A stretch of 64,000 bases of DNA, taken from an uncultured Gemmatimonadales bacterium (GTDB taxonomy: Bacteria > Gemmatimonadota > Gemmatimonadetes > Gemmatimonadales > GWC2-71-9). A program made the translations under genes and the position numbers. This document shows positions 1-64,000 of the stretch, piece by piece; the first letter of the stretch is position 1; each line of letters opens with the position of its first letter. Below the pieces are notes generated by a model, which was given only the letters and a program-made list of their open reading frames with translations, was not told the origin of the DNA and searched no databases. The stretch spans positions 1,888,001-1,952,000 of the forward strand of contig CAWHFW010000005.1 of assembly GCA_963828735.1 (NCBI GenBank). Reading direction: 5' to 3'.

Positions 1-570
1 GCGGGCGACGTGGCGGCCGCACGGGCCGCCGCGGAGGAGCTGGCCGCGATCGCCGAGACGCTCGGCGCGCCGCTGCTCCGGGCCGAGGCGGCGCAGGCGC
101 TGGGCGCCGTGCTCCTCGCCGAAGGCGAACCGCGCGCCGCGCTCGATGCCTTGCGCGAGGCCAGCGCGGGCTGGCGGCAGCTCGACGTCCCCTACGAGGC
201 CGCACGGGCGCGGGTGCTCGCCGGCCTGGCCCATCGTGCGCTGGGCGACGAGGACACCGCCGCGATGGAGCTCGACGCCGCGCGCTATGCCTTCGGCGAG
301 CTCGGCGCCGCCCACGACCTGCGCCGGGTCGAGGCGCTGGGCCGTCGGGCCGGGGAGTCGGCGCCCGGCAACCTCACGGTTCGCGAGATCGAGGTGCTCC
401 GTCTCGTGGCCACCGGCCGGACCAACCGGGCGGTCGCGGAACGGCTCGGCATCAGCGAGAAGACGGTCGCTCGGCACATGAGTAACATCTTCACCAAGTT
501 GGGCTTACCCACCAGGGCGGCGGCCACGGCCTATGCCTACGAGCACGACCTCCTGTCGCGGCCGTCCTAG
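1..570 (+). CDS. LuxR-family transcriptional regulator (TPR-like region + C-terminal HTH), 5'-truncated by window edge
   Basis: C-terminal [44 protein letters not shown] is a LuxR HTH; frame is open from position 1. Confidence 0.9.
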
Positions 571-724
571 CCCCTGGCTCTCCCCGGGTCTACATAAAAT
601 GACCCATGTCCGGCACTCGTCGGTTGGTGGGCATTCCGACCGAAGCAGGGAGGCGCGTCCGTGCGTACATATGGTGGCAGGCGACGACAGGGTCGCCGGA
701 CAAACCCACGGAGGACGTAGCATC

Positions 725-1849
725 ATGCGCGAGATCGAAGCGATCGACACCGTCGTGATCGGCGGCGGCCAGGCGGGGCTGTCGGTGGGATACCATCTCT
801 CCCGTCGCGGCGTCCCGTTCGTGATTCTGGAGGCCAACCAGCGGGTGGGCGACAGCTGGCGGCAGCGATGGGACTCGCTGCGCCTGTTCACGCCGGCCAA
901 GTTCGACGGGCTCAACGGGATGCCGTTCCCCGCGGCGCCGAACTCGTTCCCGACCAAGGACGACATGGCCGACTACCTCGAGGCCTATGCACGGCGGTTC
1001 TCGCTGCCGTTGCGGACGGGCGTACGGGTGGACCGGATCTCGAAGGCGGACGGTCGGCTGATCGTGAGCGTCGGGCCCCGGCGGATCAAAGCCCGCAACG
1101 TCGTGGTGGCGATGGCCGACTTTCAGCGGCCGCGCCTTCCCGCGTTCGCGCACGAGCTCGATCGCGGCATAGTCCAGTTCCACTCCAGCGTGTACCGCAG
1201 CCCCGCGCAGCTCCGGCCCGGCGGCGTGCTACTCGTGGGTCTGGGGAACTCGGGAGCGGAGATCGCGCGCGACGTCGCCCGGGCCGGGCACGAGACGTAC
1301 GTCTCCGGGACGCCCGCCGGCGAGCTCCCGTTCCGGCTCGACAGCCTGCCAGCCCGCCTCGTACTCGCGCGGCTCCTGTTCCGCGTGGTGTTCTACCGCG
1401 TGCTGAGGCTCGACACCGCCTTGGGGCGGAAGGCACATCACCGGACGGCGGGGCGCGCAACGCCGCTCATCCGCGTGATGTCGCGCGACCTGGACGCCGA
1501 CGGGGTCCTGCGCGTGCCGCGCACGGTGGGTGCGCGCGACGGACGCCCGCTCCTCGACGACGGCCGCACGCTCGGTGTGACCAATGTGATCTGGTGCACC
1601 GGATATGAGCCCGGCTTCTCGTGGATCGACCTGCCGGTGTTCGACGAGCGCGGCATGCCGGTGCATACGCGGGGGATCACCTGTGCCGAGCCGGGGTTGA
1701 GCTTCGTGGGGCTGCACTTCCTGTACGCGATGTCGTCGTCGATGATCCACGGCGTGGGACGCGACGCCGAGTACGTGGCGGAGCGGATCCTGGAGCGGGG
1801 CGATGCGACCGCGAAGGTGAGCGACGAACCGGTGGAGGCGGTCGCGTAG
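725..1849 (+). CDS. Flavin-containing monooxygenase / NAD(P)-FAD oxidoreductase (CzcO/ArsO-like)
   Basis: GGGQAG FAD motif, GDSWRQRWDSLRLFTP, QFHSSVYR, GLGNSG, WCTGY; GGAGG upstream of ATG 725. Confidence 0.88.
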   Translation: MREIEAIDTVVIGGGQAGLSVGYHLSRRGVPFVILEANQRVGDSWRQRWDSLRLFTPAKFDGLNGMPFPAAPNSFPTKDDMADYLEAYARRFSLPLRTGVRVDRISKADGRLIVSVGPRRIKARNVVVAMADFQRPRLPAFAHELDRGIVQFHSSVYRSPAQLRPGGVLLVGLGNSGAEIARDVARAGHETYVSGTPAGELPFRLDSLPARLVLARLLFRVVFYRVLRLDTALGRKAHHRTAGRATPLIRVMSRDLDADGVLRVPRTVGARDGRPLLDDGRTLGVTNVIWCTGYEPGFSWIDLPVFDERGMPVHTRGITCAEPGLSFVGLHFLYAMSSSMIHGVGRDAEYVAERILERGDATAKVSDEPVEAVA

Positions 1850-1874
1850 CGGAGCCCGGCACCGTCAGGCGTGA

Positions 1875-1906
1875 ATGAAACGAAGGGCCCGTTTGCGGGC
1901 CCTTCG
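1875..1906 (-). terminator. Rho-independent terminator, U-tract on minus strand, possibly bidirectional
   Basis: Perfect 11-bp stem CGAAGGGCCCG / CGGGCCCTTCG (1881-1906) with 4-nt loop, followed on minus strand by TTTCATT. Confidence 0.75.
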
Positions 1907-1963
1907 CTTCGTCAGCAGTCATGCCTGCGCGACCGCCCCCAGTTCACTCGGTTGCAACCTCTC

Positions 1964-2188
1964 CTACCCGACGTACCCGCGCACTTCCCTCCCCATGTCC
2001 AGATCCGACCCGCACAACGGGCAGCACGGCACCGTCGCCGCAATACGCCAGGTCCCACCGTAGCCCAGCCGGCCGACCCACCAGACCGCCTCCTCGCTCG
2101 GATCGCGCCGCACGCGCAGCGCGGAGGTCGAGCACCTCGGGCTCGGACACCGCCGAAGCTCCCACCCGCCGCTGTTGGACACCCCCAT
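1964..2188 (-). CDS. Small (74 aa) putative zinc-ribbon protein
   Basis: GGGAGG 5 nt before ATG, strong G/C bias at third codon positions, CPxPxC ... CCPLC motifs, terminator downstream. Confidence 0.65.
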   Translation of the reverse strand: MGVSNSGGWELRRCPSPRCSTSALRVRRDPSEEAVWWVGRLGYGGTWRIAATVPCCPLCGSDLDMGREVRGYVG

Positions 2189-2334
2189 GACACCCTCCCG
2201 CTAAGCATGGTCGAGGTTCGTGACGGGCGTGAATATGGGGTGCGGCCAAGCGGGCGACATCAGGCGCGCGTTGGGTTCTCCTGCCGACGATCGATGGGGT
2301 GGAACCCGGACCAAAGGCAGAGGCGCGGGGCGGC

Positions 2335-4950
2335 TCACCGATGCCCGAGGAGCGCCTCGAACCCCGGATCGGTGCGGAGCGGATCGAGCGTACGGTCGAT
2401 GCCGTACCAGGCCCGCGACTGTTGCGCCGGATGCATCAGGATGGACTGGAGCCGCGCGATCGCGGATGCCCGGTCGCCCGCCAGTACGTCGACGCGGGCG
2501 CGCACCCATGCGATGTACGGCGTCTGCAGCCCCGAGCCGAGCGGCTGCAGGGTCCCGGCCTGGTCGCCGGCCTCGCGCGCCTCGCGCATCCGGCCCGCCA
2601 GGGCGAGCGCGAGCGCCCGCGTCACGACGATCTGTCCCCGGTCCCGCCGATCGCCCCAGCGCGCGAGCATCGCGTCGTACGCGGTGACCGCGCTGTCCGC
2701 GTACGCGCGGGACCGCGCCGAGTCACCGAGGAAACGATGCGCCTCCGAGAGGGCGAGCGCCCAGTCAGCACGACCGCCGTCCAGATCGTCGGGGGTGAGC
2801 GTCGTGACGGTGTGGAGCTGGTCGTCCTCGAGCGCCCAGATCAGGTCCTCGCGCAGCGCCACGTAGGCGGCCAGCGCTCGCGGCCCCGCTGTCTGCTCCA
2901 GCTCGCGGAACACGCGGTGGACGCCGGCGAGGTCTCCCTCGGCGGCGGCGACGCGCGCGCGGCTGTAGCCCAGGCTCATGCTGGCGGGCCGCAGGGCTCG
3001 CGCGCGGTCCACCTCGCGGCGCGCGACGTCGTAGCGATGGAGGCGCAGATACGCGACGCCGAGCCAGGAGGCGGCGTCGGGCGAGCGGGGATCGACGCGG
3101 GTCGCGTGCTCCAGGTCCGCCACCGCCTCCGGCCAGCGCTCGAGCTCCATCTCCACCGTGCCCGCGGACGTGAGCAGGTCGCTCCGGTGCGGCTGCACGC
3201 GGAGCGCCTCCCGGTAGTCACGGAGCGCCTCGGCGAAGTTGCCCTCGACCACGAGGTGATAGCGGCCGCTCGCGCCGCGCACGTCGGGCGAGGTCGGCGC
3301 GAGCGCCTCGGCGCGGCGTAGCGAGGCACGGGCCGAGTCGGCGTCGTTCACCATGAGGCCGCCGAGGCGAAACACGTCCATCTGCGCCTGCGCGAGGTCG
3401 GCCCAGGCGGCGACGAACCCCGTGTCGAGCCGCACCGCCTCACGGAGCTCGACGATGGCGGCGCGAAGGACGTCCGGCGTGTACTCGCCCGTGCGCATCT
3501 CGCGGCTCCGGAGATAGCGCGCGTAGGCGTCGAGGTTGCGCGTGGGCACGGCGCTCAGCTGCGCGCGCGCGCTGTCGGTGAGCGCCAGGTGCAGCGCGCC
3601 CGCGACCTGGCTCGCGATGTCGGACTGGACCGCGAAGACGTCGGTGAACGCGGCGTCGAACGGGTGCGCCCAGCGGGTGATGCCGGTGCTCGCGTCGATC
3701 AGCTCGGGGCTCACCCGCACGCGGCTCCGCTTGGGGCCTCTCTCCCACCGTACGGTGCCGGTGAGGAGATACGGCACGCCAAGCTCCGCGGCGATGACCT
3801 TGGGCGACTTGGCGCTCCCGAGGTACTGGCTGGAGCTTCCACGGGCGATGACCTCGAGGCCCGGCAGCCCCGCGAGCTTGCTGCGGATCTCGTCGGCCAT
3901 CCCCTCGGCGAAGTACGCGTCGGCGCTGTCGCCAAGGTTCTCGAACGCGAGCACCGCGAGCCGCGCGGGCGATGCCGCCTGCGCCGGCGACGCGAGCGGC
4001 GGAGCGGCGACGGTGGTATGCGTGTGTGCCTGCCGAAGCGCCAGCACGACCGCCAGGGCGGTCGACACGGTGGCCACCGCGATCCACGCCCAGGGCGGCA
4101 CCCGCCGCCGCCGCGGCGCGGCCGCGGTGTCGGTCAGCGCACGGGAGAAGTCCGTCATGGACGGAAAGCGATCGTCGGGCTCGAGCGAGAGCGCGCGCTC
4201 GAGGGCGAGCTCGGTCGCGAGCGGGGCCTCCGGACGCACGCTCCGAACCGGTGGAGGCACCTCGGTCACCCGCTGCGCGATGACCTCGTGCACGGTGGGG
4301 GCGGCGTGCGGCGGCCGCCCCGTCAGCATCTCGTAGCAGACGGCGGCGAGCGCCCACTGGTCCACGCGCGGGTCCACCGGCTGGGCCATCGCCTGCTCGG
4401 GCGCCATGTACATCGGTGTGCCGATGCCGTGGCCGTCCTCGGTGAGGTGCTCGCCCGAGTGGGCGCCGAGTTGGACCGCGATGCCGAAGTCCGCGAGGAT
4501 CGGGCTCCCGTCCTCGGTGAGCAGGATGTTCTCGGGCTTGATGTCGCGGTGGACCACACCCGCGCGATGCGCGTAGGCGAGCGCGTCCGAGCTCTCGCGC
4601 GTGATGCGGAGCGCGTCGGCGATGCTCAATCGCCCCTCGCGGCGGAGCCGCTCGCGCAGCGACTCGCCGGGGATGTACGGCATCGTGTACCAGAGCTGTC
4701 CGTCGGCCTCGCCGGAGTCGTAGACCGAGCAGATGCTCTGATGCTGCAGCCGCGCGGCGGTCGTGATCTCGCGGCGAAAGCGCTCGGTGTCGAGCGCCGC
4801 GGTGACGTCGCGGCGCAGCAGCTTGAAGGCGACGGGGCGGTCGTAGCGGGTGTCGCGGGCCAGATAGACCGTAGCCATGCCGCCGCGCCCCAGCTCACGC
4901 TCGAGCTGGTAGCGTCCGCCAAGGGCGAGGGTCGGCACCGGTCGGGTCAC
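2335..4950 (-). CDS. Transmembrane Ser/Thr protein kinase with TolB-N-like and TPR region
   Basis: GRGGMATVY, VAFK, HRDIKPEN, DFG, GTPMYMAPE; TM segment; LAVLAFENLG...YFAEGMADEI motif; TPR helices. Confidence 0.93.
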   Translation of the reverse strand: MTRPVPTLALGGRYQLERELGRGGMATVYLARDTRYDRPVAFKLLRRDVTAALDTERFRREITTAARLQHQSICSVYDSGEADGQLWYTMPYIPGESLRERLRREGRLSIADALRITRESSDALAYAHRAGVVHRDIKPENILLTEDGSPILADFGIAVQLGAHSGEHLTEDGHGIGTPMYMAPEQAMAQPVDPRVDQWALAAVCYEMLTGRPPHAAPTVHEVIAQRVTEVPPPVRSVRPEAPLATELALERALSLEPDDRFPSMTDFSRALTDTAAAPRRRRVPPWAWIAVATVSTALAVVLALRQAHTHTTVAAPPLASPAQAASPARLAVLAFENLGDSADAYFAEGMADEIRSKLAGLPGLEVIARGSSSQYLGSAKSPKVIAAELGVPYLLTGTVRWERGPKRSRVRVSPELIDASTGITRWAHPFDAAFTDVFAVQSDIASQVAGALHLALTDSARAQLSAVPTRNLDAYARYLRSREMRTGEYTPDVLRAAIVELREAVRLDTGFVAAWADLAQAQMDVFRLGGLMVNDADSARASLRRAEALAPTSPDVRGASGRYHLVVEGNFAEALRDYREALRVQPHRSDLLTSAGTVEMELERWPEAVADLEHATRVDPRSPDAASWLGVAYLRLHRYDVARREVDRARALRPASMSLGYSRARVAAAEGDLAGVHRVFRELEQTAGPRALAAYVALREDLIWALEDDQLHTVTTLTPDDLDGGRADWALALSEAHRFLGDSARSRAYADSAVTAYDAMLARWGDRRDRGQIVVTRALALALAGRMREAREAGDQAGTLQPLGSGLQTPYIAWVRARVDVLAGDRASAIARLQSILMHPAQQSRAWYGIDRTLDPLRTDPGFEALLGHR

Positions 4951-5049
4951 TTCACGTCGCGGGTGTGGGGGCGGGGAAATTTGACGGGGCGTGGCCGGGG
5001 GCGCTACTGGGCTGGCAAGGAAAGGGCGAGCGTGGGAGGCGGCGCGTCG

Positions 5050-7149
5050 TCAGGGCGATGCGCCTCCTCCGCCGATCACCTCGACGTGCGCGATCCGATC
5101 CCCCTCGAGGATCCGCTCCGCCGCGGCCTGCCCGCCGTCGATCCGCCCGAAGATCGTGTACTCGTGGTCGAGCAGCGGATTGTCGACCAGGTTGATGAAC
5201 CACTGCCCATCGCCGGTATCCCGTCCCCGCGCGGAGATGCCGAGCGTGCCGCGCGCGTGCGTGCGCATGGTGAGCTCGTCGCGCATGAACGCGTCGTCCC
5301 CTACGTACTCGTTGGCGTCCGGCCCGCCACCCTGGATCACGAAGTTGGGCTCGACCCGCTGAAACACCTTCCCGTCGTACCATCCCGCCCGGACCAGCCT
5401 GAGGACCCGAGCCACCGTGGCCGGCGCCTCTCTCGGAAACAATCGCACGGTGAACGTCCCGCCGCCGCTCGACGTGGCCATCGTGACGCGGAGCCGCGTC
5501 GCCTCGTCGAGAAAGACCGCCGCCAGCGGCTCGGGTCGAATCGGGAGCGGTGACGGGTGAGGCTGGACGGTCGAGCCCTTCCACCGGCCGATCGTCTCGG
5601 CGGTGAGACTGGCGACCGCGGTGTCGTAGTCGGCGAGATAGGGTTGGAGGCGCGGCGCCGTCGCGCTGGTACCGAGTGAGCCGATACGGGCCAGCATGGA
5701 GAGCCGGGGGTCCCGGGCGTTCTCGCTGCGGGTGGCGCTCAGCCGATCGAACGCCGCCAGCAAGGCGTCGAGGGCGCCGGGCGTCGTCGTGCTGTCGAGC
5801 GCCTCGGAGGCGGCGAGCGCCACCTGATGGCCGCTCGAGCCGAGCGCACGGAGGTAGACGCTATCGGCGTCGTGGCCGACCGTAGTGGCGAGCCCGACGA
5901 TCGCCGCCTCCTGCACGTTCCGGTCGGGGTCGTGCGCGAGGCGATACAGCACGGGGCCGACGCGGGCCGCGGCGGCGGCTCGTGCCGCGTACACCCGGCC
6001 CTCGGCCCGGTCGCTTCCGGCGAAGCGCGGCAGCAGGCGAGCCGCCTTCGCGGTGTCGAGCCGCGCGAGCGCCAGGAGTGCATGCGCGCCCGCCTGCCAA
6101 CCATGGTCGGGCGGGCCCGCGGCCGAGCTCGCGGACGCGAGACGCTCGAGCGTGGTCGCGGCCGCGGCGGAGTCCGCGCACCCGCCGGCGAGCGAGTCGA
6201 TTGCGGCGAGCACGACGTACAGCTCTCGGTCGCGGGTCAGCGCGAGCATCGGGCCGCAGGCGGGCGGCCCATCGCCCAGGCGCGCGGTCGCGGCGACTTC
6301 GGTGCGGACGATCGTGCTCGGGTCGTGGAGCGCCCGCGCGATGAGCTGGGTGCGGAGCGTCGCCGAGAGCGTCCCGGCCCCGCGAAGCGTCATTCGGCGG
6401 GCCTCGTCATCCCGGTCGCGCGCGGCGCGAACCGCGGTGGCGCTATCGAGTCCGCCGGCCGCGGCGAGGGTGAGGAGCGACAGGCGCCGAACGGTGGTGT
6501 CGGGCGATGCGACCGCCGACGCGCGGAGCAGCGCGACCGTGGCGGAATCGAGCGTCCCGGTCGCTCGCCGCCCACGCGCGAGCGTGTAGAGCCCGTGGGC
6601 GAGGCCCGGCGTGCGCTGCGCCGAGAACCGCGCGCGAATGGCGGCCTCGGCGGCGCGCGCCGAGGCCGTATCGGGAAGCGGCAGGCGGCCGAGCGACTGG
6701 CCGAGGGCATCGGTGACGGCGGGATCGCGCTCGGCGTCGAGCGCGCCCGCGAGGGCGCTGGCGGCCTCACGCGTGCCAAGCACCGCGGTGTCGGTGGGCG
6801 TTGGATCGGTGCGGCGCGTGCGACGGAGCGACTGCGCGACGGCGTTCGCCGCCTCGGCGCGCACCGCGGGCGCCGGATCCCGCAGCAGAGGCACGAGCAT
6901 CCGGCCCAGCTCGGGGCGCTGGAACCGTCCGAGCCCACGGACCGACAGCCGGCGGAGCAGGGTGTCCGTCCCCTGGAGGGCGTCGAGCAGGGGCGCGAGC
7001 CCGTCGTGCCCCGTGCCGCGCGCGTCCTCGGCGACGAGCAGGCGCTGAAGGGCCGCCGTATCGGCGACGGCGCGGGCCTGGGCCGCGAGGACGTGGGGCC
7101 GCCACACCGCGAGGACGCACAGGCCGAGCAGCAGACTGCGTGGGCGCAT
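5050..7149 (-). CDS. Secreted HEAT-repeat protein with C-terminal cyclophilin-type peptidyl-prolyl isomerase
   Basis: Signal peptide; HEAT-like repeats (VRAEAANAVAQ); APATVARV...YDGKVFQRVEPNFVIQGG, DTGDGQWFIN, LDHEYTIFG. Confidence 0.88.
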   Translation of the reverse strand: MRPRSLLLGLCVLAVWRPHVLAAQARAVADTAALQRLLVAEDARGTGHDGLAPLLDALQGTDTLLRRLSVRGLGRFQRPELGRMLVPLLRDPAPAVRAEAANAVAQSLRRTRRTDPTPTDTAVLGTREAASALAGALDAERDPAVTDALGQSLGRLPLPDTASARAAEAAIRARFSAQRTPGLAHGLYTLARGRRATGTLDSATVALLRASAVASPDTTVRRLSLLTLAAAGGLDSATAVRAARDRDDEARRMTLRGAGTLSATLRTQLIARALHDPSTIVRTEVAATARLGDGPPACGPMLALTRDRELYVVLAAIDSLAGGCADSAAAATTLERLASASSAAGPPDHGWQAGAHALLALARLDTAKAARLLPRFAGSDRAEGRVYAARAAAAARVGPVLYRLAHDPDRNVQEAAIVGLATTVGHDADSVYLRALGSSGHQVALAASEALDSTTTPGALDALLAAFDRLSATRSENARDPRLSMLARIGSLGTSATAPRLQPYLADYDTAVASLTAETIGRWKGSTVQPHPSPLPIRPEPLAAVFLDEATRLRVTMATSSGGGTFTVRLFPREAPATVARVLRLVRAGWYDGKVFQRVEPNFVIQGGGPDANEYVGDDAFMRDELTMRTHARGTLGISARGRDTGDGQWFINLVDNPLLDHEYTIFGRIDGGQAAAERILEGDRIAHVEVIGGGGASP

Positions 7150-7282
7150 GACCATTCCGGTCGTCGGGTCGGGTGCCACTACGCGAACGTGGCCACGGGA
7201 GTTGCAGATCTTGCGGTGCCCGGTTTCCGCTCCATGCTTAGCGGTGCCAGGCACGACGCACGTCATTCGAAAGGATTCACAG

Positions 7283-9489
<2,207 letters not shown>

Positions 9490-9506
9490 CGGGGCCGCGA
9501 CGACCC

Positions 9507-10403
9507 TCAGTCCACCTCGATCTCTCCTTCGCTCACCAGCACGCTCGTCCCCCCGACCCGCGCCTCCACCACCTCCCCGTCGCGCTTCTCCGCCGCCACC
9601 TCGAGCACGCTCGGACGCCCCATCTCGACGCCCTGCGCGACGCGCCACTGGTAGCTCCCGCTCGTCGCGGGATCGTAGCCCGCGAGGAGCGCGCCGAGCG
9701 CCGCGTTGGCGCTCCCGGTGGCCGGGTCCTCCGGCACGCCGTCGAACGGCGCGAACATGCGGGTCCGGATGTCGAAGTCGTCGCCGGTGCGCACGTACAA
9801 GTGCAGGTCGGCCGTCATCCCGTCGCCGATCAGCGCCTCGAGGCGGTCCATCCGCGGCCGCGCGCGCTCGAGCGCGGCGCGGTCGCGCAGCTCGCCGATC
9901 AGGAACCGGAGCCCGACGGAGGCCAGTTGCGGTGGATGCGTGCGGGTGACGACGTCCTCGGCCGCGAGCGACACCGCCTGGGCGAAGGTCTCGGCGCTGA
10001 CGCTCCGGCCGAGGGTGAGCCGCTCGGGCGCGGACAGCTCGCAGCGGATGAGCCCGTCGCGCCGCTCGACCGCGATCGGCACCATTCCCGCCTTCTCCTC
10101 GAACGTGATCCGCATCGGCTGGTCGAGCGGCCCCAGCTCGCCGAGAGTCGCCAGTACGAACGCGGTGCCGACATTGGGATGCCCGGCGAACGGCACCTCG
10201 ACCGCCGGCGTGAAGATTCGGACGCGCCGCGTGCCACCTTTCTCGGGCGGGAAGACGAAGGAGGTCTCGGCGAAGTTGAACTCGCGGGCGATCTGCTGCA
10301 TCCGCTTGTCCGACAGCCCGGTGGCCGCGGGCAGCACGGCGAGCTGGTTGCCGCCGAAGCGCGTGGCGGTGAAGACGTCGCAGGTGAGATAGCGGTAGCG
10401 CAT
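9507..10403 (-). CDS. PhzF family isomerase
   Basis: DVFT..FGGNQLAV, FAETSF, EVPFAGHP, EDPATGSA, QGVEMGRPS. Confidence 0.95.
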   Translation of the reverse strand: MRYRYLTCDVFTATRFGGNQLAVLPAATGLSDKRMQQIAREFNFAETSFVFPPEKGGTRRVRIFTPAVEVPFAGHPNVGTAFVLATLGELGPLDQPMRITFEEKAGMVPIAVERRDGLIRCELSAPERLTLGRSVSAETFAQAVSLAAEDVVTRTHPPQLASVGLRFLIGELRDRAALERARPRMDRLEALIGDGMTADLHLYVRTGDDFDIRTRMFAPFDGVPEDPATGSANAALGALLAGYDPATSGSYQWRVAQGVEMGRPSVLEVAAEKRDGEVVEARVGGTSVLVSEGEIEVD

Positions 10404-10535
10404 GGACCTTCCTCACGGGTGCATGGGAACGATCGCTCAATGTAGAGCCGGCGCCGTCCGGGCGCTCGTCCGGCGCGGGCTGGCGTCGCGATCCGACACG
10501 TCCCAGATTCGACGAGTCCCCTCCCGCGATCCGAC

Positions 10536-13460
10536 GTGACCAGTCCTCCCGCCGCGCTCGTCGAAGCCCTGCACGACCGCTACGTGATCGAGCGCACGCT
10601 CGGGCGCGGCGGCATGGCGACCGTCTATCTCGCGCGCGACGTGCGCCATGACCGATACGTCGCCCTCAAGGTGCTCCACGCGGAGCTCGGCCGTTCGCTC
10701 GGCCCCGAGCGCTTCCTCCGCGAGATCCGGCTGGCCGCGAGCCTGCAGCACACGCACATCCTCCCGGTCCACGAATCCGGCGAGACGGCGGGGCGGCTCT
10801 GGTTCACGATGCCCTATGTCGCGGGCGAGAGCCTGCGCGACCGGCTGCGGCGCGAGCGGCAGCTTCCGGTGGACGCCGCCGTGCGGATCGCGAGCCAGGT
10901 GGCGCGCGCGCTCGATCACGCGCACCGCCACGGAGTGATCCACCGGGACATCAAGCCGGAGAACATCCTCCTCACCGAGGACGGCGACACGCTCGTGGCC
11001 GACTTCGGCATCGGCCGCGCCACGGGCGTGCTCGGCGAGGACGATCGGATCACCGAGACCGGCGTGGTCGTGGGCACGCCGGCCTACATGAGCCCGGAGC
11101 AGGGCTCGGGCGAGCGCGAGCTGGACGGGCGCTCGGATCTCTACAGCCTGGGCTGCGTGCTCTACGAGATGCTGGCGGGCGAGCCCCCATTCACGGGGCC
11201 GACCGCCCAGGCGATGATCGCCAGGCGGCTCACCGAGACCGCGCGTCCGCTACACCTGGTGCGGGAGACCGTGTCGCCGGAGCTTGAGCACGCGGTGGAT
11301 CGCTCGCTGGCCCGGGCGCCAGCCGATCGGTTCGCCATCGGCGCCGAGATGGCGGAGGCGTTGTCGGCGGCTTCTCATGCGGGCGCCGCGCACTCCACCA
11401 CGCATGTCCCCTCTCCGGTCGGCTCGCGACGAGCACCGATACTGGTCGGGCTCGCGCTGCTCGCGGCGGCGGCCGTCGCGTTCGGCCTGCTTCGAAGCCG
11501 GGCGGGATCGCGGCCGATTCTCGCCGACACGCTCATCGCGGTGGCGCCGTTCGACGTGCTCGATCCAAAGCTCGCGCTCTGGCGGGAGGGACTGGTGGAT
11601 CTGCTCTCCCGCAACCTCGACGGCGCAGGGCCGCTCCGCACGGTCGCACCGACCACCGTCATTCGCCGCTGGACCGGCCGCGCCGATCCCGAGTCCGCCG
11701 GCGACCTCGGACGGCGCACCGGAGCCGGGCTCGCGCTCTACGGCTCCCTGCTGGGCGCCGGCCCGGACTCGATGCGGCTCCGCGCCACGCTCTACGACGT
11801 GGCAGCCGCACGTCCGATCCAGGAGTGGGAGCTGACCGACGTGGCGGACCGGGTGGACCGCGCGGCCGACTCGCTCACCATCCGCGTGCTCGAGGGGCTC
11901 GGCCGCACCCGCCCGATCGGCGCCGTGCGCCTGGTCGGCTTCGGCTCGACGTCGCTCCCCGCGCTCAAGGCCTTCCTCCAGGGAGAGCAGCTCCTCCGGC
12001 GGAGTGCCTGGGACTCGGCGCTGGTGTACTACCAGCGCGCCATCGAGCTCGACAGCACGTTCGCCCCCGCGTTCCGGCGCGCGAGCCTCGCGCTCGGCTG
12101 GATCCGCACCGGGACCGACTCACTGTCCACCACGTACGCCCAGCGCGCGGGCGAGCTCAACCACGGCCTGCCGACCCGGGACAGCCTGTACATCGCCACG
12201 GACTCGGTCATGGCATCGTTGCTGCACGCGGGCACGCTGGGCTCCGGGGCGGACAGCGGATACGGCCCGAGGCTCGATCGCCTGTTCCAGATGGCGGAAT
12301 ACGGGGTGGCTCGATATCCGGACGATGCGGAGGCCTGGCACCTGCTCGGCGAGGCGGAGGAGCACCTGGGTCCGATGGCCGGCCGTCCGGCGGACGGGGT
12401 AAGCCGCGCGTTCGATCGGGCGATCGCACTCGACTCATCGTTCGGCCCGTCCTACATCCATGCGATCGAGCTGGCCGCTATAGAGGGGCCGGAGCCGCGG
12501 CGGCGGTACATGCGTCCGTATCTGGCGCTGGCAGCCGGGAACGACCGCGCCGCGGACGGTGCGCGGCTGCTCGAGCTGCTCGTCGACTCGGCGACCCCGC
12601 CGGCGCGACGCACGGCGCTGTACCGGCGCACGTCGGACGAAGGGTTGTTCACCTGCTACTCCACGCTGAGCCGAATGCCGGACGGCGGCGAACAGGCCCT
12701 GGACCTCGCTCGGTACATCACGGCCCATCCGCTCAGCATTCCGCCGCTCGACACACCCGAGCGCGTTCGAGGCGTGGTCCCGCGGCAGTCCATGGTACGC
12801 GGCCGTCTTCGCGCCGGCGCCGCGGTGTTCTGGCCGCGCGATTCATTGCTCGTCGCGGAAGCAGCGCTTTTGGGGGCGATTCCGGCGGAGAGCGCCTCGG
12901 CCCACCTGAGCGAGCGCGCCCACAGCCGGCCGACATTCATCGACGTCGCCTGGCTTCCCTGGCTGGCGAGCCGTCACGACACCGTCGCGCTCACGGTGAT
13001 GGAGCGGCGCGCCGCCGAGGCTGCCCGGCGGACACCCGCGAGCGCGAGTCTTCCCACGCCCGACTATGTCGCTCGATCGGCGCACGCCTTCCTGGCGCTG
13101 GCGCGGCGGGATACGACCACGACCATCGAGCAGCTGCTCGCCCTGCCGCGGTCGGGATGTCCGGCCTGCTATCTGAATCAGCTCACGCTCGCCGAGCTTC
13201 TGATCGAGCGGCATCGCGACCAGGAGGCGTGGACGATCGTGCGCGCTAACTCGCCCACCGCCGCCGCTGGGGCCTTCCCGTCGGAGGTACTCTGGACGCT
13301 GCTGCGCGGCCGCGTGGCCGAGCGGATTGGCGAGCGGGACACCGCGATCAGGTCGTATGCCTGGGTGGCGGGAATGTGGCGGGACGCGGATCCGTCGCTG
13401 CAGCCATACGTCGTGGAGGCGCGCGAGGGGATGGCGCGGTTGACGAAGGAGCCGTCGTGA
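10536..13460 (+). CDS. Transmembrane Ser/Thr protein kinase with extracytoplasmic TPR region
   Basis: GRGGMATVY, VALK, HRDIKPEN, DFG, GTPAYMSPE, SDLYSLG; TM segment; TPR helices. Confidence 0.93.
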   Translation: MTSPPAALVEALHDRYVIERTLGRGGMATVYLARDVRHDRYVALKVLHAELGRSLGPERFLREIRLAASLQHTHILPVHESGETAGRLWFTMPYVAGESLRDRLRRERQLPVDAAVRIASQVARALDHAHRHGVIHRDIKPENILLTEDGDTLVADFGIGRATGVLGEDDRITETGVVVGTPAYMSPEQGSGERELDGRSDLYSLGCVLYEMLAGEPPFTGPTAQAMIARRLTETARPLHLVRETVSPELEHAVDRSLARAPADRFAIGAEMAEALSAASHAGAAHSTTHVPSPVGSRRAPILVGLALLAAAAVAFGLLRSRAGSRPILADTLIAVAPFDVLDPKLALWREGLVDLLSRNLDGAGPLRTVAPTTVIRRWTGRADPESAGDLGRRTGAGLALYGSLLGAGPDSMRLRATLYDVAAARPIQEWELTDVADRVDRAADSLTIRVLEGLGRTRPIGAVRLVGFGSTSLPALKAFLQGEQLLRRSAWDSALVYYQRAIELDSTFAPAFRRASLALGWIRTGTDSLSTTYAQRAGELNHGLPTRDSLYIATDSVMASLLHAGTLGSGADSGYGPRLDRLFQMAEYGVARYPDDAEAWHLLGEAEEHLGPMAGRPADGVSRAFDRAIALDSSFGPSYIHAIELAAIEGPEPRRRYMRPYLALAAGNDRAADGARLLELLVDSATPPARRTALYRRTSDEGLFTCYSTLSRMPDGGEQALDLARYITAHPLSIPPLDTPERVRGVVPRQSMVRGRLRAGAAVFWPRDSLLVAEAALLGAIPAESASAHLSERAHSRPTFIDVAWLPWLASRHDTVALTVMERRAAEAARRTPASASLPTPDYVARSAHAFLALARRDTTTTIEQLLALPRSGCPACYLNQLTLAELLIERHRDQEAWTIVRANSPTAAAGAFPSEVLWTLLRGRVAERIGERDTAIRSYAWVAGMWRDADPSLQPYVVEAREGMARLTKEPS

Positions 13461-13516
13461 GGAGTGCGGGGGCCGCGCTGTCGCCGGGACCGGAACGACA
13501 GCGCGAGCCTCCCGGC

Positions 13517-14932
13517 CTACGGAAAGATCCCCAGCTGCTCGTAGCTCAACGCCACCTTGTCGATCGCTACGATCATCGCCGCGGTGCGCATGTCCACCGT
13601 GCCCTTCCGCTCCTTCCATTCCTTCCGGATCCCGTGATACGCGCCGATCATGGTCTCCTCGAGTCCCGAGTTGACCAGGTCCTCCTCGCTCGCGCCGCGC
13701 GTCACCCGCTCGACTTCTTCGGCGGTGAACCGCCGTCCCGTCACGCCCTCCACCGCCTCAAGCAGCCGGCCGTAGGCCCCCTGCTCGAACCGCTTCTGCA
13801 TCCGGCCGAAGCGGACGTGGCCCAGATTCTTGACCCATTCGAAGTAGGAGACGGTGACCCCGCCCGCGTTGACGTAGGCGTCGGGGACCACGAGGATGCC
13901 GCGCTGCGTGAGGATCTCGTCGGCCTCGCTGGTAGTCGGGCCGTTCGCCGCCTCGACCACGATCTTGGCCTTCACGCGCGGGGCGTTCTCCGCGGTGATC
14001 TGCCGCTCGAGGGCAGCGGGGATGAGGATGTCGCAGTCGAGCTCGAGCGCGTCCTCCCGGCGCTTGAGATCGATCGCGCCAGGGAAGCCGAGCACGCTCC
14101 GCCGCTCTCGGCGATAGGCCATGACCTTCTCGAGGTCGAGCCCCTTGGGGTCGCCGATGGCGCCTTCCGTCTCCGCGAGCCCGACGATCAGCGCGCCGGC
14201 CTCGCGGAAAAACTTGGCGGCGAAGTATCCGACGTTGCCCAGACCCTGCACCACCACCCGTTTGCCCTCGAGGCCGGGTGTGAGGCCGAGCGCCTTCATG
14301 TCCTCGGCGACGCCGCAGAGCTCGCGCGTGCCGTAGAACACGCCGCGCCCCGTCGCCTCGGTGCGGCCGCGGATACCGCCGGCGCTCACCGGCTTGGCGG
14401 TGACGCAGCCGAGGGCGTCGAGCTCGCCCGGACGGAGCTGGGTGTACGTGTCCGCGATCCAGGCCATCTCGCGGCTGCTCGTCCCCACGTCGGGAGCCGG
14501 CACGTCGAGCCCGGGCCCCATGAAGTTCTTGCGCACCAGCTCGAACACGTAGCGCCGGGTGATCCGCTCCAGCTCGCCGACGGAGTACTTCTTGGGCTCG
14601 ATCCGAATGCCCCCCTTGGCGCCGCCGAACGGCACGTCCACCAGCGCGCACTTGTACGTCATCAGGGCGGCCAGCGCCTGCACCTCCTCCGCGTCCACCG
14701 CGAGCGCGTACCGGATGCCGCCCTTGCACGGCAGCTTGTGGTGGCTGTGCTCGGCGCGCCAGGCGTGCACCACCTCGATCGTGCCGTCGTCGCGTTTGAT
14801 GGGGAAGCTGGTGTAGAAGAGGTTCTTGCAGGCCTTGATGTTGGCGAGCAGGGTCGGCTGGTGGTGGGTGAAGCTCGCCGCCCGATCGAAGGACCGGTTG
14901 ACCTGGTCGAGGAAGCTGGAGCCCACGGACAT
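13517..14932 (-). CDS. gdhA: Glu/Leu/Phe/Val dehydrogenase (glutamate dehydrogenase)
   Basis: PCKGGIRY, MTYKCA, PFGGAKGG, DVPAPD, ATGRG, QGLGNVG, EAANGP, NAGGVTVSYFEW. Confidence 0.92.
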   Translation of the reverse strand: MSVGSSFLDQVNRSFDRAASFTHHQPTLLANIKACKNLFYTSFPIKRDDGTIEVVHAWRAEHSHHKLPCKGGIRYALAVDAEEVQALAALMTYKCALVDVPFGGAKGGIRIEPKKYSVGELERITRRYVFELVRKNFMGPGLDVPAPDVGTSSREMAWIADTYTQLRPGELDALGCVTAKPVSAGGIRGRTEATGRGVFYGTRELCGVAEDMKALGLTPGLEGKRVVVQGLGNVGYFAAKFFREAGALIVGLAETEGAIGDPKGLDLEKVMAYRRERRSVLGFPGAIDLKRREDALELDCDILIPAALERQITAENAPRVKAKIVVEAANGPTTSEADEILTQRGILVVPDAYVNAGGVTVSYFEWVKNLGHVRFGRMQKRFEQGAYGRLLEAVEGVTGRRFTAEEVERVTRGASEEDLVNSGLEETMIGAYHGIRKEWKERKGTVDMRTAAMIVAIDKVALSYEQLGIFP

Positions 14933-15261
14933 GGGCGTCTCCTGTGGGAGCCGGAAAGAGGGGTTGGATCAGTGATACCAGTCCCGGAGGGGTCGCGCCA
15001 GGGCGGACCTCCGATATCGCCTCCACGCGCGACGGCGTCTTTTCCGCCGGACGGTGGAAAGTCACCCATCGGGCGTAACCTATGGAGAGGGCGTGCCTTC
15101 AGGCCCGCGGCTCGTCGGGTCGAGACGAGGCCAAGAGGATGCGAGGCGCGAACACGGGATATGCCGGACGCCAAGGCCTCCGGGACGATTTGTCTCCCGC
15201 GGTGCCCCGTCCGTCGCCCGCCGCTTACCTGCCGCCGGGACGGTGGTATTTTACGTGTCCC

Positions 15262-15975
15262 ATGCAGACCTCTCAGGGCGTCCGGCCCCTCCGACTGACC
15301 CTCGCGCTCCGCCTGGCATCTCTGGCCCTCGCCGGGACCTTCGCCGCCTGTGGCGGCTCCGCCCAGCATGAGACGGCCGCCGCCCCGTCGCCCCAGCCGC
15401 CCGCCAACGCCGAAGAGCTCGCGGCGATCGCCCGGGCCCGGGCCGACAGCGCGCGCCTGCCCTCCACCGAGGCCGACGCGCAGTTCATGACCGGCATGAT
15501 CAACCACCACGCGCAGGCGATCGTCATGGCCGGCTGGGCGCCGAGCCACGAAGCCAGCCCGTCCATCCAGACGCTGTGCGCCCGGATCATCAACGCGCAG
15601 CGCGACGAGATCGCCACGATGCAGACGTGGCTGCGCGATCGCGGGCGCCCGGTGCCGGAGCCGGTGCCCGGCCCGATGAAGATGAAGATGAACGGCATGG
15701 AGCATGAGATGCTCATGCCGGGCATGCTGACCGAAGAGCAGATGCACCAGCTCGATCAGGCGCGCGGCGAGGAGTTCGACCGGCTGTTCCTCACCTTCAT
15801 GATCCAGCACCACAAGGGCGCCGTGTCCATGGTGAAGGATCTGTTCGGCTCGTACGGGTCCGCGCAGGACGAGACCGTGTTCAAGTTCGCCAACGACGTC
15901 AGCGTCGATCAGTCCACCGAGATTGCCCGGATGGAGAAGATGCTGGCGGCCCTTCCGCCTTCCCAGCCCTCGTGA
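15262..15975 (+). CDS. DUF305 (ferritin-like) lipoprotein
   Basis: Lipobox FAAC; ADAQFMTGMINHHAQA and FLTFMIQHHKGA double-His motifs; Met-rich linker. Confidence 0.88.
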   Translation: MQTSQGVRPLRLTLALRLASLALAGTFAACGGSAQHETAAAPSPQPPANAEELAAIARARADSARLPSTEADAQFMTGMINHHAQAIVMAGWAPSHEASPSIQTLCARIINAQRDEIATMQTWLRDRGRPVPEPVPGPMKMKMNGMEHEMLMPGMLTEEQMHQLDQARGEEFDRLFLTFMIQHHKGAVSMVKDLFGSYGSAQDETVFKFANDVSVDQSTEIARMEKMLAALPPSQPS

Positions 15976-15992
15976 CCTCCAAGGAACCCGTC

Positions 15993-17945
15993 ATGGCTCT
16001 CGCGTCGCTCCGATCCCTGTCGCTCATGCTCGGCCTCGCGGCCGTGTCGGCCTGCGCTCACTCGACCTCGAGCACGGGCAACATGTCCGCCACCCCGCCG
16101 AGTCCCGATCCGCGCGTGGGCCTCAAGGCCGGCCTCTTCGACGCGCAGGAAGCCACCTGGAACCTGCGCGTGCTGTCGAAGACGCCGCCGTCGGAGAAGT
16201 TTCTCGGCATCACGAATTCCGACCTGAGCTTCACCGGCAAGTACGCCATCCAGGGCAGCTACAACGGGTACCAGGTCTGGGACATCACGGATCCGGGCAA
16301 GCCGCGACTCGAGACCGCCTACGTCTGCCCCGCGTCGCAGAGCGACGTGTCGGCGTACAAGAACCTGCTTTTCGTCTCCGGCGAGGGCCTGAGCGGCCGG
16401 CTCGACTGCGGCACGGAAGGCGTGCCCGACACGGTCAGCAAGGATCGCCTGCGCGGGCTTCGCATCTTCGATATCAGCGACATCGCGCATCCCAAGAACG
16501 TCGGCAACGTACAGACCTGCCGGGGCTCGCACACGCACTCGGTACTGGTGGACCCCAAGGACACCGAGAACGTGTACGTGTACATCTCGGGGTCGTCGAA
16601 CGTCCGTTCGCCGAGCGAGCTGGCCGGCTGTGTAAGCGCCGCGCCGGATCAGGACTCGGCGTCGGCGCTGTTCCGGATCGAAGTCATCAAGGTTCCGCTG
16701 GCGCATCCGGAGCAGGCCGCCATCGTGAGCTCGCCGCGCATCTTCCAGGACCTGGCGGCGCCGCCCAAGCACGGCGAGGCGGCGGAGGACATGGCGAAGA
16801 TCAAGGACGCGGAGGCCAAGGGCGCCTTCGTGGCCTCGTTCATGGGCATGCATCAGATCCTGAGCAAGGAGGACGGGGATTCGCTGGTGGCGATGGTGAT
16901 GAAGAGCCGCGACCGGACCGGCACGCCGACCGCGGAGGACAGCGCGGCAGCCCGTGAGGCGCTCCCCGGCATCGTGGCCAAGATGGTTGGTCCGTCGAAT
17001 ACCGGGCCGACCCAGTGTCACGACATCACCCTGTATCCGGCGATCGGCCTGGCCGGTGGTGCGTGCGGCGGCTACGGCCTGCTGCTCGACATCAGCGATC
17101 CGGTGAACCCCAAGCGGATCGGGGCCGTGTCCGACTCGAACTTCTCCTACTGGCACTCGGCGACGTTCAACAACGACGGCACCAAGCTGCTGTTCTCGGA
17201 CGAGTGGGGCGGCGGCGGCCAGCCGAAGTGCCGGGCCACCGATCCCAAGGAGTGGGGCGCCGACGCCATCTTCACGCTCGCCGACCGGAAGATGACCTTC
17301 CAGAGCTACTACAAGATGCTCGCGCCCCAGACGCAGCAGGAGAACTGCGTCGCTCACAACGGCTCGCTGATCCCCATCCCCGGCCGCGACGTGATGGTGC
17401 AGGCGTGGTATCAGGGCGGCATCTCGGTCTTCGACTGGACCGACGCGGCGCACCCGAAGGAGATCGCCTTCTTCGACCGCGGCCCCGTGGACTCGACCAA
17501 GATGGCCAGCGGCGGCTCGTGGTCCATCTACTGGTACAACGGCGTGATGGTGAGCTCGGAGATCTCTCGCGGGCTCGACATCTTCGAGCTCACGCCGAGC
17601 GCGTTCATCTCGCAGAACGAGATCGACGCGGCCAAGAGCGTCCACTACGATTACCTGAACGTGCAGGGGCAGAACAAGATCGTGTGGCCCGCGACCTTCG
17701 CGCTGGCACGGGCGTACCTGGACCAGCTCGAGCGGGAGAAGGGTCTGGACGAGGGCCACATCTCGTCGGCGCGGAAGGCGCTGGCCGATGCGGAGAAGGC
17801 CTCGGACACCAAGCGGCAGGACGAACTGTCCGCCCTCGCCTCGGAGCTGGATGGGGAAGCCAAGAGCGCGAGTGACCCGACCAAGGTGCAGGCGGCCGCC
17901 GGCGCCGTGCGCGGCCTCGCCTCCGAAAAGACCGCGATGCGGTAG
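15993..17945 (+). CDS. LVIVD-repeat lipoprotein (usual DUF305 partner)
   Basis: Lipobox VSAC; NSDLSF, QTCRGSHTH, QCHDIT, YWHSATF, NCVAHNG; alternative start 15972 overlaps DUF305 stop. Confidence 0.82.
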   Translation: MALASLRSLSLMLGLAAVSACAHSTSSTGNMSATPPSPDPRVGLKAGLFDAQEATWNLRVLSKTPPSEKFLGITNSDLSFTGKYAIQGSYNGYQVWDITDPGKPRLETAYVCPASQSDVSAYKNLLFVSGEGLSGRLDCGTEGVPDTVSKDRLRGLRIFDISDIAHPKNVGNVQTCRGSHTHSVLVDPKDTENVYVYISGSSNVRSPSELAGCVSAAPDQDSASALFRIEVIKVPLAHPEQAAIVSSPRIFQDLAAPPKHGEAAEDMAKIKDAEAKGAFVASFMGMHQILSKEDGDSLVAMVMKSRDRTGTPTAEDSAAAREALPGIVAKMVGPSNTGPTQCHDITLYPAIGLAGGACGGYGLLLDISDPVNPKRIGAVSDSNFSYWHSATFNNDGTKLLFSDEWGGGGQPKCRATDPKEWGADAIFTLADRKMTFQSYYKMLAPQTQQENCVAHNGSLIPIPGRDVMVQAWYQGGISVFDWTDAAHPKEIAFFDRGPVDSTKMASGGSWSIYWYNGVMVSSEISRGLDIFELTPSAFISQNEIDAAKSVHYDYLNVQGQNKIVWPATFALARAYLDQLEREKGLDEGHISSARKALADAEKASDTKRQDELSALASELDGEAKSASDPTKVQAAAGAVRGLASEKTAMR

Positions 17946-17958
17946 GGCATCGGTGACA

Positions 17959-18001
17959 GGACCCCGGTCGGCCAAAGGGCCGGCCGGGGTCCTTGTCGTT
18001 T
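17959..18001 (+). terminator. Rho-independent terminator
   Basis: GGACCCCGGTCGGCC-AAAG-GGCCGGCCGGGGTCC hairpin followed by TTGTCGTTT. Confidence 0.7.
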
Positions 18002-18025
18002 GGAGCCCAGATGACATCCGCACAT

Positions 18026-18083
18026 GATACCTTGACATCTAGGTATCGGCGCCCCACACTAGAGGCAGGCATAGACCTCTAGG
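18026..18083 (+). promoter_or_regulatory. Sigma-70-type promoter overlapped by two palindromic PadR operator candidates
   Basis: TTGACA (18032-37), 17 nt, CACACT (18055-60); CCTTGACATCTAGG (18030-43) and CATAGACCTCTAGG (18070-83). Confidence 0.6.
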
Positions 18084-18091
18084 TGGAGCCC

Positions 18092-18424
18092 ATGTCCGTC
18101 CCCGCGAAAGACCGCCTCCACGGCACGCTCGACGCTCTCATCCTCAAGACCCTCACCTGGGGCCCGCGCCACGGCTACGCCGTCTCGCGCTGGCTCCGGG
18201 ACACGAGCGGCGACGCGATCCAGGTCGAGGAGGGCTCGCTCTATCCCGCGCTCTACCGCATGGAGCGGCAGGGATGGATCGAGGCGGAATGGGGGACGTC
18301 GGAGCTGGGCCGCAAGGCGAGGTTCTACCGGCTGACGGGCAAGGGCCGGAAGCAGCTCGCGGCGGAGACCGAGCGGTTCGCCCAGTTCGTGGCGGCGGTC
18401 TCGCCCATTCTGCTGCCGGGCTGA
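18092..18424 (+). CDS. PadR family transcriptional regulator (acidobacterial type)
   Basis: GTLDALILKTL..GPRHGYAV, EEGSLYPALYRME, ARFYRLT. Confidence 0.93.
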   Translation: MSVPAKDRLHGTLDALILKTLTWGPRHGYAVSRWLRDTSGDAIQVEEGSLYPALYRMERQGWIEAEWGTSELGRKARFYRLTGKGRKQLAAETERFAQFVAAVSPILLPG

Positions 18425-18427
18425 CCG

Positions 18428-21097
18428 ATGGCCGCCGTCGGTCGGGTCGGTCGCCAGCTCCGCTCGCTTATCTGGCGGGACAGCGTCGCCGATGAGGTGG
18501 ATGCCGAGCTCGACTTCCACCTCGAGATGGTCACGCGCGAGCTGACTGAACGGGGTATGGCCCCCGAGGAGGCCCGCGCGGAGGCGCTGCGCCGCTTCGG
18601 CGATCTGGCAGCGGTCAGCGCCTCGTGCCGCAGGATCGGCCTCGATCGCGAACGCGCGGAGCGCCGCACCGAGTATCTCGCCGAGCTGCGTCAGGATGCG
18701 GGTCACGCCCTGCGGCAGCTCCGCCGCGCGCCCGGGTTCACGGCCGTCGCCCTGCTCACCCTCGTCCTCGCGATCGGCGTCAACACATCGATCTTCAGCG
18801 CGGTGAGCGCGGTGCTGTTACGCCCGCTGCCGTACCCCAACGCGGGCCGCCTCGCGGTCCTGTGGTCGTCATCGCCGTCGCTCGGCGACCAGCGCCGGGT
18901 TCTCGTCGCCTATCCCGACCTGGTCGAATGGCGGGCGCGCAACCGGACCTTCCAGGATCTGGGGTTCGCCCGGACACAGAGCGTCAACCTGACCGGCACC
19001 GAGCAGCCCGACCGCCTGGTCGGTTGCTTCGTCACCGCGAACACGCTGCGCCTGCTCGGCGCCCGCGCGGCGCTCGGCCGCCTGTTCACCGACGCCGAGA
19101 CCGCCGAGGGCACGAGCCAGCGAGTCGCGGTGCTCTCGCACGCCGCCTGGACCTCGCGCTACGGGGCGGATTCCGGCATCCTCGGGCGCACCATCGTGCT
19201 CAACGGGCTGCCGCACGTGATCGTCGGCGTCACCGCGGCGGACTACCAGGATCCGTTCGGGCCCCCCGAGGTGTGGCTTCCGGTCACCTCGCCGCCCAAC
19301 CAGAGCTGGCTCACGCGGCAGAATCCGTCCTTCTGGGCGATCGGGCTGCTCAAGCCGGGCGTCACGCCCGCGCAGGCGTCGGCCGACCTGGCCGGCATCG
19401 CGAAAGCGCTCGCGGCGGAATATCCGGCCAGCAACGCCGGTGTGGACGCGTCCCTGGTGATGCTCCGCGATTACCTCGTGGGCGATGTTCGTGCCGGCCT
19501 GCTGATCCTGCTCGGCTTCGTGGCGTTGATCCTGCTGATCGCCTGTGCCAACATCGCCAACCTCCAGCTCGCGCGGGCGACGGCGCGGCGGCGGGAGATC
19601 TCGCTCCGGGCGGCGCTCGGGGCGGGCCGGCCGCGCCTGGTGCGCCAACTCCTCACCGAAAGCGTCGTGCTCGCGCTGATCGGCGGCGCCGCCGGCGTGC
19701 TCGTCGCGCACTGGGCGATCGCCGCGCTGGTGGCGGCCGTACCCGGCGGGCTCCCCGTCTTCGGCCCCGTCGGGCTCGACCGGCGGGTGCTGCTCTTCTC
19801 GGTCGCCATCACCGTCGCGGCCGGTCTGCTGTTCGGCGCGGTGCCCGCCCGCTACGCGACGCGAGCCGACCTGGCCGACGCGCTCCAGAACCGCTCCGGT
19901 GACGGCAGCGCCGGCGGGCGCGGCGACGTGCGCAACACGTTCGTCGCGATTCAGCTGGCGCTCTGCATCGTGCTGCTGGTGGGCGCGGCCCTGCTCACGA
20001 GGAGCTTCGCGCGATTGCAACAGGAGAAGATGGGATTCGAGCCCGAGCACCTGATCACCGCCGAATTCCGGCTCCCGGCCACCAAGTACACCAACGACAC
20101 CGTGATCGCTCAGTTCGCCGACCAGGCCCTCGAGCGGATCCGGGCCGTGCCCGGCGTGCGGTCGGCGGCGCTCGTCGGCTCGGTGCCGCTGAGCGGCAAC
20201 TGGGGCACGACGAACTACCTGCCCGACGGACGCACTCCGCCGGCGGACGGCGCGCTGCCGACCACGCAGATCAACGCCGTGACCGACGGCTACTTCGGCA
20301 CGATGCGCATCGCGTTGCTCGAGGGCCGCGACTTCTCGCCGGCCGACCGTATGGGCGCCGAGCCGGTGGCCATCGTAAATCGGGAGCTGGCCCAGCGGGC
20401 CTGGCCGGGCGAGTCGGCGATCGGCAAGCGGATGAAGATCGTCGGGCCGCCCGATGTCGTGGCGACGGTGGTCGGCGTCGTGGGTACCATCAAGCAGTTC
20501 ACCATGACCGAGCCCGCGGAGGCCCAGCTCTACGTCGCGAAGGCGCAGAACCCCGGGATCTTCTCGAGCGTGGCGGCCCGGACGGTAGGCGATCCCGACG
20601 CACTCGGCGACGAGGTGCGTGCCGCGATCTGGTCGGTGGACCGCGACCAGCCGGTCTGGAAGATCCGCTCCATGCATTCCCTGGTCGAACGCGACATGGC
20701 GCCGCACCGATTCACCGCCATTCTGACCGGCGCGTTTTCGCTGCTCGCGCTCCTGCTCGCGCTGATCGGCGTGTACGGCGTGATGTCGTATGCGGTGGCG
20801 CAGCGGACGCGGGAGATCGGGATCCGCATCGCGCTCGGCGCGGCGCGAGGTGAGGTCGTGCGCATGGTGCTGTGGCGCGGGCTTCGCATCGTCGGGATCG
20901 CGACCGCCCTCGGCCTGTGCGCGGCGTACGGTGCGGCGCGGCTGATCGAGCGGCAGCTCTTCAACGTATCGCCCACGGATGTGGTGACGTTCGTGGGCGC
21001 GCCGGCGGTGCTCGCGGTGGTGGCGGCGCTCGCGTGCTGGGTGCCCGCGAGGCGAGCCGCACGCGTGGATCCGGCCGTCGCGCTCCAGAGCGAGTAG
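18428..21097 (+). CDS. ADOP-type duplicated MacB/FtsX ABC permease (no adjacent ATPase)
   Basis: DEVDAELDFHLEM prefix, LRRAPGFTAVALLTL, LLIACANIANLQLAR, QRTREIGIRIALGA, PARRAARVDP. Confidence 0.93.
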   Translation: MAAVGRVGRQLRSLIWRDSVADEVDAELDFHLEMVTRELTERGMAPEEARAEALRRFGDLAAVSASCRRIGLDRERAERRTEYLAELRQDAGHALRQLRRAPGFTAVALLTLVLAIGVNTSIFSAVSAVLLRPLPYPNAGRLAVLWSSSPSLGDQRRVLVAYPDLVEWRARNRTFQDLGFARTQSVNLTGTEQPDRLVGCFVTANTLRLLGARAALGRLFTDAETAEGTSQRVAVLSHAAWTSRYGADSGILGRTIVLNGLPHVIVGVTAADYQDPFGPPEVWLPVTSPPNQSWLTRQNPSFWAIGLLKPGVTPAQASADLAGIAKALAAEYPASNAGVDASLVMLRDYLVGDVRAGLLILLGFVALILLIACANIANLQLARATARRREISLRAALGAGRPRLVRQLLTESVVLALIGGAAGVLVAHWAIAALVAAVPGGLPVFGPVGLDRRVLLFSVAITVAAGLLFGAVPARYATRADLADALQNRSGDGSAGGRGDVRNTFVAIQLALCIVLLVGAALLTRSFARLQQEKMGFEPEHLITAEFRLPATKYTNDTVIAQFADQALERIRAVPGVRSAALVGSVPLSGNWGTTNYLPDGRTPPADGALPTTQINAVTDGYFGTMRIALLEGRDFSPADRMGAEPVAIVNRELAQRAWPGESAIGKRMKIVGPPDVVATVVGVVGTIKQFTMTEPAEAQLYVAKAQNPGIFSSVAARTVGDPDALGDEVRAAIWSVDRDQPVWKIRSMHSLVERDMAPHRFTAILTGAFSLLALLLALIGVYGVMSYAVAQRTREIGIRIALGAARGEVVRMVLWRGLRIVGIATALGLCAAYGAARLIERQLFNVSPTDVVTFVGAPAVLAVVAALACWVPARRAARVDPAVALQSE

Positions 21098-21103
21098 TGC
21101 CCT

Positions 21104-22201
21104 CTACCGCACCACGAACAACCCCACCTTCCCCCCGAACCCATCGTCCACCGCCGCGGTCCCCTCCGGTACCGTCCACTCCCCGCCATCGAACCGCACG
21201 TTGAGGTGATGGACCCCGGGGCTCAAGGCCACCGGCATCGTCCACCGTCCCGGCCCGTCGGGCGCGAGCGGCCGGGGCTCCCAGTCGGTGAAGTCCCCCA
21301 TCACCTCCGCGTTGCTCACCGGCGGACCGACGATCGCGATCCGACTCTGCGTGGCGACCACGAGGCGCGGCGTTCCTGCGGTAGCCGCGACGGCGGGCTC
21401 GGGCGACCGATGCCGTCCACGCCGCGGCGGGGCGCCGAGGGCCACCCGTATACCGAGCGTGCCGTAGCGCGCCCCGGGCACGGCGAGCCCGAACTGGGGC
21501 AGCGAGTGGCCCGCGGCGCCGACCAGTCCCAGGCTCGGCGCGAGCCACCAGACGGCGCTGGCTTCCCAGGCCGTGCGCCGGATGCCGGTGCCCCCCATCC
21601 GCCGCACCAGGCTGAACCCGACCTCGTAGCTGCCGAGTCCGAGCGTCGCGCGGGTACCCAGGTCCGTGTATTCGGCGATCCGGCGTCCCGGTACGCTGTC
21701 CACTCCGCTCAGGGTGTCGCCCGCCTGTCCCAGGTCATTCCCGCCGAGCGGGTGTGAGCCGAAGCTGGTGTGACTCATCCATACGTGGACGCCCGCGGGT
21801 CCGATCACCTGGCGCAGGCCGCCCTCGATCCGCGCGAGCGCGGATGTCACCCCAACGCCGGCCCTGCCGAAGGCCGCGCCGAGCCACACGCCGGTCCGCT
21901 CGCCGCGCGTGTGCAGCCGGCCGCCCACGTCCCAGCGCACCGCCGTCCGCTCGGCGGGGTCGCTGCTCAGCCCGACGTTGCCGAGCAGCTCGGGCTCGAG
22001 ACCCAACAGCGTCCCGGCCCGGTAGCTCGCGCCCAACGCGCCCTGGGTGAGGGCGCCGTCGGTATCGAGCTGATCCCACGCCGCTTGGCCGGTGCCGAGA
22101 TCCACCGTGCCCCCGAATTGAAGCGCGGCGAGCGCCGTGGCGCGCACCAGACAGAGCGCGGCCGCGGCGGCGGTCCGAAGGATCCGGCCTCGTGCGCTCA
22201 C
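21104..22201 (-). CDS. Exported beta-strand-rich (probable outer-membrane) protein with C-terminal glycogen-binding CBM48/AMPK-type domain
   Basis: Signal peptide; amphipathic beta strands; EVMGDFTDWEP...GRW...LSPGVHHLNVRFDGGEW...DDGFGG. Confidence 0.75.
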   Translation of the reverse strand: MSARGRILRTAAAAALCLVRATALAALQFGGTVDLGTGQAAWDQLDTDGALTQGALGASYRAGTLLGLEPELLGNVGLSSDPAERTAVRWDVGGRLHTRGERTGVWLGAAFGRAGVGVTSALARIEGGLRQVIGPAGVHVWMSHTSFGSHPLGGNDLGQAGDTLSGVDSVPGRRIAEYTDLGTRATLGLGSYEVGFSLVRRMGGTGIRRTAWEASAVWWLAPSLGLVGAAGHSLPQFGLAVPGARYGTLGIRVALGAPPRRGRHRSPEPAVAATAGTPRLVVATQSRIAIVGPPVSNAEVMGDFTDWEPRPLAPDGPGRWTMPVALSPGVHHLNVRFDGGEWTVPEGTAAVDDGFGGKVGLFVVR

Positions 22202-22737
22202 GGTGAGGTCACCGCTGGCCGGAGCCGGTCGCGGAGGTCGAGAAACTCCTGCTCATCGCCGCCGCGCGCGGCCAGGTCCGCAACCGAATGCCAGGCCGCG
22301 TCCACCGTCATCCCGCCGGCCACGAGATCGGTGAAGACCGCGAGCGGAACGGCGACCCGGCCATGCGGACCCACCCGCCGCATCTCGGAGACCATGACCG
22401 GCGTCGCCCCCGCGCGGAGGGCCGCGGCCGCGGCGACGATGTCGTCCGCGGCCGTGGTGCGGCCCAGCGCTTCCCTCGCGCGCCGAAGGTCGCCGAGCAT
22501 GCCCTCGACGGCCATCACGATCCGCGGCCCCGGCGCCCCCTTGCTCGAGCCCTCGAGCGCCTTCTGGACGAGCGGCTCGGTGGGTAGTCCTTCGCCGCGG
22601 GCCGAGCTCACGACGGCTTCGACCTGGACCCGGGTCGCCGAATCGAGTCGCGCGGCGAGACGCGGATCCTGAGCCGCGGCGCTCGCCGGGAGCCGGAGCA
22701 GGGTCAGGCACAGCAGGAGCGTCGTCATGCGCAGCAT
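22198..22737 (-). CDS. Secreted helical hypothetical protein
   Basis: Signal peptide ending AAAQ; GLPTEPLVQKALEG; overlaps downstream gene by 4 nt. Confidence 0.75.
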   Translation of the reverse strand: MLRMTTLLLCLTLLRLPASAAAQDPRLAARLDSATRVQVEAVVSSARGEGLPTEPLVQKALEGSSKGAPGPRIVMAVEGMLGDLRRAREALGRTTAADDIVAAAAALRAGATPVMVSEMRRVGPHGRVAVPLAVFTDLVAGGMTVDAAWHSVADLAARGGDEQEFLDLRDRLRPAVTSP

Positions 22738-22741
22738 GTGG

Positions 22742-23269
22742 TCATCGTTGGGCGACGGTGATCACGGAGGTCGGCGTGCCGAAGTCGTCTTCCAGCGCGC
22801 GCGGAGCGGCGGGGTCCCGGCGCCAGCGGGTTCCGTCCACGATGAACGTATAGCGGTACCGGCCGGGCCGAAGCGGGACGGTCACGGTCCAGACCCCGCC
22901 GGCAGCTGGATGGAGCGGCGTCGCGCGCGGGTCCCAGTCATTGAAGTCGCCCACGAGGGTGACGGCGGAGTCCGCGGCGGCGCGGAGCACGAACTCGACC
23001 GTCCGCGTTCCACGATCGGCGCGGATCGGCTCCGCCGTGCGCCGTCCGACGAGCACGCCAAGCGCGAAGACCGCCGCGATCCCCGCCGCCAGCGCGGCGG
23101 TGACCAGCGAGCGGAACCTCGGCGCGGGCACCGCGCCGCCGCCGGCGCGGAGGCGCTCGAGCACGGTGCGCTCGACGCGATCGGAGAGCTCGACGGGGGC
23201 CCGGAGCCGCGCAGCGATGCGCTCGAGGAATGCGTGCTGCTCGGGGTCGGGCCCGTCGTCAGGTCGCAT
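22742..23269 (-). CDS. Single-pass membrane protein with CBM48 / isoamylase early-set domain (putative anti-sigma factor)
   Basis: Short N-terminus, TM helix, VTLVGDFNDWD...GVW...LRPGRYRYTFIVDG..W..DP...DDFG. Confidence 0.82.
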   Translation of the reverse strand: MRPDDGPDPEQHAFLERIAARLRAPVELSDRVERTVLERLRAGGGAVPAPRFRSLVTAALAAGIAAVFALGVLVGRRTAEPIRADRGTRTVEFVLRAAADSAVTLVGDFNDWDPRATPLHPAAGGVWTVTVPLRPGRYRYTFIVDGTRWRRDPAAPRALEDDFGTPTSVITVAQR

Positions 23270-23825
23270 GGGAATCGCCCAGCAGGTCGCGCAGCCGCTC
23301 GCAGGCGCGCTTCACCCGCATCTTGAGCGCGGACTCGCCCGCGCCGGTCAGCTCGGCCATCTGTTCGTAGCTCATCTCCTCGACGTACTTGAGCAGAAAC
23401 GCTTCCCGCTGCTCGGGCACCAGGCGCGCGAGCCCGCGATGGATCTCCTCCTCGTGCATGCTCCGCTCGGCGGGGTGCGCGACACCGAGGGACTCGGCCG
23501 CCTCGATCGGCGCTCGTCGAGCCTCATGGCGTCCGCGCCGGCTCGCCAAGGTCCGGCACCGGTTGACCAGGATGCGGAACAGCCACGCCGCGAAGCGGTC
23601 GGGGTGCCGGCATCGTTCGAGCGACCGATAGGCCAGCGTAAAGGCATCCTGAAGCGCCTCCTCGGCGTCGCTCTCGTTGCCGAGCAGGTGGAAGGCGTAC
23701 CGGCCGAAGCGGAGCCGGTAGCGGGTCATCAGCAGGCCATACGCATCCAGGTCGCCCTGGCGCACGCGCAGGACGAGCTCGGCGTCCGAGGGACTCACCT
23801 CTAGGAGACTCGCCAGGCTGGCCAC
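23259..23825 (-). CDS. ECF sigma-70 factor
   Basis: DAEEALQDAF, FAAWLFRILVNRC (region 2); REAFLLKYVEEMSYEQMAELTG (region 4); alternative GTG start at 23798. Confidence 0.92.
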   Translation of the reverse strand: MASLASLLEVSPSDAELVLRVRQGDLDAYGLLMTRYRLRFGRYAFHLLGNESDAEEALQDAFTLAYRSLERCRHPDRFAAWLFRILVNRCRTLASRRGRHEARRAPIEAAESLGVAHPAERSMHEEEIHRGLARLVPEQREAFLLKYVEEMSYEQMAELTGAGESALKMRVKRACERLRDLLGDSHAT

Positions 23826-23876
23826 GCGTCACATCGGACGGGCGGGAGCCGAGCCGCGGCCATCCGATGTGACGCG
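23825..23876. repeat. Perfect 14-bp inverted repeat with 24-nt spacer
   Basis: CGCGTCACATCGGA (23825-38) and TCCGATGTGACGCG (23863-76). Confidence 0.8.
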
Positions 23877-23963
23877 GCGGCGGCTCTCGAGGTCTTTGGG
23901 GTACAGGTTCGTCAGGCCTGGGCGTCCTAGCACCGACCACCTTCCCGTAGGAGATTCTGCCTC

Positions 23964-24713
23964 ATGCGATTCATCGCGCTGCCGGCGCTGGGTGCCGCGC
24001 TCATGGTACTAGGTTGTGGGCCGGAGACGGTCGGGCCGCGGACCAGCGAGACCGCGCGGCTTCGTCTCGCCAGCGCGTCACCCGACGCGGGTGCGCTCGA
24101 CCTGCTGGTCAATGGAAGGACGGTGGCGCAGGCGGTCGGAAGCACAGCCGCCTCGGCGTCGGCGGTTGTGGACGCCGGGACGGCGACGGGGGAGATCCGG
24201 GCGACGGGGACGGTCTCCGCGCTCGCCTCGGTGCCGCTCGTGCTCGCGGCCGGGAAATCGTACACGGTGCTCGTGGCCGGTCCCCGCCAGGCGCTCACGG
24301 CGATGGTCTCCGTGGACACGGGCTCCACCACACCGGGGATCCCGGTCGAGCCGAACCCACCTCCGCCGGGCGAGCCCATCGACAGCGGCAATCCGCCGCC
24401 CGCGCCGAACATCGTCCGATTCCGGATCATGCACGCGGCGCCGGACGCGCCGCCCCTCGATCCGTACCTCTTGCCCGCCGGCATGCCCCTCGACACGCTG
24501 CCGACTCTGCAGCCGTTCACCTACGGCAGCCTCGCGCTGACGGCGGACCTCGTGCGCGGTCCGGGGCACTATGTGGTGAAGTTCACCGACGCCGGCACCA
24601 CCCACGTCGTGATCGAGTCGGGGGACATCGAAGCGAACGCGGACGAGCTGCTCACCGTGGTGTTGGGGGAGAACGCGGATCGTTCGCTGAGGGTGGATGT
24701 CGTGAGGGAGTGA
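23964..24713 (+). CDS. DUF4397 domain lipoprotein (two repeats)
   Basis: Lipobox VLGC; RLRLASASPDAGALD and RFRIMHAAPDAPPLD repeats with Pro-rich linker; AGGAG RBS. Confidence 0.8.
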   Translation: MRFIALPALGAALMVLGCGPETVGPRTSETARLRLASASPDAGALDLLVNGRTVAQAVGSTAASASAVVDAGTATGEIRATGTVSALASVPLVLAAGKSYTVLVAGPRQALTAMVSVDTGSTTPGIPVEPNPPPPGEPIDSGNPPPAPNIVRFRIMHAAPDAPPLDPYLLPAGMPLDTLPTLQPFTYGSLALTADLVRGPGHYVVKFTDAGTTHVVIESGDIEANADELLTVVLGENADRSLRVDVVRE

Positions 24714-24732
24714 AGCGGGGTCGGATGATAGG

Positions 24733-24770
24733 ACGAACGGGCGTTCAGCCGATCCGGCGCCCGTTCGTTT
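24733..24770. terminator. Hairpin between convergent genes
   Basis: ACGAACGGGCG (24733-43) / CGCCCGTTCGT (24758-68) followed by TT. Confidence 0.6.
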
Positions 24771-25556
24771 CTACGCTTCCCGCGCGAACCGGAGCGGCTT
24801 CTCAATCCCCTTCGAGAAGATCAGGAGGGAGTGCCCGTCCACGCGGTAGCGCTCCGCCGATTGCAACGCCTTGAGATACTTCGCCTCCTGATTCATCAGG
24901 GCCTCCGAGCACGCCATCATCGTCGAGACGAGCGGACCGAACGCGATCGTGGTGTCGGTGATCGTGACCGGCCCGTTGAACTGGTTGCAGGAGCCGCGGC
25001 CCGACACCCGTCCGGCCTCCCGAAATTCCAGCGTGGCACGGGCGTAGTCCATCACCCCTCCACCATTGATGTCCTCGAGGACCCATGTACCCGAAAGCGC
25101 CGAAGTCGCTCCGGGGCCACCCTGAGCGGTCGGTGGCGGCGGTGCCGCTGCGGCCGGCCCGGCGCTGGTCAGCACCAGGTCTACCGCCGTCGGGCGGTCG
25201 CGGGTGATCACGCGCACGACCGCCGTGGTCGTGAACGCGAGCTGTCCACCCATCGTGATCGTGGCCCGCACCGCGTAGTCGTGGCGCGGGTCGATCTTCT
25301 TGGGGTCGAACCGGACGAGGAACGGGAGTGGCACCTGGCGGCCATCCGGCTTGATGGTCGTGTCGGCCACGGCCGCGGCCGCAACGTCCTGCCGCGACAC
25401 ATCGAGGAGCTGCACCCGGACCTCCGCATCCGCAGGCAGCGCCACGCGCTCCCGGTATGTCACGTGTCCGGTCACGGCGGTGGGTGCCCTGGACGTGGTG
25501 GTGTTCCCGGCGCACCCGGTGAGGAGCGCGGCGGCCGCGAGCGCGAAATGTCTCAC
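24771..25556 (-). CDS. YbaY-family lipoprotein fused to META/HslJ domain
   Basis: Lipobox LTGC; VTGHVTYRERVALP..LLDVS..QVPLPF; GSCNQF..STMMAC. Confidence 0.88.
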   Translation of the reverse strand: MRHFALAAAALLTGCAGNTTTSRAPTAVTGHVTYRERVALPADAEVRVQLLDVSRQDVAAAAVADTTIKPDGRQVPLPFLVRFDPKKIDPRHDYAVRATITMGGQLAFTTTAVVRVITRDRPTAVDLVLTSAGPAAAAPPPPTAQGGPGATSALSGTWVLEDINGGGVMDYARATLEFREAGRVSGRGSCNQFNGPVTITDTTIAFGPLVSTMMACSEALMNQEAKYLKALQSAERYRVDGHSLLIFSKGIEKPLRFAREA

Positions 25557-25993
25557 GGCGCCGCTACCCTGACGAAGGTGATGCGGACCGGCTCGCCCGG
25601 ACTCGTGATGCGAATCTCGAGGCTGTCCGCGGTCGATCGGAGGATGGTGGCGGGATGCGGGAGCCCCTCCTCGACCAGCGTGAGCACGTCCGCCGCATAG
25701 CGCCAGCGCCCTACGGCGGGCGTACCATGAGGTGAGGTGATCAGCATCGAGCCGTCGGGGAGGAAGACGTAGTAGGTCCCTGGGTCGCCGGCCGAGCTCC
25801 TGGCCACTTTCCAGATCTTATCGGCGAATTCAGGGGCGCTGGCCGAGCGCGCGGGCGCCACGGGCGGAGCGGACCGCACGTCGGTGGCGGGCGGCTTGTC
25901 GGCGGTTGCGGCCGGAGGACCAGGGCGCGAGCATGCCGGCCCTAGGAGCGCGGCGGCCAGCGCCTGGCGGATACGCGAGTGAGAAGCGGTCAA
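25553..25993 (-). CDS. Hypothetical lipoprotein, small beta-rich domain
   Basis: GGAGG then TTG at 25993; lipobox-like GPAC; stop overlaps next start. Confidence 0.6.
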   Translation of the reverse strand: MTASHSRIRQALAAALLGPACSRPGPPAATADKPPATDVRSAPPVAPARSASAPEFADKIWKVARSSAGDPGTYYVFLPDGSMLITSPHGTPAVGRWRYAADVLTLVEEGLPHPATILRSTADSLEIRITSPGEPVRITFVRVAAP

Positions 25994-26170
25994 CGCACCC
26001 TCCAGCGGATGGACTCGAGTCGAATGGCGTCGGGTACTCTCGCCAGCCTCGGCGGACAAGTCACGGACGCTCCGTGCCCACCGTCCGAATCTGGCCACCG
26101 TGCCGCGCTGCCGCCAGCAGCACGGTCCCGCGGCCCGGAAGCGACCGTCCGCCGCGACTCGGCGTTCCTC

Positions 26171-26746
26171 CTACTCCGTTCGCTCGCGAATCGCGCGAAC
26201 GAACGCCTCGAGTGCCGTCCGGAGCATCCCCCGCAGATCAGGCGTGTCCGTGAGCCTCGCCACCGTCAACGGCCCATCGAGGATCGGAAGCGTCACGCCG
26301 GCCTCGCCGACGATGGTCGTGGACATTGTCCGGAGGATCTCGACCAGCGAGGCGTGCGCATGCGCCCCTCGCAGCGACGCGTTCCAGATGGCGATCGGCT
26401 TGTGCAGCATGGCGGGGTCGATCACCAGCCAGTCCAGCCCGTTCTTGAACGCGCCCGGGAGACCGTGCGCGTACTCGGGGACGCTGAGGATGAGGCCGTC
26501 CGCGTGCCCGACCGCGCTGCGCCATGCCGCCACCACGGCCGGCGGGTCGTCGCCATCGAGGTCGGGGTTGAAGTGTGGGAGGGTGACCAGATGCTCGGAG
26601 AGGTGGACCGAGACGTCGTCCGGTGCGAGGGCGATGGCCGCCTCGAGCAGCGTCCGGTTGGACGAAGCGGCGCGCAGGCTGCCCGACACGGCGACGAGCT
26701 CGATCGGTCGCGACACGGCCACGGCCGCCTCTGCGCGATCACTCAC
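26171..26746 (-). CDS. NADPH-dependent FMN reductase
   Basis: SGSLRAASSN, LPHFNPD, PEYAHGLPGAFKNGLDW. Confidence 0.92.
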   Translation of the reverse strand: MSDRAEAAVAVSRPIELVAVSGSLRAASSNRTLLEAAIALAPDDVSVHLSEHLVTLPHFNPDLDGDDPPAVVAAWRSAVGHADGLILSVPEYAHGLPGAFKNGLDWLVIDPAMLHKPIAIWNASLRGAHAHASLVEILRTMSTTIVGEAGVTLPILDGPLTVARLTDTPDLRGMLRTALEAFVRAIRERTE

Positions 26747-26779
26747 GGTGACGAATCTCGCGCGACTCCGGAGCGACCT

Positions 26780-29065
26780 CTACCGGCCGCCCGGAGGCAC
26801 GTGGTCCTCGAGATACCTGGTGAGCAGCGAAAAGAGATGCAGCCAGGTGCCCTCGCCCTCGCAGATACAGTGGGACCGGTTCGGATAGACCATCAGGGTG
26901 AACGGCCGGTTCGCGGCGACGAGCGCGTTGATCAGGCGCTCGGAGCCCTGGTAGTGCACGTTGTCGTCGCCCGAGCCGTGGACCAGCAGCAGGTTGCCGC
27001 GCAGCCGGTCCGCGAGGAAGAGCGACGAGCCGTCGTGATACGCCTGCTCGTTCTCCTGCGGGAGCCCCATGTAGCGCTCCTGGTAGATCGTGTCGTACAG
27101 CCGCTCGTCGGGGACCGGCGCCACCGCCATCCCGGTCTGGTAGAGCTCGGGATAGCGAAACATGAGACTCAGCGTCGTCGAGCCGCCGCCGCTCCAGCCC
27201 CACACGGCGATGCGCGTGGAATCCACCCAGGGCCACGTGCGGATCGTCCGCGCGGCCGCTGCCTGATCGGCCGAGTTGATCACGCCGATCTTCTTGTAGA
27301 TGGCCTTCCGGAAGGCGCGGCCCCGCGGCGACGGGGTGCCGCGGTTGTCCACGGTCGCCACCACGTAACCGTGCTGGGTCAGCATGAGGTTCCAGAGATA
27401 GTCCTGGCCGTCCCACTGATCGAGCGCGGTCTGGCCCGCCGGCTCTCCGTAGACGTGGATCAGCACGGGGTAGCGCTTGGTCGAGTCGAACCCCGGTGGC
27501 TTCATCACCCAGCCATCGAGGCGGAGCCCGTTCCCGGCATCCACCTTGACCTGCTCAGCGGAGCCGCGACGGAGCCTCGCGACCGCGTCACGCTGCCGCT
27601 GGTTCGCAACCAGCGTGCGCACGCGCTCGTGCTTCGGCAGGCGGATGAGGTCCACCGTGCTGGGCGTGTCCAGGCGCGAGTAGACATGGAACGCCCAGCG
27701 CCCGTCGGGAGAGATCTGGTAGAGGTGGTAGCCGGGCTGGTCCTTGGGCGTCACCCGCTCCTGCTTGCCCTTTCCGTCGAGGCGGGTGCGATACAGGTAC
27801 AGCTGCTGGGCGTTGTCGGGCGATGCCGTGTAGTACACCCATCCGCCGGCCGAGTCCACGCCTTCGACGAACGGCTCGCCGAACGCGCTGGCCGGGTTGT
27901 GCAGATCGAAAGAGCCGGGTGTCACGAGCCGCGACTTGGTCCCGTCGCGCGAGACGACGTAGAGGTGCCGCCAGCCGTCGCGCTCGCTGATCCAGGTGAA
28001 GTCCTTGCCGCCGTTGATCCATCGAAGGTCGTCCACGACGTCCACCCAGGCGCTGTCGCGCTCGGTGAGAATCGTGCGGGTGCGCCCGCTCGCCGCGTCG
28101 CCCAGCATTACCTCGAGCGTGTTCTGGGCGCGGTTCAGGTGCTCGAGCACGACCTCGTTCGAGCTCGCGGCCCACTCGAGCCGGGGGATGTAGTTGTTGC
28201 GCGGGTCGCCGGGGACATCGAACCAGCGGGGCTCGCCTCCGTCCGCGCTCACGACGCCCACGCGCGCCGCGGAGTTCGTGGTGCCCGCCTTGGGATACTG
28301 CACGGGAATGACGAAGGAGTAGAGCGAGTCGGTGTCGTTGATCAGGTCGAAGTCGTGCACGCCGGCGGCATCGAGCTGCCAGAAGGCGATCCGCCGGCCG
28401 TCCGGGCTCCAGCGGAACCCGTCGCGCAGGTTGAGCTCCTCCTCGTACACCCAGTCGAAGGTGCCGTTGATGATCGTCCGGGAGCCGTCGCGCGTGAGCC
28501 GCGTGATCCGGCCGCCGGTGACGTCCTCGACGTACAGATCGTGCTCGCGCACGTAGGCCACCCGCCCGCCGTCGGGCGAGAACTTGGCGAACATGAGCGT
28601 GGACGGCGCCGCGGCCGAGCCGCCGAGCTTGCGAAGGGCCCAGGTGCCGAGATCAAGGGTCCAGAAATCCCCCCGGGTGTTCTGCCGCCACACCCGCCGC
28701 GAGTTCGTGAACAGGAGCAGCCGCTTCCGGTCGGGCGAGAGGGTGTAGCCCTCGATGGCGAGCGGGACCGTGTCGCCGGCGGGAACGAGGCGCGACGCGG
28801 GAACCCAGACCTCACGGCGGCCGCTGGCCGCGTCGTACCGCACGAGCACGGCGGCGCCCTGCGCCGCGCTGTCGGGCTCGAGGCGGGCGTAGGCCGCCTC
28901 GCCCGGGATCCAGCTCGGGCCACCGAGCGGCTCGGGGGCGAACTCGTCCGAGCTGTAGATGCGGTCCAGGGTGAGCAGTGACGAATCGGGCGTCTGCGCG
29001 AGCAGCGCGGCCGAGAGTGCAAGCGTGAGGGTCGCGACGCCCAGAGCGGGGCGCAGGAAGGGCAT
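26780..29065 (-). CDS. S9B dipeptidyl peptidase IV
   Basis: Signal peptide; NGTFDWVYEEE, YPKAG, GWSGGG nucleophile, DDNVH, RSH. Confidence 0.93.
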   Translation of the reverse strand: MPFLRPALGVATLTLALSAALLAQTPDSSLLTLDRIYSSDEFAPEPLGGPSWIPGEAAYARLEPDSAAQGAAVLVRYDAASGRREVWVPASRLVPAGDTVPLAIEGYTLSPDRKRLLLFTNSRRVWRQNTRGDFWTLDLGTWALRKLGGSAAAPSTLMFAKFSPDGGRVAYVREHDLYVEDVTGGRITRLTRDGSRTIINGTFDWVYEEELNLRDGFRWSPDGRRIAFWQLDAAGVHDFDLINDTDSLYSFVIPVQYPKAGTTNSAARVGVVSADGGEPRWFDVPGDPRNNYIPRLEWAASSNEVVLEHLNRAQNTLEVMLGDAASGRTRTILTERDSAWVDVVDDLRWINGGKDFTWISERDGWRHLYVVSRDGTKSRLVTPGSFDLHNPASAFGEPFVEGVDSAGGWVYYTASPDNAQQLYLYRTRLDGKGKQERVTPKDQPGYHLYQISPDGRWAFHVYSRLDTPSTVDLIRLPKHERVRTLVANQRQRDAVARLRRGSAEQVKVDAGNGLRLDGWVMKPPGFDSTKRYPVLIHVYGEPAGQTALDQWDGQDYLWNLMLTQHGYVVATVDNRGTPSPRGRAFRKAIYKKIGVINSADQAAAARTIRTWPWVDSTRIAVWGWSGGGSTTLSLMFRYPELYQTGMAVAPVPDERLYDTIYQERYMGLPQENEQAYHDGSSLFLADRLRGNLLLVHGSGDDNVHYQGSERLINALVAANRPFTLMVYPNRSHCICEGEGTWLHLFSLLTRYLEDHVPPGGR

Positions 29066-29342
29066 GGACGATCTCCCGGTTGGTCGGCTTGGCGTCACCC
29101 GAGGGCTGAATGCCACCCGGCCGAGAAAACCGGGTGGAGAGGGTGCGCCGGCGCGGCTACATCCTGGCCATCAAGACGTCACGACCGAGTCCGGCCGGCG
29201 CGCTCCTCACGCCCCCGGCGGGCGATACGCGATCGGCTTTTCAGGGCGGCGTCGAGATACATCGCCACACCGACTCCCAGCTCGGGTAGGCGGAATAACC
29301 TACGCGCCGAGTCCCGTGAGGGAAGGGAGAGGCCAACGTGTC

Positions 29343-29926
<584 letters not shown>

Positions 29927-29930
<4 letters not shown>

Positions 29931-30739
29931 GGCGCGAAGGCTCCGTTGAGCTCGGCGAACGGGATGCCGCGCGCGAGGCCCGCGAACGTCCCCCGCTCGG
30001 CGATCTCGCGCGCCGCCTCGAGGAAGGCGCCGTACGCGGCTCGCGCCAGCGCACCGCCGACGCTGATGCGGCGGACGCCCATGGCAGCAAGCTCGGACAC
30101 GTGGGCGCCCTCAGCGCCGATGAGCACGTTCACGGGCCTGGGCGCGACCGCGGACACCACCGCGGCGATCGCGGACTTGGTCCCGAGTCCCGGCGCGTAG
30201 AGACAGTCGGCTCCCGCCTCGGCGTAGGCTGTGAGGCGGCGGATCGTCTCCGCGAGATCCGGCCGGCCGACGATGAAACCCTCGGAGCGGCCCGTGAGCA
30301 CCACGCCCGTGCCGCTCGCGTCGATGGCCCCCCGCGCCGCGCGGACGCGCTGGACGGCGAGGTCGAACTCGAAGAGCGGCTGCGACGGATCGCCGGTGGA
30401 GTCCTCGATGGAGATGCCCGCGACGCCCGTACCCGTGGCGAGGAGGACGTTAGCGCCCACCGCGGCCGGCTCCACGGCGAAGCCGCCCTCGAAGTCGGCG
30501 TTCACCGGCACCTCCACCCCGCCGGCGATGGCGCGCAGGTGGGCCAGGACCTCGACCAGGGTGACGTGGTTGTCGCGCCTGCCAAGCGACCAGGCGAAGC
30601 CCGAGCTCGTCGTCGCGAGCGCGGGAAAGCCGAGCTGCGCGAGCAGACGGGCGCTGCCGAGGTCCCACGGGTTGGGCAGGACGAAACAGCCGGTCTCGTG
30701 CAGGCGCCGGAACTCGCGCCGACGGTCGTCGAGGGCCAT
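29927..30739 (-). CDS. Isocitrate lyase / PEP mutase family protein
   Basis: LPNPWD.GSAR, ALATTS, VNADFEGG, SIED, EAGADCLYAPG. Confidence 0.9.
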
Positions 30740-30764
30740 GTCGCCAAGATACAACGCAAGCTCT

Positions 30765-31913
30765 CTAGGGGGAGCCGCGGGCGAGGTGTTCGACCGCGCC
30801 GAGCGGCGGCCACGCGCCCTTCGCGACGCGTTCCCGGGCCCTCGCGTCGCGCTTGAGGTAGGCGTCGAGGAAATCGCGCGTCGCCGCGGACACGGCGGCC
30901 CAGGCGGACGCCGTTTCGGCCGTAGCCGCGAGGGCGCTGCGGAGCGCCGGCTGCTCCACGCTCGCGGCGCCGAGGCTGGTGAAGTGGTGATGGTGCATCG
31001 CGGGGACCATCACGAGGTAGCGGTCGGCCGACGTGAGCGACCGCAGCAGCCCGAAATCCGGCGCCATGAACGGATCCAGCCGCTCATACAAGTGGAGAAT
31101 CGGCGCGCGCGCCGAGTCCGGCGCGTACCCCGGCGCCGCCTCGAGGCTTTCGCGGCCGGTGGCGGTGCCGATCCCGCCATCCAGGCTCACGAGGGCGGCC
31201 ACGCGGGGCTCGCGCATGCTGAGGAGCAGCGCCGCGCGCGCGCCGAAGCTGTGGCCGATGACGCCGACTCGGCGAGCATCGACATCGGACCGCATCGCCA
31301 CCCGGGCCAGCACGAAGGCCAGGTCGAGCGCCTGCTCGGAAGCCCGCGCGCCCACTTCCCGCTCATCGGCGAGCGGTCCCGTAATGCGCATCGGCGAGGG
31401 CGCCGTGGCGACGACGAAGCCGTGGCTGGCGAGCGATTCGCAAAGGGGCGCCTGGTCGTGCAGCGTCTGTCCGTTGCCCTGCGCAACCAGCACCAGCGGA
31501 AACCGGCCGGCGGCGGGCGGCGCGTCGGCGGTCGCCACCATCGGTGCGTCGAGCCAGGCCGTGACGGCCGCGGGCGCCGCCCCATGCGCCGCGAGGAAGC
31601 CGGTGAACTCGTCGAGCTCGCGCCGCGCCGCCTCGGCGGGGGCCAGCGAGTCCTGCGGGGGAGGTGTGAGCAGGAAGTAGGTCCGGTACGTGAGGGGCCG
31701 GGCGCCGGCGCCGCGGGCCGGATACCAGATCCCGACGTCGATCGGCCGCGGCGCGCCCGAGGGCAGCGGACGGGTCGAGTCCGCTGCGACGAGGCGGGTG
31801 AACCCCACCGGCCATTCCGCCGTGGAGCGGTCCGGGGTCTGGGCCTTGAGGGAGGTGCCCAGGCCGGCGATCAGAACGGCAAACAGCAACGGGGTAGTCC
31901 AGCGAGGTGACAT
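30765..31913 (-). CDS. Secreted alpha/beta hydrolase (dienelactone hydrolase / PAF-AH-like)
   Basis: Signal peptide; IWYPA, LASHGFVV, GHSFG, SLDG. Confidence 0.8.
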   Translation of the reverse strand: MSPRWTTPLLFAVLIAGLGTSLKAQTPDRSTAEWPVGFTRLVAADSTRPLPSGAPRPIDVGIWYPARGAGARPLTYRTYFLLTPPPQDSLAPAEAARRELDEFTGFLAAHGAAPAAVTAWLDAPMVATADAPPAAGRFPLVLVAQGNGQTLHDQAPLCESLASHGFVVATAPSPMRITGPLADEREVGARASEQALDLAFVLARVAMRSDVDARRVGVIGHSFGARAALLLSMREPRVAALVSLDGGIGTATGRESLEAAPGYAPDSARAPILHLYERLDPFMAPDFGLLRSLTSADRYLVMVPAMHHHHFTSLGAASVEQPALRSALAATAETASAWAAVSAATRDFLDAYLKRDARARERVAKGAWPPLGAVEHLARGSP

Positions 31914-32015
31914 CCAGGCCTCGCGAACGGGGCCGTGTCGATTTCGCCGGCGCCCATTCGACGTGTCGGTAGAGCCAGGGAATCCGTTCCGAACCTCTGC
32001 CGTCAGGAGATCGCC

Positions 32016-32393
32016 ATGACATCCCGCTGGACCGCCCGTATCATGGCCACCGTCGCGATTCTGTTCCTGCTGTTCGACTGCATCATCAAGATCGTCCGGC
32101 TGGCGCCGGCCGTCGAAGGCACCGTCAAGCTCGGATACCCCGCGTCCGTGGTCGTCGGGCTCGGACTGATCGAGCTGCTCTGCCTCATCGCGTACGTCGT
32201 TCCCGCGACCTCCGTGCTGGGCGCGGTTCTGCTGACGGGCTACCTGGGCGGTGCCGTCGCGACGCATGTTCGTATCGGCAACCCGTGGATGACTCACATC
32301 CTGTTTCCCGTCTACGTTGCCGTGCTGCTGTGGACGCCGCTCGTCCTGCGGGATCCGCGAGTCCGTGCGCTGGTGCCGTTCGCAGGGCGCTGA
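32016..32393 (+). CDS. DoxX family membrane protein
   Basis: FLLFDCIIK, LGYP, TSVLGAVLLTGYLGGAVATHVR; AGGAG RBS. Confidence 0.88.
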   Translation: MTSRWTARIMATVAILFLLFDCIIKIVRLAPAVEGTVKLGYPASVVVGLGLIELLCLIAYVVPATSVLGAVLLTGYLGGAVATHVRIGNPWMTHILFPVYVAVLLWTPLVLRDPRVRALVPFAGR

Positions 32394-32437
32394 GCCGCCG
32401 TGTTCACCGTCCATGGCATCCGGAGCCGTTCGACAGC

Positions 32438-32767
32438 ATGAGCGTGGTGAAGGCCCGATGGTCCGCGAGCACTCTCGCTGTAGGACGTGCGTCGCAAGGT
32501 GGAGGTGCACTCGCCGTCGTCGTCCCGCTCATCCTGGGCGGGCGGTTGCTGGTGAAGGCGTATGAGCGGAGCAATGGTTGCTGGTCGAGCGCTATGGCGT
32601 GTATGACGCGTCGCGGCGGGTATGGCACCAGAACCGGATCACGAACCGGGGCAGCCTGCTGCTCGCGATGGCGGGGTCGATCGCGGCCGCACGGCGAACA
32701 GCACGTTCTTGCTCGTCTGCGCGGCATCTGGTGGACTGTGCGCGAACGGTCGGACACGCGGTGGTGA
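32438..32767 (+). pseudogene. Possible frameshifted small membrane-protein gene
   Basis: Coding-like high-GC3 segments alternate among the three forward frames. Confidence 0.3.
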
Positions 32768-32804
32768 GCCGCCCTCCCCACGAGCAGCGATCACTCCGTC
32801 CCCC

Positions 32805-33747
32805 CTAGCGCCGCACCCGTCCGATCAGCCCGAGCGGCACGCTCCGCGTTCCCGGCCACGTCCGGACCGATCCGCCGGCCTCGCGCAGCATGAGCTGCCC
32901 CGAGATTCCGCCGTCGAGCAGCAGTGCCTGGCGGCAGCCGAGCGACCCCATCACCGCCGCCATCTCCTCCGACGTGAATCCGAACGGCACCCGGCCGAGC
33001 GATTCGCCGAGTGCGTCGAAGCGTGTGAGCGCCACGACCACCCGACCATCCTCCATCGTGCCGATCGCGAGCCGGGCATCGCGGTGCTCCACGTTGACGC
33101 CGAGCCCCGGCCGCGAGAGCGCCGACGGCACCGTGCCGTCCTGGAGCAGCATCGGGTAGCTCTGGAACGCTTCGCGCGCCACGCCGCTCGCCCGTTCGGC
33201 GGCCACCGCGTCCGGCGGAACCACCCGCACGGCGCCCGACGCATCCACCACGACCGCGCCCGCGAGCGGCGCGAACTGCGGCGCGAGGATCTCGCGTCCG
33301 CCGCTCACGACCCAGCCCCACGGAAGCGATCCGCGGAACTGGCCCGCGTCGAGCGCGAGGATGGCGTCGTCACCGGCGTCGCCGACGGTCCAGCGACGGT
33401 CGCCGGCAAAGGCGGGCGCGAGCGACAGCCCGACCTTGCGCGGATCCAGCCGCGCCATCACGACCCGGGTGCGCCACGCCTCACTCGCGCCGCGGAGCAC
33501 GACCTCGCCCCACTCGACACCGTCCGACCCGGACCGCCACGCGACCCGCTCCGCCAGCGGCGCCGAGCCGTTCCAGCGCGCGGGCGACGACGCCCGACGC
33601 CAGAAAGTGACCCACCGGCCGCCGTCCCGCACCGCGAGGCCATCCGCGGCCGCTGCGGGTCCGTCAGCCGGGCGCGCGGCCGCGAGCGCACCAGCGGCGA
33701 CTGCCGCGGCGCCCAGCGCGATCGCTGCCCGGCAGGAGCGCCTTCAT
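32805..33747 (-). CDS. Phosphodiester glycosidase (NAGPA-like) family, with frameshift just after the ATG
   Basis: DAGQF, AFQSYPML, RDARLAIG, ALLLDGGISGQ; signal peptide RRSCRAAIALG is one base out of frame with ATG 33747. Confidence 0.75.
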
Positions 33748-33750
33748 GAG

Positions 33751-34791
33751 TTACTGACCCGCGGTGCAGCCGGCCATCTGCAACTGCTGCAGGGTATCGG
33801 CGATGGCCATCATGGTCGCCGTGTCGCCCTTCTTCTGCGCGGCCTGGGCGCGCTCCCCCAGCGCCTCGATCTCCTTCTGATGCTTCATGGCGTTCTGCGC
33901 CATGCAATTGCTCATCGCTGAGGCAGCCGGAGACACCGCGGGCGCCGCGGGCTGGGTCGGAGCGGGCTGGGGCGCGGGCGCCGCCTTCTTGGCGCGCGCG
34001 GGGGGCGCGTCCTGGATGCCGAGCAGCGACTTGAGATCTCCGGCCCGCGCGGTCACGGCGCTCTTCTCCGAGGCCGACGCGTCCGGCGGCGGGCTGCCGC
34101 GGAGGATGCCTTCGGCGCGCTCGAGACCCATAGCGTACTCGGCCGGCGAGAGGCCCGATGCCTTGGCGGCCGACTTCTCGGCCGAGGCATCGATGCTGCG
34201 CTGGGCACCGTAGTAGTCGTCCGGCTGGGCGGGCTCCTTCACGACGCAGCTCGGGTCCTGCATGGCCATCGCCTGGTCGTTGTAGGCCATGGCCGCCTTG
34301 GTGTCGCCCTTGCTCTGGGCCTCCACCATCTTGTTGACCAGGTCGTTGTACTTGTCCATCATCTTCTCGTCCGCGGCCATGCGGTTCGGGAAGGTCGCCC
34401 GCGCCTCCTCGCACTTGGGCTTCGCCGTCTCGTACGCTGCGAGCGCCTGGTGGTACCGGCCGTAGGGCGTGTCTTCCTTGCTCGCCGCCCGGCGCACCGA
34501 GTCACCCGCCTTGAGCCCGGTCACGAGCCTGTCCACGACGTCCGGGGTGAGCACCACCGTTCCACCGATCGCCGCGTTCTGCGCCGCCGGGGTGGGCGCC
34601 GTCGCCGCCGGGGCTTCGGACACGCCCGCCTCCTTCTGAGCTTCCGTCGCGGCCTCTTGGCCGGCCGCCGACTTCAGCTTCTTCTTGAGCCCGCCGAACT
34701 GCGCCGCCGCCGGCGTCGAGATGCCGAGGAGCAGGAGCGCGCACGCCGCCGCCCGCGCGAGAGCGGTTGCCCGCCTATGGTTGTTCCGCAT
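33751..34791 (-). CDS. Secreted helical hypothetical protein
   Basis: AAGGAG RBS; signal peptide then QFGGLKKKLK; Met/Ala-rich with Cys pairs. Confidence 0.8.
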   Translation of the reverse strand: MRNNHRRATALARAAACALLLLGISTPAAAQFGGLKKKLKSAAGQEAATEAQKEAGVSEAPAATAPTPAAQNAAIGGTVVLTPDVVDRLVTGLKAGDSVRRAASKEDTPYGRYHQALAAYETAKPKCEEARATFPNRMAADEKMMDKYNDLVNKMVEAQSKGDTKAAMAYNDQAMAMQDPSCVVKEPAQPDDYYGAQRSIDASAEKSAAKASGLSPAEYAMGLERAEGILRGSPPPDASASEKSAVTARAGDLKSLLGIQDAPPARAKKAAPAPQPAPTQPAAPAVSPAASAMSNCMAQNAMKHQKEIEALGERAQAAQKKGDTATMMAIADTLQQLQMAGCTAGQ

Positions 34792-35105
34792 GATGTCTCC
34801 TTGGTGTGATCGAGCCCCCCGGCCGTTCGGGCCGGTGCCGCATCCGTATGACGTAGCGCCCGGTGCGAAATTCTCAGCCGCGGGCGGGCTTCGAGGACGA
34901 GCGTGAGGAGGAGTGGAATGTGTGGAAATGTGGAGCTCGGAAGGCGGAGGCGCCAGCGCCGCTCACGGCGCGCGGACGAAGAGTGCCAGGAACTGGTCCG
35001 GCGATCCCGGTCCCTCGCCGCCGAGCGCGACCCTAATCGAGTCCTCGGAAGAAGGGATGTATCTCACCATGCGCCGACGGTGTGACTCGACCGGGACCGG
35101 CCCCG

Positions 35106-35465
35106 TCAGCGCTCGGCGCCCGTTCGCGCCCAAGGGATCAGGTCGAGCCGCTCGAAGGCGATCGCCTCCCCGGTCGTCTCGCTGATCCCGAACCGCTCGG
35201 GGTGCTCGTAAAGCCGCTGCAGCGCCGCGTCGATCTCCTCGAGCTCGCGGCTCGCGCGCTGGGCGAGCTGGGCCGCCATCTCCTGGTCGAAGTTGTCCGT
35301 GCCCTGGTCGGCCACGTGCGAGGGGAAGCTCGAGATGTCCCCGTCGCTCTCCCCCTGACTCGCGACGCGCTCCTCGTCGTAGCGCCGGATGATCGCCTGC
35401 GCGCGTTCGCGCTCCTCCCGCAGTCGGCGCTCCAGATGCCGGCGCTGCTCGTCGGTCAGTTTCAT
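35106..35465 (-). CDS. TraR/DksA family protein without Zn-finger cysteines
   Basis: GGAGG RBS; coiled coil HVADQGTD...EIDAALQRL; FGISETTGEAIAFERLDLIPWA. Confidence 0.85.
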   Translation of the reverse strand: MKLTDEQRRHLERRLREERERAQAIIRRYDEERVASQGESDGDISSFPSHVADQGTDNFDQEMAAQLAQRASRELEEIDAALQRLYEHPERFGISETTGEAIAFERLDLIPWARTGAER

Positions 35466-35536
35466 CGAATCCTCCGTGCCCTGAATTTCGCGGCAATGGC
35501 GGCGACGCGCTGTAACGCGGGCCACCTCCATCACCG

Positions 35537-36085
35537 TCATCGTGTCCCCGCGTCGGCGGCGAGCCGGCGGCCGATCTCGCGGATCTGCCCCGCGTGCCGC
35601 GCCTCGTGCTGTCCGAGGAAGAGGATCCACTCGTACAGCGTGAGCGGCCCGTATGCGACGTGCGGGACGCTGATCGTCCCGAGCGCGAGCCCGTCACCTT
35701 GCGCCACGGCGGCTCGCAGCGCGGCCCGTGACTCGACCAACGCGAGGACGGCTGCCGAGGATGTGAGCGCGCCCCTCGGCTGCACGAACTCCGGAGCCGG
35801 AAGCGGCTCCCCGCCCTCGGTGAGGCGCAGGTGATCGAGGCTGTGCAGCAGCGAGCCGGCCTCGGTCTCCGCCCCGGCGGCGCGCGCGGTCTCGAGCTGC
35901 CGCACCACGAGCCGCCCGATCCCGCGCTCGACGCGATGCAGGTGCTCCAGCACCTCGGCGACGGACCATGTATCGGGGCTCGGCCGCCTGTCTCTGAGCG
36001 GCTCCGGCACGCTGGCCACGGCCGCCATCAGGACCTGGCGCTGGGCCTCGGCGTACTCCATCAGCTCCGCGAGCCGGCGATGCAG
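35537..36085 (-). CDS. DinB family protein
   Basis: WSVAEVLEHL, PHVAYGPL, LGQHEARH; start uncertain (CTG 36085 after GGAGG). Confidence 0.85.
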   Translation of the reverse strand: MHRRLAELMEYAEAQRQVLMAAVASVPEPLRDRRPSPDTWSVAEVLEHLHRVERGIGRLVVRQLETARAAGAETEAGSLLHSLDHLRLTEGGEPLPAPEFVQPRGALTSSAAVLALVESRAALRAAVAQGDGLALGTISVPHVAYGPLTLYEWILFLGQHEARHAGQIREIGRRLAADAGTR

Positions 36086-36279
36086 GGTGCCTCCAGTGGC
36101 CGGTGATCCGCTGACTCTGCCCCCGCCGACGGCGGTTGTCAAACGTCGCCCGGCGCTCCGCCCTTCTTGCAATTCTCTAACACCGTTCCGCCGCTCGGGG
36201 ACGGCGATCCGGCGTCCTAGGGTGAGCACCAGGCTCGACCAGCCGGTATGAACCTCTCACCCAAGCAGGAGACCGGACC

Positions 36280-37248
36280 ATGCGACACCTCGTATTCATT
36301 GCGTCCCTGGCGCTCGCCGCCGCCGGATGCCAGAACTCGGCCGCGCCGCGCGACCCGGGTGACCCGGCGTTTTCGTCCGAAGCGAGCGACCGCGCCCATC
36401 TCGATCTCCGCGAGGAGCGGGCATCCCTCATCGCCGCCGGGAACGCGCTCTCGAGCACCATCGCGCAACAGGGTGTCGTCACCGGCCTCGGCGGCGCGCT
36501 CACGGACGATGCCCTCTTCCTCACGCCGCGGGTCAACGTGCTGAGCGGCCGGACCGCGGTCACCAGCTTCCTCGGGAGCGGCGATCCGCTCGCTCCGACC
36601 GCCCTCCAGTGGAGCATCTTCGTCGCCGACGTGTCGAACGACGGCATGCAGGGATTCACCTGGGGCGAGGGGTCGTCCACCATCGACCTCGGCGCCGGCC
36701 CGACCCCGCGTCCGAGCTACTTCCTGATCTACTGGCGCCGGGCGGCCGGCGGCGACTGGCAGGTCGCGGCACTGGTCTACAACGCCGGCGGCCCGCGGAC
36801 CAGCCCGCTTCCATCCGGCTTCGGGACACCCGACACCAAGCACCGCCGGAATTTCCCCAACACGGAAGTCGACGCCCAGAAGGCGCAGATCCTCGGCGTG
36901 GACGCGGCGTTCAGCGCGGCGTCGGTGAGCCAGGGCAGTGGACCCGCCTTCGAGCAGTTCGCCGCGCCGAATGCCATCGCGGTGAGCGGCCCCGACCTGG
37001 TGTTCGGCCCCGCTGACATCGGCGTGGCGTTCACCGGCGGCCCGAACGACGTCGTGAGCTGGGTGCCTCGCTTTTCGGGCGCCGCCGCCAGCGGCGATCT
37101 CGGCTTCTCGGTCGGCGAGGCGACCTTCGTCATCGAGGGCGCGGGTACCTTCTTCTCCAAGTACCTGACCATCTGGCAGAAGCAGGACACGGGCGCATGG
37201 CGCTTCGTCTCGGATCTGGGGAGCTCGCGTCCGGCGCCCGCGCCGTGA
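36280..37248 (+). CDS. Lipoprotein with tandem NTF2/DUF4440-like domains
   Basis: Lipobox AAGC; repeated ADVSNDG..GFTWG..YWRR and AAASGDLGFSVG..YLTIWQKQ. Confidence 0.8.
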   Translation: MRHLVFIASLALAAAGCQNSAAPRDPGDPAFSSEASDRAHLDLREERASLIAAGNALSSTIAQQGVVTGLGGALTDDALFLTPRVNVLSGRTAVTSFLGSGDPLAPTALQWSIFVADVSNDGMQGFTWGEGSSTIDLGAGPTPRPSYFLIYWRRAAGGDWQVAALVYNAGGPRTSPLPSGFGTPDTKHRRNFPNTEVDAQKAQILGVDAAFSAASVSQGSGPAFEQFAAPNAIAVSGPDLVFGPADIGVAFTGGPNDVVSWVPRFSGAAASGDLGFSVGEATFVIEGAGTFFSKYLTIWQKQDTGAWRFVSDLGSSRPAPAP

Positions 37249-37324
37249 CCGGCCGCGCGCGCTGACGGATCGCTGACGCCCGGGTGCCGCGATCACGGCG
37301 CTCGGGCGTCTCCACTCGAAACCC

Positions 37325-38495
37325 ATGCGCCTCTTTCGCGATCCGGAGCCTGTCCACGAGCTGCCCATGGCGGCGCCGACCCTCGACGGGCCGGCGCCCC
37401 GGGCGCAGCTGCGGGATCTGATCGGCCTCGGCCGGCTCTTCCTGCTCGGCTTCGGCTTCTGGACCCTCACCGGCCTGCTGTTCGCCGGCGAGGGCGCGCT
37501 GATGCAGGCGCACGTCGGCGTGGCGGAGCCGTTCGCCCGGCTCGTCGCGGAGCAGCTCGCGAGCTGGTGGCCGTGCGCGCTGCTCACGCCTCCGGTCGTC
37601 GCCCTCACGCTCCGGGCCAGGAGGCCCGGCGCCTCGCGGGGCCACGTGCTCGGCGTGCATGCGGTCGGCGCCGTCCTGTTCCTCACGGTCGGCGGCGCGC
37701 TCATGGGCATCGCCGAGAACCTGCTGCCGTGGGCCAAGCCGGAGGGCGACCTCGTGACCGTCGCCGTGCTGGGGCATTCTCCGGTACATCGGTCCCGACA
37801 TGCTGCTCTACGCGCTCATCGTCGCGGCGGCGGAGGCCGCCGCGCACGCGTGGGAGAGCCGGCAGCGCGCGCTCGCGGCCGCGACCTACGCGCGCCAGCT
37901 CGCCGAGGCGCGCCTGCACGTGCTGAGCGCGCAGCTGCAGCCCCACTTCCTGTTCAACGCGCTGCACGCCATCTCCGCCCTCGTCTGGGAGGATCCTGCC
38001 CGCGCCGACCGTCTGCTTGCCCGGCTGAGCGAGATGCTGCGCCTCACCCTTCGGAGCGGCACGCAGGTCGAGACCACGCTCGCCGAGGAGGTCACCCTGC
38101 TCGAGCGCTACGCCGAGATCCAGGAGGCGCGCTACGGTGACCGGCTCCGGGTCTCCTTCGACGTCGAGGCCCGGGTGCGCGACGCGCTGGTGCCTCGACT
38201 CCTGCTCCAGCCGCTGGTGGAGAATGCCATCCGGCACGGCGTCACCCGGCGGATCTCGCCGGGCGAGGTGCAGGTGCGCGCGTGGCAGGGCGACGGCCGG
38301 CTCAATCTCACCGTGCGCGACGACGGTGTCGGCCTGGGTGCGGCGGTGCGGGAAGGCGTCGGACTCTCGATCACCCGCGCGCGGCTCCGGCAGCTCTATG
38401 GCCGCGAGCAGCGGTTCGCCCTCGCGCCCGGCCCGGAGGGCGGCGCGGTGTGCACGCTCTCGATTCCGCTCCGGATGGCGGAGACGCCGCGGTGA
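37325..38495 (+). CDS. LytS/YehU-type membrane histidine kinase, split by a +1 frameshift
   Basis: QLQPHFLFNALH, LQPLVENAIRHG, DDGVG, GVGL; removing one G from GGGG at 37771-74 joins the TM region to the kinase. Confidence 0.85.
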
Positions 38496-39264
38496 CCGCG
38501 CCGACGGATCCGCGCCCTCATCGTGGACGACGAGCCGCTCGCGCGCGCCCGGCTCCGCGCGCTCCTCGCCAAACACGCCGACATGCAGCTCGTCGGTGAG
38601 TGCGCCGAGGGCGGGGAGGCGATCGCCGCGATCGGCCGGACGCATCCCGAGGTCGTGTTCCTCGACATCCAGATGACCGAGACCACCGGTCTCGACGTGG
38701 CGACCAGCCTCGCCGCGGAGCCTCGGCCCGCCGTCGTGTTCGTCACGGCCCACGAGCGGTACGCGCTCGAGGCGTTCGAGGTCCGGGCCCTCGACTATCT
38801 GCTCAAGCCGTTCGAGGAGAGCCGGTTCACGGCCACGCTCGACCGGGTGCGCACCTACACGTCGGCAATCCGCGCACAGCGCTCGCACGAGCACCTGGTC
38901 GGCATCCTCCGCGAGCTGTCGAACACGCCGCTGGCCGAGCTCGAGCGGCTGCGCGCGCCCGCCATGCCGCTTCGATTCGCGGACATCGACGCTGGATACG
39001 GCGACCCGGGACGTCCGCCGAGCCGGGCAGCCGATCGCGCTCCGGCCCAAGGAATACGAGCTGCTGGTGGCGTTGATGCGGCGGGGCGGGGAAGTCGTGT
39101 CGCGCCGCGAGCTGTTGGCGGAAGTCTGGGGCTATCAGGAGAACGTGACCAGTCGGACCGTGGACACTCACATGGCGGTGTTGCGCCGGAAGATGGGGCA
39201 CGCCCCAGATGAGCCGGGCTACATCATGACGGTCGCCAAGGCGGGATACCGGATGCGGGAGTAG
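38492..39264 (+). CDS. Response regulator: LytR/AlgR-type receiver + OmpR/PhoB winged helix, two +1 frameshifts
   Basis: IVDDEPLAR, FLDIQM, FVTAH, DYLLKPF; after a shift near 38991, LRPKEYELL...VVSRRELLAEVWGY...RTVDTHM. Confidence 0.78.
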
Positions 39265-39288
39265 CTCCGGTGGCGGTCGACCGCTCCC

Positions 39289-40500
39289 TCAGCGCGGGGC
39301 GGGCCGCCGGAGCGGTTGCAGGTGAGCGTAGGTGGCCGTTCGCCAGACCCACTCGAGCGGTCCGAAACGGTACCGCCGAAGCCACGCGGTGCTCAGCGCC
39401 GCCACGACCGCGAAGAGAAGGCCGGCCGCCGGCGCGTACACGAAAGGCCGGAGCTTGAGGTCGAGGCCGTAGCCCGAGCTCAGGAAGTCGAGGAGCGCGG
39501 CCTGCAGCATGTAGTTGGTGAGTGCCATGCGTCCGGCCTGGCCGAACGGCGCCAGCCTGGCGGCCCAGACCGGGCGAGCGTCCAGCAGCAGCAGGACCGC
39601 GCCGATGTAGGCGAAGCAGAGCCACTGGTCCTGGGCGATTCCGAATCCCCACGCGAGCGTCCCGTCGAGGCCGGGCACACCCGTCGACGGCAGGTGCCTC
39701 AGCACGGTCCAGGACAGGGCCCACGCGAGCACGCCGAAGATCATCCAGCCGACGATCAAGCGCGCCTGACGCCGCGGCTCATCGAGCACGCCATGCCGCA
39801 CCGCCAGCAGCCCGACGATGAACAACGCCAGGTTCGTGTCGGGAATCAGGTCGTCCCACCCGTGCGGCAGGGTCCCCACGAACAACGCCCAGCGGGCCGA
39901 CAGCAAGGCGCCGTAGTGACTCTGCTGGGTGGCGAGCTCCACGGCGCGGCGGAGCGCCGCCATCACAGGAGACGGCGCTGGCAGCGCGGCGCCAATGACC
40001 CAGGCATGGAGCGCCGCCCCCGCGCCCAGGATGGGGCGCGCGGACGCCGCGAGAGCGGCCGACACCAGCAGCGCCCGGTCGGACCAGCGCCGGACGACCA
40101 GCAGCGCGAGACCCCAGCACGCATAGCTGAACAGGATCTGGAAGCCGAAGCACACGTCGGCCACGATGCCGAACACCGCGAGCGTCGCGAGCCGCCGGAG
40201 ATAGATGGGCACGATCGGGTCGTGGCGTGCCTCGAGCCGGCGCAGCAGGATGGCGAAGCCCGCCCCGAACAGGAACGCGAAGGTGCCCCAGGCTTTCTGC
40301 TCGACCAGCACGTAGACGCCCCAGCCGATCAGGTCCTCCACGCCCGTCGCGTCGAGGCGCATCTTCTGATGGAAGTGCACCAGGATCATCGCGCACAGGG
40401 CGAGCCCGCGGAGGATGTCGAGCGCGTGCAGCCGGTCGTCGGCTGCCAGCGGCGCCGCGGGACGGGCGACTTCGGGAGCGATGGAAGACGCGACGCCCAT
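39289..40500 (-). CDS. DUF418 / YeiB family membrane protein
   Basis: RLHALDILRGLAL, FAFLFGAGF, GRMALTNYMLQ, RFGPLEWVWR. Confidence 0.9.
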   Translation of the reverse strand: MGVASSIAPEVARPAAPLAADDRLHALDILRGLALCAMILVHFHQKMRLDATGVEDLIGWGVYVLVEQKAWGTFAFLFGAGFAILLRRLEARHDPIVPIYLRRLATLAVFGIVADVCFGFQILFSYACWGLALLVVRRWSDRALLVSAALAASARPILGAGAALHAWVIGAALPAPSPVMAALRRAVELATQQSHYGALLSARWALFVGTLPHGWDDLIPDTNLALFIVGLLAVRHGVLDEPRRQARLIVGWMIFGVLAWALSWTVLRHLPSTGVPGLDGTLAWGFGIAQDQWLCFAYIGAVLLLLDARPVWAARLAPFGQAGRMALTNYMLQAALLDFLSSGYGLDLKLRPFVYAPAAGLLFAVVAALSTAWLRRYRFGPLEWVWRTATYAHLQPLRRPAPR

Positions 40501-40638
40501 TCGCACCTCGAGTGCTGATCGCGCCCTCGGCGGTGCCGCGGGCCGTCGATCGATGTGGAAACGTGTGCAGTGAGGATTCCCCTTCGTTCTTTGATACGCA
40601 AGGCAAGCGGAAGATGACTCGCGTAGGAAACCGGCTGC

Positions 40639-40694
40639 TTGACGAACGCGGACTCGGTGTTATATAACCTATAGGTTATCTAACTGACTGGTTA
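40639..40694 (+). promoter_or_regulatory. Sigma-70 promoter with tandem ArsR operator palindromes
   Basis: TTGACG (40639-44), TGnTATATA (40658-66); perfect palindrome ATAACCTATAGGTTAT (40664-79) and TAACTGACTGGTTA (40681-94). Confidence 0.72.
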
Positions 40695-40699
40695 CCGAC

Positions 40700-41068
40700 A
40701 TGACGAGCATCATGCGCGCAGCCACAGATTCCCTGAGCACCACGCTCTCGGCTCTCGCCGATCCTACTCGCCGCGCGATCCTCCTTCGGCTGGTGGAGGG
40801 GCCCGCCACGGTCAAGGAGCTCTCCGCCCCGTTCGAGATGAGCGGGCCCGCGGTCTCCAAACACCTCCGCGTGCTCGAGCGCGCTGGCCTGATCCAGCGC
40901 GGACGAGAGGCGCAGTGGCGTCCTCGCACGCTCGACGCCGGCCCGATCCGGGAGGTCGCCGAGTGGGCCGGAGAGTTCCGCCGATTCTGGGACGCCAGCT
41001 ACGCCCGCCTCGACGCCTACCTCGAACGCCTCAAGCGACAGGAGAAGCACGATGGCCACCGCCACTAG
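40700..41068 (+). CDS. ArsR/SmtB family regulator (SRPBCC-associated type)
   Basis: ALADPTRRAIL, AVSKHLRVLERAGLI, REAQWRP. Confidence 0.93.
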   Translation: MTSIMRAATDSLSTTLSALADPTRRAILLRLVEGPATVKELSAPFEMSGPAVSKHLRVLERAGLIQRGREAQWRPRTLDAGPIREVAEWAGEFRRFWDASYARLDAYLERLKRQEKHDGHRH

Positions 41069-41540
41069 AACCGGCGTGACGAGCTACGCGACGCCGACCG
41101 ACTACGACATCGTCATCACGCGCGTGGTGGACGCGCCCCGCCGCCTGGTCTTCGAGGCCTGGACCAACCCAGTGCACATTCCCCACTGGCTGCTTGGCCC
41201 GGAGGGTTGGACCATGCCGATCTGCGAGATCGACCTTCGGCCGGGTGGGTCGTGGCGCTACGTCTGGCGCAAGGCCGACGGCGCGGAGATGGAGATGTCC
41301 GGGCAGGTGCGTGAGGTCGTGCCGCCCGAGCGATTGGTCACCACCGAGCGATGGGGACCGGAGTGGCCGGAGACGATCAACACCCTCGTGCTCACCGAGT
41401 CCGGCGGGCGGACGACGATCACGCTGACGGCGACGTATCCAACGAAGGAAGCCAGGGACGCCGCGCTCGAGACCGGGATGCGCGACGGGCTGAACCAGAG
41501 CTTCGCGCGCCTCGACGCGCTCTTGCCGGCACTCGCATGA
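41052..41540 (+). CDS. SRPBCC / AHSA1 family protein
   Basis: ITRVVDAPRRLVFEAWT, CEIDLRPGGSWRY, PPERLV. Confidence 0.92.
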   Translation: MATATRTGVTSYATPTDYDIVITRVVDAPRRLVFEAWTNPVHIPHWLLGPEGWTMPICEIDLRPGGSWRYVWRKADGAEMEMSGQVREVVPPERLVTTERWGPEWPETINTLVLTESGGRTTITLTATYPTKEARDAALETGMRDGLNQSFARLDALLPALA

Positions 41541-42290
41541 CGGAGACTGCCGAGCGCGTGCGCGAGGCGCTGCGGTGGCTCGAGCGCCGAGGCACCAAGC
41601 GCATGCGCGACGACATGCTGACCCGCTACGGGATCATCGCGCCGAAGGCACACGGTGTCTCGGTCGGAGCAATTCAGCAGCTCGCGAGGCACCTCGGTCG
41701 GGACCACGAGCTCGCCCTGGCCCTCTGGGCCACCGGCTGGTACGAGGCTCGGCTGCTCAGCGCGTTCGTGGACGAGCCGGAACGCGTGACGCCCGCGCAG
41801 ATGGACCGCTGGGCAAGAGACTTCGACAACTGGGGCGTGTGCGACACGGTGTGCTTCTGCCTGTTCGACCGGACGCCGCACGCATGGCGCAAGATCGAGC
41901 GATGGAGCACGCGTCGGGACGAGTTCGTGCGGCGCGCCGCCTTTGCCCTCCTCGCGAGCGTGGCGCTGCACGACAAGCAGGCGCCCGACGGGCCGTTCCT
42001 GCGTTCTCTCGCCACTCATCGAACGCGCGGCCTCCGATGACCGCAACTTCGTCAAGAAGGGCGTGAGCTGGGCGCTCAGGGCGGTCGGGCGACGCAGCGT
42101 GGCCCTGAACGAGGCGGCCGTGCACCTGGCCCGGCGGCTGGCCGAGTCCTCCGACGCGCCATCGCGGTGGGTGGGGAAGGACGCGCTCCGCGAGCTCACG
42201 AGCCCTAAGCTCCGGAAGTCGCTCGCTACGCGGCGGCGCGTCAGTGCAGCGCCGAAAGCACCTGCTCGAAGCGCTTCGCGACGCGCTTGA
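41537..42290 (+). CDS. AlkD-like DNA alkylation repair protein, +1 frameshift near 42011
   Basis: LALALWATGWYEAR, DFDNWGVCD, EFVRRAAF; continues in the next frame as DDRNFVKKGVSWALR. Confidence 0.82.
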
Positions 42291-43197
42291 AGCCGTCGGG
42301 CGACGGGTGCAGCTCGTTGGCCCAGTCCTTCGTGTACTGCCCGGGTTCGGCCGACAGCGTGCCCGTGAGGCGAACGTACCTGACGTTGGGCAAGTCCGGG
42401 TCGGAGGGAAGTGACGACACCATGGCGTTGAACCTGTCGATCACCTCGTGCATGGGGCCGGTGTTCGCGTCGACGCCCGAGGGCGCCCCCGCGTACGCCC
42501 GGTTGCGAAACGCCGGGTCCAGCCAGGGGCCGGGCAGAAGCCAGAACCCCCCGAGAAATCCGCGCCCGTCAGGCACCGGATAATCGTAGCCGTGAATCAG
42601 GATGGGGACCTTGCGGCCGAACTCCCGGATGGACGCCTCGGAGACGGCCAGCAGCCAGGTCTTCATCGCCTGGCGCAGGCGGACGTCGATGATCCGCCCG
42701 AGGACTGCCGTGTCCACCACGTCGCCGCCGGCTCCCTTGTAGCTCAGAATGACGGACAGCTCGGGGCCGGCCAGGTCGTTGCCGCCGGCCGAGAGCAAAA
42801 TGGCCTTGAGCGGCTTTCGCTCCGCCCTCACGCGCTTCAGCGCGTCGATGGTGCCCGTGAACTGGGCCGGCGAGTACGCGATCTCCTCCAGTGTCTGACC
42901 ATAGTGCGCCGCGCTGATCACCTCGTAGCCGTCCCGCCGAAGGGCCTTGAGCACGTCCCATCGCGGATAGTCGAACCATGAATCCCCCTCCGCGACCAGC
43001 ACGCCCGACACGCCGAAGGCGAGCGTGTCGCCGCGGGCATCCTCCTCGTACATGAGGTACGCGGAGTTGGCCAGCTGGCGAGCGCGCTGAAGGTCCGCCG
43101 CCGCCGCCGCTGCGCCTTGCGCCGCGGCGGGACCCGGGACCATCAGGGCGACAGCAATCGGCGCGAACAGTCGGGCCCACGTGGCGCGGCGAGGCAT
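42241..43197 (-). CDS. Secreted SGNH/GDSL-like hydrolase
   Basis: AAGGAGG RBS; signal peptide; LVAEGDSWF, LSAGGND, WANELHP. Confidence 0.82.
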   Translation of the reverse strand: MPRRATWARLFAPIAVALMVPGPAAAQGAAAAAADLQRARQLANSAYLMYEEDARGDTLAFGVSGVLVAEGDSWFDYPRWDVLKALRRDGYEVISAAHYGQTLEEIAYSPAQFTGTIDALKRVRAERKPLKAILLSAGGNDLAGPELSVILSYKGAGGDVVDTAVLGRIIDVRLRQAMKTWLLAVSEASIREFGRKVPILIHGYDYPVPDGRGFLGGFWLLPGPWLDPAFRNRAYAGAPSGVDANTGPMHEVIDRFNAMVSSLPSDPDLPNVRYVRLTGTLSAEPGQYTKDWANELHPSPDGFKRVAKRFEQVLSALH

Positions 43198-43373
43198 GGC
43201 GGTCCTCCTTGTCAGCCGGGCGATGATGGTGAGGTGCATCCATCATGGTGCCCGCTCCGGGTCGCCGTAAGGTCGTGTTTGCGCCACCGAGGGCCCGATT
43301 TGCGACAGCCGCGACTTTCCCCGCCCGCGCATTCGCATTACATACCTGAAGGACCCTCACCGCGAGCCTGCCG

Positions 43374-44351
43374 ATGGCCGAGACCAAGACCGCCAAGAAG
43401 CCCCGCCGGAAGAAGCGTCCCGAGGGCGCCCCTCGCTCCCGCGGCATCGCGCCGGACGCGCTCGCCTCCGGCTCACCACCCGCTGCGGTCGCCCGGCTGG
43501 CCGAAGCCATCGAGGCCGACGGTGGCTCGGTGCTCGCCACCTACCGCGATCCGCTCGGCGGCAACTGGCAGATCTTCGCCGGCCTGCCGATCGAGCTGGT
43601 CGAGCCGACACCTTACCAGCGGGATCTCTCGGACGCCCACGTCGCCAAGCTGTGCTCGGCGATCGACCGGCTGGGCCGCTATCTCGATCCGATGGTCGTG
43701 GTGCGCACGGAGAACGGTGGCTACTGGACCCCGAACGGCAACCATCGCCTCGCCGCGATGCGGACGCTCGGGGCCCGCTCGGCCGTCGCGATCGTGGTGC
43801 CCGAGCCCGAGGTGGCGCACCGGATCCTGCTGCTCAACACGGAGAAGGCGCACAACCTCCGCGAGCGCGCGCTCGAGGTCGCACGGCTGGCGCAGAGTCT
43901 CGCCGAGCTGGACGACCGGCCCGAGCGGCAGTTCGAGGCCGAGTTCGAGGAGGCGGCGCTGGTGACGCTCGGCTTCTGCTACATGGAGAACGGGCGCTTC
44001 GCCGGCGGCGCGTACCATCCCGTGCTCCGGCGCATCGACAAATTCCTGGGGTCGGCGCTACCCAAGGCCATCGAGGTCCGCCGCGAGCGCGCCGCGCGGG
44101 TGCTGGAGCTGGAGGAGGCCGTGTCGGCCGCGGTGAAGGCGATGAAGGAGCGGGGGTTCGAGAGCCCATATCTGCGCGCGTTCGTGGTCGCCCGCATCAA
44201 CCCGCTCCGCTTCCAGCGCGGCGCGAAGGCCGAATTCGACGAGACGATCGACAAGATGCTCGGCTCGGCTCGGCGTTTCGACGCGGGGCGGGTCAAGGCG
44301 GACCAGGTGGCGCGGGCGTCGGGCCCGCCGGAGGAGTCGGCATCGGGCTGA
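43374..44351 (+). CDS. ParB/Srx N-terminal domain protein (orphan, no parA nearby)
   Basis: VEPTPYQR, LDPMVVV..YWTPNGNHRLAA, LNTEK. Confidence 0.78.
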   Translation: MAETKTAKKPRRKKRPEGAPRSRGIAPDALASGSPPAAVARLAEAIEADGGSVLATYRDPLGGNWQIFAGLPIELVEPTPYQRDLSDAHVAKLCSAIDRLGRYLDPMVVVRTENGGYWTPNGNHRLAAMRTLGARSAVAIVVPEPEVAHRILLLNTEKAHNLRERALEVARLAQSLAELDDRPERQFEAEFEEAALVTLGFCYMENGRFAGGAYHPVLRRIDKFLGSALPKAIEVRRERAARVLELEEAVSAAVKAMKERGFESPYLRAFVVARINPLRFQRGAKAEFDETIDKMLGSARRFDAGRVKADQVARASGPPEESASG

Positions 44352-44414
44352 ATCGCGGAATCAGGAGGGAAGGCGACCCCCGAAAGCCTCGCAAGCTCGA
44401 GACCTGGACGCTCC

Positions 44415-44984
44415 TCAGATGCTCGACGAATCGTGGATGACCATCTCCAGCTCCTCCGGCGTGCGCCGCCGGCATTCCCGCTTGAGATCCTCGATATCCG
44501 AGGCCAGAAACTCGCCGAACAGGCCGTCGGTCGTGAGCTCGAACGCCGGCAGGTGCTTCTTCGCCACGCTGTTGGAGTAGAGCGCGACGATCGCGCGCTG
44601 GTCGAACCGGTAGAACGTGTACGTCGGATAGCGGCCGAACAGCCAGATCTCGGCCGGCTTCCCGAACTCGCGCGCGAGGCGAGCGAAGTAGCGATAGGCG
44701 TCCACCACCAGCGCCGGGATCAGCGGTCCGTCATCGAAGTGCTTCTCGAGCGAGTACATGAGCTCGTGGTTCTCCAGGTCCGGCAGGAACACCTCGAAGT
44801 TGGTGCCCTGGCGGCCGAGGAAGGCCTTGATCGCCGCGTCGTGGTTCTCCCGCCAGCGGCGGGAGTGGATGAAATAGACCGTCATCCGCGTGGCCGAGGC
44901 GATCAGCTCCTCGAATCGCGGCACGAACGCGGTGAAGCTGTCGACGCGGACGATCTCGGACGGCGGTGCGGGAATGGAGGTCAT
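44415..44984 (-). CDS. Hypothetical protein, DUF5919 / PLD-like fold suspected
   Basis: High GC3 in the C-terminal 189 aa of ORF 44415-46316; pattern FEVFLPD...EIWLF..PTYTFYRFD.RAIVALY...PAFEL. Confidence 0.65.
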   Translation of the reverse strand: MTSIPAPPSEIVRVDSFTAFVPRFEELIASATRMTVYFIHSRRWRENHDAAIKAFLGRQGTNFEVFLPDLENHELMYSLEKHFDDGPLIPALVVDAYRYFARLAREFGKPAEIWLFGRYPTYTFYRFDQRAIVALYSNSVAKKHLPAFELTTDGLFGEFLASDIEDLKRECRRRTPEELEMVIHDSSSI

Positions 44985-44993
44985 CGAGCGAAG

Positions 44994-46127
44994 ATGGCAT
45001 CGGCAGCGCGCACGGGCAAGAAACCGGACCTCCTGAGCCGGCGGGCGCTCAATCGCGCGCTGCTCGCGCGCCAGCTCCTGCTCCGCCGCGGGTCCATGTC
45101 CCCGCTGGCCGCGATCGAGCGGCTCGGCGGCATGCAGGCCCAGGCGCCAAACGCGCCGTACGTCGGTCTCTGGACCCGGCTCGAGGGGTTCAGGCCCGAG
45201 GAGCTGAGCCAGCTCCTCATGGACCGTCAGGCGGTGCGCATGGCCGTCATGCGCGGCACGGTCCACCTGATGAGCGCGCGCGACGCGCTGGCGCTCCGCC
45301 CCCTGATGCAGCCGATCTACGATCGCGACCTGCGCGCAAACTCGAGCTTCGCCCCGCGTATCGAGGGGATGGACCTCGACACGCTGCGGGCGGCCGCGCG
45401 GACGGTGGTCGAAGAGCAACCGAGGACCAACGCGGAGATCGGCAGGCTGCTGCGCGCGCGATGGCCGGCGCGCGACGCCGACGCCATGGCGCGCGCGGTT
45501 CGGAGCCTGCTGCCGCTGGTGCAGGTGCCGCCGCGTGGTATCTGGGGCATGGGCGGCCTGCCGGTGCTCACCACGGTCGAGGCGTGGCTCGGAAAGCCGC
45601 TGGCGCGTCGGCCATCCGCGACGAGAATGGTGATGCGCTACCTCGCGGCCTTCGGGCCGGCCACGGTCGCGGACGTGCAGACGTGGTCGGGCCTCGGGCG
45701 CCTGCAGGACACCGTGAACCGGCTCCGGCCGAAGCTGCGCACCTTCCGCGACGAGCGGGGCCGGGAGCTGTTCGACCTGCCGGGCGCGCCCCGACCGGAC
45801 CCCGACGAGCCGGCCCCCGTGCGCTTCCTGCCGGAGTACGACAACCTGCTGCTCTCGCATGCGGACCGCTCGCGCGTCGTCGCCGACGAGCACCGATCGC
45901 GGATCATGATGGTGAATGGCATCATCGCGGGGACGGTGCTGGTGGATGGCTTCGTGCGGGCGAGCTGGAAGACGAAGCGGAGCCGCGCCGGCGCGGTGCT
46001 CGGCGTGACGCCATTCGGGAAGCTGGCGCGGAAGGAAGTTGCGGAGGTGGAGCGGGAGGGAGCGAAGCTGCTCGAGCTCACCTGTGGGGCGGTGAAGAGG
46101 CGGGAGGTTCAGGTTTCGCCGGGCTGA
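44994..46127 (+). CDS. AlkZ/YcaQ (HTH_42) winged-helix DNA glycosylase
   Basis: LNRALLARQLL, GMQAQ catalytic QxQ, MRGTVHL, RYLAAFGPAT, FLPEYDNLLLSH. Confidence 0.9.
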   Translation: MASAARTGKKPDLLSRRALNRALLARQLLLRRGSMSPLAAIERLGGMQAQAPNAPYVGLWTRLEGFRPEELSQLLMDRQAVRMAVMRGTVHLMSARDALALRPLMQPIYDRDLRANSSFAPRIEGMDLDTLRAAARTVVEEQPRTNAEIGRLLRARWPARDADAMARAVRSLLPLVQVPPRGIWGMGGLPVLTTVEAWLGKPLARRPSATRMVMRYLAAFGPATVADVQTWSGLGRLQDTVNRLRPKLRTFRDERGRELFDLPGAPRPDPDEPAPVRFLPEYDNLLLSHADRSRVVADEHRSRIMMVNGIIAGTVLVDGFVRASWKTKRSRAGAVLGVTPFGKLARKEVAEVEREGAKLLELTCGAVKRREVQVSPG

Positions 46128-46167
46128 GCGGCCGGAGCGATCGCGATCCTGGCCTCGTCCGCCCGTC

Positions 46168-47631
46168 CTACCGAACCCCTGCTCCGAGGCTCTCCTCGCC
46201 GGCGATCTGCTGCGGCTTGAGATCCAGCACCAGCCCACCCTGACCCGTGGCGATCGCCCGCACCAGCAACGCGCTCGGCGAGGCGCGGACGTTGAGCACG
46301 CGGCCGACTCGCACATCCATCGAGAGGTGCACGCCGTTGGCCAGATCGCGATTGAGCGCGTGCTCCAGGAGATCCTGGCCGTCCGCGAGGATCCCGGCGA
46401 GCTTGATCCGCACCTTCGTCCGCAGGAAATCCTCGATCTGTCCTTGCGCGAGCCAGGCCAGCGCTCCGGTCAGGAGATCGCGCGTGCCCCCGTCGTAGAC
46501 CAGGTCGGGCATGTACAGCTCGGCGGTCGCCGTGTCGTAGGCCGGGTGGCCGACCGCCCACAGGATGCCGCGCACCGAGCCGTGCACGACGAGGCCCACC
46601 GCGACCCGCCCGTCGCCCATGCCGATGAGGTGCAGGCTGTCGAGGATGAGCCGCTGGCTGGAGACCTTGATGACCGTGCCGCGGAGCTCCCGGGTCAGGA
46701 TGTTGCTCCCGACGTCGTACGGAAGCCGTCCCTCGGTGAGCAGGTGGAGCTCCGGCGGCCGCGAGGTCTTGTCCTGGGGCGCCGGCATCCGGGGCGGGTA
46801 GGCGTCCGGCCGCGAGCCGCCGACCACGCGCGGATTGGCCGAAAGGCCGATCGTCGTGACCAGCGTATCGCCTTGCATCTTCAGCAGGCCGATCCGCACG
46901 GTGGACGGGCTGATCACGAGCCATAGGCTGTCGCTGAGCTTGAGCGGCGCACCCAGCGTATTCCAGAGTCGCTGGCTCTCGTGGGGCAAATCGAACGCGG
47001 CGATCTTCGCGTCGAACTCCCGGAGCTCGTGCTGCAGGGCGCTCTGGGCTCCGGTCATCACCTGGTCGGTCAGGTCGATGTTGAGGAAGCTGACCTTGCA
47101 GCGATCGCGGTCCGGGTTCGACAGCGGCGTCACGAGGGCCCGGGTCTTCGGCCGCAGGGTCCAGCCCGGGGTGAGCTGCACCGTGGTCTGCACCGTCATT
47201 CGTGCGCGCGGCGGGGCATCGGCGTCATCGCACGCCCCGCTCAGCTCCGGCAGCAGCGGCGGATTGTACCAGCCGTGCACGCGGTACCGCACGTCGGCCT
47301 GCAGGGTGGCCGTCCGCCCGTTCACCGTGAGGTGGAACGGACCGCGGATCACCTCGAAGGCATAGTGCGCCCGGCTCTTGCCCGGCACCTCGTGGCGCTC
47401 CTCGAGGTTGCCGAAAGTCGTCGGCAGCTCGGATTCGAGCCACTTCATCGCGGGCGCGAGATCGTAGCGCACCGGGACGTCGAGGTACGAGGTCGGCACG
47501 GGCGGCAGGCTGTCCACCCACCTGGAGCTGACCGTCGGCACGGGCGGCGCCACCTTGTCGCGACGGCATGCCGCACCGGTCCCGCACAGCAGGACGGCCA
47601 GGAGGCACCGGCGCAGCGACGACATGGGCAT
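46168..47631 (-). CDS. DUF4403 family lipoprotein
   Basis: Lipobox GAAC; SYLDVPVRYDL, W..L..PL.L.DSLWLVISP, G.P.YD. Confidence 0.75.
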   Translation of the reverse strand: MPMSSLRRCLLAVLLCGTGAACRRDKVAPPVPTVSSRWVDSLPPVPTSYLDVPVRYDLAPAMKWLESELPTTFGNLEERHEVPGKSRAHYAFEVIRGPFHLTVNGRTATLQADVRYRVHGWYNPPLLPELSGACDDADAPPRARMTVQTTVQLTPGWTLRPKTRALVTPLSNPDRDRCKVSFLNIDLTDQVMTGAQSALQHELREFDAKIAAFDLPHESQRLWNTLGAPLKLSDSLWLVISPSTVRIGLLKMQGDTLVTTIGLSANPRVVGGSRPDAYPPRMPAPQDKTSRPPELHLLTEGRLPYDVGSNILTRELRGTVIKVSSQRLILDSLHLIGMGDGRVAVGLVVHGSVRGILWAVGHPAYDTATAELYMPDLVYDGGTRDLLTGALAWLAQGQIEDFLRTKVRIKLAGILADGQDLLEHALNRDLANGVHLSMDVRVGRVLNVRASPSALLVRAIATGQGGLVLDLKPQQIAGEESLGAGVR

Positions 47632-47908
47632 GAGGCGCGCCCTCCTCACGAATCGGGGCGGCTGGCGAGGTAAACCGGAAACGGCCACAAGGTGGGACAA
47701 TCGGGGGCCCTTGGGCCATGACGTGCGTCACGCGACGCGCACGAGTGGTCGCTCGCCCGGGTCGCGCGGGGTGCGGCCGGAGGCGGGTTCCGCAGTCGTT
47801 TCTGGCGCTGCCGAATGCTCCCGCATCACGTCCCGCGCCCCCGCACGACGCTGCTATCTTCCGCGGGAGACCGAGGTACGACGCACGCGCACACTCGAGG
47901 AGCTGAGC

Positions 47909-48898
47909 ATGACCGGATCCCCCTGGACGCTCACCATCGCCGCGCTGACGCTCACCGGGACCCTCGCCGCCTGCGGCGGGGGCGACCGCGCCGCGCACGA
48001 TCGAGACAGCACCGCCGCCGCTTCAGCCACCGACTCCGCCGCTCCTGCCTCCGCCGCCGCGAGCGGGCGGACCCGCGTCACCGGCTTCCAGCACCCAGAG
48101 TCCGTGAAGTACGACGCGGATCTGGACGTCTGGTACGTCGCCAACATCAACGGCTCGCCCTTCCAGAAGGACGGAAACGGCTACATCTCACGGCTCAAGG
48201 GCGACGGCACGCTCGACTCGCTCAAGTTCATCGCGGGCGGCGCGAATGGCGTGCGGCTCGACGCACCCAAGGGCATGGCGCTCCAGGGCGACACGCTCTG
48301 GGTTGCCGACGTCACCAACGTTCGCGGCTTCAACCGGAAGACCGGCGTGCCCGTGGTGAGCATCGCGGTCAAGGGCGCCAAGTTCCTCAACGACATCGCC
48401 GTCGGTGAGGACGGTCTGTACGTGACCGATACCGGCGTCGGGCCCACGCCGGACGGCGGCGGGAAGCACACGGGGCCCGATCGGATCTACCGGATCGCCC
48501 CCGCGCACGCGGTCAGCGTGGCGATCGAGAGCGATAGCCTCGCGGGCCCGAACGGGATCACCTGGGATGCGCCGAACCGCCGCTTCATCGTGGTGCCGTT
48601 CATGGGCAAGACGATCGTTTCCTGGGCGCCCGGCGCGAAGAAGGTGACGCCACTCGGTGCGTCGAAGGGCCAGCTCGACGGCGTGGAGCCGCTCGGCGGA
48701 TCGCGATTCCTGGTCACGAGCTGGGCCGACTCGAGCCTCGACGTGTTCGACAACGGCACCATCACGCCGGTGAGCAACGACCTGCCGTCGCCAGCCGATA
48801 TCGGGGTGGACACGAAGCGCAACCGGGTCGCCATCCCGCTCCTGCTGGAGGACCGGGTCGAGTTCCGCGACCTACCGGCGGCCAAGGGGGCCTCATGA
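47909..48898 (+). CDS. SMP-30/gluconolactonase-like beta-propeller lipoprotein
   Basis: Lipobox LAAC; GFQHPESV, LDAPKGM, FLNDI, GPNGI, LDG, SPADIG. Confidence 0.85.
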   Translation: MTGSPWTLTIAALTLTGTLAACGGGDRAAHDRDSTAAASATDSAAPASAAASGRTRVTGFQHPESVKYDADLDVWYVANINGSPFQKDGNGYISRLKGDGTLDSLKFIAGGANGVRLDAPKGMALQGDTLWVADVTNVRGFNRKTGVPVVSIAVKGAKFLNDIAVGEDGLYVTDTGVGPTPDGGGKHTGPDRIYRIAPAHAVSVAIESDSLAGPNGITWDAPNRRFIVVPFMGKTIVSWAPGAKKVTPLGASKGQLDGVEPLGGSRFLVTSWADSSLDVFDNGTITPVSNDLPSPADIGVDTKRNRVAIPLLLEDRVEFRDLPAAKGAS

Positions 48899-49689
48899 GC
48901 CTCCTGAGCTACGCGGCCGTGGCAGGGTCCGCGCTCGTGGTCGGCGCGGCCGGCGCATGGGCGGTGAAGGGGTCGCCGGCACGGCAGCTCGATCCGGTCA
49001 CGACCCACGGCGAGTGGGTCAAGTACGCGCGCGGCGCGGACACGATCCGCGCCTACGTCGCGTACCCCGAGCGAAAGACCAAGGCGCCGGCGGTGATCGT
49101 GATCCACGAGATCTTCGGCCTCACCGACTGGGAGCCCACGGTCGCCGACCGGCTGGCCAAGGAAGGGTTCGTCGCCATCCTGCCCGACCTGCTCTCCTCC
49201 AAGTATGGCAAGAGCCCGACGGATGCGGACAGCGGCCGCAAGCTCGTGGGCGAGCTCGAGCCCGAGCGCGTGACGGCCGACCTCGACGCCACCTACGCCT
49301 ACGTCAACGCGCTGCCGGCCGTCGAGAAGGACCACATCGGCACGGTCGGGTTCTGCTGGGGCGGCGGGCAGAGCTTCCGCTACGCGACCAACAACCCGAA
49401 CCTCCGCGCGGTGGTCGTCTGCTACGGTCCGCCCCCCGACACGGCGGACGTGAAGCGGATCAAGGCGCCGGTCCTCGGCATCTATGGCGAGAACGACGAG
49501 CGCATCGACGCGTCGCTGCCGACCGTGGTCGCGGCGATGCAGGCGGACGGGAAGAGCTTCAACCATGAGGTGTATCCGGGCACCGGCCACGGCTTTCTCA
49601 AGCCCGGACGCCAGGGTAGCGATGGCCCGCAGGTGGAGGCCGCCTGGAAGCGGATCCTCGAGTTCTACCGCGCGCGGCTGGGGAAGTGA
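48895..49689 (+). CDS. Dienelactone hydrolase family protein
   Basis: IHEIFGL, GFCWGG, YGEND, GHGF. Confidence 0.92.
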   Translation: MSLLSYAAVAGSALVVGAAGAWAVKGSPARQLDPVTTHGEWVKYARGADTIRAYVAYPERKTKAPAVIVIHEIFGLTDWEPTVADRLAKEGFVAILPDLLSSKYGKSPTDADSGRKLVGELEPERVTADLDATYAYVNALPAVEKDHIGTVGFCWGGGQSFRYATNNPNLRAVVVCYGPPPDTADVKRIKAPVLGIYGENDERIDASLPTVVAAMQADGKSFNHEVYPGTGHGFLKPGRQGSDGPQVEAAWKRILEFYRARLGK

Positions 49690-50975
49690 GGTCAGGCGAT
49701 CGGGGGAGGCGCCGCCGGCCCCCGCGCGCGGGAGAAGGTCCCGTCCGCGCGCCACTCGCGCTCCTGCTGCTCGCCGGCCCGCTCGCGGCCCAGACCGCGC
49801 CTCCGTCCGCCGCTCACGTTCCTACTTCCTACAACATCACCATCGTCACCAGCGACACCGGCGCGCACCTGCTCGGCGAGGTGGAGACCGGCTGGCGCCT
49901 GGGCACCGTGAATCCCGTCGAGATGCAGCTCGACTCGGTCTTCCGGGTGGTGCGCGTTCTGGTGGATGGCAAGCCCAACACGCGGCTGTCGCGCACGATG
50001 TACGCGCGACAGGGAAGTCAGGTCCTCGTGCCCCACGAGAAGGCGCCGGGCGATACGCTCACGACCCGCGTCCGCTACCATGGCATTCCGCGGGGCGGCT
50101 TTCGTGTGGGGCTCGACCGGACAGGGGCACGCGGCCTGGCCGGGGAGAGCGGAGGTGGGCTGGCTCCGCTCTGGCTTCCGGTGCCCGCCGGGGACCCGCC
50201 GCGGGTGACCGTCGTGTGGAACGTGCAGGCCTCCGAGGGCCAGCGCGTCATCGCGAGCGGCGTCCTGACGAGCGTGGATACGCTGAACTACGGGCATACG
50301 ACGTGGCACTATCGACTCGACACGCCCGCCCCGCTCGATCGGCTCGCCGTGGCGTCGGGTCGCTACGCGGTCAGCAGGCTCGCGCGCCCGCGCTGCCGGG
50401 GTGCCTGCGCCCCGGTGACCTTGTGGACGTCGCCCGAGGATTCGGCGGCGGCCGGCGGGGGCGTGTTCCGCCGCGCGGGCGACGTGGTGGACTTCATGAG
50501 CGAGCGACTGGGCGCGTTTCCGTACCCCGGTCTGGCCCACGTGGCCTCGCCGCTTCCCCCCGTCGGCCCGCCGACCGCGTCGGTCGTGCTGTACGACGAA
50601 GCGCAGGTGCACGCGGGCGCGGTCACGGAAACCGACATCGCACGGGCGACCGCCGCCCAATGGCTGGGCAACGCGGTGAGCGACAGCGGGGCTGCGGACG
50701 ACGGGCCGTCCAACGCAACCGCGTCGTACCTCGCCCTCCTCTGGACCCGGCAGGACACGCCGCGGCCGACCGGCATGATGCTCACGCGGGACGTGGACGC
50801 GATCCGGCGGCTGCATCAGATGGTCGGGGACTCCGCGTTCTTCCGCGGCCTGCGGCACTACGTCGAGACCAACCGCCACGTGCCGGCCGCGCCGGGCGCC
50901 TTCGAGCGGGCCATGGCGGAGGCGTCGGGCAAGCCGCTCGACTGGAGCTGGCGCGCCGCCGTCGGCACCAGGTGA
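49686..50975 (+). CDS. M1 aminopeptidase homologue lacking catalytic motifs
   Basis: M1-like scaffold (GAFPYP, QWLGNAV, MVGDSAFFRGLRHY, FERAMAEASGKPLDW) with HEXXH replaced by RATAA; exact start uncertain. Confidence 0.78.
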   Translation: MRSGDRGRRRRPPRAGEGPVRAPLALLLLAGPLAAQTAPPSAAHVPTSYNITIVTSDTGAHLLGEVETGWRLGTVNPVEMQLDSVFRVVRVLVDGKPNTRLSRTMYARQGSQVLVPHEKAPGDTLTTRVRYHGIPRGGFRVGLDRTGARGLAGESGGGLAPLWLPVPAGDPPRVTVVWNVQASEGQRVIASGVLTSVDTLNYGHTTWHYRLDTPAPLDRLAVASGRYAVSRLARPRCRGACAPVTLWTSPEDSAAAGGGVFRRAGDVVDFMSERLGAFPYPGLAHVASPLPPVGPPTASVVLYDEAQVHAGAVTETDIARATAAQWLGNAVSDSGAADDGPSNATASYLALLWTRQDTPRPTGMMLTRDVDAIRRLHQMVGDSAFFRGLRHYVETNRHVPAAPGAFERAMAEASGKPLDWSWRAAVGTR

Positions 50976-51742
50976 TCGCCCGCCGGACGCTCGTCTCGGG
51001 CCTTGCAACCCTCGGCCTGCTCTCCATCGACGCTTGCAGCGGCACCCTTCCTCCGCTCCGAGGACAGATCGAGGTCGGGCGGGAAGCGTACGCGGTCGTG
51101 GTGGCCGGCGACCCGAGGGGCGGTGATCTCTACGCCGTGCGCGCCGACGGCGGCCCGGTCATCCCGGTCACCTTCAGCAGCGTCGGCGAGATGCGGCCGG
51201 TGCTCTCGCCCGACGGCGTACGGGTGGCCTTCCTCCGAGGACGCGCGGTCGCGGATTCGACGCCGGGGAGCGTGTGGGTGATGAACCTGCAGACGGGCGG
51301 CGAGCGCGAGATCACGCTGCCCAGGGATGCCGGCGTGCCCCGGCAGGTGGGATGGTCGAAGGACGGGATGGCGCTCACGATCGCCGCGGAGAGCGGCCTT
51401 TACCGGGCCGCCCCGGCCACCGACGCGAAGGCGATCGCCGTGGCCGCCGCCGAGCGGACGACCGCGGAGTCGACGCTCGCCGTGCTGGTGGGCGATCCCG
51501 TCTTCGCGCGGGTGATTCCCTGTGCCGAGCCGGGCGCGCTGTGCGTCGTGGGCGATACCGGGGCGCCGGGTGTCCTGGCGGAGCGCGCGCGGGACGCGGC
51601 GCGGTGGGGCGCCGATTCGGTCGCGTTCCTCGCCGGGAACGCGATCGAGGTGCGACCGCTCGGCGCGGGCACGGCGCGAAGGATCGAATGGTCGGGGCTT
51701 CCCGGACGGCCGCGGGAGCTGACGGCGTTCGCGGGGAAGTAG
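50972..51742 (+). CDS. TolB/PD40-like lipoprotein
   Basis: GTG overlaps upstream stop; lipobox-like IDAC; DLYAV..DGG, PVLSPDG.RVAFLR, WSKDG. Confidence 0.7.
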   Translation: MIARRTLVSGLATLGLLSIDACSGTLPPLRGQIEVGREAYAVVVAGDPRGGDLYAVRADGGPVIPVTFSSVGEMRPVLSPDGVRVAFLRGRAVADSTPGSVWVMNLQTGGEREITLPRDAGVPRQVGWSKDGMALTIAAESGLYRAAPATDAKAIAVAAAERTTAESTLAVLVGDPVFARVIPCAEPGALCVVGDTGAPGVLAERARDAARWGADSVAFLAGNAIEVRPLGAGTARRIEWSGLPGRPRELTAFAGK

Positions 51743-51758
51743 TCGCGACCGTCCGGCC

Positions 51759-52349
51759 TCACCTCGCCGCGATGGCGTCCCACGCGGCATCGAGCGCCAT
51801 CGTCACCGGCGGCGCGTCGGGCGGCCACTCGTGTGCCCCGACCCGCTCGGCGACGAACGCCACGAGCGCGAGCCACACGTCCGTCCACAGCTCGGCGGGT
51901 CCCTGCCGCACGATGCCGTCGTTCCGGCCGGCTGCCACGACGGTGTGCAGGGCGTCGCGGAACTCGCGCTCGGACTCCCGGCTCCGCTCGTCCAGATGCT
52001 GCTCGTCCCGGTGCCGGAGCAGCATGCGCGTCTGCGCGGCGTCGCTCGCGGCGGTCTCGATCAGCCGCCGGGCGATTGCTCGCAGCCGGCTCGGCGTCTC
52101 CTGATCGTTGTCCGCCTCCTTCACGAGGGCCGCTCCCCACCGCTGCGCCCCGCGGAACACCTCGTTCAGCAGATGCTCCTTGCCGCTGAAGTGACGATAG
52201 ATCGTGCCTTCGGCCACGCCTGCCCGGGCGGCGATGGCCGGGGTGGTGGTCGCGCGGAAGCCTACGGTGGTGTAGAGCTCGAGTGCTGCTCGAAGCAGCC
52301 GCTGGCGGGTAGCTTCACCGTCGCGGCGGGTAGGTTGAGGTGTAGTCAT
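51759..52349 (-). CDS. TetR/AcrR family regulator
   Basis: RLLRAALELY..GF..TT..IAARAGVAEGTIYRHFSGKE. Confidence 0.93.
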   Translation of the reverse strand: MTTPQPTRRDGEATRQRLLRAALELYTTVGFRATTTPAIAARAGVAEGTIYRHFSGKEHLLNEVFRGAQRWGAALVKEADNDQETPSRLRAIARRLIETAASDAAQTRMLLRHRDEQHLDERSRESEREFRDALHTVVAAGRNDGIVRQGPAELWTDVWLALVAFVAERVGAHEWPPDAPPVTMALDAAWDAIAAR

Positions 52350-52476
52350 ATCGCAAAATACGTCGCGGGCCCGTTGAATCGCGACCCCTTCCAAGGCTAT
52401 TTTCCGGGGCTTTGTCCCAGGTTTTGCGCGTTCCGTACGATCTCGTACCGGACTCTCGTACCAGATGGGGTCGTCG

Positions 52477-53625
52477 ATGAAGATGCTGGTCCTCGGTGCC
52501 GGGCTGCAGGGCTGCGCCTGTGCCTATGATCTCCTGCAGAATCCGGCGGTCAGCCAGGTGACCCTGGCCGATCTCCGGCCGGACAACCTTCCGCCGTTCC
52601 TCGCCCGCCAGGGCGACTGGGGCGGACGCCTCAAGACCGTCCGGCTCGATGTGACCGATCCGGTCGCCGTCCAGGAGACGCTCCGCGGCCACACCTCCGT
52701 CATGAGCGCCATTCCCTACTACTACAACGCGCCCATGGCACGGGCCGCCGTCGAGGCGGGGTGCCATTTCTCGGACCTCGGCGGCAATACCGAGATCGTG
52801 TTCGAGCAGAAGAAGCTCGACGGCCAGGCCGTGGCCCGGAACGTCTCGGTGATCCCGGACTGCGGGCTCGCGCCGGGCATGGTCAACATCCTGGCCGCGG
52901 AAGGCATCCGCCGTCTCGAGCACGCCGACAAGGTCAAGGTGTACGTGGGCGGCCTCCCGCAGCAGCCCGAGCCGCCGCTCAACTACCAGATCGTCTATTC
53001 GCTCGAAGGCGCGCTCGACTACTACACCACGCCGTCGTGGGTGCTGCGCGGCGGCCGGCCGGTGCAGGTCGATGCGCTGAGCGAGCTCGAGGCGGTGGAC
53101 TTTCCCCAGCCGGTGGGAACGCTCGAGGCGTTCCACACCGGCGGCGGCATCAGCACCCTTCCCTTCGCGTACGAGGGCAAGGTGGACGTGATGGAATACA
53201 AGACGCTCCGCTACCCGGGGCACGTCGCCATCATGCGGCCGATCCGCGAGCTGGGGCTGCTCGACAACACGCCGGTCGAGGTGAAGGGCAAGAGCGTGGT
53301 GCCGCGCGATCTCTTCATCGCCGCGGTGCATCCCAAGCTGCATAAGCCGACCGGCAAGGACCTGGTCGCGCTCCAGGTGATCGTGTCCGGCACGAAGGGC
53401 GGCAAGCCCTCGCAGGTGGCGTTCCGCCTCATCGACCGCTACGACGCCGACCACGGGATCAGCGCAATGATGCGGACCACGGGCTATTCGCTCTCGATCA
53501 CGGGCCAGATGCAGGCCGACGGCCGGGTCGCGCTCAAGGGAGTGCACACTCCCGACGAGGCGATCCCGTTCGCCTCCTACGTGGAGGAGCTGGGTCGTCG
53601 TGGCATCCGGATCGAGGAACTCTAG
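52477..53625 (+). CDS. Saccharopine dehydrogenase / lysine 6-dehydrogenase family
   Basis: VLGAGLQG, DLGG, DCGLAPG, VGGLP, YKTLRYPGH, SAMMRTTG. Confidence 0.88.
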   Translation: MKMLVLGAGLQGCACAYDLLQNPAVSQVTLADLRPDNLPPFLARQGDWGGRLKTVRLDVTDPVAVQETLRGHTSVMSAIPYYYNAPMARAAVEAGCHFSDLGGNTEIVFEQKKLDGQAVARNVSVIPDCGLAPGMVNILAAEGIRRLEHADKVKVYVGGLPQQPEPPLNYQIVYSLEGALDYYTTPSWVLRGGRPVQVDALSELEAVDFPQPVGTLEAFHTGGGISTLPFAYEGKVDVMEYKTLRYPGHVAIMRPIRELGLLDNTPVEVKGKSVVPRDLFIAAVHPKLHKPTGKDLVALQVIVSGTKGGKPSQVAFRLIDRYDADHGISAMMRTTGYSLSITGQMQADGRVALKGVHTPDEAIPFASYVEELGRRGIRIEEL

Positions 53626-53664
53626 CGCCGCGGGTGATGTTACTCCCCCGGCACCAATCGCGGG

Positions 53665-54219
53665 ATGAGCATGCTGGACTTCAAGAGTTTGTGGGACCGG
53701 GCGCTGACCTACGAGGCGTTCCTGGCGGCGAGCACGAAGCACAAGGGGTTGTGGGAGGGGATCTACGGGATCGCCCGGCTGCCGGCGTGGGCCACGAGCG
53801 CGCTCCCGCCCGGGGTACACCGCAAACTGCTCGTCCTCGCGGAGGATTGGTGTGGTGACGCGTCGAGCACGATCCCGGTCGTGGCCAAGCTGGCGGACCA
53901 GGTGCCGGGGCTCGAGCTCCGGGTGCTGTGCCGGGACGCGAACCCCGAGGTGATGGACCGGTACCTGACCAGCGGGTCGCGATCGATCCCGATCGTGATC
54001 GCGCTGGACGAGGAGTTCCGGGAGCTCGGGCACTGGGGTCCGCGTCCACGCGAGCTGCAGGCGTGGGTGATGGAAAAGCGGGCCACCGTTCCCAAGGCAG
54101 AGCTCTACCCGCAGGTCCGGCAGTGGTACGCGAGGGACCACGGCGAGACGACCCTGCGCGAGGTGCTGGCGGCGGCGGGCATCGAACCGGCGCTGACGGA
54201 GAGCGCCGGCGGAGGTTGA
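53665..54219 (+). CDS. Thioredoxin family protein (single-Cys WCGD type)
   Basis: LAEDWCGDA, RSIP, WGPRP. Confidence 0.88.
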   Translation: MSMLDFKSLWDRALTYEAFLAASTKHKGLWEGIYGIARLPAWATSALPPGVHRKLLVLAEDWCGDASSTIPVVAKLADQVPGLELRVLCRDANPEVMDRYLTSGSRSIPIVIALDEEFRELGHWGPRPRELQAWVMEKRATVPKAELYPQVRQWYARDHGETTLREVLAAAGIEPALTESAGGG

Positions 54220-54240
54220 CGCCGCCGACTCGGCGTCCGA

Positions 54241-54279
54241 AAAAAGGGGCGTGCCTGTCGGCACGCCCCTTTCTCTTCT
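54241..54279. terminator. Bidirectional Rho-independent terminator
   Basis: AAAGGGGCGTGCC-TGTC-GGCACGCCCCTTT with A-tract before and T-rich tract after, between convergent genes. Confidence 0.85.
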
Positions 54280-54317
54280 CGTTTTCCGTCCTCGCCGTTG
54301 CCGCCGCGTCGGCGGGC

Positions 54318-55532
54318 TCAGAACATCCAGCCGCTCCCGACCGACACGTTGGCGCCATCCGGCCCGCGCGCGTAGTTGAACACGAAGATACTGCCGCGGA
54401 AGACCCGCACAGCGACCCCGAGCCCACCGCCCACCTTCATATCCTCGGTAGTCAGCCTGAAATCCTCGCCTTCGAACACGCGGCCGACATCCAGGAAGGC
54501 GACGAGCGAGAGCGCGCCCAGGTCCCCGAAGGGCAGCACATCGTGCCGGACCTCGAGGTTGCCGAACAGGGTGCCGCTTCCGGTGAGCCGGCCATAGTCG
54601 AGTCCACGGTGGGAGTTCTGTCCGCCGAGCACGGGGACCTCGCGCTCCCAGCCGGGCACAATGAACTTGGCGTCCAGCGGCGGCGCGCCGCCCATGCCAG
54701 AGCCCGCGATCCGCGCCCCCACCACGGTGCCCTCGCGGATCGAGAGATACCCTCGCAGGATCGCGTACTGGCGGGTGTAGCCGTCGCCCCAGCTCCCCGC
54801 CTGGGTGCCGGCCTCGAGCAGGACGCCCTTGTGCGTGTTGAACTCGTTGTCACGGGTGTCGTAGACCAGGGCGAGACGTCCCGAGAAGTCATCCTGCGTG
54901 ACCTCGCCCGAGGGAAAATCCTCCACGAATTTCGAGGGCCCCGGAAGCGACGTGAAGTGCGCGTGGGTGAAGTTGACCAGGAAGGCGAGCTGCAGCGGAC
55001 CGTGAAGCCGGCGCGTCACCTCCACGGCGCCGCGATAGCGCTGACGGCGCATGCGGTAGAGATAGGGGTTGTCCTCGCCCACCGCGTCGGGGTCGAACTC
55101 GGTATCGTTACCCAGCCCGAAGTAGCCGAGGCGCGCCTGGCGCTCCGCAACCGCCAGCGCGCCCAGGCGCCAGCCATCCCACAGCTCGGGCGCCCTGAAC
55201 GAAGCCGCGATGAAGCGACTGCCGTGCGGCGCGATGCCCGCGTCCAGGTTGAAGGCGCCCGTGTAGGTGTTCCGGGCCTCATACTCCGCAGGCTGCCAGT
55301 GCCGGACTCGGAACGAGAGGACCGGGCTGTCGTTCGCGCCGCCGGTGAGGTACGGGAAATAGCTCGTGCGCCAATGCGAGCCCGTGGTCTCCGGCTGGCC
55401 CGCGCCTTTCGCCGGAGGCGGCGCGGCCTGGCCGGAATCCGGAGGCGGTGGGGCCTGACCGGAATCCGGCACCTGCGCACGAGCCGCGGGTACCGCGCCG
55501 AGGACGAGCAGGAGGACTGACAGTCGGCGCAT
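54318..55532 (-). CDS. Omp85 (BamA/TamA-like) beta-barrel protein without POTRA domains
   Basis: Signal peptide; YDTRD, LGG..SHRG, FLDVGRVF, C-terminal F. Confidence 0.82.
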   Translation of the reverse strand: MRRLSVLLLVLGAVPAARAQVPDSGQAPPPPDSGQAAPPPAKGAGQPETTGSHWRTSYFPYLTGGANDSPVLSFRVRHWQPAEYEARNTYTGAFNLDAGIAPHGSRFIAASFRAPELWDGWRLGALAVAERQARLGYFGLGNDTEFDPDAVGEDNPYLYRMRRQRYRGAVEVTRRLHGPLQLAFLVNFTHAHFTSLPGPSKFVEDFPSGEVTQDDFSGRLALVYDTRDNEFNTHKGVLLEAGTQAGSWGDGYTRQYAILRGYLSIREGTVVGARIAGSGMGGAPPLDAKFIVPGWEREVPVLGGQNSHRGLDYGRLTGSGTLFGNLEVRHDVLPFGDLGALSLVAFLDVGRVFEGEDFRLTTEDMKVGGGLGVAVRVFRGSIFVFNYARGPDGANVSVGSGWMF

Positions 55533-55724
55533 CAGCTGAACCTCTTGCATTCGCGGGGGGTGGTGATCCGGTCCGATATCTCGGGCGTCTGCGGGGCGCG
55601 GGATCAGGGTGCCAAGGCTGCCGGGATTTATGGACCCACACGCCGGAAGTCAACCGGACGCGGGCACGGTACAGTACGCCGCGTGGTGGGCGGCGAATGC
55701 CCGCCGTCACGATGGGGAGCAGGC

Positions 55725-56383
55725 ATGACCCGACTGCTGTTCTGGGACGTCGACACGCTGACCGACTTCATGCGTGCCCAAGGCAAGCTCTACCTCCCGG
55801 GCAGCGAGGAGATCAACCCCACGCTCGAGGCGCTCACGGCGTTCGCGCACGCCCGCCGAATCCCGATCGTCGCATCGGCGGACGACCACACGGCAAGCGA
55901 CGCGGAGATCAGCGACGCTCCCGACTAGAACACGACGTTTCCGCCGCACTGCATGCACGGCACACCGGGCCAGCTCAAGATCGCCGAGACGGCGCTGGGC
56001 GTTCCTTTCGTCATCGAGCCCGAACCGCAGGACCCGGCGGCGCTCGCCCACCGCATCCTGGCCCACCGGGGCGATTTCCTGCTGACCAAGCACACCCTCG
56101 ACATCTTCTCGAACGCGAACGTGCGGACGCTGCTGCGCGCGCTCGAGCCCGAGGCGATCGTGATCTACGGCGCGGCCACGGATTTCTGCGACAAGTATAC
56201 CGTCGAAGGGTTGCTGCGGGACTGGCCGCGCGCCGAGCTGTTCCTCGTCACCGACGCGGTCCGCGCGATCGACGCCGAGTCTGCGAGCGATTGGTGGCGA
56301 GTTGGAACGACCGTGGCGTGCACCTGACGACGGCGGCGGAGGTGCTGGCGGGACGCGGCCTCGAGCCGTACCTGCCGGTGTGA
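55725..56383 (+). pseudogene. Isochorismatase / nicotinamidase family gene with in-frame TAG and frameshift
   Basis: WDVDT..DF, SADDH, TAG at 55926-28, FPPHC..GTPG, GAATDFC; natural C-terminus is in another frame after about 56286. Confidence 0.8.
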
Positions 56384-56689
56384 TCCACGGCACAGCGTCC
56401 CCTTTCGGGCTCCCTATCTTGCGACCCTAGTGGGAGTATGACCGAATGGCTATTTGCGAGACGTCCGAGACAGCCCTGAGTCCCCTGCTCTGCGGCCGGG
56501 CGCGCTGTTCGATCCGCTGCTCTCGCTGTTTTCTCCCCACATATTGCCCTTCATAATTCATCTCGCGGGAACGGGCCTCGTGCCCGTTCCACCCACCTTT
56601 TCTCCCTGCCGGATCGTGTGACCGAGGCCACGGCTTCGCCTCGTCGTTACGGGTGATCTTCGTCCCGCAACTCAACGGGGAGCGGAATC

Positions 56690-57049
56690 ATGCCGCGGGG
56701 TGACAAGTCGTCCTACACCGCCAAACAGCGGCGTCAGGCTCGGCACATCGAAGAGGGCTACGAGCGTCGGGGCGTGTCCCGGAAGGAAGCGGCGCGTCGT
56801 GCCTGGGCGACCGAGAACGCGATGTCGGGCGGCGGCAAGAAGTCCGGCGCCGGGCGCGGGCGCAAGACCAACAACGGACCCGCCAAGAAGGGCGGCAAGA
56901 CCGGCGGTCGCGCCTCGGCGTCGCGGCCGAAAGCGGCACGCTCGGCGTCTGCTCGGAAGGCCGCGGCGACGCGGAAGCGGCGGGCCGGCGGCTCGACCCG
57001 GAAGCGCTCGAGCACGAGCCGGGCGAGGAAGACCACGCGCAAGCGCTAG
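56690..57049 (+). CDS. Small highly basic protein (family commonly labelled 'plasmid stabilization protein')
   Basis: MPRGDKSSYTAKQRRQARHIEEGYE..G...AWAT; K/R-rich tail; GGGGAG RBS. Confidence 0.85.
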   Translation: MPRGDKSSYTAKQRRQARHIEEGYERRGVSRKEAARRAWATENAMSGGGKKSGAGRGRKTNNGPAKKGGKTGGRASASRPKAARSASARKAAATRKRRAGGSTRKRSSTSRARKTTRKR

Positions 57050-57069
57050 GGCGCAAGCGCTAGGGCGCA
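57037..57069. repeat. 14-bp tandem direct repeat spanning the stop codon
   Basis: GCGCAAGCGCTAGG x2 plus partial GCGCA. Confidence 0.8.
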
Positions 57070-57090
57070 TAGCACAATCTCAGGTCATTC

Positions 57091-57131
57091 AGAGCGGAGG
57101 GAGCCAACGCGAGGCGACCCTCCGCTCTTTT
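57091..57131 (+). terminator. Rho-independent terminator
   Basis: AGAGCGGAGGG / CCCTCCGCTCT stem followed by TTT. Confidence 0.7.
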
Positions 57132-57310
57132 GTGGCTCGAAGTCCTTGGCGACGAGGGACATGCGCCGTCAGCCGTGACTCATCACACACCTTCCACCAC
57201 CCCGGGTTCACAGCGGCCGAAGCCGTTCTGGACCCATAGTATGCGCGCCGGGACGACCCCGGCCCGCGCGCTGGCTCGGCGCGGCGGTTCCGTCTTCAAC
57301 CGGAGTGCGT

Positions 57311-57928
57311 ATGTCGATTCTGAAACTCACGAAGGTTCCGGCGATCCTCGCGGCCGCCGCGTTGTCTGCTGCCGTTCCGGCGCGGGCCATGGCTCAGGGC
57401 GTGGACCTCGTGCCCTGGGCGGGCGCCTATATCCCGACGCGGAATTCCGTCTCCGACCTCGACAACGCCTTGAGCCGCGACGTCAGCGTCATCGGCGGCG
57501 CGAGGCTCACGTTCTGGGGCACGGGCAACCTGGGCTTCGAGGCCGTAGGCGGGTACGCCCCGGCCAAGGTCGCGGGCGAGACGATCAACGAGACCAAGAC
57601 CAACCTGCTCGTCGCCGCCGCTCGGCTCATGCTCGCGCTCAGCCCGACGACGAACCGGGTGGGCGTCTACATCGCCGGCGGTCCGGCGCTCCTCACGCGT
57701 GGCCATGATCCATTCGACGACGACAAGAGCAGCACCGATTTCGGCGCCAACGTGGGCCTCGGCTTCCGCTTCGGGTTGGGCCAGAGCAACAATGCCGCGA
57801 TCCGTCTCGACCTCGAGGACTACCTCTACAACGGCGACTTCGGCGGTGGCGACAAGTTTCAGAACGACATCGTTGCCTCGCTCGGCTTCGCGATCCCCAT
57901 CGGCGGGCATCCGGGCGAGAAGCAATAG
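57311..57928 (+). CDS. Small outer-membrane beta-barrel protein (OmpA-like barrel)
   Basis: Signal peptide AMA-Q; about 8 amphipathic strands (GGARLTFW, NVGLGFRF, IRLDLEDY, SLGFAIP). Confidence 0.8.
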   Translation: MSILKLTKVPAILAAAALSAAVPARAMAQGVDLVPWAGAYIPTRNSVSDLDNALSRDVSVIGGARLTFWGTGNLGFEAVGGYAPAKVAGETINETKTNLLVAAARLMLALSPTTNRVGVYIAGGPALLTRGHDPFDDDKSSTDFGANVGLGFRFGLGQSNNAAIRLDLEDYLYNGDFGGGDKFQNDIVASLGFAIPIGGHPGEKQ

Positions 57929-57956
57929 CAGCGTTGTCCGGTTGGCGAACGCGCGG

Positions 57957-57984
57957 AGGGGCATGCCCAGCGGCATGCCCCTTT
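57957..57984 (+). terminator. Rho-independent terminator
   Basis: AGGGGCATGCC-CAGC-GGCATGCCCCT followed by TT. Confidence 0.72.
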
Positions 57985-58117
57985 CGCTTGCCGGTAGCGG
58001 CCCCGCACGGTCGCCAATGCCCGCAATTGGGTGTCGCAGAGTGTTGCCGATGACTGCAGCTCATTAGGGTCAGAAATGCCAATCAAAAGGTGAGTTTGCG
58101 ATCTTTTTGGAAGAATG

Positions 58118-58147
58118 TTGCAATTCATGCAGAAATAGGCTTACACT
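58118..58147 (+). promoter_or_regulatory. Candidate sigma-70 promoter in an AT-rich tract
   Basis: TTGCAA, 18 nt, TACACT, with AT-rich upstream sequence. Confidence 0.5.
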
Positions 58148-58185
58148 ACTGCACAGCGAGTACCTTACCCTGTTTCCGAGCCCCC

Positions 58186-59850
58186 ATGTCGCCCGCGCCT
58201 CGCAAAATCGTCTTTCACATGCCCTCGCTCGTCGGCGAGGACCCTGCCGTGGGACCCGCGGACTCGCCGTCGCGCCTCGACCCGGCGCGGGACCAACCCG
58301 CCCCGGCTCCCGACCTGGCGTTGGACGCCGGCGAGGTCCGAAAGCTCGCCACCCTGCTCGAGGTGAGCCAGGCGCTCGCGGGGAGCCTCAACCTGCAGGC
58401 CGGTCTCTATGGCGTGCTCGAGGTCCTCGAGCGGCGGTGCGGCGCCGGGCGCGGAGCGGTGACGCTGCTGGAGGACGCGAGCGGCCTGCTCGTGGTCGAG
58501 GCCGCGCTCGGGTACCCGCGCACGTCCGGCCGGGTCCGGTATCGCGTGGGTGAGGGAATCACGGGCCGGGTGGCCCAGCGGGGCCAGCCCGAGGTGGTGC
58601 CGCACGTGAGCGAGGAGCCCGGATTCCTGCACCGCGCCGTGCCCCGCGACGCTCGCGGCCCGGAGGAGGCGAGCTTCCTCTGCGTGCCGATCCTGATGGA
58701 CGGCCTGAGCGCCGGCACGCTCGCCGTCGAGATGCCGGTGATGCCCGAGCGGGACGCGGAGCGGATGGTCAAGGTCCTTCGCATCACGGCGGCCATGATC
58801 TCGCAGGCGGTTCGCATTCATGGCCTGGTGGAAGGTGAGCGCCAGCGGCTGGTGGAGGAGAACACCCAGCTGCGCGAAGAGCTCCGGGAGCGCTACGAAT
58901 TCACCAACATCGTGGGCAACAGCGGGCCCATGCGCCGCGTCTACGAACAGGTCCACCAGGTCGTGGGCACGACGGCGACGGTGATGATCCGCGGCGAGAG
59001 CGGGACGGGCAAGGAGCTCATTGCCCACGCGCTGCACCACCACTCGCCGCGGGCGGGCAAGCCGTTCATCCGCGTCAACTGCGCGGCGCTGCCCGAGACC
59101 CTGGTCGAGGCCGAGCTGTTCGGGCACGAACGTGGGGCGTTCACGGGCGCGCAGGCGCGGCGGAAGGGGAAATTCGAGCAGGCCGACGGCGGCACACTCT
59201 TCCTCGACGAGATCGGCGAGCTGAGCCCGTCGACGCAGGCCAAGCTGCTGCGGGCGCTCCAGGGGCGCGAGTTCGAGCGGCTGGGCGGGAACGAGACGCT
59301 CCGGGTAGACGTCCGCCTCATCACCGCCACGAACAAGGACCTCGAGAAGGCGCTGGCCGACGGGACGTTCCGGGAGGATCTCTACTATCGGCTCAACGTC
59401 TTCACCATCTACGTGCCGCCGCTTCGCGAGCGGAAGTCGGACGCGCTGCTCCTGGCCGACCACTTCGTCGAGAAGTACGCGCGGCTGCACGGGCGGTCGA
59501 TCAAGCGCATCTCCACCCCGGCGATCGACATGCTCATGGCCTATCACTGGCCGGGCAACGTGCGCGAGCTCGAGAACACGATCGAGCGCGCCGTGCTCGT
59601 CGCCGACGGCGACGTGATCCATGGACACCACCTCTCACCCACGCTGCAGACGGCCGAGGCATCCGGCACCGTGGTGTCGCGGTCCCTGGGCGAAGCGGTG
59701 GGCGTGTTCGAGAGCAACCTGATCCAGGACGCGCTCAAGAGCTCGCGCGGCAACCGCGCGAAGGCGGCACGCCTGCTCGACACGACCGAGCGAATCCTGA
59801 GCTACAAGGTGCGGCGCTACGGGATCGATCCCCGGCGGTTCCGCGCGTGA
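58186..59850 (+). CDS. Sigma-54-dependent activator, GAF-AAA+-HTH (NifA-like architecture)
   Basis: GEGITG GAF; GESGTGKE, GAFTGA, LFLDEIG, WPGNVREL; Fis-type HTH; start could be 58219. Confidence 0.92.
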   Translation: MSPAPRKIVFHMPSLVGEDPAVGPADSPSRLDPARDQPAPAPDLALDAGEVRKLATLLEVSQALAGSLNLQAGLYGVLEVLERRCGAGRGAVTLLEDASGLLVVEAALGYPRTSGRVRYRVGEGITGRVAQRGQPEVVPHVSEEPGFLHRAVPRDARGPEEASFLCVPILMDGLSAGTLAVEMPVMPERDAERMVKVLRITAAMISQAVRIHGLVEGERQRLVEENTQLREELRERYEFTNIVGNSGPMRRVYEQVHQVVGTTATVMIRGESGTGKELIAHALHHHSPRAGKPFIRVNCAALPETLVEAELFGHERGAFTGAQARRKGKFEQADGGTLFLDEIGELSPSTQAKLLRALQGREFERLGGNETLRVDVRLITATNKDLEKALADGTFREDLYYRLNVFTIYVPPLRERKSDALLLADHFVEKYARLHGRSIKRISTPAIDMLMAYHWPGNVRELENTIERAVLVADGDVIHGHHLSPTLQTAEASGTVVSRSLGEAVGVFESNLIQDALKSSRGNRAKAARLLDTTERILSYKVRRYGIDPRRFRA

Positions 59851-59900
59851 CGGCGGGCGCGCGAGGCTCCGACATCGCTGCGCTCCGGCCACTCGAGCGC

Positions 59901-60040
59901 CGACGAATTTGTCGCCCGCGCGGGAAACCCACCCCCCAGGACGATCCGACCCTTCCGGTCTAATCCCTTCGCGCGGAACGAATTGAAGCGCGTGCCTCTC
60001 GACCTCGGTCGCTCGGTCGGGCGGGGCACGCGACTTGTCA
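59901..60040 (+). promoter_or_regulatory. Candidate enhancer palindrome and sigma-54 (-24/-12) promoter
   Basis: CGACGAATTTGTCG (59901-14); GGCACG-CGAC-TTGT (60025-38), with T in place of the consensus -12 C. Confidence 0.45.
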
Positions 60041-60167
60041 TGTACTCCTGCACACAGCGTGACCATCACGCGACACCGCACTGACCGGTTCGATGCCGGC
60101 GCGGCGGAAGTTCACCTCGCCGCTTCCGGCATCGGTCGGGGGCGCATCACTCCGACAGGAGCACGAC

Positions 60168-60782
60168 ATGTCTTTCCGATTTTCTCCGCTGGCCGCGGCC
60201 CTCGCGCTCGGCGGCGTCACCACGCCGGTCATGGGCCAGTCGGCCGACGGCCGCGCGCCGACGGCCCTCGCGCTCACCGCGGAGTCGGCGCCCGTGCCCG
60301 GACCCGCGGCATTGAAGCGGGCGTATCACCTGTCCCTGACCAGCACCTGGCTGCAGCAGGTCGTGGCGGCGGGCTGTCGGAACGGCGGGGAGGAGACGTT
60401 GGAGGGCACCCTCGCGCTGGAGACGGATGGCACGTACTCCGGCCGTTTCGCACGGCGCACGCGGCTCTTGTTCTGTGGCGCGCACGGTCCGGCGGCGGCA
60501 GGGTGCTCGCTGACGCTGGAAGGGAAGGGCGCGGTGGCGATGACCGGCGTCGTGCTCGCCGACGAGATGAGCCCGAGCGGTCGCTCGGTGCGGGTGACCT
60601 GGACGCCCGCGCCCGGTCATGACGCAGAGGTGACCGGCGCGTGCGCCGAAGGCTTCAAGCAGGCGGTGCGCGAGATGTATCTCTCGACGCCCCACGCGGC
60701 GGAATTTCCGCTGACGACGGTGGGCTCGGCGCCCCGGACGGAGGAGCTGGACAGCTATGCGTGGAAGGTCAGGCTGGACTGA
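60168..60782 (+). CDS. Secreted hypothetical protein with four Cys
   Basis: AGGAG RBS, signal peptide, high GC3. Confidence 0.72.
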   Translation: MSFRFSPLAAALALGGVTTPVMGQSADGRAPTALALTAESAPVPGPAALKRAYHLSLTSTWLQQVVAAGCRNGGEETLEGTLALETDGTYSGRFARRTRLLFCGAHGPAAAGCSLTLEGKGAVAMTGVVLADEMSPSGRSVRVTWTPAPGHDAEVTGACAEGFKQAVREMYLSTPHAAEFPLTTVGSAPRTEELDSYAWKVRLD

Positions 60783-60830
60783 TCGGGGACTGCGTCCGCG
60801 AAGCTGGAGGCGGAGTGCGCTCGGGGGCGA

Positions 60831-61835
60831 CTAGCCCTCCCGCCGCACCTCCGCCGCCGTCTTGTCCTCCCGAAGGCCGAGATAGCGGGGATGACGGAGC
60901 AGGCCCGCCGGGGTCCACTCCCCGAATCCGATCTCCACGACGAGCTTCGGCGTCACCCACTGCACCTCGCCGGTCGGGGCCGGCCCTGGCGCGAACGGCG
61001 ACGTCCGTCGATGCAGCGGCGCGAGCTTCCGCTGCAGCATCTCGAGCGTCGCGCGGTCGTACCCCGTGCCGACCTTGCCGGCGTACCGCAACGCCCCGTG
61101 CTCGTAGTACCCCACCAGCAACGCGCCGAGGTTCTCGCGCGAGCCCTTCGGCGCGGTGTAGCCGCCCACGACCAGCTCCTGCTGGTGGACGCATTTGATC
61201 TTGAGCCAGTCGGTGGATCGCGCGCTCACGTAGCGGCTCTCCGACCGCTTCGCGATGATCCCTTCTGCGCCCTTGGCGCACGCGTCGCGGAGCATCGCCG
61301 CCGAGCCGGTGGTCTTGAAGGGGGTGAACCGGATCGGGTCGTCGTACCACACGACGTCCCGGAGCACCGACTTGCGGTCCACCAGCGGCAGGTTCGTGAG
61401 GTCGATCCCCTCGTAGAACATGCAGTCGAACAGGTAGAGCTCGACGGGCACGTCGCTCGCCCGCGCGCGAAGCTCGTCGCGCAGCTGCATCCGGCGCTGG
61501 AGCCGTGAGAAGCTGCTCTGGCCCGTGCGCGGATCCACGGCCACCACTTCGCCGTCGAGCACCGCGTCCCCGCGCACCGCGAAGGACAGCGCGTCCACCA
61601 GCTCGGGATAGGCCCCGTCGAGCGGCTTCCGGTTGCGCGAGAAGAGGCGGACGTTCCCCGCGTTGGCGTAGACCAGCACCCGCACGCCGTCGAGCTTGGG
61701 CTCGTACAGCCACTGCCCCGCGCGCGGCGGCTCCTCGACCAACGTCGCGAGCATCGGCGGGATCCAGCCGGCCTGGGCCCGATAGCGGAGGCGCGTGTTG
61801 GCGCCTTTGGCCAGTGTCTCGAGCCTCCGGCTCAC
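60831..61835 (-). CDS. ligD: NHEJ ATP-dependent DNA ligase (LigD ligase domain)
   Basis: PMLATL, EPKLDG, VLDGEVV, EGIIAK, WLKIK, GKVGTG, LRHP..LGLREDK. Confidence 0.92.
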   Translation of the reverse strand: MSRRLETLAKGANTRLRYRAQAGWIPPMLATLVEEPPRAGQWLYEPKLDGVRVLVYANAGNVRLFSRNRKPLDGAYPELVDALSFAVRGDAVLDGEVVAVDPRTGQSSFSRLQRRMQLRDELRARASDVPVELYLFDCMFYEGIDLTNLPLVDRKSVLRDVVWYDDPIRFTPFKTTGSAAMLRDACAKGAEGIIAKRSESRYVSARSTDWLKIKCVHQQELVVGGYTAPKGSRENLGALLVGYYEHGALRYAGKVGTGYDRATLEMLQRKLAPLHRRTSPFAPGPAPTGEVQWVTPKLVVEIGFGEWTPAGLLRHPRYLGLREDKTAAEVRREG

Positions 61836-62917
61836 CGCGCGGACTCCGCGCCGATCACGTCGGCGAGGCTCTGTCGTGCGTCGAGAATGCCCGCCCATGC
61901 GTCGCCCTCCGCCTCCAGCCGGTCCGGCACCGTGTGCAGCGTGAAATCGGTGGGGTAGACGTGCTCGAGCTCGTCCCAGGCGAGCGGCATCGACACCGTC
62001 GCGGCCGGATGCCGCCGCGGCGAGTAGGGGACGGCCAGCGACTTGCCCCGGCTGTTCTGGTTGTAGTCGAAGAAGATCTTCCCCGTGCGGCGCCGGACCG
62101 CCCACTCGATGGTCACGTCCTTCGGCCGCTCGCGCTGGACGTGCACGGCGATGGTCTCGGCCACACCGCGCGCGGCGTCGAAGTCGAGGTCACGCACGAT
62201 CGGGAGGTACAGGTGAAGCCCCGTCCGGCCCGACGTCTTGATGAACGTGTCGAGGCCGAGCCCGTCGAGGATCTCGCGGATCCTCAGCGCGAGCGAGCGC
62301 GTTCGGGTGAAGGCCCGTCGGTTGAGCTCGGGTTCCTCGCCGCGATTCTCCTTGCCCGAATAGAGGTACGGGTCGAGATCGAAAACGACGAAGTCCGGGT
62401 AGTTGAGGATCGAGCGCTCGAGCGCGGCCTCCGAGCCGGTGAAGCGGCGGCTCCGGCTCACCGCGTCGGGCGCCGGATTGGTGCGGGAGAACCAGGCGTG
62501 CAGCTCGAGCCCGGCCATCTGGCCGAGGTAGAGCAGCGTCGCCAGGTTCTCGCAGATGAGGTAGGCGCCGTCGCGCTCGTTGTGGGCGGAGTGGATGTCC
62601 ACCGTCCGCGCGAACGGAGGCGCGGGCTCCCAGTGCTTCTGGAAGAAGCTCTTGCCCGTCACGCCGTCCGGAAAGCGGGTGACGAACAGCGGACGATCCG
62701 CGAGGTGTGGCAGCAGGAAGGGCGACACGCGCGTGAGGTACCGGAGCAGGTCCCGCTTCGTGGCGCCGCGACGCCGGCCGACGCCCGGCCAGAGCTCCTT
62801 GTCGAGGCTCGTCACGCTGAGCTCGTGACCGTCCACGGCCAGCGTGGCCCGGTCATCCGGTGTGGAAAGCTGCTCGAGCACCGCGCGGGTGCCCTTGCCG
62901 GCCCGGGGCTTCGTCAC
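61832..62917 (-). CDS. LigD-type primase-polymerase domain protein
   Basis: RFPDGV..FFQKH, VFDLDP, KTSGRTGLH, IFFDYNQN. Confidence 0.92.
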   Translation of the reverse strand: MTKPRAGKGTRAVLEQLSTPDDRATLAVDGHELSVTSLDKELWPGVGRRRGATKRDLLRYLTRVSPFLLPHLADRPLFVTRFPDGVTGKSFFQKHWEPAPPFARTVDIHSAHNERDGAYLICENLATLLYLGQMAGLELHAWFSRTNPAPDAVSRSRRFTGSEAALERSILNYPDFVVFDLDPYLYSGKENRGEEPELNRRAFTRTRSLALRIREILDGLGLDTFIKTSGRTGLHLYLPIVRDLDFDAARGVAETIAVHVQRERPKDVTIEWAVRRRTGKIFFDYNQNSRGKSLAVPYSPRRHPAATVSMPLAWDELEHVYPTDFTLHTVPDRLEAEGDAWAGILDARQSLADVIGAESAR

Positions 62918-62929
62918 CGATCACGCACC

Positions 62930-63775
62930 TCAGCTCACCTTGCGCGTGCGGCGCGCGGTACGGGTCTGCCGGCGTGCCGGCGCCTTGGCCGCCGGGCGCG
63001 ACTTCCCGCCTTTCCGCGCCGCCTCCACGCTCCGACGGAGCGCGTCGGCGAGGTCGATCACCCTGGTCTCCGCCTCCACCGGCGACGTCACGACCTCCTT
63101 GCCCTCGAGCTTGGCCTCGATGAGCTGCTCGAGCGCCTCCCGATAGTGATCGTGGTACTCCTCCGGCTCGAACGGCTTGTGCAGCAGCTCGATGAGCGTG
63201 AACGCCATCTCGAGCTCCTTGTCGCTCACGCGAACGCTGTCGAGATCGACGTCCAGGTTCTTCCGGACCTCGTCCGGATAGAACAGCGTCTCGAGCATGA
63301 TCACGCCGTTGTGCGCGCGGATCGCGCAGAGCTGCTCCTTGTTGCGCATCGTGACCGTCGCGATGGCCGTGAGCGACTTCCGCTCGAGCGCCTTGAGCAG
63401 GAGGGCGTACGGCTTCTGCGCCCGCTCCCCCGGCTCCAGGTAGTAGCTCTTCTCGAAGTAGACCGGATCGATCTCCGCCTCTTCGACGAAGGCGCTGATG
63501 TCGATGGTGTGCTTGCTGGGCAGCGGAAGGTTCTCGAAGTCCTGATCGGTCAGCACGACATACTGGCCCTTGGCGTACTCGTAGCCGCGCGCCGTCTCGT
63601 TCCATGGCACCTCGGCCTCGTCGGTCGGGCACCACCGGACCTGCTTGAGGCGGGTCCCGTCCTTGGCGTGCAGCAGGTGGAACCGGATGTCCTTGCTCTC
63701 CGTGGCGCCGTACAGCTTCACCGGGATGCTGACCATCCCGAAACCGATGGAGCCGCTCCAGATCGCTCTCGCCAT
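62930..63775 (-). CDS. ku: Ku protein
   Basis: RAIWSGSIGFGMVSIPVKLY, IDPVYFEKSYYL, VIDLADALRRS, basic tail; GGAGG RBS. Confidence 0.95.
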   Translation of the reverse strand: MARAIWSGSIGFGMVSIPVKLYGATESKDIRFHLLHAKDGTRLKQVRWCPTDEAEVPWNETARGYEYAKGQYVVLTDQDFENLPLPSKHTIDISAFVEEAEIDPVYFEKSYYLEPGERAQKPYALLLKALERKSLTAIATVTMRNKEQLCAIRAHNGVIMLETLFYPDEVRKNLDVDLDSVRVSDKELEMAFTLIELLHKPFEPEEYHDHYREALEQLIEAKLEGKEVVTSPVEAETRVIDLADALRRSVEAARKGGKSRPAAKAPARRQTRTARRTRKVS

Positions 63776-63801
63776 GCGCCCTCCAAGGGGATCCGCGCCG
63801 G

Positions 63802-63888
63802 TTTTCCACACGGCGCACGGAATATCCACACGGTTATCAACATAAGCTGTTGATAAATAACAACTTACGGCGCTTGATAATTTATAAC
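63802..63888. promoter_or_regulatory. Cluster of DnaA-box-like 9-mers with AT-rich tract
   Basis: TTTTCCACA 63802, ATATCCACA 63822, TTATCAACA 63834, TGTTGATAA 63848. Confidence 0.55.
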
Positions 63889-63927
63889 GACGGAAGGGGC
63901 TGCAGTGGGATGAGTCACAGAGGCAGG

Positions 63928-64000
63928 TCAGGGCTTCTGCGGAATGTCCTTTCCGCCGTTCACGGCGCGAAGGATCTTCTTCATCGCCGAGTCGCCCTGG
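63928..64000 (-). CDS. 3' end of a gene entering from beyond the window
   Basis: ...QGDSAMKKILRAVNGGKDIPQKP* with high GC3. Confidence 0.4.
   Translation of the reverse strand, partial: QGDSAMKKILRAVNGGKDIPQKP

Follow-up and report, generated by a model that had tools for sequence, protein, structure and literature searches.

We describe a conserved ECF sigma factor cassette in a 64,000-nucleotide stretch of DNA (the window) from an uncultured Gemmatimonadales bacterium. With about even confidence, we read it as an ECF278-related system in which the sigma factor likely drives the operon that encodes it as well as a divergently placed lipoprotein gene, and in which two predicted periplasmic domains of a starch-binding fold (CBM48) likely dock an exported helical protein, not starch, in the manner of an RseB-like envelope-state switch.

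Four coupled genes encode a putative envelope signalling cassette

Our ORF check of the window placed four minus-strand ORFs at 23259-23825, 22742-23269, 22198-22737 and 21104-22201. Their features are as follows:

23259..23798, minus strand: ECF sigma factor, 179 aa if translated from the GTG at 23798, a probable leaderless start (188 aa from the start as called, 23825)
22742..23269, minus strand: putative anti-sigma, 175 aa, with a cytoplasmic N-terminus of ~55 aa, one transmembrane (TM) helix and a CBM48/AMPK-type domain
23104-23048, minus strand: anti-sigma TM helix (aa 56-74), the one TM peak
23005-22748, minus strand: anti-sigma CBM48/AMPK-type domain (aa 89-174; Pfam)
22198..22737, minus strand: exported protein, helical throughout and without a known family, with a signal peptide ending in AQ (aa 22-23) and a conserved K59-x2-EG-x2-K66
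21104..22201, minus strand: outer-membrane protein, 365 aa, with a signal peptide, barrel, disordered linker and C-terminal CBM48-like domain
22117-21434, minus strand: predicted 12-strand barrel (aa 29-256; AlphaFold2)
21367-21110, minus strand: the barrel protein's C-terminal CBM48-like domain (aa 279-364; AlphaFold2, VIA-align), predicted periplasmic

The initial annotation had described four tightly coupled genes for an ECF sigma, a single-pass membrane protein with a CBM48, an exported helical protein and a strand-rich protein with a second CBM48-like domain. ORFs, Pfam and AlphaFold2 agree with these identities, the couplings (an 11-nt overlap, a 4-nt gap and a 4-nt overlap) are all correct, and the motifs GDFNDW, PGRYRYTFIVDG and GDFTDW all occur in the window proteins. 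Its coordinates stand for the four ORFs, but not for the sigma start at 23825 or the end of the unit, which are revised below.

The sigma factor matches PF04542 (sigma70 r2, aa 32-99) and PF08281 (sigma70 r4_2, aa 126-178), both above cut-off, and TIGR02937 at 69.4 bits (cut-off 42.9); as in other ECF sigmas, its domains are limited to sigma2 and sigma4, joined by a short linker. The putative anti-sigma scores above both CBM cut-offs in Pfam (AMPK1_CBM 43.1 bits, CBM_48 41.9 bits), and 39 of 39 homologues match both families. A single TM peak is present in 34/39, and an excess of K/R on the N-side of the TM helix likewise in 34/39, with the window protein as an exception (4 versus 5). HxxxCxxC occurs in none of the 39, although it is present in the relative L031, and among these homologues we found no named anti-sigma Pfam family, only one weak DUF2275 match. 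Class I anti-sigma domains (ASDI) are described as N-terminal four-helix domains (PMC7406223); the cytoplasmic part here, of ~55 aa, has two conserved helix-like blocks.

The helical protein was modelled as helix throughout (AlphaFold2 pLDDT 91.8). Neither it nor any of 42 homologues matches a Pfam family, its best fold match (VIA-align Z 8.7) is to designed bundles, with no meaningful natural match, and its matches in the ESM Atlas are Gemmatimonadota clusters only. In the model of the outer-membrane protein (pLDDT 84.9), 12 strands precede the linker. Its Pfam matches (OMP_b-brl 19.9 bits, AMPK1_CBM 19.5 bits) both fall below cut-off, and 26 of 36 homologues match AMPK1_CBM at E<=0.01. The C-terminal domain aligns with AMPK beta2 (VIA-align Z 10.1, rmsd 1.9, 79 aligned). 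The cassette CBMs have the profile and fold of the CBM48/AMPK-beta family.

Back-to-back promoter motifs point to a lipoprotein target

A pair of back-to-back motifs, TGTGAC-N17/18-RGT(A/C)T, lies with one copy ahead of the sigma gene and the other ahead of a divergent gene:

23806..23833, minus strand: predicted autoregulatory promoter (-35 TGTGAC 23833-23828; -10 AGTCT 23810-23806)
23868..23895, plus strand: predicted divergent promoter (-35 TGTGAC 23868-23873; -10 GGTCT 23891-23895)
23964..24713, plus strand: predicted target, a lipoprotein with lipobox Cys18 and two DUF4397 domains (Pfam PF14344, 72.3 bits, 2 stretches)

Over the cassette loci, the consensus is TGTGAC and GGT(A/C)T(A). The sigma-side motif was found at 55/85 training and 42/95 held-out loci (control, 39/14757 random windows), and the divergent-side motif at 41/85 and 30/95 (control, 56/14757). 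In the 4.78-Mb window genome, the strict pattern has 2 matches only, which are the two cassette promoters. A scan for sigma-70 promoters and terminators found none. The start codon lies 7 nt past the -10 box in 38 of the 55 motif-bearing loci, and 6-8 nt past it in 50; in the window, the 179-aa sigma ORF begins at offset 7. Since the called start at 23825 falls within the sigma factor's own promoter, translation probably begins at the GTG at 23798, on a leaderless transcript.

The target gene starts 68 nt downstream of the divergent promoter. The divergent gene encodes a lipoprotein in 32/42 loci with the divergent motif, versus 10/30 without it and a baseline of 6/83; the domain is DUF4397 in the window and often DUF4382 in other loci. 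From these motifs it is likely that the sigma factor transcribes both its own operon and the divergent lipoprotein gene, and the unit probably includes the latter (23964-24713), beyond the end that the initial annotation gave it. The predicted targets scanned are lipoproteins with Ig/prealbumin folds, and none is an enzyme or transporter of glucans; PDB sequence searches with the targets returned weak Ig/SdrD-type matches or none. No glycoside hydrolase or TonB family was found among 35 hand-picked divergent ORFs.

We found no evidence for a large regulon: each of five further genomes has 2-4 matches to the strict pattern, versus 1-10 for the reversed control, and of 17 sites only the 2 cassette-linked ones have a lipoprotein gene downstream. 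The three DUF4382 genes elsewhere in the window genome lack the promoter motif, a point against our reading. The inverted repeat ahead of the sigma gene might have been a hairpin or the binding site of a repressor; it is better read as the two opposed -35 boxes, because conservation is confined to those boxes.

The helical gene stays with the sigma/anti-sigma pair across phyla

The helical gene is present in 189/301 Gemmatimonadota genomes (~63%), often in multiple copies (up to five). All four genes occur together in 160 of 170 untruncated Gemmatimonadota loci, and the sigma, anti-sigma CBM and helical genes in 169; the barrel-CBM is missing in 8 (9 were scored, of which 1 was rescued on inspection). 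Gene order kept across the phylum shows that the arrangement is not due to chance. The trans-envelope signalling chain suggested by the initial annotation is supported, as a conserved ECF cassette. No protease gene is conserved adjoining the cassette, which counts against the proteolytic switch proposed below.

Outside the phylum, 16 of the top 30 sigma matches in Desulfovibrionaceae have a CBM anti-sigma. A helical-gene homologue is present in all 13 of these loci that were extended, with the K-x2-EG-x2-K motif in 12, and a second CBM gene lies just upstream of sigma in 4/16. In the sigma tree (n = 61: 19 cassette sigmas, 30 from Desulfovibrionaceae, 10 further ECFs of the window genome and 2 others, with an outgroup that is not monophyletic), those of Gemmatimonadota make up a separate clade (100/99), whose sister (90/84) is a Desulfovibrionaceae clade holding the presumed ECF278s1 members as well as sigmas without a CBM anti-sigma. 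The helical gene keeps its place directly behind the anti-sigma in distant phyla, and genes further downstream vary. Among the best 150 matches, inspection by eye found 4 fusions of the helical protein to the barrel/CBM protein, with no internal signal peptide; L214 retains a signal-peptide-like stretch and was left uncounted.

These data bear on the idea that the helical and barrel proteins are outputs or accessories, with the anti-sigma CBM alone sensing some other ligand, such as a misfolded protein, a fragment of the cell wall or a glucan in the periplasm, and the barrel-CBM helping to export or anchor the target lipoproteins. As autoregulation is predicted for the operon as a whole, its members would be outputs too, and this idea would also fit the dispensability of the barrel in those 8 loci and three loci in which a DUF4382 lipoprotein gene lies on the same strand downstream of the barrel and a second helical gene. 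We nevertheless think it improbable, given that the helical gene stays behind the anti-sigma while downstream genes change, and that the fusions link the helical and barrel proteins to each other.

The CBMs lack a complete sugar site

The sugar site of AMPK beta comprises W100, K126, W133 and N150 (PMC4032982). Neither window CBM has the complete site: the anti-sigma has W112, T141, W149 and T167, and the barrel CBM keeps both Trp but has Asn and Val at the K126 and N150 positions. At the K126 position, 84 Gemmatimonadota anti-sigmas have Ala (75%) or Thr (12%), 84 barrel CBMs mostly Asn (67%) and 16 Desulfovibrionaceae anti-sigmas Val, Ala or Gly; 42 non-cassette CBMs have Arg (71%) or Lys (17%). 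The Desulfovibrionaceae anti-sigmas also have Val, Thr or Pro at the W133 position. In Gemmatimonadota, the Trp residues are kept in both the anti-sigmas (W112 100%, a figure partly circular via the search seed; W149 88%) and the barrel CBMs (100% and 94%). Both CBMs are predicted to be periplasmic, which would place them beyond the reach of a polymer.

Alpha-glucan oligosaccharides could still be sensed: maltodextrins, taken in through the barrel or produced within the periplasm, would occupy the CBM Trp platforms, and sigma would be freed when they push the helical protein off or tie the CBMs together. Glycogen sensing has already been proposed in print for ECF278s1 (PMC7826278); this account, a version restricted to the periplasm, is possible, but we find it the less convincing one. 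It would fit the above-cut-off CBM matches of the anti-sigma, the retained Trp pairs in Gemmatimonadota and the report that AKINbeta2, a plant protein, lacks K126 and N150 yet binds starch (PMC4032982). The oligosaccharide porins NanC (VIA-align Z 17.7) and KdgM (17.4) are also among the top barrel folds, though tied with unrelated 12-strand barrels such as OMPLA (17.5), and in the ESM Atlas the barrel matches generic barrels (<0.9). GH13 is commoner in genomes with the cassette (137/189 versus 44/112 without; strong matches, 91/189 versus 19/112; within the window's family, 59/89 versus 21/37), a positive association that is confounded in that the counts ignore genome size and kinship.

Against glucan sensing, K126 is lost in all cassette CBMs and W133 in the Desulfovibrionaceae relatives, GH13 has no match in 52 of the 189 genomes with the cassette, and the predicted targets are lipoproteins, not enzymes or transporters of glucans. 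The window genome matches PF00128 once, in a GlgX-like ORF that has no signal peptide. Inspection by eye of representatives of the neighbour clusters listed picked out no alpha-glucan gene, and scans of window neighbours and of the 35 divergent ORFs turned up neither glycoside hydrolases nor a SusC/D-type transporter. Of the two options in the initial annotation, both within envelope signalling, CBM folds used as interaction modules therefore fit better than starch or glycogen sensing.

A proposed switch without a TonB receptor

In the barrel model, the 12 strands directly follow the signal peptide; a plug, a TonB box and a signalling domain at the N-terminus are all missing, and none of 36 barrel homologues matches a TonB-receptor Pfam family. 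Together with the neighbour scans, this upholds the earlier statement that the locus resembles neither a PUL nor FecIRA. It also speaks against a FecA/FecR-like contact, in which the barrel CBM would bind the anti-sigma CBM directly as a heterodimer and the helical protein would be a chaperone. The geometry does resemble cell-surface signalling, where the periplasmic domain of an outer-membrane receptor binds that of the anti-sigma (PMC9249621), but with barrel-less cassettes also in existence we give this arrangement very little credence.

The docking model that we favour draws on the constancy of the sigma/anti-sigma/helical triad where the barrel can be lost, the helical-barrel fusions, the lipoprotein targets, the loss of K126 and the RseB precedent (PMC8103513). 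Analogy with RseA/RseB and FecA/FecR suggests that the anti-sigma N-terminus would keep sigma bound at the inner membrane. We propose the helical protein, on the same kind of analogy, as a periplasmic guard that, seated on the anti-sigma CBM, would shield the anti-sigma from proteolysis. The second CBM, anchored in the outer membrane, would compete for the helical protein or tether it, and what the switch reads out would be the condition of the periplasm or outer membrane. Once the guard is lost, intramembrane proteolysis would free sigma, which would then raise its own expression and that of the lipoprotein, until newly made guard and brake reset the system. Mutual-information covariation between the anti-sigma CBM and the helical protein (164 unique complete cassettes, effective number 133) gave 0.114% of pairs at z>4, versus 0.121% in the cross-membrane sigma/helical control; phylogeny dominates the signal and, being no higher than the control, it is uninformative either way.

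Discussion

ECF278s1 (Casas-Pastor et al. 2021, PMC7826278) is the closest described system: the sigma/CBM-anti-sigma pairing and the glycogen hypothesis are already stated there, as predictions. As in that subgroup, the gene after the cassette's ECF sigma encodes a putative anti-sigma that has one TM helix and, on its predicted periplasmic side, an AMPK glycogen-recognition domain (PMC7826278). The predicted ECF278s1 promoter, GTGAC (-35)/GTATA (-10) (PMC7826278), is matched by the cassette consensus; in the window itself the -10 boxes read AGTCT and GGTCT, and Desulfovibrionaceae loci have CGTAT. Unlike the cassette, ECF278s1 is described for Desulfovibrio and Syntrophobacter, and the passages on it do not mention the helical gene, barrel-CBM, divergent promoter or targets (PMC7826278). 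New beyond ECF278s1 are the paired promoters with their lipoprotein target, the helical gene kept with sigma/anti-sigma even in Desulfovibrionaceae, and the loss of K126 in cassette CBMs. In the literature searched, we found no experimentally characterised member, in line with the initial annotation, and no Gemmatimonad ECF sigma/anti-sigma/lipoprotein system; ECF278 was not found in main texts, and the 2021 classification tables may hold a group assignment.

E. coli RpoE/RseA/RseB resembles the cassette in its autoregulated sigma, single-pass anti-sigma and co-encoded exported protein in the guard position (PMC8103513). No sequence or fold relation was found; here the candidate guard consists of helices only and matches no Pfam family, the periplasmic part of the anti-sigma is a folded CBM48, and a dedicated outer-membrane barrel is present. 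FecIRA likewise encodes an outer-membrane barrel with a periplasmic domain beside a sigma/anti-sigma pair (PMC9249621), but unlike FecI the cassette sigma is predicted to be autoregulated (PMC8103513). The cassette barrel also differs from that of FecIRA in being small, 12-stranded and plugless, with a C-terminal, CBM-like periplasmic domain. RsgI proteins have CBM sensory domains. In Clostridium thermocellum SigI/RsgI, too, the anti-sigma bears an extracytoplasmic carbohydrate-binding-type module, but those systems govern cellulosomal enzymes in a monoderm (PMC10766802), whereas the cassette module is predicted to be periplasmic and its predicted targets are lipoproteins.

More tentatively, a starch-binding fold may have been reused for protein recognition in a phylum-spanning class, with the helical protein shuttling between inner-membrane and outer-membrane CBM48 domains and so gauging outer-membrane state without TonB. 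Interchangeable surface lipoproteins would be driven from the back-to-back promoter, and the outer CBM would be carried by a barrel in Gemmatimonadota and probably by a lipoprotein in some Desulfovibrionaceae.

Gemmatimonadota are abundant and, to our knowledge, their genetics is almost unstudied. The cassette is the first regulatory handle that we could find for DUF4382/DUF4397 lipoproteins, and its promoter motif, predicted leaderless start and one-gene divergent target make it directly testable with a simple reporter. If the CBMs bind maltodextrins, the cassette would be a diderm counterpart of RsgI-type glycan sensing. If they dock a protein, a CBM48 annotation in a non-enzyme would be no proof of glycogen sensing, and the ECF278 hypothesis would need revising.

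The cassette and its domains

The four tightly coupled minus-strand ORFs proposed in the initial annotation are borne out, with the 11-nt overlap, 4-nt gap, 4-nt overlap and quoted motifs (GDFNDW and GDFTDW among them) all found in the sequence. The window sits on contig C5 of a 4.78-Mb genome (69% GC), and the closest relatives of the cassette locus are Gemmatimonadales records.

15082-17945 (+), adjacent pair, DUF305 lipoprotein and LVIVD-repeat lipoprotein (Pfam)
18083-21097 (+), PadR regulator, then 889-aa MacB/FtsX permease, converging on the cassette end
21104-22201 (-), gene 4, predicted outer-membrane barrel with C-terminal CBM48-like domain
22198-22737 (-), gene 3, exported helical protein
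22742-23269 (-), gene 2, putative anti-sigma with CBM48
23259-23825 (-), gene 1, ECF sigma (called start 23825)
23964-24713 (+), divergent gene, DUF4397 lipoprotein
24771-25556 (-), YscW/YbaY-like and META-domain lipoprotein, convergent with the DUF4397 gene

The PadR regulator and MacB/FtsX permease are a common pair, whose place beside the cassette is not conserved. Pfam searches confirmed that gene 1 encodes an ECF sigma and that the gene 2 product carries the glycogen-binding module claimed for it (CBM48/AMPK1_CBM, above cut-off), and gave no family for gene 3. Gene 2 has a single hydrophobic segment (aa 56-74), with one peak in 34/39 homologues; an N-in charge bias is present in 34/39 homologues, the window protein itself being without it, and none of the 39 has a zinc motif. 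The gene 3 model is all-helical (pLDDT 91.8) and gave no meaningful match in a structural search. Gene 4 (pLDDT 84.9) is predicted to form 12 strands followed by a disordered linker and a CBM; the model matches outer-membrane barrels of 12 strands, among which NanC, OMPLA, KdgM and PcoB tie at Z 17-18. The second CBM proposed here matches AMPK beta in structure; in Pfam the barrel and CBM matches of gene 4 are both sub-threshold, and 26 of 36 gene-4 homologues match AMPK1_CBM. An even number of strands brings the C-terminus of a barrel to the side of its N-terminus, the periplasm. Both CBMs are therefore predicted to be periplasmic, where polymers of starch or glycogen would not reach them.

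Conservation across Gemmatimonadota

The gene-3 profile matched 189 of the 301 genomes sampled from the phylum, at 1-5 copies in each; we examined the 150 best matches, which rank above 166 weaker ones. Adding the nearest-relative loci brought the total to 191, with some loci present in both sets (of 169 complete cassettes, 164 are unique). Pooled counts take in one unpublished genome (G156, locus L101), and none of the conclusions depends on that genome alone. Synteny upheld the four-gene order: among 170 loci with at least 1.4 kb on either side, 150 have sigma, anti-sigma, helical gene and barrel in that order, and 10 place the barrel gene first. A sigma match is lacking in 1, and no barrel-CBM was scored in 9, of which L290 turned out on inspection to carry a longer barrel. 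A set of 99 loci chosen by gene 3 alone gave 78 standard, 5 barrel-first, 6 without barrel-CBM and 1 without sigma (of 90), and each of the 20 loci taken from multi-copy genomes is a cassette in which sigma, CBM anti-sigma and helical gene are all present. A second, divergent helical-gene copy follows the barrel at L004:8503-10176, L006:3250-4963, L008:8185-9900 and L018:4234-4956, and in the first three the next gene on that strand encodes a DUF4382 lipoprotein.

Relation to ECF278s1

The pairing of sigma with CBM anti-sigma, and the glycogen hypothesis, are already in print as a prediction. The 2021 ECF classification (PMC7826278) describes its subgroup ECF278s1 in Desulfovibrio and Syntrophobacter, with a one-TM anti-sigma bearing an AMPK glycogen-recognition site and a GTGAC/GTATA promoter, and proposes glycogen sensing. 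ECF278s1 and the window share a one-TM CBM-type putative anti-sigma and a predicted GTGAC-type promoter. The literature searched yielded no experimental study of the cassette, and none of it described the helical gene, barrel-CBM or targets.

A sigma-profile search of 121 genomes (the family of a Desulfovibrionaceae record) matched 58, and 16 of the best 30 loci have a CBM anti-sigma. All 13 extended loci with this anti-sigma contain a gene-3 homologue, 12 with a K-x2-EG-x2-K motif (133/164 in Gemmatimonadota proteins); no barrel-CBM was seen in the 13 among the matches listed, and a second CBM gene lies upstream of sigma in 4 of the 16. These Desulfovibrionaceae loci carry predicted TGTGAC...CGTAT promoters, often with a second one before a TPR lipoprotein. 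In a 61-sequence tree, Gemmatimonadota sigmas form a single clade (100/99). Its sister group (90/84) is a Desulfovibrionaceae clade (100/98), some of whose sigmas have no CBM partner. Judged by the tree and these shared features, the cassette is a relative of ECF278s1 and would work like it, short of a formal ECF278 assignment.

At the Desulfovibrionaceae loci L197, L199, L200 and L203-L207, genes for a TPR lipoprotein (that of L199 has a weak OmpA-like match) and for an acidic/Gly-rich exported protein lie downstream of the helical gene, in several cases behind a second TGTGAC...CGTAT promoter. In a record labelled Clostridia (L031:735-4006), a sigma and a helical-gene homologue accompany an anti-sigma with both a zinc motif and CBM48, and an exported beta-rich protein that gave no CBM match; the record may come from a misbinned diderm or show a more ancestral arrangement.

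Predicted promoters and divergent targets

TGTGAC is enriched on both strands upstream of cassettes. The motif GTGAC-N18/19-GT(A/C)(T/A), derived from the same 85 loci as scored, precedes sigma in 55/85 (39/14757 random windows) and faces away from it in 41/85 (56/14757); in 95 held-out loci the counts are 42 and 30. The -10 tetramer lies 7 nt upstream of a start codon in 38 of the 55, a spacing that points to a leaderless sigma mRNA with its true start probably at 23798. The strict pattern occurs twice in the window genome, at 23833(-) and 23868(+), which a weight matrix ranks joint first and third; of the other two top sites, one is without a credible downstream gene and one precedes another ECF sigma. 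A second ECF sigma of the genome (G000:C5:2506043-2506704, outside the window) has a high-scoring GGTGAC...GGTAT site in front and a lipoprotein-like gene ~1 kb downstream, making cross-talk with, or a sister of, the cassette promoter class possible.

An ORF was assignable behind the divergent motif at 42 of the 49 distinct loci that have it. Of these ORFs, 32 encode lipoproteins, compared with 10 of the 30 that could be picked from 90 motif-free loci and a baseline of 6/83. Hand-picked ORFs (n=21) comprise 14 DUF4382, 4 DUF4397 and 3 other prealbumin/Ig folds; a further 14 comprise 3 DUF4382, 1 DUF4397, 3 carboxypeptidase-regulatory-like and 7 without family. Two results count against a broad regulon: three other DUF4382 genes of the window genome have no motif, and matches away from the cassettes, counted in five genomes, do not exceed chance. 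Two DUF4382 genes at G000:C3:237269-245099, ~7 kb apart in inverted orientation with identical scores, suggest an inverted duplication or assembly repeat. At L218, L219, L220, L234 and L211, the divergent gene encodes an exported ~400-aa protein without Pfam family that is not a lipoprotein; four of the five start with an AQLISxKTVPV-like N-terminus, and a GG...NPA stretch may recall FadL-type barrels.

Possible glucan sensing and a proposed mechanism

The starch or glycogen sensing suggested initially fared unevenly, and periplasmic maltodextrin sensing by the cassette CBMs now seems rather unlikely. Sugar binding by AMPK beta1 needs W100, K126, W133 and N150 (PMC4032982). In an alignment to 1z0m (numbering counted from W100), these correspond to W112, T141, W149 and T167 of the window anti-sigma. 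Both Trp are retained in Gemmatimonadota CBMs, but K126 is replaced by Ala/Thr/Ser in 84 Gemmatimonadota anti-sigmas, by Val/Ala/Gly in 16 Desulfovibrionaceae anti-sigmas (which also lack the second Trp) and mostly by Asn in 84 barrel CBMs, versus Arg (71%) or Lys (17%) in 42 non-cassette control CBMs of the same search. Most of L041-L080 are free-standing CBM48 proteins (~100-140 aa) of many unrelated bacteria with a basic residue there, used solely as control. In favour of a glucan, besides the retained Trp, starch binding is reported for AKINbeta2 in the absence of K126 and N150, and oligosaccharide porins are among the tied gene 4 fold matches. GH13 is also commoner in cassette genomes (137/189 vs 44/112 others; 59/89 vs 21/37 inside the window's family; both uncorrected), but has no match in 52 of the 189, and the single PF00128 match of the window genome is a GlgX-like ORF. 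Neither a glycoside hydrolase nor a TonB receptor is among the 21 and 14 divergent ORFs.

We favour, at about an even chance and by analogy, an RseA/RseB-like arrangement (the model for a guard, PMC8103513), because the helical gene never leaves the anti-sigma while the second CBM changes carrier, is absent from some paralogous cassettes or is fused to the helical protein (4/150 library matches). It is improbable that the helical protein and barrel are outputs only, and direct CBM-CBM contact is very improbable. In the guard arrangement, the helical protein would bind the anti-sigma CBM, and the outer-membrane CBM would compete for or tether it; its release would lead to proteolysis and sigma activation, and active sigma would drive autoregulation and lipoprotein synthesis. 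Covariation over the 164 unique cassettes, a signal dominated by phylogeny, was no higher between anti-sigma CBM and helical protein (z>4 in 0.114% of pairs) than in the sigma/helical control (0.121%). The cassette is a real, uncharacterised variant of single-pass anti-sigma signalling.
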